Source of the DNA: Lytechinus pictus
Taxonomy: Eukaryota
DNA length: 64,000 nt
NCBI RefSeq assembly: GCF_037042905.1
Contig: NC_087250.1
Span: forward strand, 11,782,001 to 11,846,000
Direction: 5' to 3'
A program made the translations under genes and the position numbers. Positions 1 to 64,000 of this stretch are shown in pieces. Positions within the stretch are counted from its first letter, which is position 1. Every line of letters begins with the position of its first letter. The notes beneath the pieces are model-generated. The model did not search any database. It saw only the letters and a list, made by a program, of their open reading frames with translations, and was not told where the DNA came from.

Positions 1-533
1 TTAACAATGTTGGTTACCTATCTCATACATATCCATTATTTTTAAAAAATAAACTCCTTCGTATGTTTTATATTTATATCTATAACTTAGAAATCTTTAT
101 GTATTAGTTAAATGCCAATGATATACCTTCTGTTATTGCCTCCCTTTAAAAAAAATAGCAGTGTCCATGGATATCCTACTCGGCAAAATAATATTTTTAA
201 TCTTCCTCGTGTAAGAACTTCGTTTGCCAAAACGAATATCACTTTTACAGGTCCACAATACTGGAATGCCCTCCATAATGAACTATTACATTCACCCTCA
301 ATATACTGTATATATATATATATATCCTTTTTTGCCTCTCTTAGCAATAATTATTTCCATGCTACTACAGGCTCTAATTCAATTTGTTGCTTTTTCACTT
401 ATTATTTTTACTCATTATTTATGTATTTGTGTATCCCCCGTTTTTTTAACTTTTTTGTTTGCTCTTTTATTTATTCCTCTATTTTTCTTGTGGTATTGAT
501 ATTTTTATGGGACTCTCACTGCATATTCTTTGG
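1..533 (+). mobile_element. 3' fragment of a CR1/L2-group LINE (ORF2 C-terminus and 3'UTR), interrupted at 534 and continuing at 5741-6012
   Basis: HGYPTRQNNIFNLPRVRTSFAKTNITFTGPQYWNAL is a typical LINE ORF2 C-terminus; the 3'UTR resumes after the TGG TSD and ends AATAAAC(TTGAAC)n. Confidence 0.7.
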
Positions 534-2049
534 TAGTCCAGTAGATATGTGAAAAAGATGCTCGAATCTGGCAGAAAGTGTGAAATTTGGCATACAGGGG
601 TATTTTTGGGCGCTGATTTAAAAAATTGCCGGCCCCAAGCGATTTGACCATCGGGTCGGCCGCCATTTTGAAATCCAAGATGGCCGCCATGATAAATCAT
701 TAAATGTCAATTTCTTGAGTTTTACATGGCATGTGACACTGAAATTTTGCATATAGGGGTATTTTGAGGCACTGATTTCAAATATTGCCGCCCATCAGCA
801 ATTTGACCATTTGGTCGGCGGCAAAATGGCCGCCATCTTGAAATCCAAGATGGCCGCCTTGATATATCATTGCAATCATTTTCTCGAGTTTTATATGAAC
901 TGCGGTATTAAAATTTTGCATATAGGCTTAATTAGGGGTGCTGATTTCAAATATTGCCGGCCCCAAGTATTTTGACCATCGGGTCGGCCGCCATTTTGAA
1001 ATCCAAGATGGCCGCCCTGAGAAATCATTAATGTCACTTTCTTGAGTTTTACATGACGTGTGACACTGAAATTCGGTATGTTGGGATATTTTTAGGCACT
1101 GATTTTAAATATTGCCTCCCCCCAGCAATTTGACCATTTGGTCGGTGGCTAAATGGCCGCCATTTTGAAATCCAAGATGGCCGCCATGAAAAATCATTAA
1201 ATGTCATTTTCTTGAGTTTTACATGATATGTGACACTGAAATTTGGCAAATAGGGGTATTTTGAGGCACTGATTTCAAATATTGCCGGCCCTCAGCAATT
1301 TGACCTCCAGGTCAGCGGCAAAACGGCCGCCATCATAAAATCCAAGATGGCCGCCATGAAATACCATTGCAATAATTTTCTTTAGTTTTGTATGAGCTAT
1401 GGTATTGAAATTTAGCATATACAGTGTAGGTGTAGTTTAGGGCACTTATTTCAAATAGTCTTACCACCAGGTCAGCCGCCACCTTGAAATCTAAGATGGC
1501 CGCCATGAAAATCACTAAAAATCATTTTCTTCAATTTTACATGTGCTCTGAACTTTGGCAAATAGAGTACTTATTTTGGGGTGCCGATTTCAAATATTGC
1601 CAGCCACAAGTGCTCTGACCATCAGTTCAGCGGCAAGATGGCTGCCATGAAAAACCATATCAAAATAATTTTCTTGGATTTTACATTATATATGACACCA
1701 AACTTTGGCATACAGAAGTACGTGGCACACCGGGTTTCGGCAAAATGACCGCCATGAATTAAAAGCAATGATAATTGTCTTGAGTTTTACATGAACTCTG
1801 GCCCTGAAAGTTGTCATATAGGCATATATTTAGGCACTGATTATTGTCAGACCCCTGTTTGGTTGCCATTTTGAAATACAAGATGGCCGCCATGAAAGAT
1901 AATTTGCTCAAGTCTTACGTATGGCCTTTAACACTTTGAATTTGGAGAAAAACTTGATCTTTGCATCCTTGATCAATGAAAAAAAACATTAAGTAGATGC
2001 TATTTTGAATTCTAATATGGTTACCAAGTTTGAATGATGTACAACATTA

Positions 2050-2280
2050 TAATGGTGAGTAAAACCCATTGTATTGGCACTGAAAACAAATCCAACACAA
2101 CCACATCTTTGTCCGTTGCAAGGATTATAATACTTTGGCACCCCGTTGCTGATATAGATGTTACGTAAGTATGAAGCACCGTGAATACAAAAACCAGCTA
2201 GCTTCTTCTGCAGTTCCACATTTGAAGTGGCTTTGGTTGAATAATAACCATCCGGAATAATCATTTTCGGTTGAGAGGCT
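2050..2280 (-). pseudogene. Frameshifted remnant of an Academ transposase XPG/PIN-like domain
   Basis: Across frames reads AEEA...FCIH...G-CQSIIILATDKDVVVL, matching the EEADTR..LH...I.S.DTDV.VL motif. Confidence 0.55.
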
Positions 2281-2955
2281 GTAAATTATTTCTTTGAGTT
2301 TTATATGATCTGCAGTATCGCACTTTGACATATCGACGGAGTGCGGGGTGCTTATTTCAAATATTGCTGGCCCTCAGCGATCTGATCCCCTGAGTCAGAA
2401 GCAAAATGTCAGCCATCTTGAAATCCAAGATGGCTGCCATTAAAAAAGATCATTAAAAAAATCACTTTATCTAGTATCACGTAATGTATTATTTTAAAAT
2501 TTGGCATCTAGGGATATTGAAATTGCCCCCAGTAATCTGTCCAATAGATATGCTGCAAAATGGCCACCATCTTGAAATCTAGAGAGGATCGACTGTCATG
2601 AAAATTCATTAAAATCATTTTCTTGGTTTAAATAATTTGAGGCACTGCATTTTAGACATACAGGCAGGTTTTTGGCCTGCTGGTTTCAGAATATTGCTCC
2701 AATAATTGTGATATTTTATTACAAATCGACATGAAGATAACTGCTCCAGACTTGAAGTACTGATGGTTATATAGTGGTATGATGATGATGATGATGAATT
2801 AATATTAATGATGGATGATAATAATACATATTTTATTGTTCTAAATAGAATTCAGTAACAGAAATGCTCCGAAAATGTATTTTGCCCATACCCTGTAAAT
2901 CGTGAGCCCGGCAGCAACTTAGCAGCGCCACGTCGGACGTTGCTCTATCCCTTAA

Positions 2956-3420
2956 AAAGGGAAGTTCATCCCGGAGAAAAGTTTGTTGTAAAAACACAAG
3001 AAAATATGATATAAAAAAGATATTGGTAAATCAATCTAAGATATTAGAATTTTAAGTTTTTGATTTGTGAAGTCATATACTGTACGAGCAGCTGCCCCAT
3101 TATGTTGTGTGATATAAAATGCATAAATGGTTCATCATGGGTAATTTTTTTCTTTCAGGAGCGGGTGTGAATCATTTGTTTGTTGATATACTGAGGGTTC
3201 AATAAAAAACATTTTCATTTTTTTAAGAGGCTACATTTCATTGATTTTTGTACTTTAAGAAACATGGGGGAACTGCTTTCATCTGGCGTCACAAATACAC
3301 AAAATGAAATTCCCATAGCTTTTTAAATATTAGATGGAATTTCCTCAAACCTTCAATATTTTTTTCATTATTTATTCTGTTATTGTTTCAATAAACTTTT
3401 TGTCAGGGTGAACTTCCCCT
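2956..3420. mobile_element. Kolobok-like MITE (TTAA site)
   Basis: ttaa|AAAGGGAAGTTCATCCC ... GGGTGAACTTCCCCT|ttaa. Confidence 0.6.
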
Positions 3421-3424
3421 TTAA

Positions 3425-3680
3425 TTCGTTGACCGCCAAACAGGGTAGAAGCAACTCCCCTCTTTTAACATATTTTGGTCTGATGCTGTCGGAGCTTGAT
3501 CTCCCAAATTGTGAGGCGAACATGCTCCCATTGTCAGATTGTCGAACACACGATGGTTATCAATTAAATCGTTCCAAAGTAATTCCTGGAGATCTGTAAG
3601 ATTCACTGTCAACCGCCTAGCATATAAATGATTGATAGCAATAATGAATGGTTTACCATCAGTTATACCATACATGAATT
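3425..3680 (-). pseudogene. Degenerate Academ transposase core remnant
   Basis: NHLYARRLTVNLTDLQEL...DQAPTASDQNMLKEG resembles the recalled DH.NYARWL.VH..DM..L...DQAHEQNN..VKG.GG block; it lies N-terminal to the XPG remnant on the same strand. Confidence 0.45.
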
Positions 3681-4334
3681 TTGATTCTTGCTATCATATT
3701 GTACTTATTTTCCCCCACAATAATCAATATTTAGAACTAAGCTAGGTAATCATGTCCTTTGTGTCATGATGGGTCATATGGGAATTCAAAATGGCAGATA
3801 AAGTGTGTTATGTGTTATATGTTCATTATCTATCCATATTTGAAATTAACATACAATACAAGTTTTTGCTTCATAATACCAATTTACAGTGTCACAGGTA
3901 ATGTAGAATTCAGGAAAACATTTTTGAAAGATATTTCGTAGTAGCCATCTTAAATGTCAAAGTGGCGGTCATTTTCAGCTGACCCGGTGGATCAATCACT
4001 GGGGCAGCAATACTCTAAACCAGCAGGCCAAAACCTGCCTGTATGTCTAAAATGCAGTGCCTCAAATTATTTAAAACTCAAGAAAATTATTTTAATGAAT
4101 TTTCATGACAGTCGATCCTCTCTAGATTTCAAGATGGTGGCCATTTTGCAGCATATCTATTGGACAGATTACTGGGGGAAAATTTCAATACCCCAAGATG
4201 CCAAATTTCAAAATAATACCTACGTTATAATTTTGATACTTGATTTTTTTTATGATTTTTTTTATGGCAGCCATCTTGGATCTCAAGATAGCTGCCATTT
4301 TGCAACTGAGGTATCACGGGCCTAAAATATTTCC

Positions 4335-4533
4335 CAAAGACTCGTGTGTTAAAGAGACGCTCTAAAAAAAAAAAAGGATGAAATTCGAGAATTGAATGTT
4401 TACTACCTGTCCAGTGGATAGGATATATGTCTGACATTCCATATCTGACTAGAAAAGGGTACCTCGACCTGCTCATTTTAAAAATAAATCGGCATTTATG
4501 AAGACTACACCTGACAGGATCAAATTCATCACT
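4335..4533. repeat. Dispersed repeat; inverted copy at ~41850-42056
   Basis: CTGACATTCCATATCTGACTAGAAAA...GAAGACTACACCTGACAGGATCAAATTCATCACTTG matches the reverse complement at 41850-42056. Confidence 0.75.
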
Positions 4534-5830
4534 TGTTTTTCATCAAACTGGTGTTTCTGGTCCAATAAATGGTTTCCAGTAGATTTTTACTGGTTTCCAA
4601 TATATGTTTACTGGACCAGTTGATTTTTAACTGGACCAGTAAAAATCAACTGGAGACTAGTTCAAACAATTGCATTCCAGTTGAAGCAAAGTAGTAATAC
4701 CAGTTAAATTGTTTTTCATCAAACTGGTGTTACTGGTCCAATAAATAATGACTTTATTTCAAGTCAGATCATTTGACGAATTATGGAAAATGAATCTTGC
4801 AATTCAGAGAAAGTTATTATCGATATCATTGTTATCATCATTCTTCTTATAATTATCATAATGATTATTATTATGATTATTATGATCATTGTTGTCATCA
4901 TTCTTATTACTGTTATCATTGTTATCGATATTGCAAATGGCGGCTGACCCGATGGTCAAATCGCTTGAGGCCGGCAATATTTGAATTCAGCACCCCGAAT
5001 TAAGCCTATATGCCAAATTTCAGTGTCACATATCATGTAAAACTGAAGAAAATGACATTTCAATGATTTTTCATGGCGGCCATCTTGGATTTCAAAATGG
5101 CGGCCATTTAGCCACTGACCAAGTGGTCAAATTGCTGGGGGCCGGCTATATTTGAAATCAGTGCCTAAATATACCCCAACATACCAAATTTCAGTGTCAA
5201 ACGTCATGTAAAAACTCATGAAAATTACATTAATGATTTCAAAATGGCGGCCATCTTGGATTTCAAAATGGCGGCCGACCCGATGGTCAAATCATTTGGG
5301 GCCGGCAATATTTAAAATCAGCACCCCAAATTAAGCCTATACGCAAAATTTCAATACTGCAGTTCATATAAAACTCGAGAAAATGATTGCAATAATATAT
5401 CATGGCGGCCATCTTGGATTTCAAGATGGCGGCCATTTTGCCGCCGACCAAATGGTCAAATTGCTGATGGGCGGCAATATTTAAAATCAGTGCCTCAAAT
5501 ACCCCTATATGCCAAATTTCAGTGTCACATGCCATGTAAAACTCAAGAAATTGACATTTAATGATTTATCATGGCGGCCATCTTGGATTTCAAAATGGCG
5601 GCCGACCCGATGGTCAAATCGCTTGGGGCCGGCAATTTTTGAAATCAGCGCCCAAAAATACCCCTGTATGCCAAATTTCACACTTTCTGCCAGATCCGAG
5701 CATCTTGGCCATTTTTTGTCACATAACCGCTCCACTATGGGGCCTTTAACCAACAAGCTCTGCTTTTACTTTTGGCTTCTCATATCCACATCTCTCATTG
5801 TCTTTCTTTCTTTGTCATTATTTAACAACC

Positions 5831-6490
5831 AATTACAAGAATACATTATAGTCCTTTTTTTCTATTGTTATATCAGGTATACATTTCATATTCTACGATA
5901 TTCATTTATGCCTATCAATGATAATTTGTATTGTATAATATTACTGTTTGTATTGAGTTGTTGATTTTGTTGAAAATGTGGAATGTTGATATGAATAAAC
6001 TTTGAACCTTGAAATTACAGAATACATTATATTTCTTTTTTTTCTATTGTTATATTAGGTATACATTTCATATTTTACGATATTTATTTATGCCTATCAA
6101 TGATAATTTGTATTGTATAATATTATTGTTTGTATTGAGTTGTTGATTTTGTTGAAAATGTGAAATGTTGATATGTATAAACCTTGAACCTTGAAATTAC
6201 AGAATACATTATAGTCCTTTTTTTACATTGTTATATTAGGTATACATTTCATATTTTACGATATTTATTGATGCCTATCAATGATAATTTGTGTTGTATA
6301 ATTGTATAATTGTGAACTTGTAAGCTAGTGAGCACTTTTTGCGAGAGTGATCACGAATTTCCTTGTTGACCATAGTAGATTGCGAAACAAATGAATACCC
6401 TCTAGCGATTATAATATTATTGTCTGTATGAGTTGTTGATTTTGTTGAAAATGTGAAATGTTGATATGAATAAACCTTGAACCTTGAAAT
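5831..6490 (+). repeat. Tandem triplication (~182-bp unit) of a LINE 3' tail
   Basis: Units start ~5831, ~6013 and ~6195, each ending ATAAAC(C/T)TTGAACCTTGA; the third carries a ~110-bp insertion. Confidence 0.8.
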
Positions 6491-6591
6491 TAAGTTTTTG
6501 ACTAAAAATCTTAGGCCAGACATCCATATATTAAATGTTGCGTCGTAGTGCAAAGTCTTTTGCGTTTTGACCTATCGCCTGAATCATTGAT

Positions 6592-6629
<38 letters not shown>

Positions 6630-6631
<2 letters not shown>

Positions 6632-6893
6632 ATAATCATAAATGGTTTGGTAAATGCCGTAGAAATAAAATCGTAGATTTTAAAAGGAGCATAGCTCTAA
6701 AAAATGAAAGGTAAAGTCACACTCTTCGTCAGATTCGGATTTTGAATTCGGATTTTTTTTTTAATTCTCTTTTTTTGTCACATCATGGGCACTGACGAAG
6801 AGTGTGACTTTATCTTTCATTTTTGATAGCTATGCTCCTTTTAAAATCTACGATTTTATTTCTACGACATTTACCAAACCATTTATGATTATT
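6630..6893. repeat. ~100-bp inverted repeat between (TA)n tracts, possibly Penelope-like
   Basis: 6630-6731 is the reverse complement of ~6792-6893; (TA)n on both sides; CTGACGAAG at the inner end. Confidence 0.55.
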
Positions 6894-6922
6894 TTATTCC
6901 ATATACCGAAGCAGATTATTTC

Positions 6923-6954
<32 letters not shown>

Positions 6955-7091
6955 TCTACTTTTTTCAACTTTTGATTCAGAGTGAATGACAGCTCTGAGG
7001 GACCTCGAGTGAAGCTATATACTAATCTATAATTCTCTCATTTAATTCCTTTTACTGTTTATTATTTACATTTATCTAATTTATTTCAATG

Positions 7092-7134
<43 letters not shown>

Positions 7135-7709
7135 GCATAATATTTCACAAAACGTATCTATCTGAAAAATATCAAATATACATCTCTATATGAACAATTG
7201 ATGAGCATAAACATAGTTCAAAATATCATAAATCGTTACTAAATACTTAAAAAAAAAAAATTGACATAGTTAAGTGACGAATTCATTGTAGTTTTGAGAG
7301 CCATGATATGAATAACCTATTATTGTAGAAAAGTGCATTGAAAATGCCGGTTATTGCCTATCCTAAAAAAAGGATGAAATAAAATTAAGGAAGAATAAAA
7401 AAATATCTCGTAAATAACATGAATTCACTTTCATCATACCTTCATAACCACCTTCTTACAAACACTGTGGAAGATTTATTTCATTTCAACGCAACCCAAT
7501 ATAACAACGTGGACAACCATTCCACATAATATAACATGATAACTATAAAAACATAGAAAAATATATAATTTGTATACGTGCTTTTTGAAACCCTGTATAG
7601 ATTATGGTCATTCACACACTTGGCGATGTAGGCCTTTTTCTTTATTTTGCTTTAACTGTAATATCTCCTTTATTTTCTTCTTCTCTGTTTTTCTTACATG
7701 ACTTCAAAT

Positions 7710-7876
7710 TGGGCGTTGTGGCGTGCGCCTGTAATCCAAGCTATGTGGGGAAGTTACAAATTGATGCAGAGGTTCGAGCCCTAGTCACGTCTTTCGGATG
7801 GTAACATTAAAGATCGGTCCCAGACGTAAATAATCATATCTGATTGATACACGTCTGACAAAACTAAAATACACAC
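7710..7876 (+). mobile_element. SINE with a 7SL(Alu-domain)-like head, B-box, conserved central domain and (AC)n tail
   Basis: Head GGGCGTTGTGGCGTGCGCCTGTAATCCAAGCTA; B-box GGTTCGAGCCC at 7771; GTCTTTCGGATGG...TTAAAGATCGGTCCC; candidate TSD ACTTCAAAT/ACTTGAAAT. Confidence 0.7.
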
Positions 7877-8099
7877 ACTTGAAATATCCAAGGAGATGAG
7901 TGCCCGAATTATGGGGACACATGTATGTGTGCCCCACTACAATACCTTGTGGTAAGATTCGTCGTTTCAAAACTGAATCACTGAAAACTATCGTCAAAAG
8001 AAAATGTTCCAAATAATTATGAAACAATCTATCATGAAAAATACGGAACAAGATCCAACAAATTTATAACATTTCACTACCCCTCATTTCTCAACTTTT

Positions 8100-9060
8100 T
8101 TTTTCAACATGTTTTTATTAAGGATTTTATTAAAATAAATTCAGGATAAATGCAAGAAAATTGAGAAATCTTCATTTTACATCAACAAGAAAATACAAAT
8201 ATGTTTACAAAAAATTGAATTTTATAGGGACGGAATGAAAAAACCTTAAAAATATATATTTTGTAAATAAAGAAAATGAGCTTAGCCCCGATCCTCTATA
8301 TAGTTAACCTAATAATACATGAAATCAATATTGAATGATTTGCAGAAAAAAATAAGTATAATCATTGTTCCCTATTTTATTTTCAGCTGCCACAAAAAAC
8401 ACGTACATTGACATATACACCCATACACACACACGCAGCCAAAATACCCACCCACTTACACAAATATTAACAAACACATACAAATATGTTCATGGACATT
8501 TAATTTTGACATAAGGTACAGAAAGAATGAAATCTGCAAATCAGATTGACACAAGAGAAGGGGATATCGAAAAGAAATAGTACGAAATCAATCATGAAGA
8601 GTCACACCAAAAATAAAACTCACACCACACTAGACACATCCTACCTGTTCACATTTAAATATCTATTCACCTTCAATGTATCCCATTTCTGTTTTAGTAA
8701 GTAAACTAATCTTGCTTGGCTTTGATGCCAAGCGACTTTCTTCCTCTATGCAACCCGTAATAAATGTATTTTGGTGAAAGAAGGTACCCGGCCTCCAGCT
8801 CTAGAATTAAAAATGGCATATTTTATTAAAAAAAAAAACAGAATTAACACTATTAGAATGTCCAGGTAGTCCTAAGAAAATATCCTTCCAATTTATAGTT
8901 CTTAATTCAATTAAACAGAAATGATCAATACAAAATTGCCACAGAGGTTTAACTTTCATACAATGCATCAATATATGAAAGTATAATTCAGTTTGTGTAC
9001 GACAAAATGAGCAGTAATTATCCCAACAAAACAAAATCTCTTCAAATGTTCTTTTGTATA
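8100..9060 (-). mobile_element. L1/Tx1-clade LINE 3' fragment
   Basis: CSFCRTQTELYFHILMHCMKVKPLW is a C-terminal CCHC zinc knuckle; AATAAA and an A-rich tail near 8100-8120. Confidence 0.65.
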
Positions 9061-9129
9061 TTGCCCCATGTAAAAGTTTTTAAGCTTTTAAAAACTGAAT
9101 TCTCTTTGTTTTCTTATAAGAGTTCTGCT

Positions 9130-9740
9130 TGTTATATTTATTTATTTACTTATTCATTTTATTTCCATGCAAGAAAACATGACAGCAATAGAAACATTAC
9201 AAAAGAAATGTAATATTGAGCACCAGCCAATGCCTGGGGATCACCTAAAAGAATGGAAAATTCTGTCGAGAGGTTCTCCACATTGGCTGGTGCCTACATG
9301 GAATAACACAAAATAGCAATAAATTCAAACATGTAATTCCAATACTTCTATATAAATTAACCTTCATCGTATAATATGAAGAGAGAAACAAAAAAAAAGT
9401 TATCGAATTAATACTTTAAGAAAAAATGCAGATTTTATGTAAAACCTGCAACAAAACAAAACAGAGTAACAATACTCCCACTCTCGTCAGCCCTGAGTTA
9501 CCCTTCCTGGTGGAGGACTTCAGGGAATAGAACTACAAGGTACAAGGTAGATTGGGTCAAATCAGGAATTAGTCTTTTATCAAATTAGAGACAGAGATGG
9601 TAGGTCAATTTATTGAATATATCCAAACAATTTACAAATTTCTACATCAGTAACATTACAATCACTGTAACCATCCATGAGTGTTAATTTATTCTTGCAG
9701 ATTGACAATAAATAGGTAATAAATTGTTGTTGTTTAATTA
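9130..9740 (-). mobile_element. Probable LINE 3'UTR fragment
   Basis: T-rich UTR with a hairpin and a (TAAA)n tail on the minus strand; no clear coding motif. Confidence 0.35.
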
Positions 9741-9769
9741 CCTCAAAGACTGTTTCCTGCCTTCCAATA

Positions 9770-10000
9770 TACTGTAAAGAAATATTGGGTAAATTTTAAC
9801 CAGCACGAGTTGTGTCCTACCAATTTGGGGCAGTATTTTACCCAATGCGGGAAGCATATTGCCCAGTAAGGTTGAAAAGTAAGCAGCAATTACTTTAGAA
9901 TGGGCAAAATTTTCATCACACAGGATAGATAAAAATGCCCAATGTTGGTTTGACACATAATTACCCTTATGAAGCATTTTTACCCAATATTTTTAGAGTG
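9770..10000. mobile_element. CACT-ended MITE; relatives at ~62395-62605, ~54992-55221 and ~63140-63333
   Basis: TIR (C)ACTCTAAAAATATTGGGTAA; 62395-62605 is a reverse-complement copy. Confidence 0.6.
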
Positions 10001-10044
10001 TATTCATACTTATCCAAAAGTCTACGAAATCAATCTTTTTAAAC

Positions 10045-10050
10045 TTTATT
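10045..10050 (-). other. Candidate polyadenylation signal AATAAA for the death-domain gene
   Basis: AATAAA on the minus strand ~890 nt downstream of the stop; position only. Confidence 0.25.
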
Positions 10051-10521
10051 GAACAAAAAAAAAAAAATGGTATAGCGTGTTGGTGTAACTTGTTGGTATA
10101 GCGTGAACGATATCTTTTATTTGGAGAAGTTGATTTTCAGTATTAAATACCAAGATTTTGTAAAAAGGCCAACATACACACACACACGTGCAAAAGCACA
10201 CTCGCGCACATACTAAAGCCCAGGGCAGACTGCACGATCCGACTACAAGATTTTTGAACAAATCGTATTTTTCATTTAACATGAACACGATGAAAAGTAT
10301 GTAAACTAGTCGAAAAACTTGAATCAGGTTTCTATTTTGCTGCAAACCTTGTGGTCGATCTAAGCTTCAAATCGATTTCAAATCGCAGCCGATGATGGTG
10401 TCAATATGTTTTGGTTTTGGATTTGCTTCTCTTCCGAAAGAGAATCTCGATTCTGGAGAAAAAAAATCTGGATAATTCGATTTTAATATTAATACAACTA
10501 ATCGGAACTTACATGCATATG

Positions 10522-10568
<47 letters not shown>

Positions 10569-10606
10569 TCACCCTCACACATATACACACACCCTCACAC
10601 ACACAC

Positions 10607-10795
10607 GATAGCTCAGTCGGTAGAGCGGGGGATTCGTATTCCGGTGACCCGGGTTCGAGTCCCACTTGGTGCGCTAGTGCCCTTTGGTAAGGCATTAATC
10701 CTCAGTACCAGGTCCTTCGGAGAGGACCTTAAGCCGTCGGTCCTCTGGTTGCTTGCTTACAAGCATTCATACTTTCTTAGCAATCAGGTACAAAA
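10607..10795 (+). mobile_element. tRNA-derived SINE
   Basis: A-box TAGCTCAGTCGG, B-box GGTTCGAGTCC, then GTCCTTCGGAGAGGACCTTAAGCCGTCGGTCC; flanked by microsatellites. Confidence 0.8.
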
Positions 10796-10936
10796 TCACC
10801 ACCAATATCAATACCAATATATATATATATATATATATATACATATTTATGCATGTATATACATTTAAATCTGATCGGATTGTGTAGTTTGCGTCGGTCT
10901 TTAAGGGATGGTCTAGAAAATCCATAGGCCCAGGTT

Positions 10937-11246
10937 TCAATCAAGGAAATCGTGTTCCAGTTTAAGGTACCTCTTTATCAAGTGCGGCAAGTTTGATCTT
11001 GTAAATGCCTCTCTTAACTCCGGACGCTGTTTTGCAACTTCTGTTTTGTTCCGCCATCGGGTAAGAATGTTTTTGGTCCCTATATACCCTTTTCTACTTC
11101 CATGAGAGCTTATGTTGTCCGACACTGCTTTTCCAAAATCCTTTGTTGTGAAGCCCAGAGCATTTACCAGCACAGAAAACCGGTCGGACGGAATCTTGTA
11201 TTTTGCAACTTCAGCTATCATCTTGTCGGAAACCCTGTGTGGAACT
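10937..11246 (-). CDS. Exon 10, death domain and stop (VPHRVSDKMIAEVAKYKIPSDRFSVLVNALGF...NILTRWRNK...LREAFTRSNLPHLI...)
   Basis: caaatttcag| acceptor; helical death-domain pattern (L..ALG, IL..W, L..A.....L); TGA at 10939-10937. Confidence 0.85.
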
Positions 11247-14200
11247 CTGAAATTTGAAAGCGTTATAGATTTTTTATGAAATTGAACAGTGTAAAATTTA
11301 TCTCACTCAAAATTTAGAGTCCCATTGCACTAATCATTCACAAGCCTTTTACCTGGGCAGAAGTTTAAAAATTTGCTGGTTATTATTTATTTCAGTCAAA
11401 TCTGGCTAAAATCTAACCGAGCGAGTCTTATATTTTGAGATATATCACCATACTTAGAATAATAGAAAAATATTAATAAAATAATATTTATTTTATTCAT
11501 TGTTTTTTTAAATACATATGGCATCATTATAATTTCTTTTTAGGTTCTGCTTAACATTCTCAGACGGTCTTTCAAACCTTTAGTAAAATGTATCTTCTCG
11601 TAGATTTTTTAATATCATACATTGCCACTGTTACCTTAAGAATACCGTAATATTTTTAATTTATATTGTAATTTCTGTATATTTCTTGATTCCTTTGTTA
11701 TATTGATTATTTGTTAATTTCATGTTGTTTAAATTGTAAAACATCTGTCAATTCAGCTTTTAAGCTGTGCGGTCACATGTTTTTAATAAATCTTGAATCT
11801 AAAAGGAAAGCTTGCTATCGGATCACAAAATCTCATATACATATATGCTTTGTTAGGAAAACGAAATCCTTCTTTTTTTAAGGTTCCGTCGAATAGGTAA
11901 AAATCAAGCGTCTTTTCAAGTAACTTTTTCTCGACCATACGGCATTCACATTTTTACGCATAATGTCTCATATGGAATAGGAAAAAAATTGATATTCAAG
12001 TTACGAACTTAGTTTGACAAATAAATAGCTGTAAAAGCCAGAAAACAAATAATAATTTGCTCGTGCAAATGAAAATTTGGTAGCCCAATTTTCCATTGAC
12101 ATATCTCAGTTATGCGTGCATTATGAACGTTGGGATGGGCTTCAAATGATAAAGGAGAAGTATTTTTTCAATGATGTACATCTCATGAAGAAAATTTATG
12201 ATTATGATGGCAAAACATTACACTAAATTATGGCTTCTCTTTTTTTCTGGGAAACAATGTATGTTTCCCCAAGTGCAGATTGAAATGATTTTGATAACTG
12301 ACTCTTGCTTGCTTTAATAGTAGAATTCATACTCCAATTTTGATTCCTCTTCTTCTTCTTCTCCTCCTCCTCCTTTCCTTCCTTCCACTTCTACTTTGCC
12401 CTTTTTTGTTGTTCTACCCCTCCTCATTATTTGTTTTGCATTTGTGTCATTCCTCTTCGCACCTCTTAATAATGCTTCAAAATCAAAATCAACGTTTTTT
12501 TTTCTCGAAAAGGATTACAATAGGAAACGCCTCAAAATTAGATCGTTATCATCTTTGACAACATCCTGTTACCGTTATATACAGTGCCTAAATAAAAATC
12601 TTCCTATACATAGTATTTATCATGAATTATTATGTTTTTTGTAACGAAACTATTTTAGCGAAATATTACATTAGTATTCATACCATAACAAATAAAAGTA
12701 TGCAATTCTAAATTCAAAGTGCAACATGTCATCACCTGATTGGTTCTGTAGGGGGTAGTGGCTCTTCCGGTTCTGGTTCGATTTCCGGTACCGGTTCTGG
12801 TTCGGGAGCTGTTTTAAAAAACAAAATGGAGTTCCTAGTTCGGGTATATTATCATAACATTGATTTTCAACAAGTGCACACCTGGGGGGCGTTTCATGAA
12901 AAGACTTGTCGGACGTTTTATCCGACAAGTCCCATTTTATCCGACAGTTACCATAGTAACAGTACCTCTCAGCCAATCAACATCAGAGAAAGATGTCAGA
13001 TCTGACAACTTGTCGGATGAAAATGTTGATGAAACACTCCCCTGGTTACCAAAAATGCGTATAGGGCGATTCCATGCTAGAAAAATCAGCCATTTTCACA
13101 ACATTTTTCAACCTGCTGTCCAAACAAACGAGGAACTTCAATTCTTTTTTGTAGTAATAATAAAGTACTACTGGGTTGTCATGTAAAAAAAAATGGCAAC
13201 TGAAATAAATATCCTGTTCAATTGCGAATTACAGGTAAAATCAACATTTTTTGTTGGTTATCAGTTTATTCACAAAACTACCCACTATATATTTATCATT
13301 GACAAAAAAAATCATTGCTCAAGCATTCAGTTTAGAGAGTAAAAAATAAAATCGAAATGTCCCGTACGATACGTATGGAATCGCCCTAATATAGGATTTT
13401 CATTTAATTGAATGCAAGATAAAAAAGCATTGCCAATTAAATGGCTTGCTCACGGGCATACATGCCGCGGCCGGGGATCAAACCCCGCACATGCGTATTG
13501 TATATGGGCGCCTTAGACCACTCGGCAACGGCACCTCCCGTGGTATCTGTTCTCGATAACCAGATGTAAAACGAACCTATTGATGGGATACAAAATTTGG
13601 CATAATATGGGCCTAGAGTACTCAACCTTCACAGGCAAATGATTCATTATTGCAATACAATTACATTCAAAATTGTATGATGGGGCGAGCACATTTCACA
13701 AATATTCATCAGGATAAAATACATCGACAAAATTATCAAATTTTATAAAACACCAACTCAAATCATAGCTATCAAGTTGACGGTTTCGCTATCTAAAAAT
13801 TCGATGGCGTTGGGCGAGAGCACGATGTGCTGGATAACGTTTCTGAAAAACTGCGATCTTACTCAGCGCACGAAAGTGGAGATTAAAAAAAAAAAAAAAA
13901 AATCAAGCTTTAATGGTAAGATGCTTATATCAGATGGACGGAAAAAACGGTCGGTACCACATCTTGCTTATATTTTTTAAGGATAAGTGCTTGCAAAATA
14001 ATGTCTACATGACACATGACTCACTTTGTCAATGGTGCAAAAACGAATGAAAAAACAAACAAACAGAAAAAACAGTAATTATTATTTTAATCTGGTGGTT
14101 ATGAATCTCGTCTGCTATTCTGAGGGACGTGGGCAAGGGCGGAAATATCTCCCTTAAGGTACATGTCGGGGGACCAGGGGCTGGAAAGTGTGACAAGCAA

Positions 14201-17200
14201 AAAAAAAAGAAAAAAAAATAAAAAACGTTATCACCAAAAGGGTAAGGTCTTTTCGACCAAAATACATGTTTTATTTCGATTTTGAATGATTTATTTTTTC
14301 CAACATAAAAGACCAAATATAGTAGGGGGACATTTAATATCGTTTCCCCCTACTATTTTGGGTAGGGGGGACTCGTCCCCCTTGGATTTCCGCCCATGGA
14401 CGTGGGTTCGAGTCCAAGCCATTGCGTATTTTTTCTTTAGCATGAAATTTAGCCACATTGTGCTGCAATCAGCCCAGGAGAGGTGGATGAGTACCTTGTA
14501 GGAATTTATTCCTTAAAACGCAGTGCGCGTAACAATTGCTGTGCCAAAGGCATGGTAACTATACCGTGTTTACACTTATACCGTGTTTACACTTAATCGG
14601 CATTTGGTTCTGAACCAAATGCCGATGCAGAATCGGCATTTGGATTGCGTTTACACGTTGTTACAGCTCGCGGTTCAGAACCGCGAGCCGATGCAAAAAC
14701 CTGAAATGATACGCATACCAACAATATACGTCATAATAAAGACAACGCTGGATCAGTGCGCTTACAATTACGTCACAATGGTAAAGTAATTGAAATGCGC
14801 ACAAATTGCCGGTGCAGAATAGGCTTTCCGTTTTATACACGTAGTAAAAAAGCCGATTCAAGTTGCTCGCGTTTACACGCTATGAAAAAGCCGATGCTGA
14901 ATCGGCTCGCGGTTCAGAACCGCGAGCCGATTCAAATGCCGATTAAGTGTAAACACGGTATTTGTTGCATTACTGTAATGCGCTTAAGTAGAAACTTCTG
15001 ATAAAGTAAGTGCTAAAAGCGCTCCACAAGCAAGTATGACTATTATTAACATGTTTTTAAGTTTAATTCGGCATTCAACGAACTACCATAAGCGAGAGAT
15101 TTCTTTCATGGTAACCTTGGAGGAGTGATCGGAGAAAGATAACTGGGAGTTATCATTTTCCGATGTCTCTACCGATCTTTTTAATAGCCCACCCATCCTA
15201 GACACATTATTGTTATGTCCGGCCGCGAATCGACCGGTGTCCCCAGCATCAGAGCTCAAGTTTCTTAGAGCAGACATCGGCCGATTATCGATCGATGTCT
15301 GTCCGGACATTGGTCACTAACCGACCGATGCAATACCGGCATGCATCGATGCCATGCCAATGTAATTGACATCGGTCAGACATCGTCCGAACATCGGGTG
15401 GTGATCACAGATGCATCGGGGCCCTTTGTAAGCCACGTGATTTTGCATGTACAACTTTCAGTGCGGTTGTACACTACACATCACAATACAAGATGCCAAA
15501 AAAGAAGAGTAAACCGGCCGACAATCGCCCAGGCACCGTGCGATGTCCGACTGATACTCTACTAATAGTTGTACGATGTGTGGTTCATCGTCTGGCTATC
15601 GCACGAGCACCGTATGATTAATCAGAGATTAGTACCAGGGGTGGTATTCTGAGATCCATTTTATCTCAGATAAAATAAAATATTCTATATCCGTTAAAAT
15701 CAGTGAGATAAAATACCATTAAAATATCTCCAAATTGGTATTCTGAGAACAATTTTATCTTCATTTTATCTTTGTAATGGGGTGTTGCAAGAAAGTTACG
15801 TTGCAATTGATTGCAAATCGACTGCAACTTTGCAGCCGATCCCGATCGACTGCAACTAGCAATCAATCGCCAATTTGCGTTGCAAGAAAAAGGCTTGCGA
15901 TTGAACGCAAGTTGCAGCTGATTTGCAGACGATTTGCAGCTGTAAACAGGGTCTGCAGCACAAGACTAGCTGATGAAGCAAAATAATCCTTGCAATAATC
16001 GTGATTGTGGAAGAGAGTAAGTAGAAAATATTCATTTTTCACTGCTTTCTTTCTCCATTATGTATGTTTTCAGAGAATTTATATGTTTTAGACCTATGCC
16101 AGGGAAAAAATTATTTTGTAAAATGTGAAAATGTATCTTTATCGCCAGTCGAAATTTCACCTTCAATTTTTTTTTTACCACACAGTTTAAACCCAGTCCC
16201 ACACTTGACTTTTTGTGTCGGTAATGCACTGTTGTACCAACAACACGGCAGGACATTCCCGGTGCAGTGCTGTTAAAAATCACCCTGAAGCAAGTAAATT
16301 TGTAGGCTCTAATTATGTATGAAACATCGAAAATGACCTTAAAAGATTATTATTGTTCATATTTGAAATGATTTTTAAGTTATATAAGTTTCAACGGCTA
16401 ATAACCATCCAGTAAATGGATTCAATGCAGTCGAATGGCTAGCCAGGCGGCTTCTAGAGAGTAAAAATCATTTACTAACGTAAGGTCACTCTCATGAAGC
16501 CAGGGCTTCCGTCATATACTTTTGTGTGTACCACCAAAAAACCTGAAACTTTCGCCGACGCACGCGTCTGTAACGTTGGCGAAGAACAATAGGAAACAAG
16601 ATGGCGGCGTAAACATCAGGCAAGTCTCTTCCGTCTTTACACAATATTTCTCTCATTTTTTTGATGAATTCTTGTTCAAAAATAACAACGAGAGCGTAGA
16701 AATGTCGGAAATGAAGTTTTATCCCATGTACATGATTTAGGGCTAGATCTTTTAGAAAGAAAGTAGAAATCTCGGGGGCGAAAGTTTCAGGTTTTTTGGT
16801 GGTACACACAAAAGTATATGACGGAAGCCCTGGCTTCATGAGAGTGACCTTACGTTAGTAAATGATTTTTACTCTCTAGAAGCCGCCTGGCTACGAATGG
16901 CCACAACTTTTGAGAAACACTCGACAGAAAGCAATTTTTTGTTTTTAACTTAAAGGATTTTTAATCTAACGTTAGGCTTTAAATCAAAGACTTCCATTAA
17001 TTAGATCCTCTCCATTAGTCTCTCTTTTTTAAGAGTCTGTCTAACCTCCCTTTTTATGACTTTCCTTTGCCTGGCCTGGGATAGAATGAAAATTTTGCTC
17101 TTGACTTTGGAGGAATTGTTTATATTTATTTAATATTATTTTATTTATTTATTCCTTTATTTTTAATTTTTTGGAGGGGGGGGGGGTTCTCCACATTTTT

Positions 17201-20200
17201 CGCCAGGCCAAAAAAAAAAAAAAAGGTATAGGGGGTCTACATGTAGGCCTATATTATTAATTATTTTTAAAGATGTTATTGGGCTATTAAACCTATTGGC
17301 CACATCTGCCACATTCTTTGGGAAGTTTTAACATTGAACAGGGAGTTGCCCGCCCGGGGCTCTTTTTAAAATTTCTTACGGGCAGATTGCACAAGAGGTT
17401 CTTTGCAAGGACAGTCTATTTGTGTGGTTGATTTGTAATGATGTGCCGTATGAGTCACATTTTTAATATCCATCACATATAAATATAAAAAGATATAGGG
17501 CCTACATGTAAGCCTAAATAAATCTATTTTTTAGATTCAATATGTAGGTCTACTATGCCGGGGGGAAGGTACTTAGATTTGGTTTGGACAAAGGTGTGCG
17601 GCTGAAGGTTTGAAACCCGTACCCATATTTACAGGTCATTTCGGCTAAAAAGGTACCCATTATTAGGGATTCATTACAGGGGCGGATCCAGGATTTCCAC
17701 AAGGGGGGGGGGGCACATTTTCGCCTGGAAAACTTGACAAGCAAAAAAAAAAGAAAAAAGTTATCGCCCAAAATGTAAGGTAATTTTGTATTTGCACCAA
17801 AGACAAGAGTAGAATATGGACCCATGTTTAAGGCCAGTATCTAAAAATTGGGCCATGTTTAGGGATTTTCCAGCATAAAATCATACCCCATGTTTAGGGA
17901 TTTCTTCCAAAAAGGCGACCCATTCCAGCGGCACATCCCCATATGCATTATTTTGTGAGTCCCCCCCCCCCGGGCTACTATTTAACTGTCTCTAGTCTTA
18001 ACTTGATTTTTATGCAAGCACATGAGGTGCTATATAGATGACAGATTTTTTTTCACTTTAAATTGTTTAATGGATGATTACAATGCTTTTCCAGGTGCTT
18101 ACAGTAAAAGGGTGTCTCATATGGTGCATCATTATCATTTTATTAATATTGAATGCATAATCATGATTTTTTTTTTACATCCTTTTACATCAAGCACAAT
18201 ACTCGGGGGGGGGGGCATATGGTCCCCCTTCACATTTTTCAGAATAAATCTGCCACTCAAAATTTTATTACCGCACCACTGACTGGCGTTTTACTTTCAA
18301 GTCTCGCGCAACCTTTGAGACCAAATTTGCAATTCCCAGGTACAGGGTCAGGAAATTTTGCAACATTGTGTTTGTTTAAGTACATGTCAGACAAAAACAT
18401 GATTACATGTAAAAAGTTAATTGGGTAATTTTTTTTATTGACAATAGTAATTTAATGTCACTGATGAACTTTGTCTTGAAAATAACAAAAAAAAAAATAC
18501 ATTTAAGAAGTTAAGAAAAAATATTTTTTATACCAGATTTTTTAAAGTAAAGTTGTTAGGAATGCTCTAGAAAGGAATATGTACACCAAAGTTTAGCATT
18601 CTATTACAAGCTTTTTTTAGTAAATTAAAGCAAAAGCCAAAGGTATGATTCATAATTTTTTTATTGCGCCGCCCATAGCTGAGGAACCATAGTACCCCTC
18701 CCCAGGACAGAAGTGACTTTAATCAAAACACCCTGGGACTACTATAATGATTAACACACTGGCAACTGAGCTTAACTTGTATATTAATTTCATGAACATG
18801 TTTTATCTCTTTGCTTTTTGCTTTTAATTGCTTACTACAGTTATGACAAGGAAGTCTGGAATAAACCGAACCACCATAACTGTGTCTGCTACCATGTGTG
18901 TTCTTGCAACCAGCTGATTGATTCATTTTATCAACTCTTGAATGGTAGGTTACATGTAAACTGTATTATTATTAATAATTCACCATGATTGTAATGCGGA
19001 TGGGGGTGAAATCTGTACACATTGACCAAAGGATAATGCAAAATGAAAAAAAGGCAAACACAAATCTCTATCTTGACTGGACTTCTCAGCAATGAAGACA
19101 TCCCATTGATGGGGGGGGGGGGGGGGGGGAGGGGGCGGTTGTTGTGCTCATCCAAGGTGTACTGTATGAAAGTGTGTATTTTGCTTTCATTGATTTAATT
19201 TATTGCATATTTTAATTTCCATGATTCATTTATTTGGGGAAAAACAATCAGTTCACACTTTTTTATATTACATCATGGCAAATTGCCAATTACTATGGTC
19301 TCAGGAGTAAGCCACTTTCCCTCTATCATATCATCATGTCGGTGCAAACAACGCCCTTACCAGCAGGCATAGGGGCATTTCTGCACCAATGGGGTGCACA
19401 AAAATGTTTTGCTAAGGGCGTTTTTGCACTGAAAGGACAAAATTTGAACTAACCCAAGCTACATGTATGTATAGTTATGGGCTTGCATTATTTCCTATAT
19501 TATTATTTTTTATGGACAGGTTGATTATCAGAAATGAATTCAGAGCTGCTCCTGTCTGTAGTAAGATCATTTAGAGTGGACTTCAGAATGAGGGCGTTGC
19601 TTGTTTAAAATCTTCACTCCATGAAGCTCTCCAAATTCATCTCAAATTAGACTGCTTCTGGAAACCAGATTTGTTCCTTCAAGCAGAGACGCTTGTGGCT
19701 TTCCTGACTGGACTTCTATGGATTCTTCATGCCAACCTTAAGGACTGTGGTCTTCTGCATGATACATCAATTTCAAACAAGACATTCTGTGGTGAAACAC
19801 TTGATGTAGATGATATGAAATTTTATTTTATATAACTGAATCTCAGAAGTAATTCCTCGGGAGCAAGAAACATTGAAAAATAAAAATAAAAGGTCCATCA
19901 ATAATGAATGTCTTGAGCAGTGTTCTTTTTTTGTGCACAGATCAATGGATCTTTTCAAGTCCAAGCAGGGATGTAGTCAATGCTGACCTCGAGGCAACAT
20001 TTTGCTGGCCTTGGTCCGAGTCACTGTACAGAATCTATGGGAAGTTCTCTCAAGCTGCCTCATGACTCGGAAGAATCAGCCTCGACCTCATCCCTGTATG
20101 CAAGTGTGATATATATCTACGATGCAATCTTATGATTAAAGAGAGCTTCAGATTTTGAAGTGTAGCAATCTCCTGAAATGTATGTTTTATTTGAAAATCG

Positions 20201-23200
20201 AACTAAAATAACTTAATTGGGCATGTTATTCATTATGATATGTATGAATGAAAGCATTTAAGCAATTTAGTGCTCTTGCAAAATAAATTCTGAGTTGTAT
20301 TTACTTCAAACCCTCAGATATATTTATAAGCATTTGCCAGTGCATGAAGTGTTTTAATAAAGAGTGGCTTTTGTGCCTATGGAGAGTTATTATTTCTTCA
20401 ACATTTCTTCATACAAATTATTTCAGAAATCACAATTTGAATATTCCATGACCTCTGATAACAAGAGCAGAATATTTTTGGTAATTGACACACTTTAAAA
20501 TGATATTAGGAGAGAATGTACTGAAATTGTGTGAAAATAATGGCATAATTGCTGAAGAGGCCTATAAAGATTGAAAATAACATTATTTCAAGTTTTTCTT
20601 GAAAAAAACCCATGGAAAATGGCATAATTTACACAAGTTTTCAAAACAAAATACAAAAAAAAAAAATTTTTGCAGAATTTTTAGTACACAAGCCTATGGA
20701 CAATCAATTGAACGTAAATCGAACGCAAATTTTGCGCGTCCTCCAAAATCTCACATAAGTTACGTTCGATTTGCAATCGATCGCAAAGCTTGCGCTTGAT
20801 CTACGTTCAATTGATCAAACGCAACTTCTTCTTGCAACAGGATTGAACGTAACTTGCGTTCAATTGCAGATTTGCGTTTAATCGGAGGACTTACGCTCAA
20901 TTTTGGGAGTTGCGTTCGATTTGCGTTCAATCGCAAGTTTCTTGCAACACCCCATAAGACACATCAATTTTTTAATCAATATCCATTAGAAACGCGCTTT
21001 TATAGCTCTCTCATATCACTCAACCAATGGAAATCCATTCCGCTAGGAGGTGTGGTGAAGGAGTGATATTGCGACAATTTATTGACTTCAAATACGCTTG
21101 CGCGTCTTTACAGAGATTTCTTTTTAACAAAAATGGCAAAACTTTCTTTTTTCGAAGTCTATATCGCATCTTTTCAAGCATCATTTCAAAGACAATGTTA
21201 GTCAAGAAACGTCTTATGAAATAAAGTGTTGTTCTCAATGAATATATCATTTTTCTTAATTTTCATGCCAACATTTGAAGTTAATTCTCCTAGAAATATT
21301 GACAAAATCAACGTCGCGGAGATAAAATAGCCCCTACCTTCTTTTAAGTTTATTTTATTTTTTCTTCAAAGTAACTTGGGCGCAAGCACATCACCCGCGT
21401 TGCAATGGCCAGATACGCGATGGGAATATGTCTACGCAGCCACTGCTCTGTTGCGTATCATCATAGATACGCAAGATACAATTTTGAATTTTATCTGAGA
21501 GATAAAATGTCATCTCAGAATACCAAGTTCATTTAAGAGATAATAAAGAAATATATCAGGCTTTGAGAAAGTATAGTGGAATTATTTATCCGAGGTTGGT
21601 CTGGCAATTACTATTTTTCCCGAGGGGCGAAGCCCCGAGGGAAATATAGTAGTTTTGCCAGTCCAACCGAGGATTGATAATTTCCACTATGCTTTCGAAT
21701 GAAACGCCTGATATATTTGTTTATATCCTACTTTTAATATAATTTATAACCAAAATATATGCGCTGAGCTTGGAAAGTCCGGTTACTTGCGTTGAATTAC
21801 CTACTTTTCATCGAGCCACCGCGCTCAGCGAAACGCAGATTAGTGCCTGCGCCGACGCATCTCGGGACTTGCCCGGGAGAGAGAGCTCGCTGGCCGGTGC
21901 GCCCGAAAGTTTAGCTAAATAGTTTTCTGAAATAGTGACGTCAGAATATTGGTATAGCGAAAATTATATCCTACATTGAGTAAATTCTGTATAGTGATTG
22001 GTTCAAGTAGCATCATGTGACCGAGTATATTTCAACTATGATGTTGCGTGACGTCAGACCTCGATATATTTTTGGATATATCGAGGTCTGACGTCATTAT
22101 TTCACAAAACTGGATATCTAGCTAAACCTATGAGCTAAACTCTCGGGCGTACCGGCCAGCGCGCTCTCTCTCCCGGGCAAGTCCAGCGATGCGTCGGCGC
22201 AGGCTCTAATCTGCGTTCCGCTGAGCGCGATATGGCTCGGAGAAAAGTAGGTAATTCAACTCAAGTAACCGGACTTTGCAAGCTCAGCACATATATTTTG
22301 GTTATAAATTATTAAAAGTAGGATATAAAACAAATATATCAGGCGTTTCATTCGGAAGCATAGTGGGAATTATTAATCCTCGGTTGGACTGGCAAAACTC
22401 TTATATTTCCCTCGGGGCTTCGCCCCTCGGGACAAATAGTACTTGCCAGACCAACCTTGGATAAATAATTCCACTATACTTTCTCAAAGCCTGATATATT
22501 TGTTTAATATATCGAGGTCTGACGTTGCGCAACATCATAGTTGAAATATATTTGGTCACATGATGCTAGTTGAACCAATCATGGGCGCAAGCACATCATC
22601 CGCGTTGCAATGGTCAGATACGCGATGGGTATGTCTACGCAGGCACTGCTCTGTTGCATATCATCTGTAGATACGCAAGATAACATTTATACGCAGGATA
22701 GAATTTAAAATTTTATCTGAGAGATAAAATGTCATCTCAGAATACCAATTTCATTTTAAGGACGTTCCACAGTTATATTTGTGCGCATTATGATCTGCGC
22801 ATAGTTTACACTCTGCGCGCTGACGTCACAATGGATGAACAGGTATTAATTAGCTGCGGGTATGAGCTAATTTTTCTCATCTTCTGCACTTTAACTGCAG
22901 ATCCGATGCGTTATTTCATGAAGCTAAAAAATTGAATTATTTCATGGACCATTCAAAAAAATATTCTCTACAATTTCAAAATACTTTACTCTGCAGTGCT
23001 GCCAAGAATCACGAATATAAGCCCGAGTTTGAATAAATGGTAGAGTGGTTTTGATTTTTTCTTCACATAGATACTAAGCATTCGGCCCATTTGTGGTGTT
23101 TTAAAAAGCACATTTGCTCTAATAAAAATACTGATAGTTTAAAAACAAGCACATGAACCCCTATTTTTTAATGTTTCTACCTCTTAGGTATACCTTTCTC

Positions 23201-26200
23201 TACAACTCTGCAAATTTTGGTGAAAATGACATGGATTTTGAATAAAGTGCAGCATTTATTGTACGTTTGTAGTTTGTTACTGAAATTTTACATTTTTCAG
23301 ATTGGGATTTTGTTATCTTTTACGCCATTTTTAAGAACTGACAGTGCTGTTAAACTTAAAATTGCAAACAAATAGCACTATTAATAGATTCTCCATTCTA
23401 ACGATACAATTATTAACTCTCTTGCGAAATTTGATGACTTTTTCATGTATTTTGAATGAGTAATGGAGGTTTAAAACTCATTGTAGTAATCTTGGGCGGT
23501 CTAAAAATGCCAAATTCTTTTGAATGCGCAATTCTTAAGAACATCAATTTGGGGGAATTTTGAAGCTCTATAGCAAAAAATCAAGCACATGGACCTATGT
23601 TAATTTTTGCATATTTCGGATATTAAGGTTCTAAAGTATCTATGTGCAAAGTTTGGTGAAAATGACATGGATTTCACTTTAACTGTGGAACGTCCTTAAG
23701 AGATAAAATATTTTACAGATAAAATGACCTCAGAATACCGCCCCTGATCTCTGGTCGACGTCTGGCCTTGAATCACTGTCTCCACGGCCCCCTAAATATT
23801 CAGGTGTATGGATGGCATCCGCTTGATGGCACTTGTGTCTGAGGTTTTTTTGCCGGTGAGGAGTGCTCTCCTCACCGGCTTCCTCCGATTACTCCCGATG
23901 TCCTCCGACCGGCTGGGAAATGTGACTAAGGGTGCGTTTATCCGCCACTTTTTTACCCTAGAATCATGATTTGAATCATGATTCAAATCATGATTCTGCA
24001 GAATCACGATTGCGTTTAGTCGAAATTGAATATAATCATGATTAGAATCACAAACATGAAACACGAAAAAAGGGGCGTTTGGAAAGACGTTTCTGCAGAA
24101 TCACGTACGAAAATGTTCGAATAAACGATATCGTGATTACAATCATGATTATATGACCTCACTGTTGTGTCGGGCTACTTTCGGTTTGACTCTTGCCAAG
24201 CTCAAGGCGCTCTATATGCTCATTGTATGGACATGACTATGAATTCATTTCTTGTCATGTTCAAGTTCTGTGTTGGTCATCGCATCGTCCAATACTTTTC
24301 ATTTTTTGGTCATGTCTTCAACTTCAAGTTCTAGTAAATGAATTAACTGGACAGACAATGATCTCAGTTGTTGTTGAGTATACAGTATCAATATCAAATT
24401 GGATCTACGCTGAAATTCACTTCCGAACACTATTTTGGATAAACTAACAAGATGAATAGAAGCATATGGACCCTTTATGATAGAAGTAAACAAAATGAGG
24501 TATAGACTGAATTCTGATGGAAGCAAAATAATTTTCGAGAGCCGAAACACGTGCGAAAAACTTCCTCTGTCAAACTGCGCACTAGTGATGCGCACTGGAT
24601 TGGCCCGAATCTGAGGAGAAACAGCATTGGAATGAAGGTCGTCTAAACGCTGATTCTGTGATATTGTGATTCATGTTTGTGTTTTGAATCATGATTCAAA
24701 TCATGATTCAAATCATGATTCTGGCTTGAGGTCGCATAAACGCAGCCTATGCAATTGCGCTTGGCAAATTTACCGGAAGCATAGCTAGCAACGCGTTTGG
24801 CAATTAAATCCACGGGATGCATGGCTAACCATCCGTCAGTTGTTACTATTAAATGGATTCAAAATCGTTTTTTTTCCAAAAAAAATTATATAAAACAAAA
24901 TGATCCGCAGGTTAGTTCATGCGTCGTACGACAAGTGAACATGCGGTAACTAAGTAAACATGTCTCGTATGTTTAACAGTTCCATAGTATGCTCAGAAAA
25001 CCTACCGATGCCGTCACTTCTGTGCATTATTTGTGAAATATGATGGGGGGATATGGGAGGAGCACAGCATGAAATTCGATACACGTTTCGAGGCTCTGTA
25101 AATAAAGTGGAATAGACGGTGCAAAAATGGCGTTACAGTACAAAATGTGTGTAATTACCTGTCAAGGTACCCTGAATTTCAATCTCAGCTCTGCACTCGC
25201 CTTGGATAATGCGTACTGTAGCATCCACATCATTTGTTTTTAATCTGGAGTAATCAAGCTCAAAATCAAGGCACTCGTATGAAATTATCTCGAGAGTTTT
25301 AGTCTCAAGTATCTGCAATAAAAAAAATGAATTGCAATGGGCATGTAGTCTTCATCAAGATCAGGGGCTGGTTTCATTCAATTCAATTCAATTCAATTCC
25401 AATTCCAATTAAATTCAATACATACAATGTACAATAATAAGGCAAGACAATGTACATGTAAAACAAGAGAAATAAACGGGTACAAATGACAATAAACAGA
25501 TACAATATTGGCATTGGGTGGTCATAAAAACTTATCAAGGTTTGTCGAGATAACCACCCTTATATAAACGAAATAAGCCACATTGAAATTACAAATTTAT
25601 TAAAATGCTAATTTGAAATTAAATTCAATAATTGAAATCATTTGATATTACATGTACATATAATACTATAACCATACATACGTTAAAACACATTTAACCG
25701 GACAAACCCAACACATAAACACACAAGGGCAGTAAAAAAGGCAGTAATGATAATAAATAAACGATTCATAACGAAGTTTCTAATAGCCAATCAGTTTAAA
25801 GAATTTTAGTAGATATTATCTATTATTAACCGTATCAGACATCTGAGCAGGGCAACTTTGATACATTGCTGCTTGCTTAAGACTGGGATCAAATGGCCGT
25901 TCAATAAATTTCCAATTGTTTATTCACGGGCCCAATTTATTGCCCGCTCAGAAAAGTCAATGAGAAAATGCGTGAACATCCAGCGGGCAATAAAAGGCAG
26001 CGCTAACATCCGGGTGTTCTACGCGTTTTTGTGCGTCCTTGAACCGCGCAGTGTTTACGTCACAATGTTAATCAAGTTGAGACAACGCTGGATACTGCGT
26101 CCCCAGGCCAGGGACGCGTCATTTCAATTACGTCACAATGATACAGTTCAGAGGCACAGTCTGCTCAACATGGCAAAATAGATTCCCATTCTTAAACTGT

Positions 26201-29200
26201 AATAAATATATACATTTTAACGATTTTTGCTCTACAAGTCTGATTTGGTTAATGATAGCAATATTGACTGGCCTGGGGGCAAAAGGACATATATCGCCCT
26301 CACTAAATTGATATCACCCTCGTCTACGACTCGGGCGATATAAATAGAGTTTGGGCGATATATGTCGTATCGCCCCGAGGCCAGTCAATATTGCTTTATT
26401 GTTGCAAATTCATTATGGCCCGAATTCACAAAGGTGGTTTTGAAAACCCACGGTTGAATCCATTGTTTATGCAGATTTCCTGTATAAATTACGCTTAATT
26501 TAGCGCGTATCGGCGCGTGTATAAAAAATGTCAAATGCTAATGCGCGCTTTTTGTCACAGTGCGCCAAATTTACGCCTGTTACCATGGTTAGATACGCTA
26601 TTTTATTAATGAGTCCACTGTTTGAAGAGTGGACTCATGATTAAAAACATTGGAATTATGAATAAAATAGCGTGGATAACCACGGCAACAGGCGTCAATT
26701 TGGTGCACTGTGACAAAAGCGCGCATCAGCATTGGACATTGTTTATACATGCGCCCTATACGCGCTAAATTAAGCGTAATTTATACAGGAAATCTGCATA
26801 AGCCATGGATTCAACCGTGGGTTTTCAAAACCACCTTTGTGAATTCGGGCCAAGTTTTAGGAAACGGGTCCTTGGTTGTAAACTGACCTGCGCCATGCAA
26901 GTGTCAAACAGCAGCACAGCGCAGTGGGTATCTGATTATCAGTCATTTAAAAACACGCACATCTTGTAGGCCTATATAGACCGTCTATTAGCATTATCCA
27001 GATTTGGTCTAGATTGGTTAGTTTCTTAAATATGGAATTCATGTGTATGGAAATCTAACTTAAAGAGGAATATCAAATAAATATATCAGTGTGTCTTTAG
27101 AGAACACAATACAGAAATATACATTACCAGGTTTCCTTTCGGAAGCATTTGGTGCACAGATTAACCAGGTTTTGAGAAAGTATAGATTAGATTATTTGCC
27201 CGAGGTTTGACAGTTAATTTTTGTAGTTTTGTAATATACCACAGCAAAGACCAGGGTTGCGGAAGCGGGGGGGGGGGGGGGGGGGGGGGCTGGGGGCCCC
27301 CACTTTTTTCCGAAACCGTGTACAAAAACGTAAAATTTACCATATGTCTTGTCCAAGTGATTGTCTGTTGACACACTCCTGAACCCATGTTTTTTTTATA
27401 CAGCAGGGGTATGATATAATGTTTTTTTGTTAATTGTAACATAGTAGGCATACTTTTTTCCGAAACCGTGTACAAAAACGTAAAATTTACCATATGTCTT
27501 GTCCAAGTGATTGTCTGTTGACACACTCCTGAACCCATGTTTTTTTTATACAGCAGGGGTATGATATAATGTTTTTTTGTTAATTGTAACATAGTAGGCA
27601 TAAAAAGCTGGACCCCACTAGTATTCCTTTTCATTGTACAAACCTTTTTAATTTACGATTTGAATTTCATTGATCAAAGTGGATCTGAAAAAATTGTGAA
27701 CCCTTAACAAACCCTGAAAATATCTGAAAGTACTTTGACCTATGTTATTGGCCTTTGACAAGTGATTTTCTCAATGACTTTGCTGGCATGGAGCTTCTAC
27801 CTTCAGATTATCCGATTGATGTTATTTTAACTTATTAGGACACACAATATAGTCTTAATCTTTTTCTTTGACGCATGCAAGTGGATCCACAATTTAAAGA
27901 ATGGTTGGTGTTAATTTGAATCGCTCTGATGATTTTTCTGACATCCTAATCAACTCACTCTCCAACTACAAGCTCTACATCCTGAAAAGATCCGTCAGTA
28001 TTTTGACCTATGTTATTGGCCTTTGACAAGTGATTTTCTCAATGACTTTGCTGGCATGGAGCTTCTACCTTCAGATTATCCAATTGATGTATTTTAACTT
28101 ATTAGGACACACAATACAGTCTTAATCTTTTTCTTTGTTGACGCATGCTAGTGGATCCACAATTTAAAGAATGATTGGTGTTAATTTGAATCGCTCTGAT
28201 GATTTTTCTGACATCCTAATCAACTCTCTCTCCAACTACAAGTTCTACATCCTGAAAAGATCCGTCAGTACTTTGACCCATGTTCTTGGCCTTTGTATTT
28301 GGAACTCTATATATGACTTTCCTAGCAGAGAGCTTATACCTTTATTATCCAATAGATGTTATGGTAACTTATTAGAACACACAATGGTCTTAATCTTCCT
28401 TGTAGTTGATGCTACCCGTAAACGGATCCACAATGTTAACACAAGGTGAAATGTGAATGCTTACTCCCTATGTATCAGCAATTACGGTTCTCTAAGTTAA
28501 ATTCTATACTTTAGCCTTTTGATTGATAGCACTGTTAAACAATTTGAATAAACAATTAATTATCAACGGGTAATCGTAATAAGGCCAACGTACAGGAGTA
28601 TAGTCTTATAAAATAACAAAATTAACTCACTTCATTAACATATTTATCATATCTATTGCAAGCCGTATTTGTATTAGTTCTTTAAAAAAAAAACTTATTT
28701 TCATTCCTTTTTTTTTTTCCTTTTTTTCCCCCTTTTTTTCCCCCCTTTTTTTTTTTTTTTTTTATCTCGGTCTCGATACCGTTATATTAAATGGTTGTAC
28801 AATATCCATGTGCTTTATGTAAGTTAGCCGTTAAGAGAAATCATAAAGGTCTTTTGTGCACTTCGTGTGACAAATGGGTACATATATCTTGTGCCGGCGT
28901 ACCACTGAACTTGTACAATAATGTATCCCATCATTTTAATAACTGGGAATGCCCTAGGTGTATTATGCAAAATTTGCCATTCTTTGACTTTGATATTGAT
29001 GTAACCGGTAAGGCTAATGATGTTCATGGTAAGCATGGATCTGCCCAATGTAACGATTCTCTTACATGTGACTTTATTTACTCGTGCCTTTCAGGTAAAG
29101 GAATTAAATTTACTCAGTTGAATGTAGTGAGTCTTTATAAACATATCGATGAGATACGCACTATCTTGAGTTGTAATGACATACATTTACTTGCTCTCAA

Positions 29201-32200
29201 TGAAACGAGACTTGATGCGTCCATAACTGATAATGAAATAGAAGTTTCACATTACAACATTGTTCGTAAAGATAGGAATAGGTTAGGCGGTGGTGTTTCA
29301 TTTTATATTCATGAAAGTGTAAAGTTCAGTATAATTGAGGATTCTCCTATGTCAGATTTTGAAGCCATACCTGTTGTCATAAATATAAAAAATTCTAAAC
29401 CAATAATGCTCTTAAATTGGTATCGACCGCCGAATTCTGAGTCTGATATTTTGAACCATTATGAAAACTTTTCGGAATATTCGGAAACTCTAGACTGTCA
29501 TCTTATTATCATGGGTGATATCAATCTTGATATATTGAAAGAGGTTGACGATTGTACCACGAGACGATATAAGCAGATTAACAACGTATTCTCATTATCT
29601 TTTGTCAATACTACTGAATGTACCAGAGTTACAAGTCAATCTGCCTCTCTTATTGATCACATGCTAACTAACAATAGTTCTATGATTAAGTCCTCTGGTG
29701 TCATACATAATGGTGTTAGTGACCATTCGATGAGCTATCTCGTTTGAGATCCCATCATACTCATTCTGGTGTCAAGTATTGTACCTACAGGAAATTGAAA
29801 GATGTTGATATCAATAAGTACAAGTCTGATTTAACTCAGCAAAACTGGATTGAGGTTGAGTCGGAAAATGATATCGATAAAGCTACTGATAAATTTGAAA
29901 AGATGTTCCTAGAAGTTGTAAATACACATATGCCTCTTAAGACAAAGAGGGTTCGAAAAATGCAATCACCATGGATAAACGAAAGTATATTTCAAGCAAT
30001 GAAGAAAAGAGACATGGCTAAAACAAAGGCTATCAAAACCAAAAATGAGAATTTTTGGAAAGATTATCGTGTATTAAAGAATAAAGTATCATCTCTGATC
30101 AAAAAGGCTAAGAAAGATTATTATACAGAACAACTAACCAAAGATAAAAATTCGAATAATTCATGGAAAACATTATCTTCTTTGTTACCCAAGAACATTT
30201 CTTCGTCTCCACCTCAATCCAGTCAAAGTCAAACCATGGCCAACCAATTTAATCAATATTTTGCAAATATAGGTAATTTGTTGAACCTGGCCTCTGCGAC
30301 AGAAAAAGACTTAGTGCATGATGAAAACGTTACTGGTATGGCAGTTGAACATCCATTGAAACTTTGTACTGTAAGTCAAAATGATATATTGAAAGAAGTA
30401 CTACAACAAAAAAATAAGAAATCCGTGGGTTTAGACGGAATACCCATTCATATCCTAAAAATGTCCATAAATGAAATTATACGTCCAGTTAGCTATCTTA
30501 TGAATGAATCCATCGTTCAAGGTGTCTTTCCAAAGAAATGGAAAATTGCCAAAGTTATTCCGTTACACAAAAAAGGTGATCGATCAAATCCTAATAACTA
30601 CAGACCGATTTCTATTCTTTCTTGTTTATCGAAGGTTCTTGAAAGATTAATCCATAAACAGCTCGTACAACATTTAAATTGTAATAACATTATCACTTTG
30701 GACCAATCAGGCTTCCGTCCTAAACATTCTACCTCAACCGCCCTAATCAAAGTCACGGATGATTGGTTAATAGATCTTGATGATGGAAAATACACTGGTG
30801 CGGTCTTCATTGACCTCCAAAAAGCTTTTGATATGGTTAACATTCAATGTCTACTTGAAAAACTTAAAAGAGCTGGGATTAAAGAAACGAATTTGAACTG
30901 GTTTCATAGCTACCTTTCAGACAGAAAAATTGTAACATGTATTCATAACTGCAACTCTGAAGAATTACCAATCAAGCAAGGGGTTCCTCAAGGATCGATA
31001 CTAGGTCCGCTGCTTTTTATAATTTTTATTAATGATTTACCTACTATTTTCAAGTCATGCAACATCCATCTCTATGCAGATGACACTGTGATTTACTTTT
31101 CTCATAAAGATCCCCACGTAGTTCAATCAACGTTAAATAGAGAGTTGCTCATTCTTGATAGATGGATGGACATGAATAGACTTAAAATTAATTATGACAA
31201 AACAATGTGCATGCTTTTTGGAAATAGACATATGCTAAAAAAACACAATGGATTAGATTTAAGAATTGATGGTCATACCATCAAACAAGTATCTTCGCTG
31301 AAATACTTGGGTGTGTATATTGATTCAGAACTGAAATGGGATGTTCATGTTAACCACTTAAGTGAAAAGGTGGGTCGAATGATTTCGTTCCTCCGTAGAT
31401 TAAGTAAATTTATCAATAGGAATAGTTTGAAAATTATCTATCAGAGCGTTATACTACCCAACTTGGATTATGCTGATGTAATATGGCAATCTTCCTATGA
31501 CAAATATACAGATCAGCTACAAAAGTTGCAAAATAGAGCTGGTAGAATTATCCTTAATTATAATAATCGGTCACATGTTTCTATTGACTCAATTCATGAA
31601 ATAATGGAATGGCAAACCCTGAAGTCTAGGCAAAACTTTCATATTCAAACAATGATGTTTAAGATCCTCCATGATTTGGCTCCCAAATATCTAACAAAAT
31701 ACATATTTTACACCTCAAGACCTTACCATTTTCGAAAAAATAATTTGTGCCTCCCCAAACCCAGAACTAATTATTGCAAACGCACATTTTTCTATAGGGG
31801 GACTAAGTTGTTTAACAGTATCCCAAATAATATTCGTAATTGTATGACCTTAAATTCTTTTAGATCAGCGTTGTCACATTTGAGACATTGATTTCTTTTT
31901 TTTGGGGGGGTGGGGTAGTGGGGTAGGAGTAAGCAAACTGATAGTGATTTTTTTTTTCTCTCTCCTTTCCTTTTCTTTCTTCCTTCATTTCCCTCTTTTG
32001 TCTTTTCTTTTCTGTTCTCATTTTCCGCTCCCTATGACTCTCTTTTTACTTGGTCCCCATGGAAGACCAGCCGCACATATAATTGGTGCAGCTGAATATG
32101 GGTTATCCAACCGTCTCCTGTCTTAAGTTTGATCTTTTAACTTTCTTAACATGTTTCAATCAATCATTTTTTTTTCTTTTCTTTTTTTTAATCAATGTTT

Positions 32201-35200
32201 AGAATTTATTTCATTATGTATGTGTATGTTACTCCTTGTATCTCTTGTTTATATATTGTTATGTATTTTTTTATGACGGAAATAAAACAAACAAACAAAC
32301 AAACAAAAGTTATCTAATTAACTATTTATTGCAAAGAACCCATACTAACAAGCTTTGCTTTCCAGTAGGTTCCCTTTTTTCATTTCTGTATATTATATTT
32401 TTTGTGCTTTGCTATACATTGTAACTTTTGTTAAATTTTTGAATGAAAAAGAATAAATGCAATCAATCAATCATATGATTGTGATTTTTTGCATGGTCAG
32501 CCCCCACTTCGAAAACCGTTCCGCGGCCCCTGAAGACCCCGCGTTTGAAATCCTGGGTCAACCCCTGCTTAGTAATTCCTACCGATGAAAGCTCCTGGGT
32601 AAATTTCGTCTCGAATTCCACTTTCGCATCTTGGCCAATCTGTTTTAGAATGAATGTAGTTTCATCTTTGACGCATACACAATCTTTGGCCTTCCATTCA
32701 TCACAAAGTCGCTGAAAAGAGAAAAGTATACGTATACTGTAACTTATTATTAGTATCATTATTATCGTGATTATTCATATCATTATTTTATATTATTTTT
32801 CAAAACATATAGAATACAAAATTACAAACAAATCGAAGAGAAGATCAATTACAATTTTACATGAAAAAGAAAATTAGACCTGGGTCCCGTAACACAAAGT
32901 TTAGCGATTAATCGCTAATTGAAATTGCCTATCAAGATCATTGTTGCATGCGCATTTTGCTCCGTAGACTGACTAGGAACCAATCAGAATTGTTCTTTCA
33001 AATTAGTGATTAATCGCTAACATTTGTGTTACGGAGCCTGGAAGAGCGTTGGAGTGGCTGCAATTGTTTGTAAAAGGCTATTCCAATAACCATAACCCAT
33101 GGGTCCTCCTCCCAATATACATGTATATAGTATATTCATAAACATATTTGTATACTACATTAATTAAATCCCGTATATTGATTGGTTTAAATAGCATCAC
33201 ATGACCAAACATATCCTAGCTATGCTGTTGAAACAAAAGGCTCATGAAGAAAATGTGCAATTCCGTGCGGTTAGTGATGGAATAGTGCACTATTCCATTG
33301 GAAATGATGCAATATCTCGGGCGCGCCGATCTAGTACGATCTGATACGATCATTACAATTATTACAATATTAAGATCACCATTAACACTCGTGGCGCAAA
33401 TCGTAAAACGTATGGTTGAACTATGAGTACTATTATCAAGATCCGTTGTTATGAAACAAAAATGTACCAGGACTTTATGTACCAGGACTTTATTTCAAAA
33501 GTATAGATGGAATTATTCACCCCCTTTTGTATCTGATTTTATGTTTCAAACTGCTCTTAAATCAACTTTGCAATGGAAATTCCTAGAAGGACTCATACAA
33601 TTTTTCCTTTCTCCTTAAAAGAATTTCAAAATGGAAAGTGGAGGTTCGATATCTCATAAACCATCATCTCATAACAATGTTTAGTCAATAGAACTAGTAA
33701 TTTGGACCGGCCATAAGGAAGTCTATTTGCTTATTGATGTTGTTTTTGTCGGCTTAAATACATAATTGGATAGCGGTAGTTTTCAGCGAATCATTTGATT
33801 AATTAATATCACCATGTTCACCTGTCCTAGTTCACCAAAGGGGAAATAGAACTGCAAATGAATAATGGGTCTCCTGTTTTTCGGCATCTCGCTTGGCAGA
33901 AAAGCTAGCATGGCCACTCTTTTTCCTACACACATGTCATCCTTCATCGAGGCTGTGTACAATCCGGGTTTGTCCAAGTTGAAAAGCAGCTTGTCTTTCG
34001 TGATGGTGCATTCGGAAGGAGACAGTTCCCGACGAGAAACGCCTCCTCCCCCTGTTAGGTGGAAGATACACAATCAAGAAAAGCGCAGTGGTTTCATGTC
34101 AATCGTTGGAACATACAGGAAATAAGGTGCTAAAGCCAAATAAAGTGCCGATTTAGCACTTTATTTGGCTTTAGCACCTTATTTCCTGTATGGAGCTCGT
34201 ATAACGTGCTGTGACGTACCACATTAAACACCGTAAGCGCTGGAAATCAGCACCTAAACTGCAGTCACCATACCGCCTGCCTGAAGTGCTGATTTAGCAC
34301 TTATTCTTAAAAATATTTTTTGGTTATGTATTATTTTTTAGATTGAGGGAGGAAGTGAGGGGAAACCCATTAGTCGGGATTATTTACACTTTAATGCTTC
34401 TGTACTTCTTGTCTTCAATAATATTATCAACAATGAGCAATAAAATAAGGTTAATCGGCCCTAACTACTGCAAAAACTCTGGTGTTGATTTAACACCAGC
34501 CCGAAATCTATATATGTCCACACCAGATAAGTGTTAAACAACACCAGTTTCGTTTTGGTCTAACACCAGATTTAATTAATTAATTAATTAGTATTAAAAC
34601 AACATCGGCTCGATTCCAAACTGGTGTTGTTTCAATACTTCTCTGGTGTGGACATATATAGATTCCGGGCTGGTGTTAAATCAATACCGGAGTTTTTGTA
34701 GTGACAAATATATATTTTTTTAAGTACGTTCAACTGAAAGGTAAATCGTACCTTCGGTGTGATCAGAACCTTTCTCTGACTTGTGATAAACAACCACCTT
34801 TCCTTTCCCTTCAAGAGCAGCCTGCGAAAGCTCTGCACAGTGGCTCAAAATCATCTCAACCGGGCTTCCTTCGAAGTTTCCACCGACGTTGACAGTTGGA
34901 CAAATTGCTACATCATCTGTTTCGGAAACTCCTTCCATGAGGTCGGCTGATGAGATGCCAACTTTAAAGAAGGTGGAAATGGAGGTTGCACATGTGCTTA
35001 AATAACCTGACACCCTAATTTGTTTCATGCGTATTTTATTCAGTGCAACAATCTTACTATTCATTGCGTTTTAGATCAGGGCCCCGTCTTACAGAGATAC
35101 GATTGATCCAATCAATCGTATCTCTTTGGAAATCCATCAGTGTCATAATTTTGTCTTTCAGGAAATGTGCAAAATGACCTTAGTAAACGAAGGAGAACAC

Positions 35201-38200
35201 ACCGAACTGTCAAGAAATCAAAGAATTTATGGACATACATTCATATCCAGAAATTTCTTTTGAGCAAACATGCATTGAATATGTTGACTTTGCTGGTTTT
35301 GCGATTGATCGGATCAATCGCAACTCTTTGTAAGACGGCTCCCTGATCCTAAAATGAACTCCAAGAAAGGCCATGTAGCAATGTATTAGTTTCACACTGA
35401 ACAAACTCCGGTGTTGATTTAACACCAGCCCGGAATCTACATATGCCCACACAAGAGAAGTATTGAAACAACACCAGTTTGGAATGAAACCCTTGCTGTT
35501 TTAATAATTGGTGTTGTTTAAACACCTATCTGGTATTAGACCGAATTCAAACCGGTGTAGTTTAACACCTCTCTGGTGTGGACATATTAGACGGGTCAAT
35601 ATATGGTTTGACCCGGAACAAATTGCAACAAATGATTTTTCAACTGTTTCTGGCAGTATTTGACCTCAGGAATAACATACTAAAAATCTACCAAAATCCG
35701 CATCCGGGAAAGTGGTTATTTTCAAGATGGCGTCCAAGATGGCCGCCATTCACTAAAAATGGATATAACTCACTCATTATCCACCCTAGAATCCTATTTG
35801 GGTTCATATTCCATGGTCCAATGGGTAAACGAATTTATTTAGACAAGTTAGAGTGAATATTAGCACTCCAAGGTACCAGGAAAATCCAAGATGGCGCCCA
35901 AATTGGCTGCCGTAGTCTAAAAAATCCACAATTCATCTATTACTTACTTAAGTGGCTTTAATTTGGTTTCCATTCGATTGTTTTAATGGTGAAGTAGTAC
36001 ATCGGGACAAGTTACAAGGACAGTCAGTGGTCTGGTGTGTCCATAAATACAAGATGGCTTCCAAAAATATTGAGTTTAAAATGGCTGTTTATCCTTAAAA
36101 TGGGCATAGCTCATATCACATCTACCTGAGAGATATGATTTTGGTGTCTAGACCATGGTTTCAATGGTCAAATAATACATTGTGACAAGTTACAAGGACA
36201 GTCAGTGGTCCGCTGTGTCCAAAAATACAAGATGGCTTCAAAAAATTGAGTTTAAAATGGCTGTTTATCCTTAAAATGGGCATAGCTCATATCACATCTA
36301 CCTGAGAGATATGATTTTGGTGTCTAGACCATGGTTTCAATGGTCAAATAATACATTGTGACAAGTTACAAGGACAGTCAGTGGTCCGGTATGTTAAAAA
36401 ATCCAAGATGGCTTCCAAAAATGGAGTAAAAAATGCTGTTGCTACTTAAAAAAACCCAACATAGTTCGTTCAATATCCGGGAATATGATTTTTGTGCCTA
36501 TACCATGGTTAAATGGGTCAAATAATAAATTGGGATAAGTTACAAGGACGATGGGTGGTCAAGTATGTCCAAAAGTCCACGGTGGCTTAAAAAATAGTAT
36601 CAATTAGCCGCGATGGTATTTAAAAATGCAAATTGTTCATGTTATATTCGTCAAGGGCATATGATTTTGTTGCCTATATCATGGTTTCAAAAGGAATAAA
36701 ATTAGTTACAAGGACAGTCAGTGGTCCAGTATGTCGAAAATCTAAGAAAGCTTCCAAAAATCGGAGTCTAAAATGACTGCTGTTACTTTTAAAATGGACA
36801 TAGTTCATTATCCACCAAGGAGATATGATTTCGGTGACCACACTATGGTTTCATGGTTAAAACAATACGTTTGGACTGGTTACATTGATATGCAGTTGTC
36901 CAGTTTGCCTAAAACACAAGAGGGTTTTTAAAAAGGGAATCTAAAACGACTCATATTCAATAGTGGTCAGAGTTCTACAATATTCACCTGTAAGAAATAA
37001 TGTTGGTGTCCAAATTGTGGTATGAAGGGTCAAATAATAAAATCGGACAAGTAACAAGGATGGTTAGTACTCAATGTTGTCAAAGAATCCATGATGGATT
37101 CTAAAATTTCATCAAAATGGGTGCTGTACCAACTCATGAAACAATAATAACTTGTCCCCATGCATTTAAGTGCAGGAACCTAGATTATTTCTAACAGGTA
37201 GATATTTTACGTAACAGTAGTCACTTTAGAACCCATTTTTTAAGTTTACTTGGATTTTGAGGCAAAATGGATAGCTGCATATCATAGTAACCAGTCCCAA
37301 AGTATTGTTTGGCCCTTGAAACCCTAGTGTAGACACCAAAATAATATCCCCAAGGTGTATTTATAATGTTCTGCATCCACTTTTAAGTAACAGCAGCCAT
37401 TTAAGACCCCCATTTTTAAAGCCATCTTCGATTTTTGGACATACCTGACACCTGACTGTCCTTTCAACTTAACCAAATGTATTGCTTGACCCTGTAAACT
37501 CTAGCATAGACAGCAAAATCATACCTCCAAGGTGTATTTATAATAAACTATGCATACTTGTAAGTAACAACAGTCAATTTACACCCCATTTTTTTTTAAA
37601 GTAATCTAGGATTTTTAAAATACAGACAACTGATTGGTCTTGTAACTGACCCTAGTGTATTACTTGACCTTTTTAAACCATGGTTTAACACCAAACTCAT
37701 TTTCCCCATACAGATATTAAACAAACTATGTCCTTTTATAAGTAACATCAGACATTTTTTACTCCATTTTTGGAAGCCATCTTGGAATTTTGGACATACT
37801 AGACCACTGACTGCCATTGTCTTGTCCTAATATATAATTTGACCCTTGAAACCATAGTTTAGACACCGAAATCATATCTCACAGGCGGATTTAAAATGAT
37901 ATATGCCATTTTAAAGTATCAACAGCCATTTTAAAATCAGGTTTTGGAAGCCATATTGGATTTTTGGTCATACCAGACCACTGACTGGCCTTAAAATATG
38001 TCCTAATGTATCATTTTGGCCCTCAAACCAGTGGTTTAGACACCAAAATCACATTTCCCAGGCCGATATGAAATGAGCTTTGTCCGCTTTAAGTATCAGC
38101 AGCATATTTTTAAGATCAATTTTTGGACGCCATCTTCGATTTTTGGACATACCAGACCATTGACTTTCCTTGTAACTTATCCTAATATATTATTTGACCC

Positions 38201-41200
38201 TTGAAACCAGTGGTTTAGACATGAAAATCACATATCCCAGGTCAAAATGAAATGAGCTTTGTCCGCTTTAAGTATTAGCAGCCATTTCAGAATCATTTTT
38301 TGAAATCCATCGGGGATTTTTGCACATACCAGACCACTGACTTTCCTTGTAACTTATCCCAATGTATTATTTGACCCATTTAACCATGGTAGAGACACAA
38401 AAATCATATTTCTGGACATTGAACAAACTATGTCGGATTTTTTTAAGTAGCAACAGCAATTTTCGACTCCATTTTTGGAAGCCATCTTTGATTTTTTAAC
38501 ATACTGCACCACTGACTGTCCTTGTAACTTGTCCCAATGTCTTATTTGACCATTGAAATCATGGTCTAGTCACCAAAATCATTATGTCCCAGGCGAATAT
38601 GAAATGAACTTTGTCCATTTTAATTATCAACAGCCATTTTAAACTCCATTCTTGGAAGCCATCTTGGATTCTTGGACACACCAGACCACTGGCTGTCCTT
38701 GTAACTTGTTTCAATGTACTATTTCACCCTCAAAACCATTGAATAGAAAACAAATTTAGATGAATTGTGGATTTTCAGCCTACAGCAGCCATTTTGGGCG
38801 CCATCTTGGATTTGCCTGGTACACTGGAGGGCTTATAATTCATTCTAGCCTATATCAATTTTTTTACCCCCAGACCATGGAATATGAACCGAATTAGTAT
38901 TCTATGGTGGATAATGTGTCATTTGTATCCATTTTCAGTGAATGGCGGCCATCTTGGACGCCATCTTGAAAATAACCACTTTCCCGTATGCGGATTTTGG
39001 TAGATTTTTAGTATGTTATTCCTGAGGTCAAATAGTACAAAATACCGTTGAAAAATCATTTGTTGCAATTTGTTCCGGGTAAGGCTATTTTTGGTCGTAT
39101 ATTGACCCGTCTATATAATAGATTCCGGGCTGGTGTTAAATCAACACCGGTGTTTTTGCAGTGCACTGTTCCCAGTATCTGGAATAGTCTCCCTGTCAAT
39201 ATCCGTTCATGTTCTTCATTACGAGTATTCAAAAATAATCTAAAAAAACCCCATATCTGTTTCAAAATAATACCCCTTCATATATATTTTTTGGTAAGCA
39301 CTTGGAGAGCAGAATATTACTCTTTTTGTCATATAAAGCGCTTTGAGCATGATAATGGAAAGTTGCTATATAAATATTTAATGTATGTATGACAGAGTAT
39401 CCCTTGCCAGCCAATCCTGAACCTCTTCCTAGTTTAGAATTTGCAAAGATCATGGACATCTTCGAAAGATCAAAGCTAGGATGTCATGAAATATCAAGGG
39501 GGTTTTCGTAATCACTACGCATGCAGACGCTTTTTCCTTTTGTCAAAAACCCTACAAAATGAAAACAGGCTCTGTCGATAATCAGTGAATTAAAACAGCA
39601 GTGTCGTCTTGGTGGGTGTTTCATGAAATTTGTCATCGGTGATTAAATCCTTGGTTTTTAATGGGCTAAGGAGCACTGTTCCCTAACTATTACTGTGGTA
39701 TATCACTCTAAATACCGAGGATATAAAATAAAACCAGATCGGCTGTGAATAGTGACCAGCCGAATTTAGAATTTGTTTTAAATCTTAAGGATTGACTTTT
39801 AATTCAAAAATATTTAAATTCATTTTTTTTTTTTTTTTTATTCCAATCAACAAGGTTTAAATCTAAATTTAATATTCGGCTGTTCTCTATTCACAGCCGA
39901 TCTGGATTTATTTTAAATCCTTGGAATTTAGAGTGTAACTGTGGGAGAGAGAGACAGCGTGCCAGTGTTGCCAACTTTGATGAACCGGTCCCTCTGGCTC
40001 CGGACAAATGACAAATGTTCGTCCAGCCCAAATCTTCAAATGATCTGCTGTCCCTATCCACCAACTCCCCCCCCCCCCAAAAAAAAAAAAAAAACCCTCT
40101 CAGTTGTCCATTGTTATTTGAATCAAATTTTCGAAGGGATTGGTGCGTTGTAGAAAGCGTGTTCGTAGTGATTTCGAAAACTCTCTAACAATCGTGGGGG
40201 GGGGGGGTTGGGACTTACTCTTGATGCCGTGGTCTTCCGATGGATCGGTCAGACGAACTTCGATAGAGATCCCCATTTGCCTATTTTCGTAAAGGCCATA
40301 CGAAATACCTTCCTTCCCAATTGTTTGATACGCCGTAGGTTCCTCAAAATCGACTTGGACAGTGCCTTAAAAGATAAAGGAATCATTCTTCAAATCGTCT
40401 CTCAAAACTCAATACTTCAGCAGACAATGGCAGATGTGTAGTAATAATTATGTTTTTAACAGAATTATGGCGCGATATAAATGATGTGGATTATCATCAT
40501 CATAATTATTATTCAAAATTGAGAAGATGAATAATCATGATAATAATAATAATAATAATGATAATAATAATAATTACAATAATAAGGTTGCTCTATACCA
40601 AAATCAGTTCATGTGTTAAACCAAACTTACCCCGACCCGAAGCATGACTTTAAGGACGTTCCACAATTAAGTTTGTGCGCATTATGACGTGCTTTGACGT
40701 CATAATTCATACATAGGTGATTGATTAGTTTTAGATATTTTCCCTTGATCTGCATTCTAAAATGAGATCAGATGAGCTATTTTGTATTATATTGAAGGTG
40801 ATTTGCTGAAAATAAGTTATGAACCCAATGTATAAATACCTCTACATTTTCATAATACCTTACTCTGCATTGGTGGAAATTTTAAAGAACAAGACATCGA
40901 TTTTGAATGAATGGTAAGATATTTTAAAATGTTTCCTCACATAGATGTAAAGCATTTGGCGTGTTTTTGTTTTAAAAAAAAACCACTTGTTCCAAAAGTG
41001 CTGTTTAAAACACGTAAATGAACCCCCTTTTTTGCTGACACATATTAAGTAAACCCTTTTCTACAACTTTGCAGTTTTGAAAAAAAGTGATGCATTTATT
41101 GTACTTTGCAAATATATTATGAAAAAAAAAACCTTTAGAGATAGGTCTTTGTGATCTTTTGGCATCATTCATAGCACTTTAAGATGCTACTAGCCTTAAA

Positions 41201-44200
41201 AGTGCAAACGAATACACGTAGCAATATGAAATGAATATCCATGTTAAGTATAAAATTCTTAAAATTATACTGTGAAATTTGACGAAATTTACAGAATTTG
41301 ACTGAATAATAGAGGTTTGTAGCAATCTCATGACTTCTAAAAAATGTCCAAATCTTTTGAATGCCCATTCCAAGAGAGCTTCGAATTGGGTAAACCTTAA
41401 AGCTTGCTAATTCAAAAGATAAATAAATAAGGCGAATGACGCCATGTGATTTTTTTTGCTTTTTGGAATATTAAGGTGCTAAAGTAACTCTGTGCAAAAT
41501 TTTATGAAACTGACATGGATTTCATTCTAACTTTGGAATGTCCTTAACTCACACTTAATTCTTTGTAAAACACCCCCTAGATAGAACACTCATTGGACAT
41601 TTCCGTACTCGTGTGGTTTCACGGGCCTAATTACAACTGGCAGGCAAAATATATTAATTCGAGCCAAACCATTCTCAATTTTTAAATTTGATATTGCTGA
41701 TTGACAAAAATTAATAAATATGATTGACAATCTGACACTGATTCTAGGGAGGGTATCTTCTAAACTTCCTTTTTCCAAATTGGAAAGATATATCAGCACT
41801 TTGGAACTATGTTTTTACTGGCGGAAGAATTAGTGCCATTTTACTCTCTCAAGTGATGAATTTGATCCTGTCAGGTGTAGTCTTCATAAATGCCAATTTA
41901 TTTTTTAAATGAGCCGGTCGAAGTACCTTTTTCTAGTCAGATATGGAATGTCAGACATAATCCTATTCACTGGTCGTCTGGTAGTAAACATTCAACCCTC
42001 AAATTTCCTCCTTATTTTTTTGATTTTTTTAAGTGCCACTTTAACAAACGAGTCTATTGAAATTCAATTAGGCCTCTGATACCGTGTATTCATGAATGTA
42101 TGACACTACTTTACCTCGTCCTCTCACGATGCAGAAAACTTCCTTGATCAGTATAGTGCTAATAAGCCTATTGTCTTGAAGAATGTTGATATTCATTTCC
42201 TGGATAACTTGGTTGTTTTTTATATCATAGTCTTTCAGAAAGAAGACGATATAATGCATTAGGCATTTCATCTCAACCTTTGTAATTACCTGCGAGTTTG
42301 ATATAAATAATAACAATAATATAAGCCTATTTTGACTTTATGTAAATTCCCCGCCCATTTATTTTATATTTAGCGAATCCTAATCTTAAAATTTGCATGA
42401 AAATTTGATGATAGGACCTGATGAGCCTTGACCAAAGGCAGGGACGGCAGATACGGGGGAGGGGGAACTCACTATCCAAAAATTCCAGGTAGGAAAGCAT
42501 TGTCCTTTTTCAAATAAAACGTGCCTTTTTTCAAAATGAAATATCCTTTTAAAGTAAACCTGCATTTTATGTCGGTTTGCGCTTCGCGCTTGAATCAATT
42601 ATTGTTTAGCAAGGTACTCATCCTGTTCATGGTTACAAAAATGATCAGAATATTAAGTTCTCAGGTTGGAAAAATTATTTATTATTTATTTATTTTACTT
42701 ATTTATTTATAACAAAATATTTCAGCAAAAGCTGGTATCAAAAGGGGCCCTAAAAGCATAAAAACATGTATATACAAGTGATACAAATATACAAAGTAAA
42801 AACATTATATAAATCATACATATTAGAACACAGAAAGGCATGCAAAATTGGAGCCATTAGAATGTTTGTAACACAGGAACCATTAACATTTTAAAATTTG
42901 CTGGACATAATGTATGATTTGATTTCTTTTTTAAAACTAGCATGACTAGTAGTCAGGTCCAGATTTAAAAAATGTGCTCAGAAAAAGTGCTTTAGGCATT
43001 TTGTGTGAATGCTGATTTATCAATTGTAATTCAGGGGTGCTGAATCCAAAAATGCTGTTTGTCAATCTTGATTCTGACGTTTTCATCCTCAAATCGGCAA
43101 AAACAAAATGGCGGCATTTTGAATGCGGTTTCCCATATTCAACGATTTTTATGTATGATTATATTTCAGAAATTGGGGTCTATGCATTATTTTGATACCC
43201 AGGGTTGCAAACATAATGTGTGCGATTGATTCGTCAGCCATCTTTAACTCCAAGATGGCAGCCATCATTCACAGCTGCTGATTGATAAATAATATAGCCA
43301 AATGTTTGTTAATTTTGGGGCGATGCTGGCATAATCACATTGTGTTATCTTTAACATGTCCGCCATTTTTTCCTCGCATGCATAGCAGAAGCAAGACATG
43401 GACGTCGCTTTTGCTACGGAGGCGATGACCATGGCGGTGGCGAAGTCAACATCATATCCTAACCGAGGTTAAGTTTTTGAAATGTCATAACTTTTAGGGT
43501 ATAGATGTCTATTTCATGAAACTTAGGATTAAACAAAGTCTATTGAGACAGGTTATAGTTACAAAAGGTCGTCAAGGGTACCTGAGATCCAACATAGCAT
43601 CCAAAACGGCATTCGTTAAGCCATCAACTCCAAAAATTAAAGTAAATCATCATAATCATCAAAAAAGCTTTCAAGGCAAATAATGAATCAGGACATGTTT
43701 ACAAGATAGTCAATGAGTGTGTCAGAGAATCCAAGATGACCTTCCTAAATGGCGTCTATAATGGACGTTGTAACTTTGAAATGGTCCAAATTCATATAAT
43801 ATCCACCTTGTAGAAATGACTTTGGAGTTTACCAAGAAAAAAATTGAAACATAAAAAAAAAAAATCATGGTTCCAAAGGGAAAATTACATTTAGTCCGGG
43901 TTATAATTGAGCAAGAAGCCACACGGAAAAGGAAAAATTTTAATATAGTGCTTCTAGACCACATTTTTTACGCTGAATATGAATATATGAAGTAACCAGG
44001 CTGTATCCTAAAAATTAATCCGTGAGGGCGCTTTTTTCAAAATGGCCGCCAACTTTTCATAACATTTGAATTTTCGTACATAGATTTTGACATACACATT
44101 CCATTGCCACAAAATTAGTGTCATTTGAAAGACAAATAAATTTCCTATAATTTGGTACTATTTAAAGGGGATAAGTAGGTCATTTTAGGTAGAAAACTGA

Positions 44201-47200
44201 ATTTTTTGTCATTTTTTCCCAAAAATTTAACATTTTGCAAATACATGATTTTACATAATTCTAAGAAAAATTAATAAATTACCTTGAAATATTTCAGAAA
44301 ACTTTATTGATAAACTATTATTATGTCGATGAAATTCCAACTCTCTATCATTGTTTTTAGCAAAATTATAAGGTATCAAACTTGAATACTTCAATTTCAG
44401 AAATGCCACTTTTTGTATGCATTTCCATAGACTAATACGTATAACATGAATTATACATGTATGTATAATGTTTAGTTCAAAATTAAATGCAATTATCTCC
44501 GCTTTTTAACCACTTGGAGATTAAGAGTATGCTTTTCTCTATCAGATACATAAAAAAATGTTGGCACATCAAGGTCTGACCCTCTCATGGGGGTGGGGGT
44601 GTCGAAGTCACCCCCTGCCCTTGGCCATATCATGTTGTTGTATATTGCCTATTTGTTGGAAATAAATACTTTTTTTTTGGAGCACCCATTAAGGCAAAAA
44701 CAGGCATATCTGCTATATCCCCAACAGCCACTTTGATTGCTTTGAAACTATTTTCAGAGGAAAGAGTAGGCCTTGTTCTGCCAGCTACATCTAAAGAAGT
44801 GGCACATCGAAGCCTACCCCTCTCGGGGGGGGGGGGGGGGCTTTTGCTTAATTTTGCCAATTTATTTGAAAATTCACAATTTTTGACCCAATATTGAGGC
44901 CAAAAAGCGTTTGTGCTTTGTTGTACACCCCATTTTATTGATTTAAAACCACTTAGAGAGGAAAGAGTAGGGTTAGTTCTACCAGCTACATAAGCGCGGA
45001 CACATCGAACCCTAGCCCTCTCAGGGGCTGTCTAAGTCAACCCACCTTCTATATCATGTATATTACCGATTTATTGGATATTTCACAATTTTGGATCACC
45101 CATTGAGGCAAAAGCGCGTTTCTTCTATGAAGTACAGCCAATTTTATTTTCTAGCAATGACTTCGAGAAGAAAGTAGGCTTTGCTCTATCAGCTACATAT
45201 AAAGAAGTGTTGGCAAATCGAAGCTTATCCCCTTCAAAATGTTCAGGGGGGGGTAAGAATTTATCCCTTCAATTTCCGGTATTTGACTATTTGAAGAGCT
45301 CACTTGCAAAAGGGGTTAGGACCATTTTTCATCAAATTTGATTTTTTTTGTCTCAATGTATAGATTTTTAGTAGCTCTATAAGATGATACCAAAGAAAAG
45401 TTGAAATTCCCATTAAAAAGTGATCTAAAATGGCAAAGAAAAATCACTTTTTTTTCAAACCTCTAAACCTCTAAATTTTTAGCCATTCTGATGAAAACAG
45501 CGAAAATTTGAAATTCACATGAAAACATGAATAAAAGTGGCAAAGAAAAATCAATCTTTTAATCAAAAGAGATTGGATTCATTTCAGTTTAGTTGCAAAA
45601 GGGGTTAGGTCCACAATGATAATTTTTTCTAAAATATATAGAAAAAATTGAAGACAGGTAGATTTCTTTTATACCAAATTTTATGTTCATATGATAGGGT
45701 AGTACATCATGGCAATTTAGTTTCTCATAAGAATGTTGCAATAAGTGAGAATAAAAAACATGGTTTTTCTCGGAATGGTCCAAAGTGGACCTAACCCCTT
45801 TTGCAACTAAACTCTTCATATAGAGGGGGGGGGGTTGACTTAGATAGCCCCTGGGAGGGGTAGGTTTTGATGTGCCAGCGCTTCTTAATAATATGTAAGT
45901 GATAGAGCAAAGCCTACGCTTTCCTCTCCAAGTAATTGCAAAAAAAATAAAATTTGCTATATGATATATAGTAGAAACGCCCTTATGCCTCAATGGGTGA
46001 CCCAAAATGGTGAATTATCCAATAAATCGGTAATATACATGATATAGAGGGGGGGGGGGTGACTAAGACAGCCCATAAGAGGGCTAGGGTTTGATGTGCC
46101 AGCGCTTATTTATATGTAGCTGGTAGACAAATCCTACTCTTTCCTCTCTAAGTGGTTTAAAATCAATAAATTGGGGTGTACAACAAAGCACACACGCTTT
46201 CTGGCTCAATGTTGTGTCCAAAATTGTGAATTTTCAAATAAATTGGCAATATTTAGCAAAGCCATCCCCCCCCCCCCCCGAGAGGGGTAGGCTTCGATGT
46301 GCCACTTTTTTAGATGTAGCCAGTAGAACAAAGCCTACTGTTTCCTCTCCAAGTAGTTTCAAAGCAATCAAAGTGGCTGTACTGTATATAGCATATATGC
46401 CTGTTTTTTCCTCAATGGGTGCTCCAAAAAATCAGTATTTTTTCCAACAAATAGGCAATATACAACAACATGATTTAGCAAAGGGCAGGGGGAGGGTGAC
46501 TTTGACACCCCCACCCCATGAGAGGGTCAGACCTTGATGTGCCAACATTTTTTTTATTTAGCTGATAGATAAAAGCCTACTCTTAACTCCCCAAGTGGTT
46601 AAAAAGCGGAGATAGTTGCATATAATTTTGAACTATACATTATACATACATGTATTATACATGTTATACGTATTAGTCTATGGAAACGCATACAAAAAGT
46701 GGCATTTCTGAACTCGAAGTATTCAAGTTTGATACCTTATAATTTTGCTAAAAAGAATGATACAGAGTTGGAATTTCATCGACATAATAATAGTATATCA
46801 ATAACGTTTTTGAGAACATTTCAAGGTAATTGATTTATTATTCTTAGAATTATGTAAAATCATGTATTTGCAAAAAAAAAATCAATTTTTGGGAAAAATG
46901 ACAAAAAAAATCAAGTTTTCTACTTAAAATCTCAGCCAAATGACCTACTTATCCCCTTTAAATAGTACCAAATTGTAGGAAATTTATTTGTCTTTCATAT
47001 GACACTAATTTTTGTTGCAATGGAATGTTTATGTCAAAATCTATGTACGAAAATTCAAATGTTATGAAAAGTTGGCGGCCATTTTGAAAAAGCGCCCTCA
47101 CTGGTCAATTTTAAGGGTACAGCCTGGTTACCTCATATATTCATATTTAGCGTACAAAACTGGTCTAGAAGCACTATATGAACATTTCTCCTTTTCCGTG

Positions 47201-50200
47201 TGGCACCTTGCTCAATTATAACCCGGACTAATTGGGAAAATTTCAGAGCTAATCAGTGGTGCAGTTTTGCAATAAAATGATGATGGCTTTAAAGGAAAAA
47301 TGACATTTCTAGAAAAAATTTGGCTGCAAAGTGCATACAATATCTACCAAGATACATTTTTGTGTCTTTCTCATGATTTCAAGGGTCAAATGGTATAGGT
47401 GAAGACGAATTATAGGAATATGCTGTTGTCCATTTTGTAAAAAAAATGAAGAACGCTCCAAAAATTACATTCGAAGGAGCCACCATAAATACAAAAATAA
47501 CATTACCTCATAACCCATTTAACACCACTATTTTGGTTTCTCTGTTCTTAAGACTCATAAAAATATGATTTGCAGGAGTTAGGGACATACTTAGATGACG
47601 GTGCAACAATAAGAAGACATCCGAAAAACAAACTTTAAAAAATAAGGTACACTTTCACCTAAAAAGTTCCATAATTCACTGATTTCAAGACACGTCATTT
47701 TAGTGCTTAGGAATATCCTATGGTTTCATGATTATGGGACAGCAGTCATTTTTACGCAATTTTAGAAGTCGCTTCGGACTTTTACGACCGTGACGAAAAG
47801 GAAAACTGACCATGTTTGTTATTTGTCCCGATTTATTATTTTATCTTTCAAACAACGATGGTATAGATTTTGTTAACCTAATTATGACTATGTTTAGGTG
47901 ATGGAAGTCTTTTTAGACTCATTTTGAAAGCCATATTTGAATAATAGGCAAAATGGACAGCTTCATACCATTGTATAACTAGTCCTAAAGTATTATTCAA
48001 CCCTTGAAACCATAGTATAGACACTAAAATCATATCTCCCATGTATTCAGAATAGATTATGTCAATTTTTAAGTATTAGCAGCCATTTTAGACTCCTTTA
48101 TTGGAAGCCATCTTGGGTTTTTAGACATACAGAACCATTCATTGCCCTTGTAACTTATCATAATGCATTACCTGACCATTTAAACCAAGGGTTAGACATC
48201 CTAATCATATACCCCAGGCGGATATTTAACAAACTATGTCAGTTTTTAGGTAACAATTGCCATTTTAAATTCTAATTTTGGAAGCCTTCTTGGACATGCT
48301 GGACATCTGACTGTCCTTGTAATTTATCCTTTATTATTTGACCCTTTAAACCATGGGATAAACACCAAAATCATATACCCCAGGCTGATATTAGACAAAC
48401 TATGTCAGTTTTTCGGTAAGAACGGCCATTATATAGACTCCATTTTTGGAAGCCATTATAGATTTTTGGATATACTGGAACCACTAACTGCCATTGTAAC
48501 TTGCTCCAATGTGATATTTGACCCTTTAAACCATGGGTTATACTAAATAAATCACATTCTTCGGGCGGTTATTAAACAAACTGTGCCGGTTTGTAATTAA
48601 CGACAGACATTTTATACTCCATTTTTGCTAACCATCTTGGATTTTTGGACATGGAAGGCCTTGGACTGTCTTTGTTACTTGTCCCAACGTATTTCTTGAC
48701 CCATTAAACCATGGGTTAGACACCAACATCATATCCCCAAGGCGGATATTAAACAGAGCATGTTGGATTTTAGGGTTTTTAGACTCCAATTTTGAAAGCC
48801 AGCTTAATTGGATTTTTGGACATAGTGGACCGTTGACTGTCCTTGTAACTTGTCCCAGTTTACTTCTTGACCCTTGAAATCACCAATGAATGAAACCAAA
48901 ATAAAAGACACTAAAATAGGTAATAGATGAATTGTGAATTTTTAGGCCATGGCAGCGATTTTTACGCAATGTTGGATTTTCAGGTACACTGGAGTGCTTA
49001 TGTTCACTCTTTCCTTTGTACCCCTACACTATTGAATACATGTATGCACCGAAAAAGATGTCTAGGGTAGATAAAGTGTCGGTTATTTTAATTTTCAGTT
49101 AATGGCGGCAATCTAAGACGCCATCTTAAAAAATAACCACTTTCCCGGATCCGGATTTTGGTAGATTTTTATTATGTTATTCCTGAGATCAAATAGTACT
49201 AAAAACCGTTGACAAACATTTTTGTTACAAGTTTTGGGGGTTCAGAATAGAGCCAAAAAAAAGGTGTAGAATGGCGGCCATATTGTTTTTGCCAATTTGA
49301 GGATTTTAACATCGAAATCATGGTTGGCAAACAGCAAATTTGGACTCAGCGCCCTCAAATTATGCTAAAACACTTCTCAATTCAGCATTAACACGATTTG
49401 CCTAAGGCAATCTACTTTTCTCAAATCTGGACCTGACTATAGGGTTTTTAAATGAAGGGGCAAGGAATTGAACATTGGTATTGAGGAGATAATGAATGAG
49501 CATTTAGAGTTTTCAGTATTGCATTTTGGGACATCGAGTTGTAGGTTGGAGGCAGATATTGCATTTACGTTATGTTTTTCGGATACTAATTTAAAGTTAT
49601 CATTAAAGAAATTGGAAGATGAATTATTTAAACTCTTAAATATGAATATTTATCGGAAGTACATTCCTCTTTGGGGATAGGAGAACCATTCTAGTTTTTG
49701 AATAGTTGATCAGACGGGGTGAGGACGATAGCTTTTAATAATATTCTGGCAGCACGTTTCTGAAGTTTTATTATTAGATTCGTTTGTGTGATAAATAGTA
49801 AGCCCCATACTTCACAACAATAGTCAATTTGACTTTGGATTAAACAGTTATAAATTATTTTTGCCGTGGTAACATCAATTAACGGATTAGCCTTTTTCAG
49901 TATGGCGAGAGCAGCACATACTTTTTAACTAACGTGTTTTACATGATCATGCCAAAGAAGTTAATCGTCTATTATGACACCTAAACACTTAGTAGACTGA
50001 ACCTTCTTTATTACTTTATCATCAAATGTAATAGAAATATCTGAATCAGATTTATTATAATTGTTCATTCTTTGTCTTGACCCCAGTATCATCATATTTG
50101 TCTTTTCAACATTGATGATTAACTTATTTAAATTTAACAATTGGTTTGGAGCATTTACATCGTCTTGTAAAACCAATTTTATACTATCTATATCGAATTC

Positions 50201-53200
50201 TGATAAAAAATAATGTTTTGTCGTCGGCAAACATTGTAACTTGACCATTCTTTATTACATGAGGCAAGTCGTTAAAATCACAAATTTTCAGCTCGCGCTT
50301 CACGCTCGAATTATTTTATTGTTAAGATACGTATCCTATTCATGCGTCACTAAATACAGTCCTTAACAGGTTCCGTTTTTGGTCAGTATTTCTATATTTT
50401 AGCTAGCGCTTCGCGCCCGCGTTGATATAGTTACATGCACATATTTTTTATGATAACAAAATTACATGAAATGTCCACACGTTAGGCTCGCGATTTGCGC
50501 CCGCAACATCCTACAAGGATGTCATTTTGACAGTAGTTAGCACCGTAATTACCGTAATAGACCAAAAAGCGTGTTTTTACAATTTTATATATTTCTTTCA
50601 AACCCCTCGCTCGTTACGCTCGCTAGAGGAAAACAGAAAGCATATATCTTATCAATCAGAAATCACTTCAAAAGGCTTTGCCAAATGTAATTACTACAAA
50701 ACACACAACTACTTCACACAGTTGATAATCTCATGGTGAAAATATAATTATGTTTGCACCAAAATGCCCACTATAAGAGCTCTTTTTGGCTCCCCCAACG
50801 AAAATACGTTCCGCCGCCCCTGACCCAAGGTTAATATGTAGTAAATAAGAATGATTTAGTATAATCAGCTATTCATGATATGATTAATGATTGACTTTTT
50901 ACAAAATTGTGGCTGGATGAAATCATCTTGATCCCAAGACTGCAAATCATACAATATTATTTAACACGATAGCCCATATGACGAAATAAACGAAGAAATT
51001 TCACCTGTCTGAAGTCGAATATTGTGTACAAATATAATAGTTGAAAATAATTGAAAATTAATAATAATTCATAACATAGTTTTATAATAATTGTTATTAT
51101 TTTTTCATGTTGTTAATGTTCATTTTTCATGTTCTCATGTATCGTTATCCTTTCATTTATTTCATTCTTGTTTACATGCATATAATCATGATAATTGAAA
51201 TGGGGTTTCAAGGGTGTTGATCATCGAGATCAAGGGCGGATGCAGGATTTTCCAAAGGGGAGGGGGGCATTTTCCGAGGAAATATTTGACAAGGAAAACT
51301 AAAATATTTCAACAGAAGTTTAAGAACATGTCGTCCACGGAATAGTTTCACACAAAAAAGGTGTTCACTTTCAAGGTGGGGGGGGGGGGGGGCAGACTTC
51401 TGTTTTAACGTCATTTTTACATTGCAAATTGTAATTGTGCCTCTCAAAGGGGAGGGGGCTTACGGGCCGACTTTGCCCCTCCCCTGGATCAGCCAGTGAT
51501 CGGCGAAAGGTTTCATGTAAGAATGTTTTTATTCAATTATTTCTTACCCTCTTTTGTGTTACACCTTTCCTCGAACTCGTCTCTAAAATCACGTCTGAGT
51601 CCGTATCCAACATCACCGATATAGCCCGGGTATTCGGTTCATACCCCACCCACCTCTCATGTTCTGCGATTATCTGCGTAATAGGTAAATGAAATAAGAT
51701 ATATATATTTGTACCTTCAAGTTTCTTAATATATTTATCACTACATACATTGCAATCGCCTATAATGAGTACCTATACTAACTTAATAATAATAACAATA
51801 ACAATAATAATATTTCACTTTTATATAGCGCTTGATACATCTGACCCACGTGTCTAAGCGCTTTACAGATTATATTATTAACCCGGTCTTTGGATTCAAT
51901 TAGTCACTCATTGTACACACATTGTACGCCTATCCTCCACTTCCTGGGGAGTATTCCAGTCAGTCGCCAGCGATGCGCACACAGTACTGGACCGGCTACA
52001 ACGACTTTCACATCCTACCGGGTACCCATTGGGCGCATGGGTCGGGAGTGGCAAAGTGCGGATTAACGCCTTGTCAAAGAACGCCAGACCGCGGTAGGAT
52101 TTGAACACACGACCCTCTGTTTACAAGACGAGAGTCGGAACCACTACTCCACGGCTCCTCCGATTCTCTTGTAATGAACACCTATCAACTCCAAGAATGA
52201 CTGGAATGAGGACTGGGAAATGAATTGTGTGGGGGAGAGAGTTCCAGAGACTCGGTGAAACAGCAAAAAAAAACCCGGCTTTATCACCCCCAATGCCATT
52301 ATGGTTCTGGGTTCTCGAAAACACTTTTTATCCATGTGTGCGTGGTTTTAATCATTAATCGATCTTAATGTGTTAAGTGAGGGAAGTCGTGATGAGACGT
52401 GATGCATGGATTAAAATTCCAAAGATATTTGACTTATCGCGACCAAGACAAAAGCTGATTTAGTCGGAGGAAGCCAGCAGCCAGCCCAGTCCAGTGCTCG
52501 GACCATCGCCCATCTGATCACAGTTACTCCTGCCTTCCTCGACCAAGCAAGGACCAAGTAACGACCAAGATTTTCCAATAGGAGTATCCGGGTTGCATCT
52601 TGGTATCTTAAGTGATTCCATGTGGAGTTCCATAAGGCTAAATATTGGGTCCATTACTTTTCCTTGTCTACCTCAATGACTTAAATCTTCCTGAAAATAT
52701 CATATACTTTTTTCTGGCAGACAACGCATGCATAAAGACCACCAATATATTTACTTGACGCAGCAACAAAGACATGAGACAAGCCTTAGAATGGATCGAA
52801 TGCAATACATTATTTATCAGTATGCAATAAAACCATACTTGCTTTTTTATGTCATGAATGAATGAATAATATTCACAAAGTTTTAAATCGGAAATTTACT
52901 GGCCTAACTACCAACGACTAACTTACATAGAAGGGTCATATACATAAAACTTGAAAAAAAATAATGGAATTATATGTAAGGTTAGATCTTATTTCCTATT
53001 TGAATATTGTCTAATATGCACCCTACATTTATTATTCAGATTTTGAATTAAGGTGTAAATGTGTGTGGTTTTTGCCATGATTAGCATTTCAACAGCACTT
53101 CTCCCTCTACATAAAAAACATTATTCATTATTTGTCATTCTAATGCTCTAGCACACACGGATTTTTTTTACACATGGTATTTTTTAGATATCTGACCCTT

Positions 53201-55717
53201 TTTTCGATATCATCTGGGGCGATTAATATATAACCTTGGCAAGCATGAATTTCCATCTGTTATTAACACTTCATGTATGTTTAAAAAGAACGTCAATGTC
53301 CATCATTACCCTACATGCCCTACACGATCTGCTGGACTTGTTCATTTGTTTGCTAAGATTATATATAAATGGTCCAAGATCATAACGCTAAATGTAAGGT
53401 ATCTCAGGAATACCATGTGTTAAAAAGACATCCGTGTTAAGCTCGATAATCAGAAGAACAAACTTCTCCTTCTACATATAAAAAATGCATTATGTATTAT
53501 ACATAATGCATTTTTTATCTGTAGAAGGAGAGGTTTGTTCATATGATAATCCCGGAATAATCATAGCAAAAACCCCACGCAATTACACCCCTACACGCCC
53601 AATGCAAATGCGAGGTCCCGTATACACAAAAGGTTAAAGATTAATCGTACGCTTGATTTTCAGGAATGATACTAAATTGTAGTCAATGGAATCAATCGTA
53701 GAAAAAATGTTCTCCGATCATTGCTAAGCTTTGTGTTACGGGCCCCCGGAGTTTCAATGTACAGGACGTAGGGTGCTTCTATCTCAGCCCCACCAGAGGG
53801 CCGTTTCATAATAAAAGCTGATCGCGAGTTAGAGCGACTTTATGAACGACTGGTGATCCTTTTTTTTTGGGGGGGGGGGGGTAAATGATATTCCGCAATT
53901 AAAGTTCATTGGTGATTACTAAGCGCGTAAGAACCCGAATATAGGTGAAAGGATCACCAGTCGTTCTTTAAGTCGCTCTTAACTTCCGAACAGCTTCATG
54001 AAACACCCACCTTGACTTTACACAATGTGTACCGTACACCCTTTTCAGCGATTGTGAACTTTTGTCCGTTTTCTTCTTGTTTCTCATATCGTCTTGTGTT
54101 TATTTTGTTTCGTTATTTCTAGATCTTGTAATGTTTCGATAAGTTCTGTCCCTGTAATGTATTATTTCGTGGTATCCCGTTGGTATATCTGGCATATTTT
54201 GTTATCGTTGAGCCTCAGTTGGTTGTTATTTAGGGGAAATTATACGTATTATTATAAGTATGATGAATAAAAATATAATGATTTTATTGACATTTATATT
54301 TCGTATAATATAAAGTTAGATATGAATAAGTTGTATATTAAAGAAATTGGGCATTTCGTAATTATACATAACTTATACCATTTTTATTCAGGAAAACCTT
54401 CATTAACAAGCTCTGGTCACATTTGCTCTTCGGTGGCCGTACGGCGAGTTGAAAACAGCCGTTTTAACATTTTTTGTACCAGCTGCATATAGGTGGTTTG
54501 AATTAAGATTAATAAAACGGCTGTTTTTGACTCGCCGTACGGCCGCCGTAGAGCAAATGTGACCAAGGTATATTTCATTTCGTTTTTTTTTTTTTACTTC
54601 TTATTATTTTTTAACTTTATTGTTGCACTTGACCTAAATAAGATAAGTTCCATCATCAATGAATTGATAATCGAACAATAAAATAATTGTATTAAAAATC
54701 GGCATTATGCATGTCATTCAAGTGTGCAATGAATTCATGCATTTTTATGTCATGAAGATGTTTCGACAAGTGTACAGAAATAAGGCATGCGAATAGATTA
54801 GTATTACGAACCCCTTAGTGTTAAGCTCTTGAATCTTGAATCCCTTGAGCCCAATACTACAGAATAATTGTTGTACCTGTCGACGTACGCCGATTAGAAT
54901 GTCTCAACAAGTGAGGCAATCTGCTCAATCATTGCAAATAATTCAAGGTCTCATAGATTATTTAAACCAACTATTATTCTTACCACATAGTACACTCTGA
55001 ACATGCTGAAAAGGAAGAGTAAAACTTTTACCCAATATTGAATTGAAAGAAAACGAGCATGCTTGCTGTGCGTTCTTTCCCCAATATTGGGCAAAATACA
55101 AGTTAAAAGAGTCGATTTCAACGCATTATTGCGTAAGATTTGCTAAGTATTTGGTATCATTTTACCCAGCAAACATACATGTTCCCATTTTATCCAATAT
55201 TTGGTAAACTTTTTTGGAGTGTAAAAACGCGGTTTAAAATTTTAAGCATGTTGTTTAAGCCCGGCACTCTAACAACAGCAATAAGAATAACGGCAATCTA
55301 GCATCGGACACTTGGCGCCCAATAATAATCTTGATAATAATTCCAACGTATCTTTGTGGGGGCGTCGTGGACTAGTGGTTATGACTCTCGTCTATCAATC
55401 TGAAGGACGTGGGTTCGATTCCAAGTCATGGCCGGCGTGCTTTCCTTCCGCAAGAAATTTAACCACATTTTGCTCTTCTTAACACAGGTGAGGTGAATGG
55501 GTACTGTTATTATTTCTGTTCATTGTTCAATCACATAGGCCTACAGCTGAATCTGTTAATCCGAAAAAAATGCGAAAATAAATAAGTAAATAGATTACCT
55601 TACCTGAGCAATTTGATAATGATGCGACTGATGGAAGAAGGCAATTTTGACAGGGAAACCCTTGCGAATTCCATGATTTCTTGGGACGAATCCGATGAAT
55701 CCTATCTTCTTATTCAT
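10937..55717 (-). CDS. Spliced host gene (10 exons, 555 aa): N-terminal UPA-like module, ZU5, UPA, Pro/Glu linker, C-terminal death domain (UNC5/PIDD/DTHD1-like cytoplasmic protein)
   Basis: Exons 55717-55604, 51673-51548, 42289-42115, 40365-40219, 34961-34752, 34051-33822, 32711-32583, 25312-25159, 12808-12736 and 11246-10937 all have AG/GT boundaries and matching phases (0,0,1,1,1,0,0,1,2). They sum to 1668 nt with no internal stop. ZU5-like motifs: IGKEG..L.....GISIEV and ICPTVNVGG.FEGSPVEMILSHCA. Confidence 0.8.
12736..12808 (-). CDS. Exon 9, Pro/Glu-rich linker (APEPEPVPEIEPEPEEPLPPTEPIR)
   Basis: ttttaaaacag| acceptor, CAG|GTGATG donor, 73 nt, phase 1-2; exactly bridges the phases of exons 8 and 10. 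Confidence 0.8.
12884..13042. mobile_element. MITE (PIF/Harbinger-like ends); inverted copy at 59663-59821
   Basis: GGGGGGCGTTTCAT...ATGAAACACTCCCC; two copies in the window. Confidence 0.7.
13062..13388. mobile_element. MITE
   Basis: TAGGGCGATTCCAT ... ATGGAATCGCCCTA terminal inverted repeat. Confidence 0.6.
13430..13541 (-). mobile_element. tRNA-derived SINE head fragment
   Basis: TTGCCGAGTGGTCTAAGGC A-box, GGTTTGATCCC B-box. Confidence 0.6.
14134..14398. mobile_element. hAT-type MITE
   Basis: CA(A/T)GGGCGGAAAT TIR; perfect 8-bp TSD GACGTGGG (14126-14133/14399-14406). Confidence 0.85.
14563..14959. mobile_element. Harbinger-like MITE with a duplicated left end
   Basis: ACCGTGTTTACACTTA twice at left; TAAGTGTAAACACGGT at right; internal AATCGGC/GCCGATT repeats. 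Confidence 0.7.
16440..16893. mobile_element. Very young MITE with TAG ends and 8-bp TSD (hAT-like)
   Basis: Perfect 117-bp TIRs (16440-16556/16777-16893); TSD CGAATGGC on both sides. Confidence 0.9.
17558..17975. mobile_element. CCCGGGG-ended MITE containing a hAT-like end (CAGGGGCGGATCCAGG at ~17677)
   Basis: GCCGGGGGGAAGGTACT ... GAGTCCCCCCCCCCGGGC. Confidence 0.45.
19966..20096. mobile_element. Small hAT-like MITE
   Basis: CAGGGATG ... CATCCCTG. Confidence 0.45.
21543..22508. mobile_element. Palindromic non-autonomous element, Crypton-like
   Basis: ~400-bp inverted arms; subterminal hairpin CCCGAGGGGCGAAGCCCCGAGGG; ends AAA(G/C)AAATATATC / GATATATTTGTTTAA. Confidence 0.6.
22760..23695. 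mobile_element. Kolobok-like non-autonomous element; diverged copy at 40654-41543
   Basis: ttaa|GGACGTTCCACAGTTA ... TAACTGTGGAACGTCC|ttaa. Confidence 0.8.
23930..24747. mobile_element. Harbinger-like MITE
   Basis: GG(G/C)TGCGTTTAT TIR; AATCATGATT subterminal repeats. Confidence 0.7.
25159..25312 (-). CDS. Exon 8, UPA end (ILETKTLEIISYECLDFELD...EIEIQGTLT)
   Basis: ttttattgcag| acceptor, CAG|GTAATT donor, 154 nt, phase 0-1. Confidence 0.8.
26417..26851. mobile_element. Palindromic MITE
   Basis: GGCCCGAATTCACAAAGGTGGTTTTGAAAACCCACGG with ~190-bp near-perfect inverted arms. Confidence 0.85.
27303..28432 (+). repeat. Tandem duplications upstream of the LINE ORF: a 150-bp unit x2 (27303-27601) and a ~270-bp unit x2.6 (27730-28432)
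   Basis: Visible direct repeats; the first pair is essentially identical. Confidence 0.85.
28791..29747 (+). CDS. LINE ORF2 N-terminal part: PHD finger and apurinic endonuclease (ends at frameshift)
   Basis: C4HC3 pattern CALC...CTSCDKWVHISC...WECPRC; LALNETRLD, WYRPPN, MGDINLD, SDH. Confidence 0.9.
   Translation: MVVQYPCALCKLAVKRNHKGLLCTSCDKWVHISCAGVPLNLYNNVSHHFNNWECPRCIMQNLPFFDFDIDVTGKANDVHGKHGSAQCNDSLTCDFIYSCLSGKGIKFTQLNVVSLYKHIDEIRTILSCNDIHLLALNETRLDASITDNEIEVSHYNIVRKDRNRLGGGVSFYIHESVKFSIIEDSPMSDFEAIPVVINIKNSKPIMLLNWYRPPNSESDILNHYENFSEYSETLDCHLIIMGDINLDILKEVDDCTTRRYKQINNVFSLSFVNTTECTRVTSQSASLIDHMLTNNSSMIKSSGVIHNGVSDHSMSYLV
29744..31891 (+). CDS. LINE ORF2 C-terminal part: reverse transcriptase
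   Basis: 715-codon open frame with DLQKAFD, GVPQGSILGPLLF and YADDT. Confidence 0.93.
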   Translation: MRSHHTHSGVKYCTYRKLKDVDINKYKSDLTQQNWIEVESENDIDKATDKFEKMFLEVVNTHMPLKTKRVRKMQSPWINESIFQAMKKRDMAKTKAIKTKNENFWKDYRVLKNKVSSLIKKAKKDYYTEQLTKDKNSNNSWKTLSSLLPKNISSSPPQSSQSQTMANQFNQYFANIGNLLNLASATEKDLVHDENVTGMAVEHPLKLCTVSQNDILKEVLQQKNKKSVGLDGIPIHILKMSINEIIRPVSYLMNESIVQGVFPKKWKIAKVIPLHKKGDRSNPNNYRPISILSCLSKVLERLIHKQLVQHLNCNNIITLDQSGFRPKHSTSTALIKVTDDWLIDLDDGKYTGAVFIDLQKAFDMVNIQCLLEKLKRAGIKETNLNWFHSYLSDRKIVTCIHNCNSEELPIKQGVPQGSILGPLLFIIFINDLPTIFKSCNIHLYADDTVIYFSHKDPHVVQSTLNRELLILDRWMDMNRLKINYDKTMCMLFGNRHMLKKHNGLDLRIDGHTIKQVSSLKYLGVYIDSELKWDVHVNHLSEKVGRMISFLRRLSKFINRNSLKIIYQSVILPNLDYADVIWQSSYDKYTDQLQKLQNRAGRIILNYNNRSHVSIDSIHEIMEWQTLKSRQNFHIQTMMFKILHDLAPKYLTKYIFYTSRPYHFRKNNLCLPKPRTNYCKRTFFYRGTKLFNSIPNNIRNCMTLNSFRSALSHLRH
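32583..32711 (-). CDS. Exon 7, UPA (RLCDEWKAKD...FTQELSS)
   Basis: tctcttttcag| acceptor, TCG|GTAGGA donor, 129 nt, phase 0-0. Confidence 0.8.
32882..33038. mobile_element. MITE; related element at ~53613-53746
   Basis: GGGTCCCGTAACACAAA ... TTTGTGTTACGGAGCC. Confidence 0.6.
33822..34051 (-). CDS. Exon 6, ZU5 end / UPA start
   Basis: cctaacag| acceptor, CAG|GTGAAC donor, 230 nt, phase 1-0; lies within ORF 33783..34073. Confidence 0.85.
34112..34192. repeat. Perfect 37-bp hairpin with a 7-nt loop
   Basis: CATACAGGAAATAAGGTGCTAAAGCCAAATAAAGTGC and its exact reverse complement. Confidence 0.9.
34466..34703. mobile_element. CACTG-type MITE (2-bp TSD AC)
   Basis: (T)ACTGCAAAAACTCTGGTGTTGATTTAACACCAGCCCG TIR; second copy at 35395-39163. 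Confidence 0.75.
34752..34961 (-). CDS. Exon 5, ZU5 core (GISSADL...ICPTVNVGGNFEGSPVEMILSHCAE...)
   Basis: ttctttaaag| acceptor, AAG|GTACGA donor, 210 nt, phase 1-1; P-V..G...F..PV...L.HCA ZU5 signature. Confidence 0.85.
35079..35343. mobile_element. MITE
   Basis: GGGCCCCGTCTTACA ... TGTAAGACGGCTCCC. Confidence 0.6.
35395..39163. mobile_element. CACTG-type MITE (TSD CA) split by an Academ-type element
   Basis: ca|CACTG ... CAGTG|ca; matches 34466-34703 once 35588-39113 is removed. Confidence 0.8.
35588..39113. mobile_element. Academ-type foldback element
   Basis: TAGACGGGTCAATAT TIR; TSD TAT (35585-87/39114-16); arms of ~180-bp tandem units in opposite orientations. Confidence 0.85.
39166..39390 (+). 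mobile_element. L2-like LINE 3' end fragment
   Basis: VPSIWNSLPVNIRSCSSLRVFKNNLK; TAAAGCGCTTTGAG...GCTATATAAAT tail. Confidence 0.65.
39704..39935. mobile_element. CACT-ended palindromic MITE
   Basis: CACTCTAAAT...CAGATCGGCTGTGAATAG and its reverse complement. Confidence 0.7.
40219..40365 (-). CDS. Exon 4, ZU5 N-terminal part (TVQVDFEEPTAYQTIGKEGISYGLYENRQMGISIEVRLTDPSEDHGIK)
   Basis: tcttttaag| acceptor, AGA|GTAAGT donor, 147 nt, phase 1-1. Confidence 0.8.
40654..41543. mobile_element. Kolobok-like non-autonomous element
   Basis: ttaa|GGACGTTCCA ... TGGAATGTCC|ttaa; homologous to 22760-23695. Confidence 0.75.
42115..42289 (-). CDS. Exon 3 (VITKVEMKCLMHYIVFFLKDY...FCIVRGR)
   Basis: ctcgcag| acceptor, GAG|GTAAAG donor, 175 nt, phase 0-1. 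Confidence 0.65.
43892..47230. mobile_element. Academ-type foldback element with ~1.3-kb arms
   Basis: TAGTCCGGGTTATAATTGAGCAAG TIR; TSD ATT (43889-91/47231-33). Confidence 0.9.
45293..45817. mobile_element. MITE, possibly Sola1-like
   Basis: GAAGAG....TTGCAAAAGGGGTTAGG TIR; flanks ATTT/ATAT (AWWT); a third TIR copy at ~45588. Confidence 0.55.
47950..49230. repeat. Orphan right arm of the 35588-39113 Academ family
   Basis: Same ~180-bp units and the same AATAACCACTTTCCCG...TTCCTGAG.TCAAATAGTAC block as 38960-39040. Confidence 0.75.
51548..51673 (-). CDS. Exon 2 (IIAEHERWVGYEPNTRAISVMLDTDSDVILETSSRKGVTQKR)
   Basis: acgcag| acceptor, AGG|GTAAGA donor, 126 nt, phase 0-0, open frame. Confidence 0.7.
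51785..52162 (-). mobile_element. Full-length tRNA-derived SINE with an L2-like tail
   Basis: GTGGAGTAGTGG A-box, GTTCAAATCC B-box, GTAAAGCGCTTAGA...AAGCGCTATATAAA and a (TAT)n tail. Confidence 0.8.
52620..52730 (+). pseudogene. Degenerate LINE RT fragment
   Basis: CGVP*G*ILGPLLFLVYLNDL. Confidence 0.6.
54411..54569. mobile_element. Palindromic MITE (Harbinger-like)
   Basis: GGTCACATTTGCTCT...GGCCGTACGGCGAGT and its reverse complement. Confidence 0.7.
55357..55505 (+). mobile_element. tRNA-derived SINE (3'-truncated)
   Basis: GTGGACTAGTGG A-box, GGTTCGATTCC B-box; same family as 14085. Confidence 0.7.
55604..55717 (-). CDS. Exon 1 (MNKKIGFIGFVPRNHGIRKGFPVKIAFFHQSHHYQIAQ), start of UPA-like module
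   Basis: ATG with in-frame stops upstream; donor CAG|GTAAGG, phase 0; resembles the 3' half of exon 6 (GKRVAMLAFLP...IIHLQFYFP). Confidence 0.65.
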
Positions 55718-56422
55718 GTTACTAGATTATCAAATGCTGACCGATTATCGAATACTTTCGACAACAATTACAATTGCGAAAACGTCCAAGGAGATTTCCA
55801 CTCTTTTGTATTCGACTATCAATGCCACTGGTGCTTCAGACAAACGTTGCTAAGTTGATTGTCCCTATTTGGCTTTACAAAAAAAAACTCTCAAGCTACA
55901 ATCACAGCTGAATTATCATAAATGATCTTGTGAGCGGTACGATACGTCCATGACACGTGCGTTCGATTCGCTCACACACTTAAATTTTACATGCGATCGA
56001 ATTCAACCAACTGAACAAAACAATATTTGCGGAAACATTGTAGGACACACTTAAAGGTACACGTATTTTGACTCCCGTTCACTCACGTGTTAAATCCCAG
56101 CTCATTAAAATTTCAATAAAAATTAATTCATTCTCATATTTCGTTTTAAATTACTTAGATGAATGACGATATACAGTACAACAAAAACAGTACGCTAATC
56201 AGGTACTTGTCTAGCTGGAATATAAATCATATGACCTGAAAAAATATAATTTCGATCAGTTAATTATTTTTTTTTTGCAATTTTGCTAAAGTTCTATGCT
56301 CCTTAAAATGGTGATTTATAAAAGACACACAAATGAATCATAAGTGAGGAAGAAATTATCATACGCCTGATCGATCGGTTCCTCTTGTTTCTACATACTA
56401 TGGTATTGGATTTTCCCCCTAC

Positions 56423-59165
56423 TAGTCCAGGATAGAAGAGGCATAACCTTGTTTTTTTATATATACAATATTTTTTTATGGTTTCTCGTCAATTCGAGGA
56501 AGCTGATTACGAATCTGAATGATGCCACTCGTGTAACCTTGAGCATTTTCCGCAAATTGGCAAATCCAATATGGCCGCCAAAATATGCAAATTACCCATG
56601 AAAATCATAAAATTTTCCGCACACTGGCTATGAAATGCATGAAATTGTTTGGCAGGAGTGAAATACTCTCTGAAAAAATAATTTTTGACAAAATATTTTT
56701 TTTCCTGATTTTCAAAATGGCCGCCATAGGCCCTTGTATACTCTATTATGTACAATATGAATAGGGAAAACTAATTTTCACAAAAATGAGCACCAAACTG
56801 CAAAAAATTGCGATGTATGAACGAAGTAATATATGCAAATCTTCATTACTAACGAGATATATCATTTATTATGTCATATATAGGAACATTGCTGTATTTT
56901 GATATGTAAAATAGCCGCCACTGGCCCAAACAGTATTGCGTACAATGGCAATTGGGGCCAAAAAAATCACAAGAGTGATCACTAAAATGCATATCATTAA
57001 GATTAAACGAGTGGAATACTGACTAAAAACATAATTGTTAACGAAATATATTATAAATATCCCATGTATGTGATGAATGTTGTATTTTGATATTCAAAAT
57101 GGCTGCCAGGGGCCCTAAAAGTGCTATGCACAATGAGAAAGAGGAGCAAAGAAATCACAAGAGTGAGCACCAAAATGCATATACATGTGATAAATTAATG
57201 GGATACTGTTTAAAAACGTATTTTCTAACGAAATATATCATTCAGGTTTCAAGTTTGTGTTAAATACTGTATTTTGACTTTCAAAATGGCCGCCATAGAC
57301 ATTAACAGTATTATGTACAATGCAAAGTGGGAAACCAATATTCACAGGAGTGAGCACCATAAATGCACGTAATAGTGATCTATGAGTAAAATATTGTCTG
57401 AAAGCATAATTTCTATTAAGATATATAATTCATTCTGCCAGTTAGGTGATAAATACTGTTATTGGAAAGACAAAATGGCCGCTACAGGCCCTTACGGTAT
57501 TATGCACAATGTGAATTGGAATAAATCATTTCAACAGAATTTGGCTTTGCTTGGCCAAATGGTGATGTATGAGTGAAATATAGTCTGAAAACATGATTTA
57601 TAACATATCATATCTTATATAATTTAGGTGATAAATACTGTATTTCAACATTCAAAATGACTGCCATAGGCCCTTTTTGTGAACATTATTTGTCTCCACT
57701 CAAATTGTGTATTATACGATAAGGGCCTATGGTGGCAATTTTCAATTTAAAAATGCAACATTTATCACCTTAATTACACAACATTATGATATATCTAGTT
57801 AGAAACCATGGTTTTAGACAATATTTCACCCTTACATCACACCTCACAATTATATGCAATATTTAGAGTCAAGCATAGCCAAATTCCGTCAAAATTATAT
57901 GTTCCATGTTACAGTACATAATATTTTTAGGACCTATGGCAGCCATTTTTTTATTTCAAAGTACAGCATTTATTACTTCCACGACCAATATGTGATGTAT
58001 TTAGTTAGAAATCATGTTTAAGACAATATTTTTACTCGTACATCACAGTTATATGCATTTTATGATTCTCACTCTTGTGAAAATTAGTTTCCCTATTCGC
58101 ATGTTACATAATTTAGTTAGGGTTTGTAGAGGTTATTTTGAATGTCAAAATACAGTATTATCACCTATATGGCAGAAGAAATGCTATAATTAAAACATAT
58201 GTGTTTTCAAATAACATTTTACTCATACAACAGGATTATATGGATGTCATAGTCAAGCAAATCCAAATTCTTACAAAATTATATGTCCCCATTCACATTG
58301 TAGATAATACTGTTAGGACCTTAAGGGACCATTTTGAATTTCATAATACAGCATTTATCTCATGCATGACAAAATAAATGATATGTCTTGCTATAAAACA
58401 TGTTGTCAGACAATATTTTACTCGTAGATTACAATTACATGCATTTTATGTTTATTACTCGTGTGAAAATTAGTTTCTCCATTCGCATTGTACATGATAA
58501 ATATAGGGCCTATGGCGGCCATTTTGAATTTCAAAATACAGCATTTATCACATAAATGGCATATTAACAATGATGTTTCTAGTCAGTAGTCCACTCGTTT
58601 ATCCTAATAATATGCATTTTAGTGATCACTCTTGTCATTTTTTTGGCCCCGGCCATAGCCTTTGTACATAATACTATTTTGGCCAGTGGCGGCTATTTTA
58701 CATATCAAAATACAGCAATGTTTCCATATATGACATAATAAATGATATATCTCGTTAGTAATGATGATTTGCATATATCACTTCGTTCATACATCGATTT
58801 TTTGCAGTTTAGTGATCATTTTTGTACATAATAGAGTATACAATTGCCTATGGCGGCCATTTTGAATATCAGGAAAATAAATGTTTTGTCAAAAATCATT
58901 TTTTCAGAGAGTATTTCACTCCTGCCACATGATTTCATGCATTTCATAGCCAATGTGCGGACAATTTTATGATTTCCTTGGGTAATGTGCATATTTTGGC
59001 GGCCATATTGGATTTTGCCAATTTGCGGAAAATGCTCAAGGTTACACGAGTGCCATCATCCAGATTCGTAATCAGCACCCTCGAATCGACAAGAAACCAT
59101 CAAAAAATATTGTATATATAAAAAAACAAGGTTTGGTCAAGTTTCTATGGGCCTATCCTGGACTA
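56423..59165. mobile_element. Academ-type foldback element
   Basis: TAGTCCAGGATAG TIR; TSD TAC (56420-22/59166-68); long inverted arms of tandem units with AAAATGGCCGCC. Confidence 0.9.
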
Positions 59166-59199
59166 TACTCCATGAGCTTGAGTGACTACGAACACTCTG

Positions 59200-59510
59200 G
59201 CCTGTATTCTGATAGCAGGTTTAACTTAAACTCAGGTTTAAAGTTGTGGTTTAAGTATGGATAGCCAATTGTTACATAAATCACTAACAGTAGATATTTC
59301 GTACTTCAGCTCATTTGGCTCTCAAATCATTCATAATTGTCTAGGAAGTATAAAATAGATGATTGTCCTCACCATCGATGAATCAGGAAAATGCACAGTT
59401 AACATAAGAAACAAACAACTTAATAACAATTTCGATACTTTTGGCTTCCCATACTTAAACCACAACTTTGAACCTGAGTTTAAGTTAAACCTGCTATCAG
59501 AATACGGGCC
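59200..59510. mobile_element. Palindromic-ended MITE
   Basis: GGCC(T/C)GTATTCTGATAGCAGGTTTAACTTAAACTCAGG, ~60-bp TIR. Confidence 0.8.
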
Positions 59511-59577
59511 TCTGTGTTTATCTTTCATAAGAATCATGTGAAAATGATATGAAATATGTTTTATGGTCCGCCATGTC

Positions 59578-59662
59578 CGGGGGGGGGTAGATGTCCTAGG
59601 GGGTACTTGTCCTAGGGGGTACCTGTCATAAGGGGGTGGATGTCCAGGGAGGTAGATGTTCT
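59578..59662 (+). repeat. Short tandem repeat GGGGGTA.(A/T)TGTCCTA
   Basis: About five copies of a 15-17-bp unit. Confidence 0.6.
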
Positions 59663-60065
59663 GGGGAGCGTTTCATCAATATTTTTATCCGACAAGTTGT
59701 CAAATCTGACATCTTTCCATGATTTTGATTGGCTGAGAGGCACTTTTCCTATGGTAACTGTCGGATGAAATGGGACTTGTCGGATAAAACGACCGACAAG
59801 TCCTTTCATGAAACGCCCCCCAGATACGGGTGGATAGAGCTAAAGCGCCCTCTTTGGAGGAAAAAAGGTTCTCCAAAAGGTCAAGCACGCACAAAGTTCC
59901 TTACTTTTGCTATTGCGCATACGCGTGTGTGTGGGTATGGCCCCATACACTGTTAATTGTGTACTTGAGTACTTTTCCATTGCTCCAAGGTCATGAGTGA
60001 GGCAATGCACAACTAGTTCCATCCAGATGATGAACATTGATGGAGCGTGGGGGACGGGAAGGTCA

Positions 60066-60940
60066 TAGTAGGGGAGAAATAGGGTTCCCATGCACCATAT
60101 TAATATATTTTTTAACCTACATTTTTGTAATCCGTTAGATGTTTGGTGAATGAATTTTGATGTTCCCAAAACGAAATATTGTCCCATGGGGTTCAAATCC
60201 AAGATGGCGTCCAAAATTGCCGCCATATTCATAGAATTAGGATTTTCGTACATAGATTCCGACACAATCATTCATTTGCCACAAAATTAGTGTCATATGA
60301 AAGATGAATAAATTTTCTACAAGTTGATACTATTCATAGGTGGTGAAAAGGTAATTCAGGTGAGATTTCAATGAGAAAAGTGCAATTTTGAGATTTTTTC
60401 CCCAAAATTGAAAATTTGCGAAATAATAAATTCAGCACATTTTCCTTCTATCAAAGCAAATGAAGATACTTATGGTGGTATGAAGCCTGCCAATATTCTC
60501 GTTGATACATCCTCTTTCATATCGAATGTTGACATTGTGCATTTATAACTAACATTCATAATATTTCTAGAAAGTTTCAAGGCAATCCCCTTATTTTCAT
60601 TAGATTTATGGTAAATCACGTATTTCGCAAATTTTCAATTTTTGGGAAAAATATCAAAATTGCGTATTTCTCATTAAAATCTTAGCCGAATTACCTTTTC
60701 ATCACCTATGAATAGTATCAACTTGTGGAAAATTTATTCATCTTCTATATTACACTAATTTTGTGGCAAATGAATGTTTGTGTCGGAATCTATGTAAGAA
60801 AATCAAAATTCCATGAATATGGCGGCCATTTTGGACGCCATCTTGGATTTGAACCCCATGGGACAATATTTCGTTTTTGGAACATCACAATTCATTCACT
60901 AGACATCTTAAGAATTACAAAAATGTAGGTTAAAAAAATA
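60066..60940. mobile_element. Academ-type foldback element with its right terminus lost; related to the 43892-47230 family
   Basis: Starts TAGT; ~330-bp inverted arms; shares TTTTCGTACATAGATT...GCCACAAAATTAGTGTCAT with 44070-44125. Confidence 0.6.
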
Positions 60941-60947
60941 CGCATAC

Positions 60948-61314
60948 ATTCGTAATTCCGAAGCTTCGTTATTCCGAAGGTTCGGATATTCCGAAGGTTC
61001 GTTATTCCGAAGGTTCGTATTTCCGAAGGTTCGTAAGTCCGAAAACGAAATGAGGTTCGTAATTCCAAAGGTTCGGTAGTCCGAAAACGAAGTGAGGTTC
61101 GTAATTCCGAAGGTTCGTTAATCCGAAAACGAAATGAGGTTCGTAATTCCGAAGGTTCGTTAGTCCGAAAACGTAATGATTAACGAACCTAATTTCGTTT
61201 TCGGACTAACGAACCTTCGGAACAACGAACCTTAGTTCGTTTTCGGATTAACGAACCTTCGGAACAACGAACCTTATTTCGTTTTTGGACAAACGAACCT
61301 TCGGAACATTTATC
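60948..61314. repeat. Inverted array of TTCCGAAGGTTCG units (MITE-like)
   Basis: 16-17-bp units, then ~43-bp higher-order units; polarity flips at ~61180. Confidence 0.75.
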
Positions 61315-61469
61315 CATTACGTCCATAGCTTATTAGAAAAGAAGTGACGTCATTTTTTCAAAAATAGTGGTAAATCAGCGCTTTGAATGATCGTATTGAT
61401 TTTAGCGTCCAATAAGCTCGGAATCCGAATGAGCAAAGCGCTCGGTTGGCGGGGGGGGGGATTCGTTGT

Positions 61470-62222
61470 CAGGGGCAGCGGAACGTATGTTCGTGCTTTT
61501 TTTTTGGGGGGGGAGCCAAAAAGGCACTTATATGGGCATATACAACAAATACTTTTACCATGCTTGAAGTAGTTGTGTGTTTTATAGTAATTATGTTGAG
61601 CATAGCCTATTTGAAGTGATTTCTAGTTGATAAGGTATACATTTAGGCTTATTTTTTTCCTCGAGCGAGAGGTTTGGAAAAATTTTCAAATCTTAAGTTG
61701 TGAAACTCGGTTTTTGGACGTTATTTACAAAAGGGCATCCTTGCGAGATTCTGAAAGCGCGAATCGCGAGCTCAGACTTCTGAACATTTCATGTATTTTT
61801 AATAAGACATGGAGAATAAACATTCTGAATAGTTGTTGCTATCAAGATATAGACTAATATATGTCTAAAATAATTAATTTGAGCGCAAAGCGCGAGCTGA
61901 ATTATTTTTTATATACTGACCAGAAAGGGAACCTGTTAAGAACTGCATTTAATGATACATATCTCAGAAATCGAATTTTTTTCGATATTCCAGCCTCAGA
62001 ATTTGACATTGTTAGGATTTTTGTAATACTGAACAGGATGCGTAAACAATATTTGATGCGAGCACGAAGCGCCAGCCAAAATTGTGTGATTTTGTAACCT
62101 AAAATGTATTGCGTTTTATTTCAAGTTTCAAGAAAGGTATTTCATTTTGAAAAAGGACACATTTTATTTTGGACAAAAAAAGGCAGTTTTCATAAAAAAA
62201 TCCTACTATTTTGCCGCACCTG
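61470..62222. mobile_element. Diverged hAT-like element
   Basis: CAGGGGCAGCGGAACG start; GCGAAGCGCGAG-type motifs; possible end GCCGCACCTG; no matching TSD. Confidence 0.4.
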
Positions 62223-64000
62223 CTCATACTGCACACACTTAAAATATTGGTTGCAGTTATCTGATCTTAACATCAAGTACATTGACCTTGATAAAAAAAC
62301 ACCTTTCAAAATTAAGTAAAAATAATATAGACCTATATCAATGGAATATTAAAGAAAAAATTATAAAAAACTGCCCGACTTTTAACACTCAATAAACTCT
62401 AAAAATATTGGGTAAGAATGCTCCATGAGAGTGTTATTGTGTCCAAACAACATTGAGCATTTCTTTTGGGCATTTTTATGTATCCAGTGTGATGACAATT
62501 TTGCCCATTCTAAAGTAATTGTTGCTTCTTTTTCAACCCTACTGGACAATATGCTTCCCGCATTGGATAAATTTATTTCATTATTTCATTTTTTTTTACA
62601 GTATATAATCCATTATTTAATCTCTCATCCAAATAAATTACATGTTGCAGCACTTTTATTAGAAAGATGAAGGGTTGAAAAAGGGCAAGGGGACAAACCG
62701 ATCAATGAACTTTGTTCAGTAAAGGGAAAATCCCGCGCCTCCCCCAGAACAATGCCTTTATACAAAGAAGAAAAGTTTATTTCGAAACTATCGAATTGAT
62801 CTACCAACGCGAACCAAAAATACCCTATAAAGGTAGATCTATTATTGTGGGATAAAAGGCTGCTCCTAACTGTTACATCAACGACGGTGGTTGTTTGCTC
62901 GTTGCGATGTTGACCGTAGGTTGCTTTTCAACTGAATATCATATCAAACGCTTCAATCTAAGGAGCCCGAACACTAAAGCATAAATCAACGCTTATCAAG
63001 TTCAATATGGTTTGGACAGGAATGGTATACTCACGTGTTCATTTTTTAATTATCGGCCACGTCATATCCATGCATTTTTGTGCAGCACTGTGCATTTTTG
63101 GTGCATCATTTTACCCATAGTGCGTAAGAACTGCGACGCCATCTGAGTAAAATTTTACCCAATATTTGGTCAAAAGGGAACATGCATGTTTGCTGGGTAT
63201 TTTTTTTTTACCCCATATTGGGTTATTTCACCGCAGCATTGCCTGAAATTTACAAAATATTTGGTATCTTTTTACCCAGCCAACATACATGTTCCCATTT
63301 TACCCTAAATTGGATAAACTTTTTTTAGAGTGTAGATACACCAGTGAGTCATGTCCTAATAGAAAGCAGGTACGGGTGTGAAATCTTTATCTGTGCGATC
63401 CCTCGAAAACTTCGAACAACCGTTCCACTACAAATTTATACTGCCGACCCGTTTTATAAAACAAATAATGCACATCTTTAAAAATTCGCGATGTTATTGG
63501 CCATGCAGGTACCTCGGGTATTCGCAATAACATGGAAAAGCACTAGGCAAAAACGGCTCGTGTTTTCGCATATTGCAAATACCATCTATTGCGCTGCATT
63601 GCCACATCACACTCATAAATGACTGTGCATTATTTGTACAACATGAAATATGCAGGGTACAGGTGTGGGAAGTTGCCAGCGGTGTGAACTTACACAAAGG
63701 CAAGAAAATTATGTCATGTAGATACCTCGCAAAAGAAGCCATTTATTTGGCCAAGAAAACAATAACACAAAAATCACACTTAAAGTGTGTGGCTAGTTTT
63801 GAAAGAAGGCTAGATCAACTAGAACTTCTAGAAGTCAGAGCAGAAGTCAGAACATAAGTCAGTAAGGGGTAAAGCTTCGAGCAACAAACAATTTTGCATT
63901 TAAGATCTTAACCTTAACTGACATTTTTTTAATCAAATGACGTAGAACTTGAATATCATGAACACGACAACGCTTTATTTTGCTTCTTCCGCTGTCTTGA

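Follow-up and report, generated by a model that had tools for sequence, protein, structure and literature searches.

A SINE-like element that probably combines a 7SL-like 5' Alu domain, a tRNA-type B box and a LINE-type 3' hairpin

The element at positions 7710-7876 of the window (the whole 64,000-nt stretch of DNA analysed, which is repeat-rich and A+T-rich, with 35.7% G+C) is best read as a SINE in which the 5' domain of 7SL is joined to a tRNA-SINE-type segment with a B box and to a LINE-type 3' hairpin. We hold this reading with moderate confidence. Its best-supported part is the head, whose likeness to 7SL is, at the level of sequence, real, statistically supported and well beyond chance. 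The unit of head and body recurs, with the same ends, in a different sequence context, where the database protein P0123 represents a second copy. The length of the element lies within the range given for SINEs (~80-500 bp; PMC4758252). The features of the element are as follows.

7710-7876 (+): whole SINE-like element, 167 bp, with a direct repeat at its borders; P0123 aligns with 7871-7713 and diverges past both ends
7711-7757 (+): 7SL-derived head, corresponding to the 5' Alu domain, with helix 3 at 7711-7730, the U-turn linker at 7731-7734 and helix 4 at 7735-7751
7758-7770 (+): variable linker from head to B box; the window copy and P0123 differ here, including a length difference of four codons (12 nt)
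7771-7781 (+): tRNA-type B box GGTTCGAGCCC, a putative Pol III internal promoter element, read directly and kept in P0123
7782-7820 (+): body, conserved in P0123 (residues 26-35)
7821-7857 (+): 3' stem-loop, the presumed recognition element for a LINE reverse transcriptase, located in the block best conserved in P0123
7858-7878 (+): A-rich stretch and (AC)4 terminal repeat, read directly; the final AC overlaps the direct repeat
7701-7709 (+): candidate target-site duplication, upstream copy, 8 of 9 positions identical to 7877-7885
7877-7885 (+): candidate target-site duplication, downstream copy ACTTGAAAT, 8 of 9 positions identical to 7701-7709

Similarity of the head to 7SL RNA was assessed with a permissive Rfam cmscan of positions 7600-8000. 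Metazoa_SRP (RF00017) matched 7708-7765 with an E-value of 5.3e-5 and a score of 26.0 bits, which is far under the Rfam gathering score of 70. Scaled to the full 64 kb (x ~160), we estimate that this E-value becomes ~0.008. The aligned part, 7708-7757, spans the first 46 consensus positions of the model (helices 2-4), of which 33 are identical, and it contains an unbroken 12-nt identity at 7726-7737 that includes the U-turn motif; after these 46 positions, 250 model positions are skipped. When only 7711-7743 is compared with the Rfam consensus, 28 of 32 positions are identical. The 7SL-like 5' end that had been proposed from the letters alone is thus borne out by the covariance search. No Rfam family matches anywhere in the window at the gathering threshold, which is expected because the alignment covers a 46-position fragment of a 299-position model. 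Over 7600-8000, the 3' part of 7SL and its S domain gave no match in the RF00017 scan.

The only other Rfam match below an E-value of 1 over this interval was to mir-1268 (28 bits, E 0.0032). We take mir-1268 to be an Alu-derived miRNA family, and its match would therefore report the same signal as that of Metazoa_SRP. A match to Yar_2 (E 8.2) was set aside as noise. The tRNA models gave no match at E <= 10 over 7600-8000, and ARAGORN identified 0 tRNAs in the whole window. A head that is 7SL-like and not tRNA-like is accordingly the reading supported by these sequence comparisons.

Pairing within the head was assessed against the helices of the Rfam model. Helix 3 is formed by 6 bp (7711-7716 with 7725-7730) and is present in the MFE fold, in agreement with the earlier claim that the first helix still pairs. 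Across helices 2-4, 12 of the 14 modelled pairs are standard. Helix 4 is missing from the MFE fold, where an alternative pairing takes its place; the Alu-type fold reaches -5.8 kcal/mol vs -14.6 kcal/mol for the MFE fold, and thus lies 8.8 kcal/mol above it. The helix-4 region also appears to be more diverged in the second copy. Folding of the whole element is not better than that of shuffled sequence (z -0.44).

Downstream of the head, the tRNA-type B box reported at 7771 was found as GGTTCGAGCCC at 7771-7781. It fits the B-box consensus, GGTTCGANNCC, lies 52 nt past the A-box-like stretch of the head, and is conserved in P0123, where its antisense translation reads LGLEP. The element contains no run of four T, and no T4 terminator is found within ~200 nt downstream of it. 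The B-box module probably derives from an older tRNA-derived SINE. One such SINE lies elsewhere in the window, at 10602-10790 (+), between (TA)n and (CA)n microsatellites, and matches the Rfam tRNA model with 23.2 bits (E 0.019). The P0123 stretch adjoining the B box weakly resembles the T-arm/anticodon-side region of this element at 10630-10665 (8 of 12 residues, E 2.0). The SINE core domain that the sequence-only reading had seen in the body found no support. The best local score of the body against 10602-10790 was 18, and 62 of 500 shuffles equalled it. A likeness between the two noticed by eye (TTCGGA..TTAA..TCGGTCC) was dropped, as the alignment is non-significant.

At the 3' end, a 13-bp interrupted stem-loop occupies 7821-7857, with the arms CAGACGT and ACGTCTG and a 6-bp inner stem. 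It folds with an MFE of -13 kcal/mol (z -2.92), a value matched by 1 of 200 shuffles. The same region forms the longest identical block shared with the second copy (16 residues, P0123 11-26). This stem-loop was absent from the earlier list of features. The (AC)n tail that had been described there is present as an (AC)4 run at 7871-7878, and the likeness to P0123 ends near 7871.

The element is flanked by a direct repeat that had been proposed as a 9-bp target-site duplication with one mismatch. The repeat itself is present (8 of 9 positions), but its weight was gauged with a random-placement control in this window, in which 962 of 20000 placements of a 167-nt segment (4.8%) had a repeat of at least 8 of 9 positions within +/-4 nt of both ends. 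Because 4.8% of random placements equal it, the repeat 7701-7709/7877-7885 is weak evidence that stands near chance level and counts little alone.

A partner LINE was sought among the LINE sequences of the window. Neither the full LINE at 28791-32304 nor the LINE fragments show any likeness to 7710-7876, and the tails of this LINE and of the fragments 112-552 and 39036-39392 do not resemble the tail of the element. The LINE itself, at 28791-32304 (+), is near full-length and has two overlapping frames, one with a PHD finger and endonuclease (28791-29747) and one with a reverse transcriptase (29723-31891), followed by a (CAAA)n tail near 32283-32308. In a search with its reverse transcriptase, the closest relatives, from ENA/Logan, reached up to 66% identity, and the best named match was a sea-anemone protein (36%). 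Matches in the ESM Atlas came from mixed taxa. Among the 79 window ORFs of at least 84 aa, 72 were scanned with Pfam and yielded no domain besides those of the LINE. On inspection by eye, the ORFs 112-552 (+) and 39036-39392 (+) resemble the C-terminal parts of further LINEs, with no Pfam match in either. Several further repeats were noted in the window. One, with the translation ...AAILKSKMAA..., occurs in several copies on both strands (~480-970, 1052-1291 and 5290-5765); two similar ORF-bearing repeats, 44633-45031 (-) and 46127-46534 (+), form an inverted pair ~1.1 kb apart; and the ORF 27164-27652 (-) carries an internal tandem duplication of ~50 codons.

Recurrence with the same ends and the same combination of head and body is what a retroposed family predicts. 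Further copies were sought by way of an antisense ORF, 7788-8063, the last 30 codons of which lie within the element. A HMMER search with this ORF against 1.84 billion representative proteins returned four matches, one of them relevant. This match, P0123, is a protein of 97 aa known as a single sequence from one 571-bp contig, and it matches solely the element-derived residues 60-91 of the ORF (E 2.7e-5). When P0123 was in turn compared with the window by tblastn, its residues 9-65 aligned with 7871-7713 in one frame, with 36 of 57 residues identical (E 3e-17). This alignment takes in the hairpin, the B box and the head, and residues 58-65 are identical at 8 of 8 positions to the antisense translation of the head at 7713-7736. 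The two copies are 63% identical at the translated level, the only level at which the second copy is known (as a translated ORF), and differ by a 12-nt indel. Residues 1-8 and 66-97 of P0123 have no tblastn match in the flanks of the window copy.

From these alignments we read P0123 as a spurious antisense ORF that runs through a second copy of the head-plus-body unit in a different sequence context. Since this copy has the same two ends and different flanks, neither a coincidental likeness confined to one locus nor a chimeric assembly can explain the unit, and the unshared flanks also argue against a DNA-level duplication. The element is therefore not single-copy, and the prediction of a retroposed family is supported. 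A homologue search with P0123 returned P0123 alone among proteins of comparable length (1 of 1 candidate) and nothing among shorter ones, and in the ESM Atlas its best score was 0.79, under the level taken as a lead. The part of the antisense ORF that lies in the flank, 7877-8063 (-), has weak matches to three other proteins, P0121, P0122 and P0124 (E 4e-10 to 3e-5). These proteins are long and mutually unrelated, and the matches fall in repeated stretches of low identity; Pfam finds no domain in this flank, and the matches are probably compositional.

In total, two copies were seen, the one in the window and that represented by P0123. Within the 64-kb window, a search with 20 nt of the head, allowing 3 mismatches at most, found the self match alone (1 of 1), and blastn of 7681-7900 at word size 7 found the self match and 17 chance matches of 11-19 nt. 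Four exact body or tail patterns were also run against collections that are poor in animal DNA, so that these scans say little either way: viral contigs gave 0, 0 and 0 matches, prokaryote genome contigs 0 and 0, and metagenome contigs 0 and then one locus. At that locus (L001, 466-492), 27 nt are exactly those of 7825-7851 and the DNA elsewhere is unrelated and G+C-rich; it was rejected as a coincidence, given the very large size of the collection. Of the 20 sequencing-run entries listed as sharing part of 7400-8200, none contains half of its words and none is an RNA run; these small shares carry no evidential weight here.

These observations bear on several other explanations. The element could be an ordinary tRNA-derived SINE (SINE2) whose 5' 45 nt look like 7SL because A-box-like G+C-rich stems occur in both, or because a tRNA acceptor/D-arm has drifted. 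Its B box is indeed a perfect tRNA-type consensus, the stretch of P0123 beside the B box has the weak resemblance to 10630-10665 given above (8 of 12 residues, E 2.0), and heads derived from tRNA far outnumber the other kinds (PMC7245038; PMC11481361). We nevertheless regard this origin as unlikely. The interval that gives no tRNA match at E <= 10 matches Metazoa_SRP at E 5.3e-5, with 12 unbroken nucleotides across the U-turn, and ARAGORN likewise finds no tRNA, whereas the true tRNA-type SINE of the same window is recognised by the Rfam tRNA model (23.2 bits, E 0.019). A one-off chimeric retrocopy is a rather improbable account: here, a reverse transcriptase would have switched template from the RNA of a SINE or LINE tail to 7SL, and the product would later have been duplicated at the DNA level, with no self-propagating family. 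Two copies are known, a number compatible with such a history, and PMC7245038 lists template switching among the ways in which chimeric retrocopies and SINEs can arise. Yet the copies have no common flank on either side, and the end of the likeness at 7713 and 7871 would be unusual for a DNA-level duplication; a candidate target duplication of its own flanks the window copy, and the 63% translated identity with a 12-nt indel is as seen in old dispersed copies.

Two further readings were weighed. A functional small-RNA gene, such as a truncated SRP-related or BC200-like Pol III transcript that is no mobile element, would account for the well-kept 5' Alu domain and the B box. It is very improbable given that the S domain and the 3' part of 7SL are missing, that the unit has a simple-repeat tail, is flanked by a direct repeat and recurs in another context, and that no T4 terminator follows for ~200 nt. 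An artefact, either contamination with mammalian Alu/B1 or an assembly chimera of a 7SL-like read with unrelated DNA, might be suspected from the match of the head to mir-1268, presumably an Alu-derived family. The same head-to-body junction is found in an independent database contig, that of P0123, and neither the remainder of the element nor its A+T-rich flanks are Alu-like, which makes an artefact extremely unlikely.

A SINE with a 7SL-like head can be compared with a short list of known families. In the accessible text of Kojima 2020 (PMC7245038), 7SL-derived SINEs are described from Euarchontoglires and from one hagfish family only. A 2026 BMC Biology paper (PMC13023118) adds the Urop SINE of the shrew mole as a 7SL-derived lineage, and its available text calls independent 7SL SINE lineages "extremely rare" and states that all of them arose after a central deletion of ~183 nt that spared both ends of 7SL. 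The list of known cases in the sequence-only reading, Euarchontoglires and hagfish, was correct as far as it went and slightly outdated, with Urop missing (PMC13023118). A full-text search of the literature found no SINE with a 7SL head beyond those of supraprimates, shrew mole and hagfish, and none in any invertebrate. The family to which the element belongs may already be catalogued in Repbase, Dfam or SINEBase under another label.

The closest parallel in architecture is SINE1-1_EBu of the hagfish Eptatretus burgeri, which is also found outside mammals. As described in the text available for PMC7245038, it joins a 7SL head to modules of an older tRNA-SINE lineage, and it has a structured 3' end of the LINE-derived type with a short simple-repeat tail that is not poly(A). 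A structured 3' end and a simple-repeat tail are shared by SINE1-1_EBu and 7710-7876, which implies a stringent partner and not L1. The hagfish family differs in that it keeps both the 5' and the 3' regions of 7SL around the central deletion, whereas 7710-7876 has the first ~46 nt only, and in that its partner, RTE-2_EBu, has been identified (PMC7245038). In 7710-7876, a tRNA-type B box takes the place of the 7SL B box. The resemblance of the P0123 stretch beside the B box to the tRNA-type SINE of the window is a weak lead to an origin of the B-box module in a tRNA-derived SINE, which would make the element a 7SL/tRNA-SINE chimera like that proposed by Kojima for the hagfish family (PMC7245038). 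We class 7710-7876 as a variant within SINE1 rather than a standard member, because it has the 5' part of 7SL only and lacks the 3' part.

Other families share fewer of these traits. Alu, FLAM, B1 and PB1 of Euarchontoglires, together with Urop, likewise carry the 5' Alu domain of 7SL at the extreme 5' end and internal Pol III promoter elements; in contrast to 7710-7876, they consist solely of 7SL sequence (5' and 3' parts, with the ~183-nt deletion), end in poly(A) and are mobilised by L1 (PMC13023118). In 7710-7876, the body is not 7SL sequence, a hairpin lies on the 3' side and the terminus is (AC)n. By their description in PMC7245038, the Tu-type SINEs of tree shrews and GarnAlu of the bushbaby also hold 7SL-derived and tRNA-SINE-derived modules in one element, but these are fusions of whole SINE units that descend from a single SINE1 ancestor in Euarchontoglires. 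The central-domain tRNA SINEs of molluscs and other invertebrates resemble 7710-7876 in their plan of head, body and tail, their tRNA-type B box and their microsatellite-like tail; they have target-site duplications of 6-18 bp and stringent LINE partners (CR1-Zenon, L2, Nimb and RTE) (PMC11481361, PMC4758252). They differ in the head, which is tRNA-derived in every case reported in the available text of these two papers, where 7SL is mentioned as background only.

For the SINE reading, we infer a chimeric origin and a life cycle with steps of transcription, protein binding and mobilisation. Transcription by Pol III would start at or near the first base, with the A-box-like stretch of the head and the B box serving as promoter. 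The 3' stem-loop and tail would then be recognised by a 'stringent' LINE reverse transcriptase, and target-primed reverse transcription into a staggered nick would leave a duplication of ~9 bp. The head, once folded, might bind SRP9/14 and so carry the RNA to ribosomes engaged in LINE translation, a route that has been proposed for Alu. According to the available text of PMC12199147, a 46-nt 5' Alu domain is necessary for Alu retrotransposition, suffices for association with SRP9/14 and can promote retrotransposition. The retained 7SL part of 7710-7876 corresponds closely to this domain, and a role for the head in SRP9/14 binding is plausible, by analogy with Alu, because the domain reported as sufficient is the one retained (PMC12199147).

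The wider proposal is that the element represents a further independent birth of a 7SL-headed SINE, with only the ~46-nt 5' Alu domain and with a LINE that recognises a hairpin instead of L1, and that this birth took place outside vertebrates if the source is an invertebrate. We put this forward tentatively, as a serious possibility that falls somewhat short of an even chance. Each new origin of a 7SL SINE has been used as an argument for the function of the Alu domain in retrotransposition. If the proposal is true, the element would be a natural replicate showing that SRP9/14-mediated ribosome docking benefits SINEs irrespective of the LINE clade that they exploit, and that they can do without the 3' half of the Alu domain. 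A family that has the 5' domain only and a stringent LINE would provide a test of whether evolution selects the same minimal 46-nt domain as HeLa assays define (PMC12199147), and of whether the benefit of the Alu domain is independent of L1. It would also mean that annotation pipelines that sort invertebrate SINEs by their tRNA heads can miss other types of head. Should a genome-wide search confirm the family, it would constitute a further independent origin of 7SL SINEs, one with an unusual, minimal head.

Follow-up and report, generated by a model that had tools for sequence, protein, structure and literature searches.

A young-looking SINE family headed by a piece of 7SL RNA in a sea urchin genome

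The window analysed here, a stretch of 64,000 nucleotides of sea urchin DNA, carries on its forward strand one copy of a SINE of ~170 nt, corresponding to positions 2-168 of the family consensus. The element is a chimera of four modules, namely a head derived from 7SL RNA, a linker with a B-box, a central block, and a 3' hairpin followed by a tail (Table 1). Relative to the family consensus, the window copy shows five or six differences and seems to be without the first one or two bases; the consensus copy has its start one or two bases more to the 5' side, on the base with which the 7SL gene begins. Other copies in the genome are 95-97% identical to the copy in the window. The original prediction, made from the letters alone, had described a 7SL-like 5' stretch, an intact SRP9/14-type TGTNR motif, a tRNA-type B-box, an (AC)n tail and a short TSD with one mismatch. 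Direct reading found all of these features at the predicted places, the 7SL-like stretch starting at 7710/7711, where the Rfam Metazoa_SRP model also aligns. A "SINE core domain" had been named as well, and this is borne out in one respect only, as a body block that the element has in common with a tRNA-headed SINE.

Table 1. Modules and flanking features of the SINE copy, in window coordinates.
Feature	Position	Strand	Basis
TSD, 5' copy	7701..7709	+	9 bp, one mismatch to the 3' copy; read directly
SINE copy	7710..7876	+	sequence reading, genome copies, consensus comparison
7SL-derived head (helices 2, 3, 4, U-turn; Alu A-box-equivalent region)	7709..7755	+	blastn against own 7SL genes, Rfam
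UGUAAU motif	7730-7735	+	read directly
Linker with B-box	7756..7784	+	motif reading; no 7SL or tRNA similarity
tRNA-type B-box, 11-nt match	7771-7781	+	read directly
Central block common to a tRNA-headed SINE (conserved SINE body domain)	7785..7820	+	local alignment
3' hairpin, 7-bp outer stem and inner stem	7821..7857	+	MFE and centroid fold
A-rich terminal segment and (AC)n tail	7858..7878	+	(AC)4 at 7871-7878
TSD, 3' copy	7877..7885	+	first two bases overlap the AC tail; read directly

Among the 123 open frames of at least 75 aa in the window, the only Pfam matches were to the PHD, endonuclease and reverse transcriptase domains of a LINE, and no host-gene signal was found in these frames. 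This LINE is nearly intact, lies at 28791-32310 and ends in a (CAAA)n tail. Its first frame encodes a PHD finger and an endonuclease (318 aa) and its second, overlapping frame the reverse transcriptase (722 aa), with one frame change between the two. The C-terminal fragment of another LINE occupies 112-552, and the tRNA-headed SINE mentioned above is located at 10606-10795, flanked by (TA)n and (CA)n microsatellites. At gathering thresholds, Rfam returned nothing for the whole window. The genome carries a Pfam Bindin match of 236.7 bits, with a second exon at 53 bits; Bindin is associated with sea urchin sperm, and the invertebrate host that had been supposed from the sequence is thereby confirmed. 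A COX1 search aimed at a mitochondrial contig had no match, and a protein atlas search with the reverse transcriptase of the window LINE gave no indication of the taxon. In sequencing runs of a second organism, a small share (0.07-0.10) of the words of the stretch was present, a figure that has no bearing on whether the family occurs there.

The genome contains seven full 7SL genes, which score 272-283 bits against RF00017, together with many partial RF00017 matches of ~60-95 nt at 32-35 bits, which are copies of the SINE. In blastn comparisons with the 5' ends of the species' own 7SL genes, the SINE head was identical at 32/33 positions in four gene loci and at 29/29 positions for the gene L037. 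What sets the latter apart from the other 7SL genes is a paired change in helix 2, for which the SINE has both of the L037 bases (U/A). The closest pair is formed by this gene and the SINE copy L038, apparently a member of an older subfamily, with 41/45 columns identical. In 49 of the 57 full-length copies, the common 5' end of the SINE is preceded by an A, in agreement with the first base of the 7SL gene. With permissive thresholds on positions 7600-8000, 7708-7765 of the window copy aligned at 26 bits (E 5.3e-5) with helices 2-4 at the 5' end of the Rfam Metazoa_SRP model; a value under the gathering score of 70 is what a fragment of only ~50 nt would give. In the sister copy L040, the alignment to model positions 1-44 scored 32.3 bits (E 4.4e-7), and helices 2, 3 and 4 were closed in it. 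With these identities and scores and its start at the first base of the gene, the element has the 7SL-derived head of a SINE1. As judged from the alignments, which bear out the proposed kinship with 7SL, the comparisons show the first ~45-47 nt to be a copy of the species' own 7SL RNA, taken from the first base of the gene.

A different reading would make the element a tRNA-derived SINE (SINE2), the 7SL-like 5' end being due to chance or to convergence on an A-box-like sequence. The B-box is indeed of the canonical tRNA type, the central block is common to a tRNA-headed SINE, and the sea urchin SINEs in the tabulated part of one published survey are all tRNA-headed (PMC3747384). Nevertheless, the head is nearly identical to the host's own 7SL genes, with which it has its starting base in common, and the tRNA-derived head of a SINE2 was not found: ARAGORN predicted no tRNA gene in the window, and no tRNA family reached E <= 10 on the two copies searched with Rfam at permissive thresholds (the window copy and L040). 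In addition, 60 loci selected so as to favour a sibling family with a different head yielded none. The 7SL identity of the head and the tRNA negatives contradict a SINE2 identity, which we regard as very improbable.

The 7SL similarity does not continue past approximately position 47. When the remainder of the SINE was aligned with the remainder of the gene, the local score was 15, the shuffle mean being 15.1 and 266/500 shuffles reaching 15, and four older copies likewise showed no 7SL similarity past the head. Therefore, on the alignments, the head takes in the whole of the Alu domain's 5' domain (helices 2-4 and the UGUAAU U-turn) and nothing more. This bears on how the element compares with the numeric criterion for SINE1 in SINEBase (>=60% identity with 7SL over an overlap of >=60 nt), as the global alignment of the first 60 nt with 7SL has 45-46 of 62-63 columns identical (~73%), of which the real homology ends at ~45-47 nt.

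The pairings of helices 2, 3 and 4 are kept in every consensus of the three subfamilies seen. The first helix had been predicted to pair through changed bases, which holds in relation to the Rfam consensus but not as covariation within the SINE, since the head copies the species' own 7SL sequence, changed bases included. The MFE of the head and that of the whole element were no better than those of shuffled sequences (z = 0.13 and -0.04, respectively), and the structural argument thus rests on the covariance-model alignment and the 7SL identity, not on thermodynamics.

The linker (consensus 48-76) carries the B-box, and a 7-nt duplication in the linker of older subfamilies produces two overlapping B-box-like motifs. 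Its similarity to 7SL was no better than chance and it did not match the tRNA models. Six of the seven 7SL genes (L031-L036) have a conserved, T-arm-like B-box of the tRNA type 15-45 nt past the terminator T-run, and the flanks around it differ between loci, which suggests that it could be an extragenic promoter element of the 7SL genes. An extragenic downstream B-box promoter element is also known from the U6 gene of yeast. This downstream B-box is missing from the seventh gene, L037, to which the SINE head is closest. An origin of the linker from the B-box element downstream of the 7SL genes is unsupported, as the two scored 16-22 and unrelated B-box sequences 17-24; for one linker/7SL-downstream pairing taken alone, only 2/500 shuffles reached the score, a signal that disappeared when B-box-bearing controls were used.

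The central block (consensus 77-112) aligned to the tRNA-headed SINE of the window with a local score of 24, compared with 13.4 +/- 2.1 for shuffled sequences, and 0/1000 shuffles reached this score. The two elements have ~36 nt in common in this central part and differ in their 3' ends. The block may resemble the Nin-DC/Inv conserved SINE domain. The SINE domains tabulated for echinoderms include Nin, Inv, Deu, CORE and Meta, as given in the corresponding part of a published compilation (PMC5804259). Consensus positions 113-170 comprise the hairpin (113-150) and the tail. For a copy identical to the consensus, the MFE fold and the centroid fold both contain this hairpin, and from these fold models we infer that it is a candidate recognition signal for the reverse transcriptase of a partner LINE.

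The element belongs to a large family. In the assembly, the window is part of contig 6. A DNA search of this assembly with positions 7700-7890 returned 1,739 first-look candidates, and the 40 that were scored gave 41 matches with 91-100% identity on 17 contigs. A 27-nt word from the head had 1,307 matches in the genome with <=2 mismatches, a count that includes the seven 7SL genes, and a 38-nt word from the body had 1,451 with <=3 mismatches; the reversed-pattern control gave 0 in both cases. From these word counts, there are at least ~1,300-1,450 copies in the 812-Mb genome. Twenty extra loci were picked in which just one of the two words, from the head or from the body, was listed without mismatches, and all 20 were the same element: 18 begin <=7 nt from the common 5' end and two are 5'-truncated. 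SINEBase defines a SINE as an interspersed repeat of <1 kb with at least 100 copies, and the present repeat, with its length of ~170 nt, more than 1,000 word matches and copies on 17 contigs, is a SINE in this general sense. The many dispersed copies with a common 5' end, TSDs and tails that had been named as support are thus present, and the element is not single-copy.

Among 108 copies, a sample biased towards well-conserved ones, the identity to the consensus had a median of 96.5% (10th-90th percentile 87-100%). Because of this high median, and since some copies are identical to the consensus, the family looks young and recently active, at least to judge from its sequence divergence.

The family also displays the marks of LINE-mediated retroposition, i.e., TSDs, a 3' tail and 5' truncation. 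TSDs of >=6 bp adjoin the element in 17/57 full-length copies, as against 5.6% of 3,182 mismatched-flank pairs; the other 40/57 full-length copies have no TSD of >=6 bp. Clear TSDs of 8-12 bp were seen in additional loci. The tail varies in length, with (AC)4 in the window copy and (AC)3 to (AC)10 or more in others. One pattern search returned 168 places, of which 20 were viewed: 13 of these are 5'-truncated copies adjoining unrelated upstream DNA, and the remaining seven have heads with internal changes. Together, these observations show that the family has spread to more than 1,000 places by a process that leaves TSDs, tails and 5' truncations.

The copies could also be thought of as truncated 7SL retropseudogenes, or as contaminating primate Alu sequences, rather than as a self-propagating family. 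7SL retrocopies are known in marsupials and the guinea pig from the section of Kojima (2020, PMC7245038) that treats them, and the Alu-derived mir-1268 family scores 28-33 bits on the SINE head (28 on the window copy). However, the same four-module chimera was found in all copies examined, more than 1,300 of them exist with subfamilies of their own, the head matches the 7SL of the host and not a foreign 7SL, and the copies are surrounded by host flanks within long host contigs. Both identities are contradicted by the uniform chimeric structure and we consider them scarcely credible. In contrast, we assign a probability of roughly 0.85 to the reading of the locus as one copy of a recently active, four-module SINE with a 7SL head in a sea urchin, for which RNA polymerase III (Pol III) transcription, the use of a stringent LINE and a role of SRP9/14 are the steps that we infer.

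Well-defined 7SL SINEs were known only from Euarchontoglires according to the overview in Kojima (2020, PMC7245038), a paper that adds one from hagfish. The corresponding statements in Kosushkin et al. (2026, PMC13023118) place 7SL SINEs only in supraprimates and hagfish, add Urop from the shrew mole, and stress that a central deletion of ~183 nt preceded the rise of all such SINEs. In the literature, as distinct from the Repbase, Dfam and SINEBase catalogues, our searches met with no 7SL SINE described from an invertebrate, a sea urchin or an echinoderm. The present family is thus apparently the first 7SL-derived SINE seen outside vertebrates, in an echinoderm, and its architecture, with a lone 5' half of the Alu domain, a separate B-box and a tail other than poly(A), has not been described before in that literature. 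In particular, the 5' and 3' Alu-domain segments joined over a central deletion that characterize the described SINE1 families are not found here, as the 3' half is absent.

One of the closest likenesses, as far as the published descriptions of this element extend, is to SINE1-1_EBu (Ebu1-1) of the hagfish Eptatretus burgeri, which combines 5' and 3' 7SL segments with parts of RTE elements (Kojima, 2020, PMC7245038). In both cases the 7SL head comes from the host's own gene and is joined to non-7SL body modules, the tail is a short repeat instead of poly(A), the family is young, with a few thousand copies (2,363 in hagfish; PMC13023118), and the LINE used is apparently a stringent one other than L1. 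In contrast to the hagfish element, which keeps both Alu-domain segments on either side of the central deletion, the sea urchin element has only the 5' ~47 nt; the body and tail of SINE1-1_EBu come from identified RTE elements and end in (AAC)n, whereas the sea urchin element ends in (AC)n and no partner was found for it; and the sea urchin element has a separate tRNA-type B-box and an echinoderm, not a vertebrate, as host.

With Alu, B1, FLAM and Tu of Euarchontoglires and Urop of the shrew mole, as these are characterized in the relevant part of Kosushkin et al. (2026, PMC13023118), the element has in common a head that starts at 7SL position 1 and includes the UGUAAU U-turn, helices 2-4 and the A-box region, as well as a B-box ~40-50 nt downstream of the A-box region. 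Those SINEs consist of 7SL sequence only (5' and 3' parts after the ~183-nt deletion), end in poly(A) and use L1, whereas in the sea urchin element 7SL sequence is limited to the first ~47 nt, followed by a foreign body, a hairpin and (AC)n, without poly(A). Conversely, the tRNA-headed sea urchin SINEs with CR1/L2 partners (SURF1/SINE2-4c_SP and SINE2-3_SP; Ohshima, 2013, PMC3747384) are similar in the kind of host, the B-box, the central block and the non-poly(A) tail, but the tRNA-derived head given in their descriptions sets the 7SL-headed element apart.

Since the head carries the 7SL sequence of the species itself, including the helix-2 variant of L037, the comparisons support a putative independent origin of a 7SL-headed SINE in an echinoderm, as had been conjectured. 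The echinoderm lineage would then be a further independent origin of 7SL SINEs, and the first in an invertebrate.

The modules are consistent with a life cycle in which RNA polymerase III would transcribe the element from the 7SL-derived A-box region and the internal B-box. In this species, the 7SL genes appear to depend on a B-box that lies downstream of the terminator and thus outside the gene itself. A 7SL retrocopy on its own would consequently have no B-box, and a 7SL fragment would become autonomous as a Pol III unit only after gaining an internal one, from which the element's architecture would follow. A stringent LINE, probably of the CR1/L2 kind, would then recognise the 3' hairpin and the tail, and new copies would be inserted by target-primed reverse transcription. 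The published SINE-LINE pairs of sea urchins involve CR1/L2 elements, as listed in the pertinent part of that work (PMC3747384). Our searches did not retrieve a partner LINE: four pattern searches, which combined the SINE tail or body with upstream sequence other than that of the SINE, yielded nothing but variants and 5'-truncated copies of the SINE, besides three short tail fragments, and the last 65 nt had no other blastn match in 360 kb of sequence. The LINE present in the window (28791-31891) was rejected as the partner because its tail is (CAAA)n. The element appears to work with a LINE other than L1.

The folded 5' domain could, in addition, bind SRP9/14 and bring the RNA to ribosomes that are translating a LINE, as proposed for Alu. 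Such a use of the head is possible by analogy, and it becomes more plausible in the light of Moldovan, Yin and Moran (2025, PMC12199147), whose reported results include that a minimal 5' Alu domain of 46 nt associates with SRP9/14 and is required for Alu retrotransposition. That piece and the sea urchin head are nearly equal in length and are the same structural unit, although the former was part of engineered human Alu constructs tested with L1 in HeLa cells and the latter is the head of a natural element. In the host genome, an SRP14 exon was found (30.6 bits); an exon-wise Pfam search detected no SRP9, which does not show its absence. In its full form, the proposal is that the 47-nt 5' domain of 7SL alone recruits SRP9/14 to ribosomes and so helps to capture a stringent, non-L1 LINE, in the first lineage of 7SL SINEs outside vertebrates. 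We advance it tentatively, as an idea with somewhat less than an even chance of being right.

The head could instead serve only as a promoter, providing the A-box and the start site, with the added B-box completing a type-2 Pol III promoter; SRP9/14 would be uninvolved and mobilisation would depend solely on a stringent LINE that recognises the 3' hairpin and tail. This is quite conceivable, even if we would not bet on it. SINEs of stringent LINEs generally need just a LINE-like 3' end, according to the discussion of them in Kojima (2020, PMC7245038), and the location of the B-box outside six of the seven 7SL genes, downstream of the terminator, fits a need for a new internal one. Furthermore, helix 4 and its loop (consensus 31-47) are the most variable region of the element, with 0.110 differences per site compared with 0.023 for positions 1-30, and variants with deletions in this region occur at several loci. 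However, some of the deletion variants (L075, L079 and L082) have common flanks and are segmental duplicates, not amplified subfamilies, and the helix 2, 3 and 4 pairings are kept in all three subfamily consensuses. The 7SL similarity, moreover, breaks off exactly at the end of the structural 5' domain and not just past the A-box, and the Alu-domain structure is also kept in the 7SL SINEs of hagfish and mammals, as shown for the families covered in the same paper (Kojima, 2020, PMC7245038).

If the recruitment of SRP9/14 by the 5' domain is correct, docking on ribosomes through SRP9/14 would be a general and repeatedly evolved strategy of SINEs, and not a peculiarity of L1 or of poly(A). The element makes it testable whether this docking helps SINEs generally or only those that compete for L1 through poly(A) recognition. 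It offers a natural "minimal Alu domain" of about the size of the 46-nt piece needed for Alu retrotransposition in the reported constructs (PMC12199147), and a test system in the form of a recently active-looking family in a laboratory-friendly group of animals.

Several loci display further rearrangements of the SINE. At L067 (contig 13), a copy without the 7SL head is split between the B-box and the central block by an insert of ~170 bp whose ends are inverted repeats and which resembles a small DNA transposon; because of this interruption by another inserted element, the locus is uninformative regarding sibling families with other heads. Head-to-tail pairs of the SINE, ~190 bp apart and with identical Rfam scores, were observed at five places, on contigs 2, 4, 7 (two places) and 18. 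The dimer L039 and the monomer L040 have the same flanks on both sides, and the SINE is therefore either embedded there in a larger repeated unit or was spread by segmental duplication. Finally, each of the three tandem 7SL genes on contig 10 (L031, L035 and L036) has an old copy of the SINE ~36 bp upstream of it, in the same orientation as the gene. These copies are 80-88% identical to the consensus and sit inside upstream sequence that is conserved at other 7SL loci, evidently the outcome of a single insertion that was later duplicated together with the gene.
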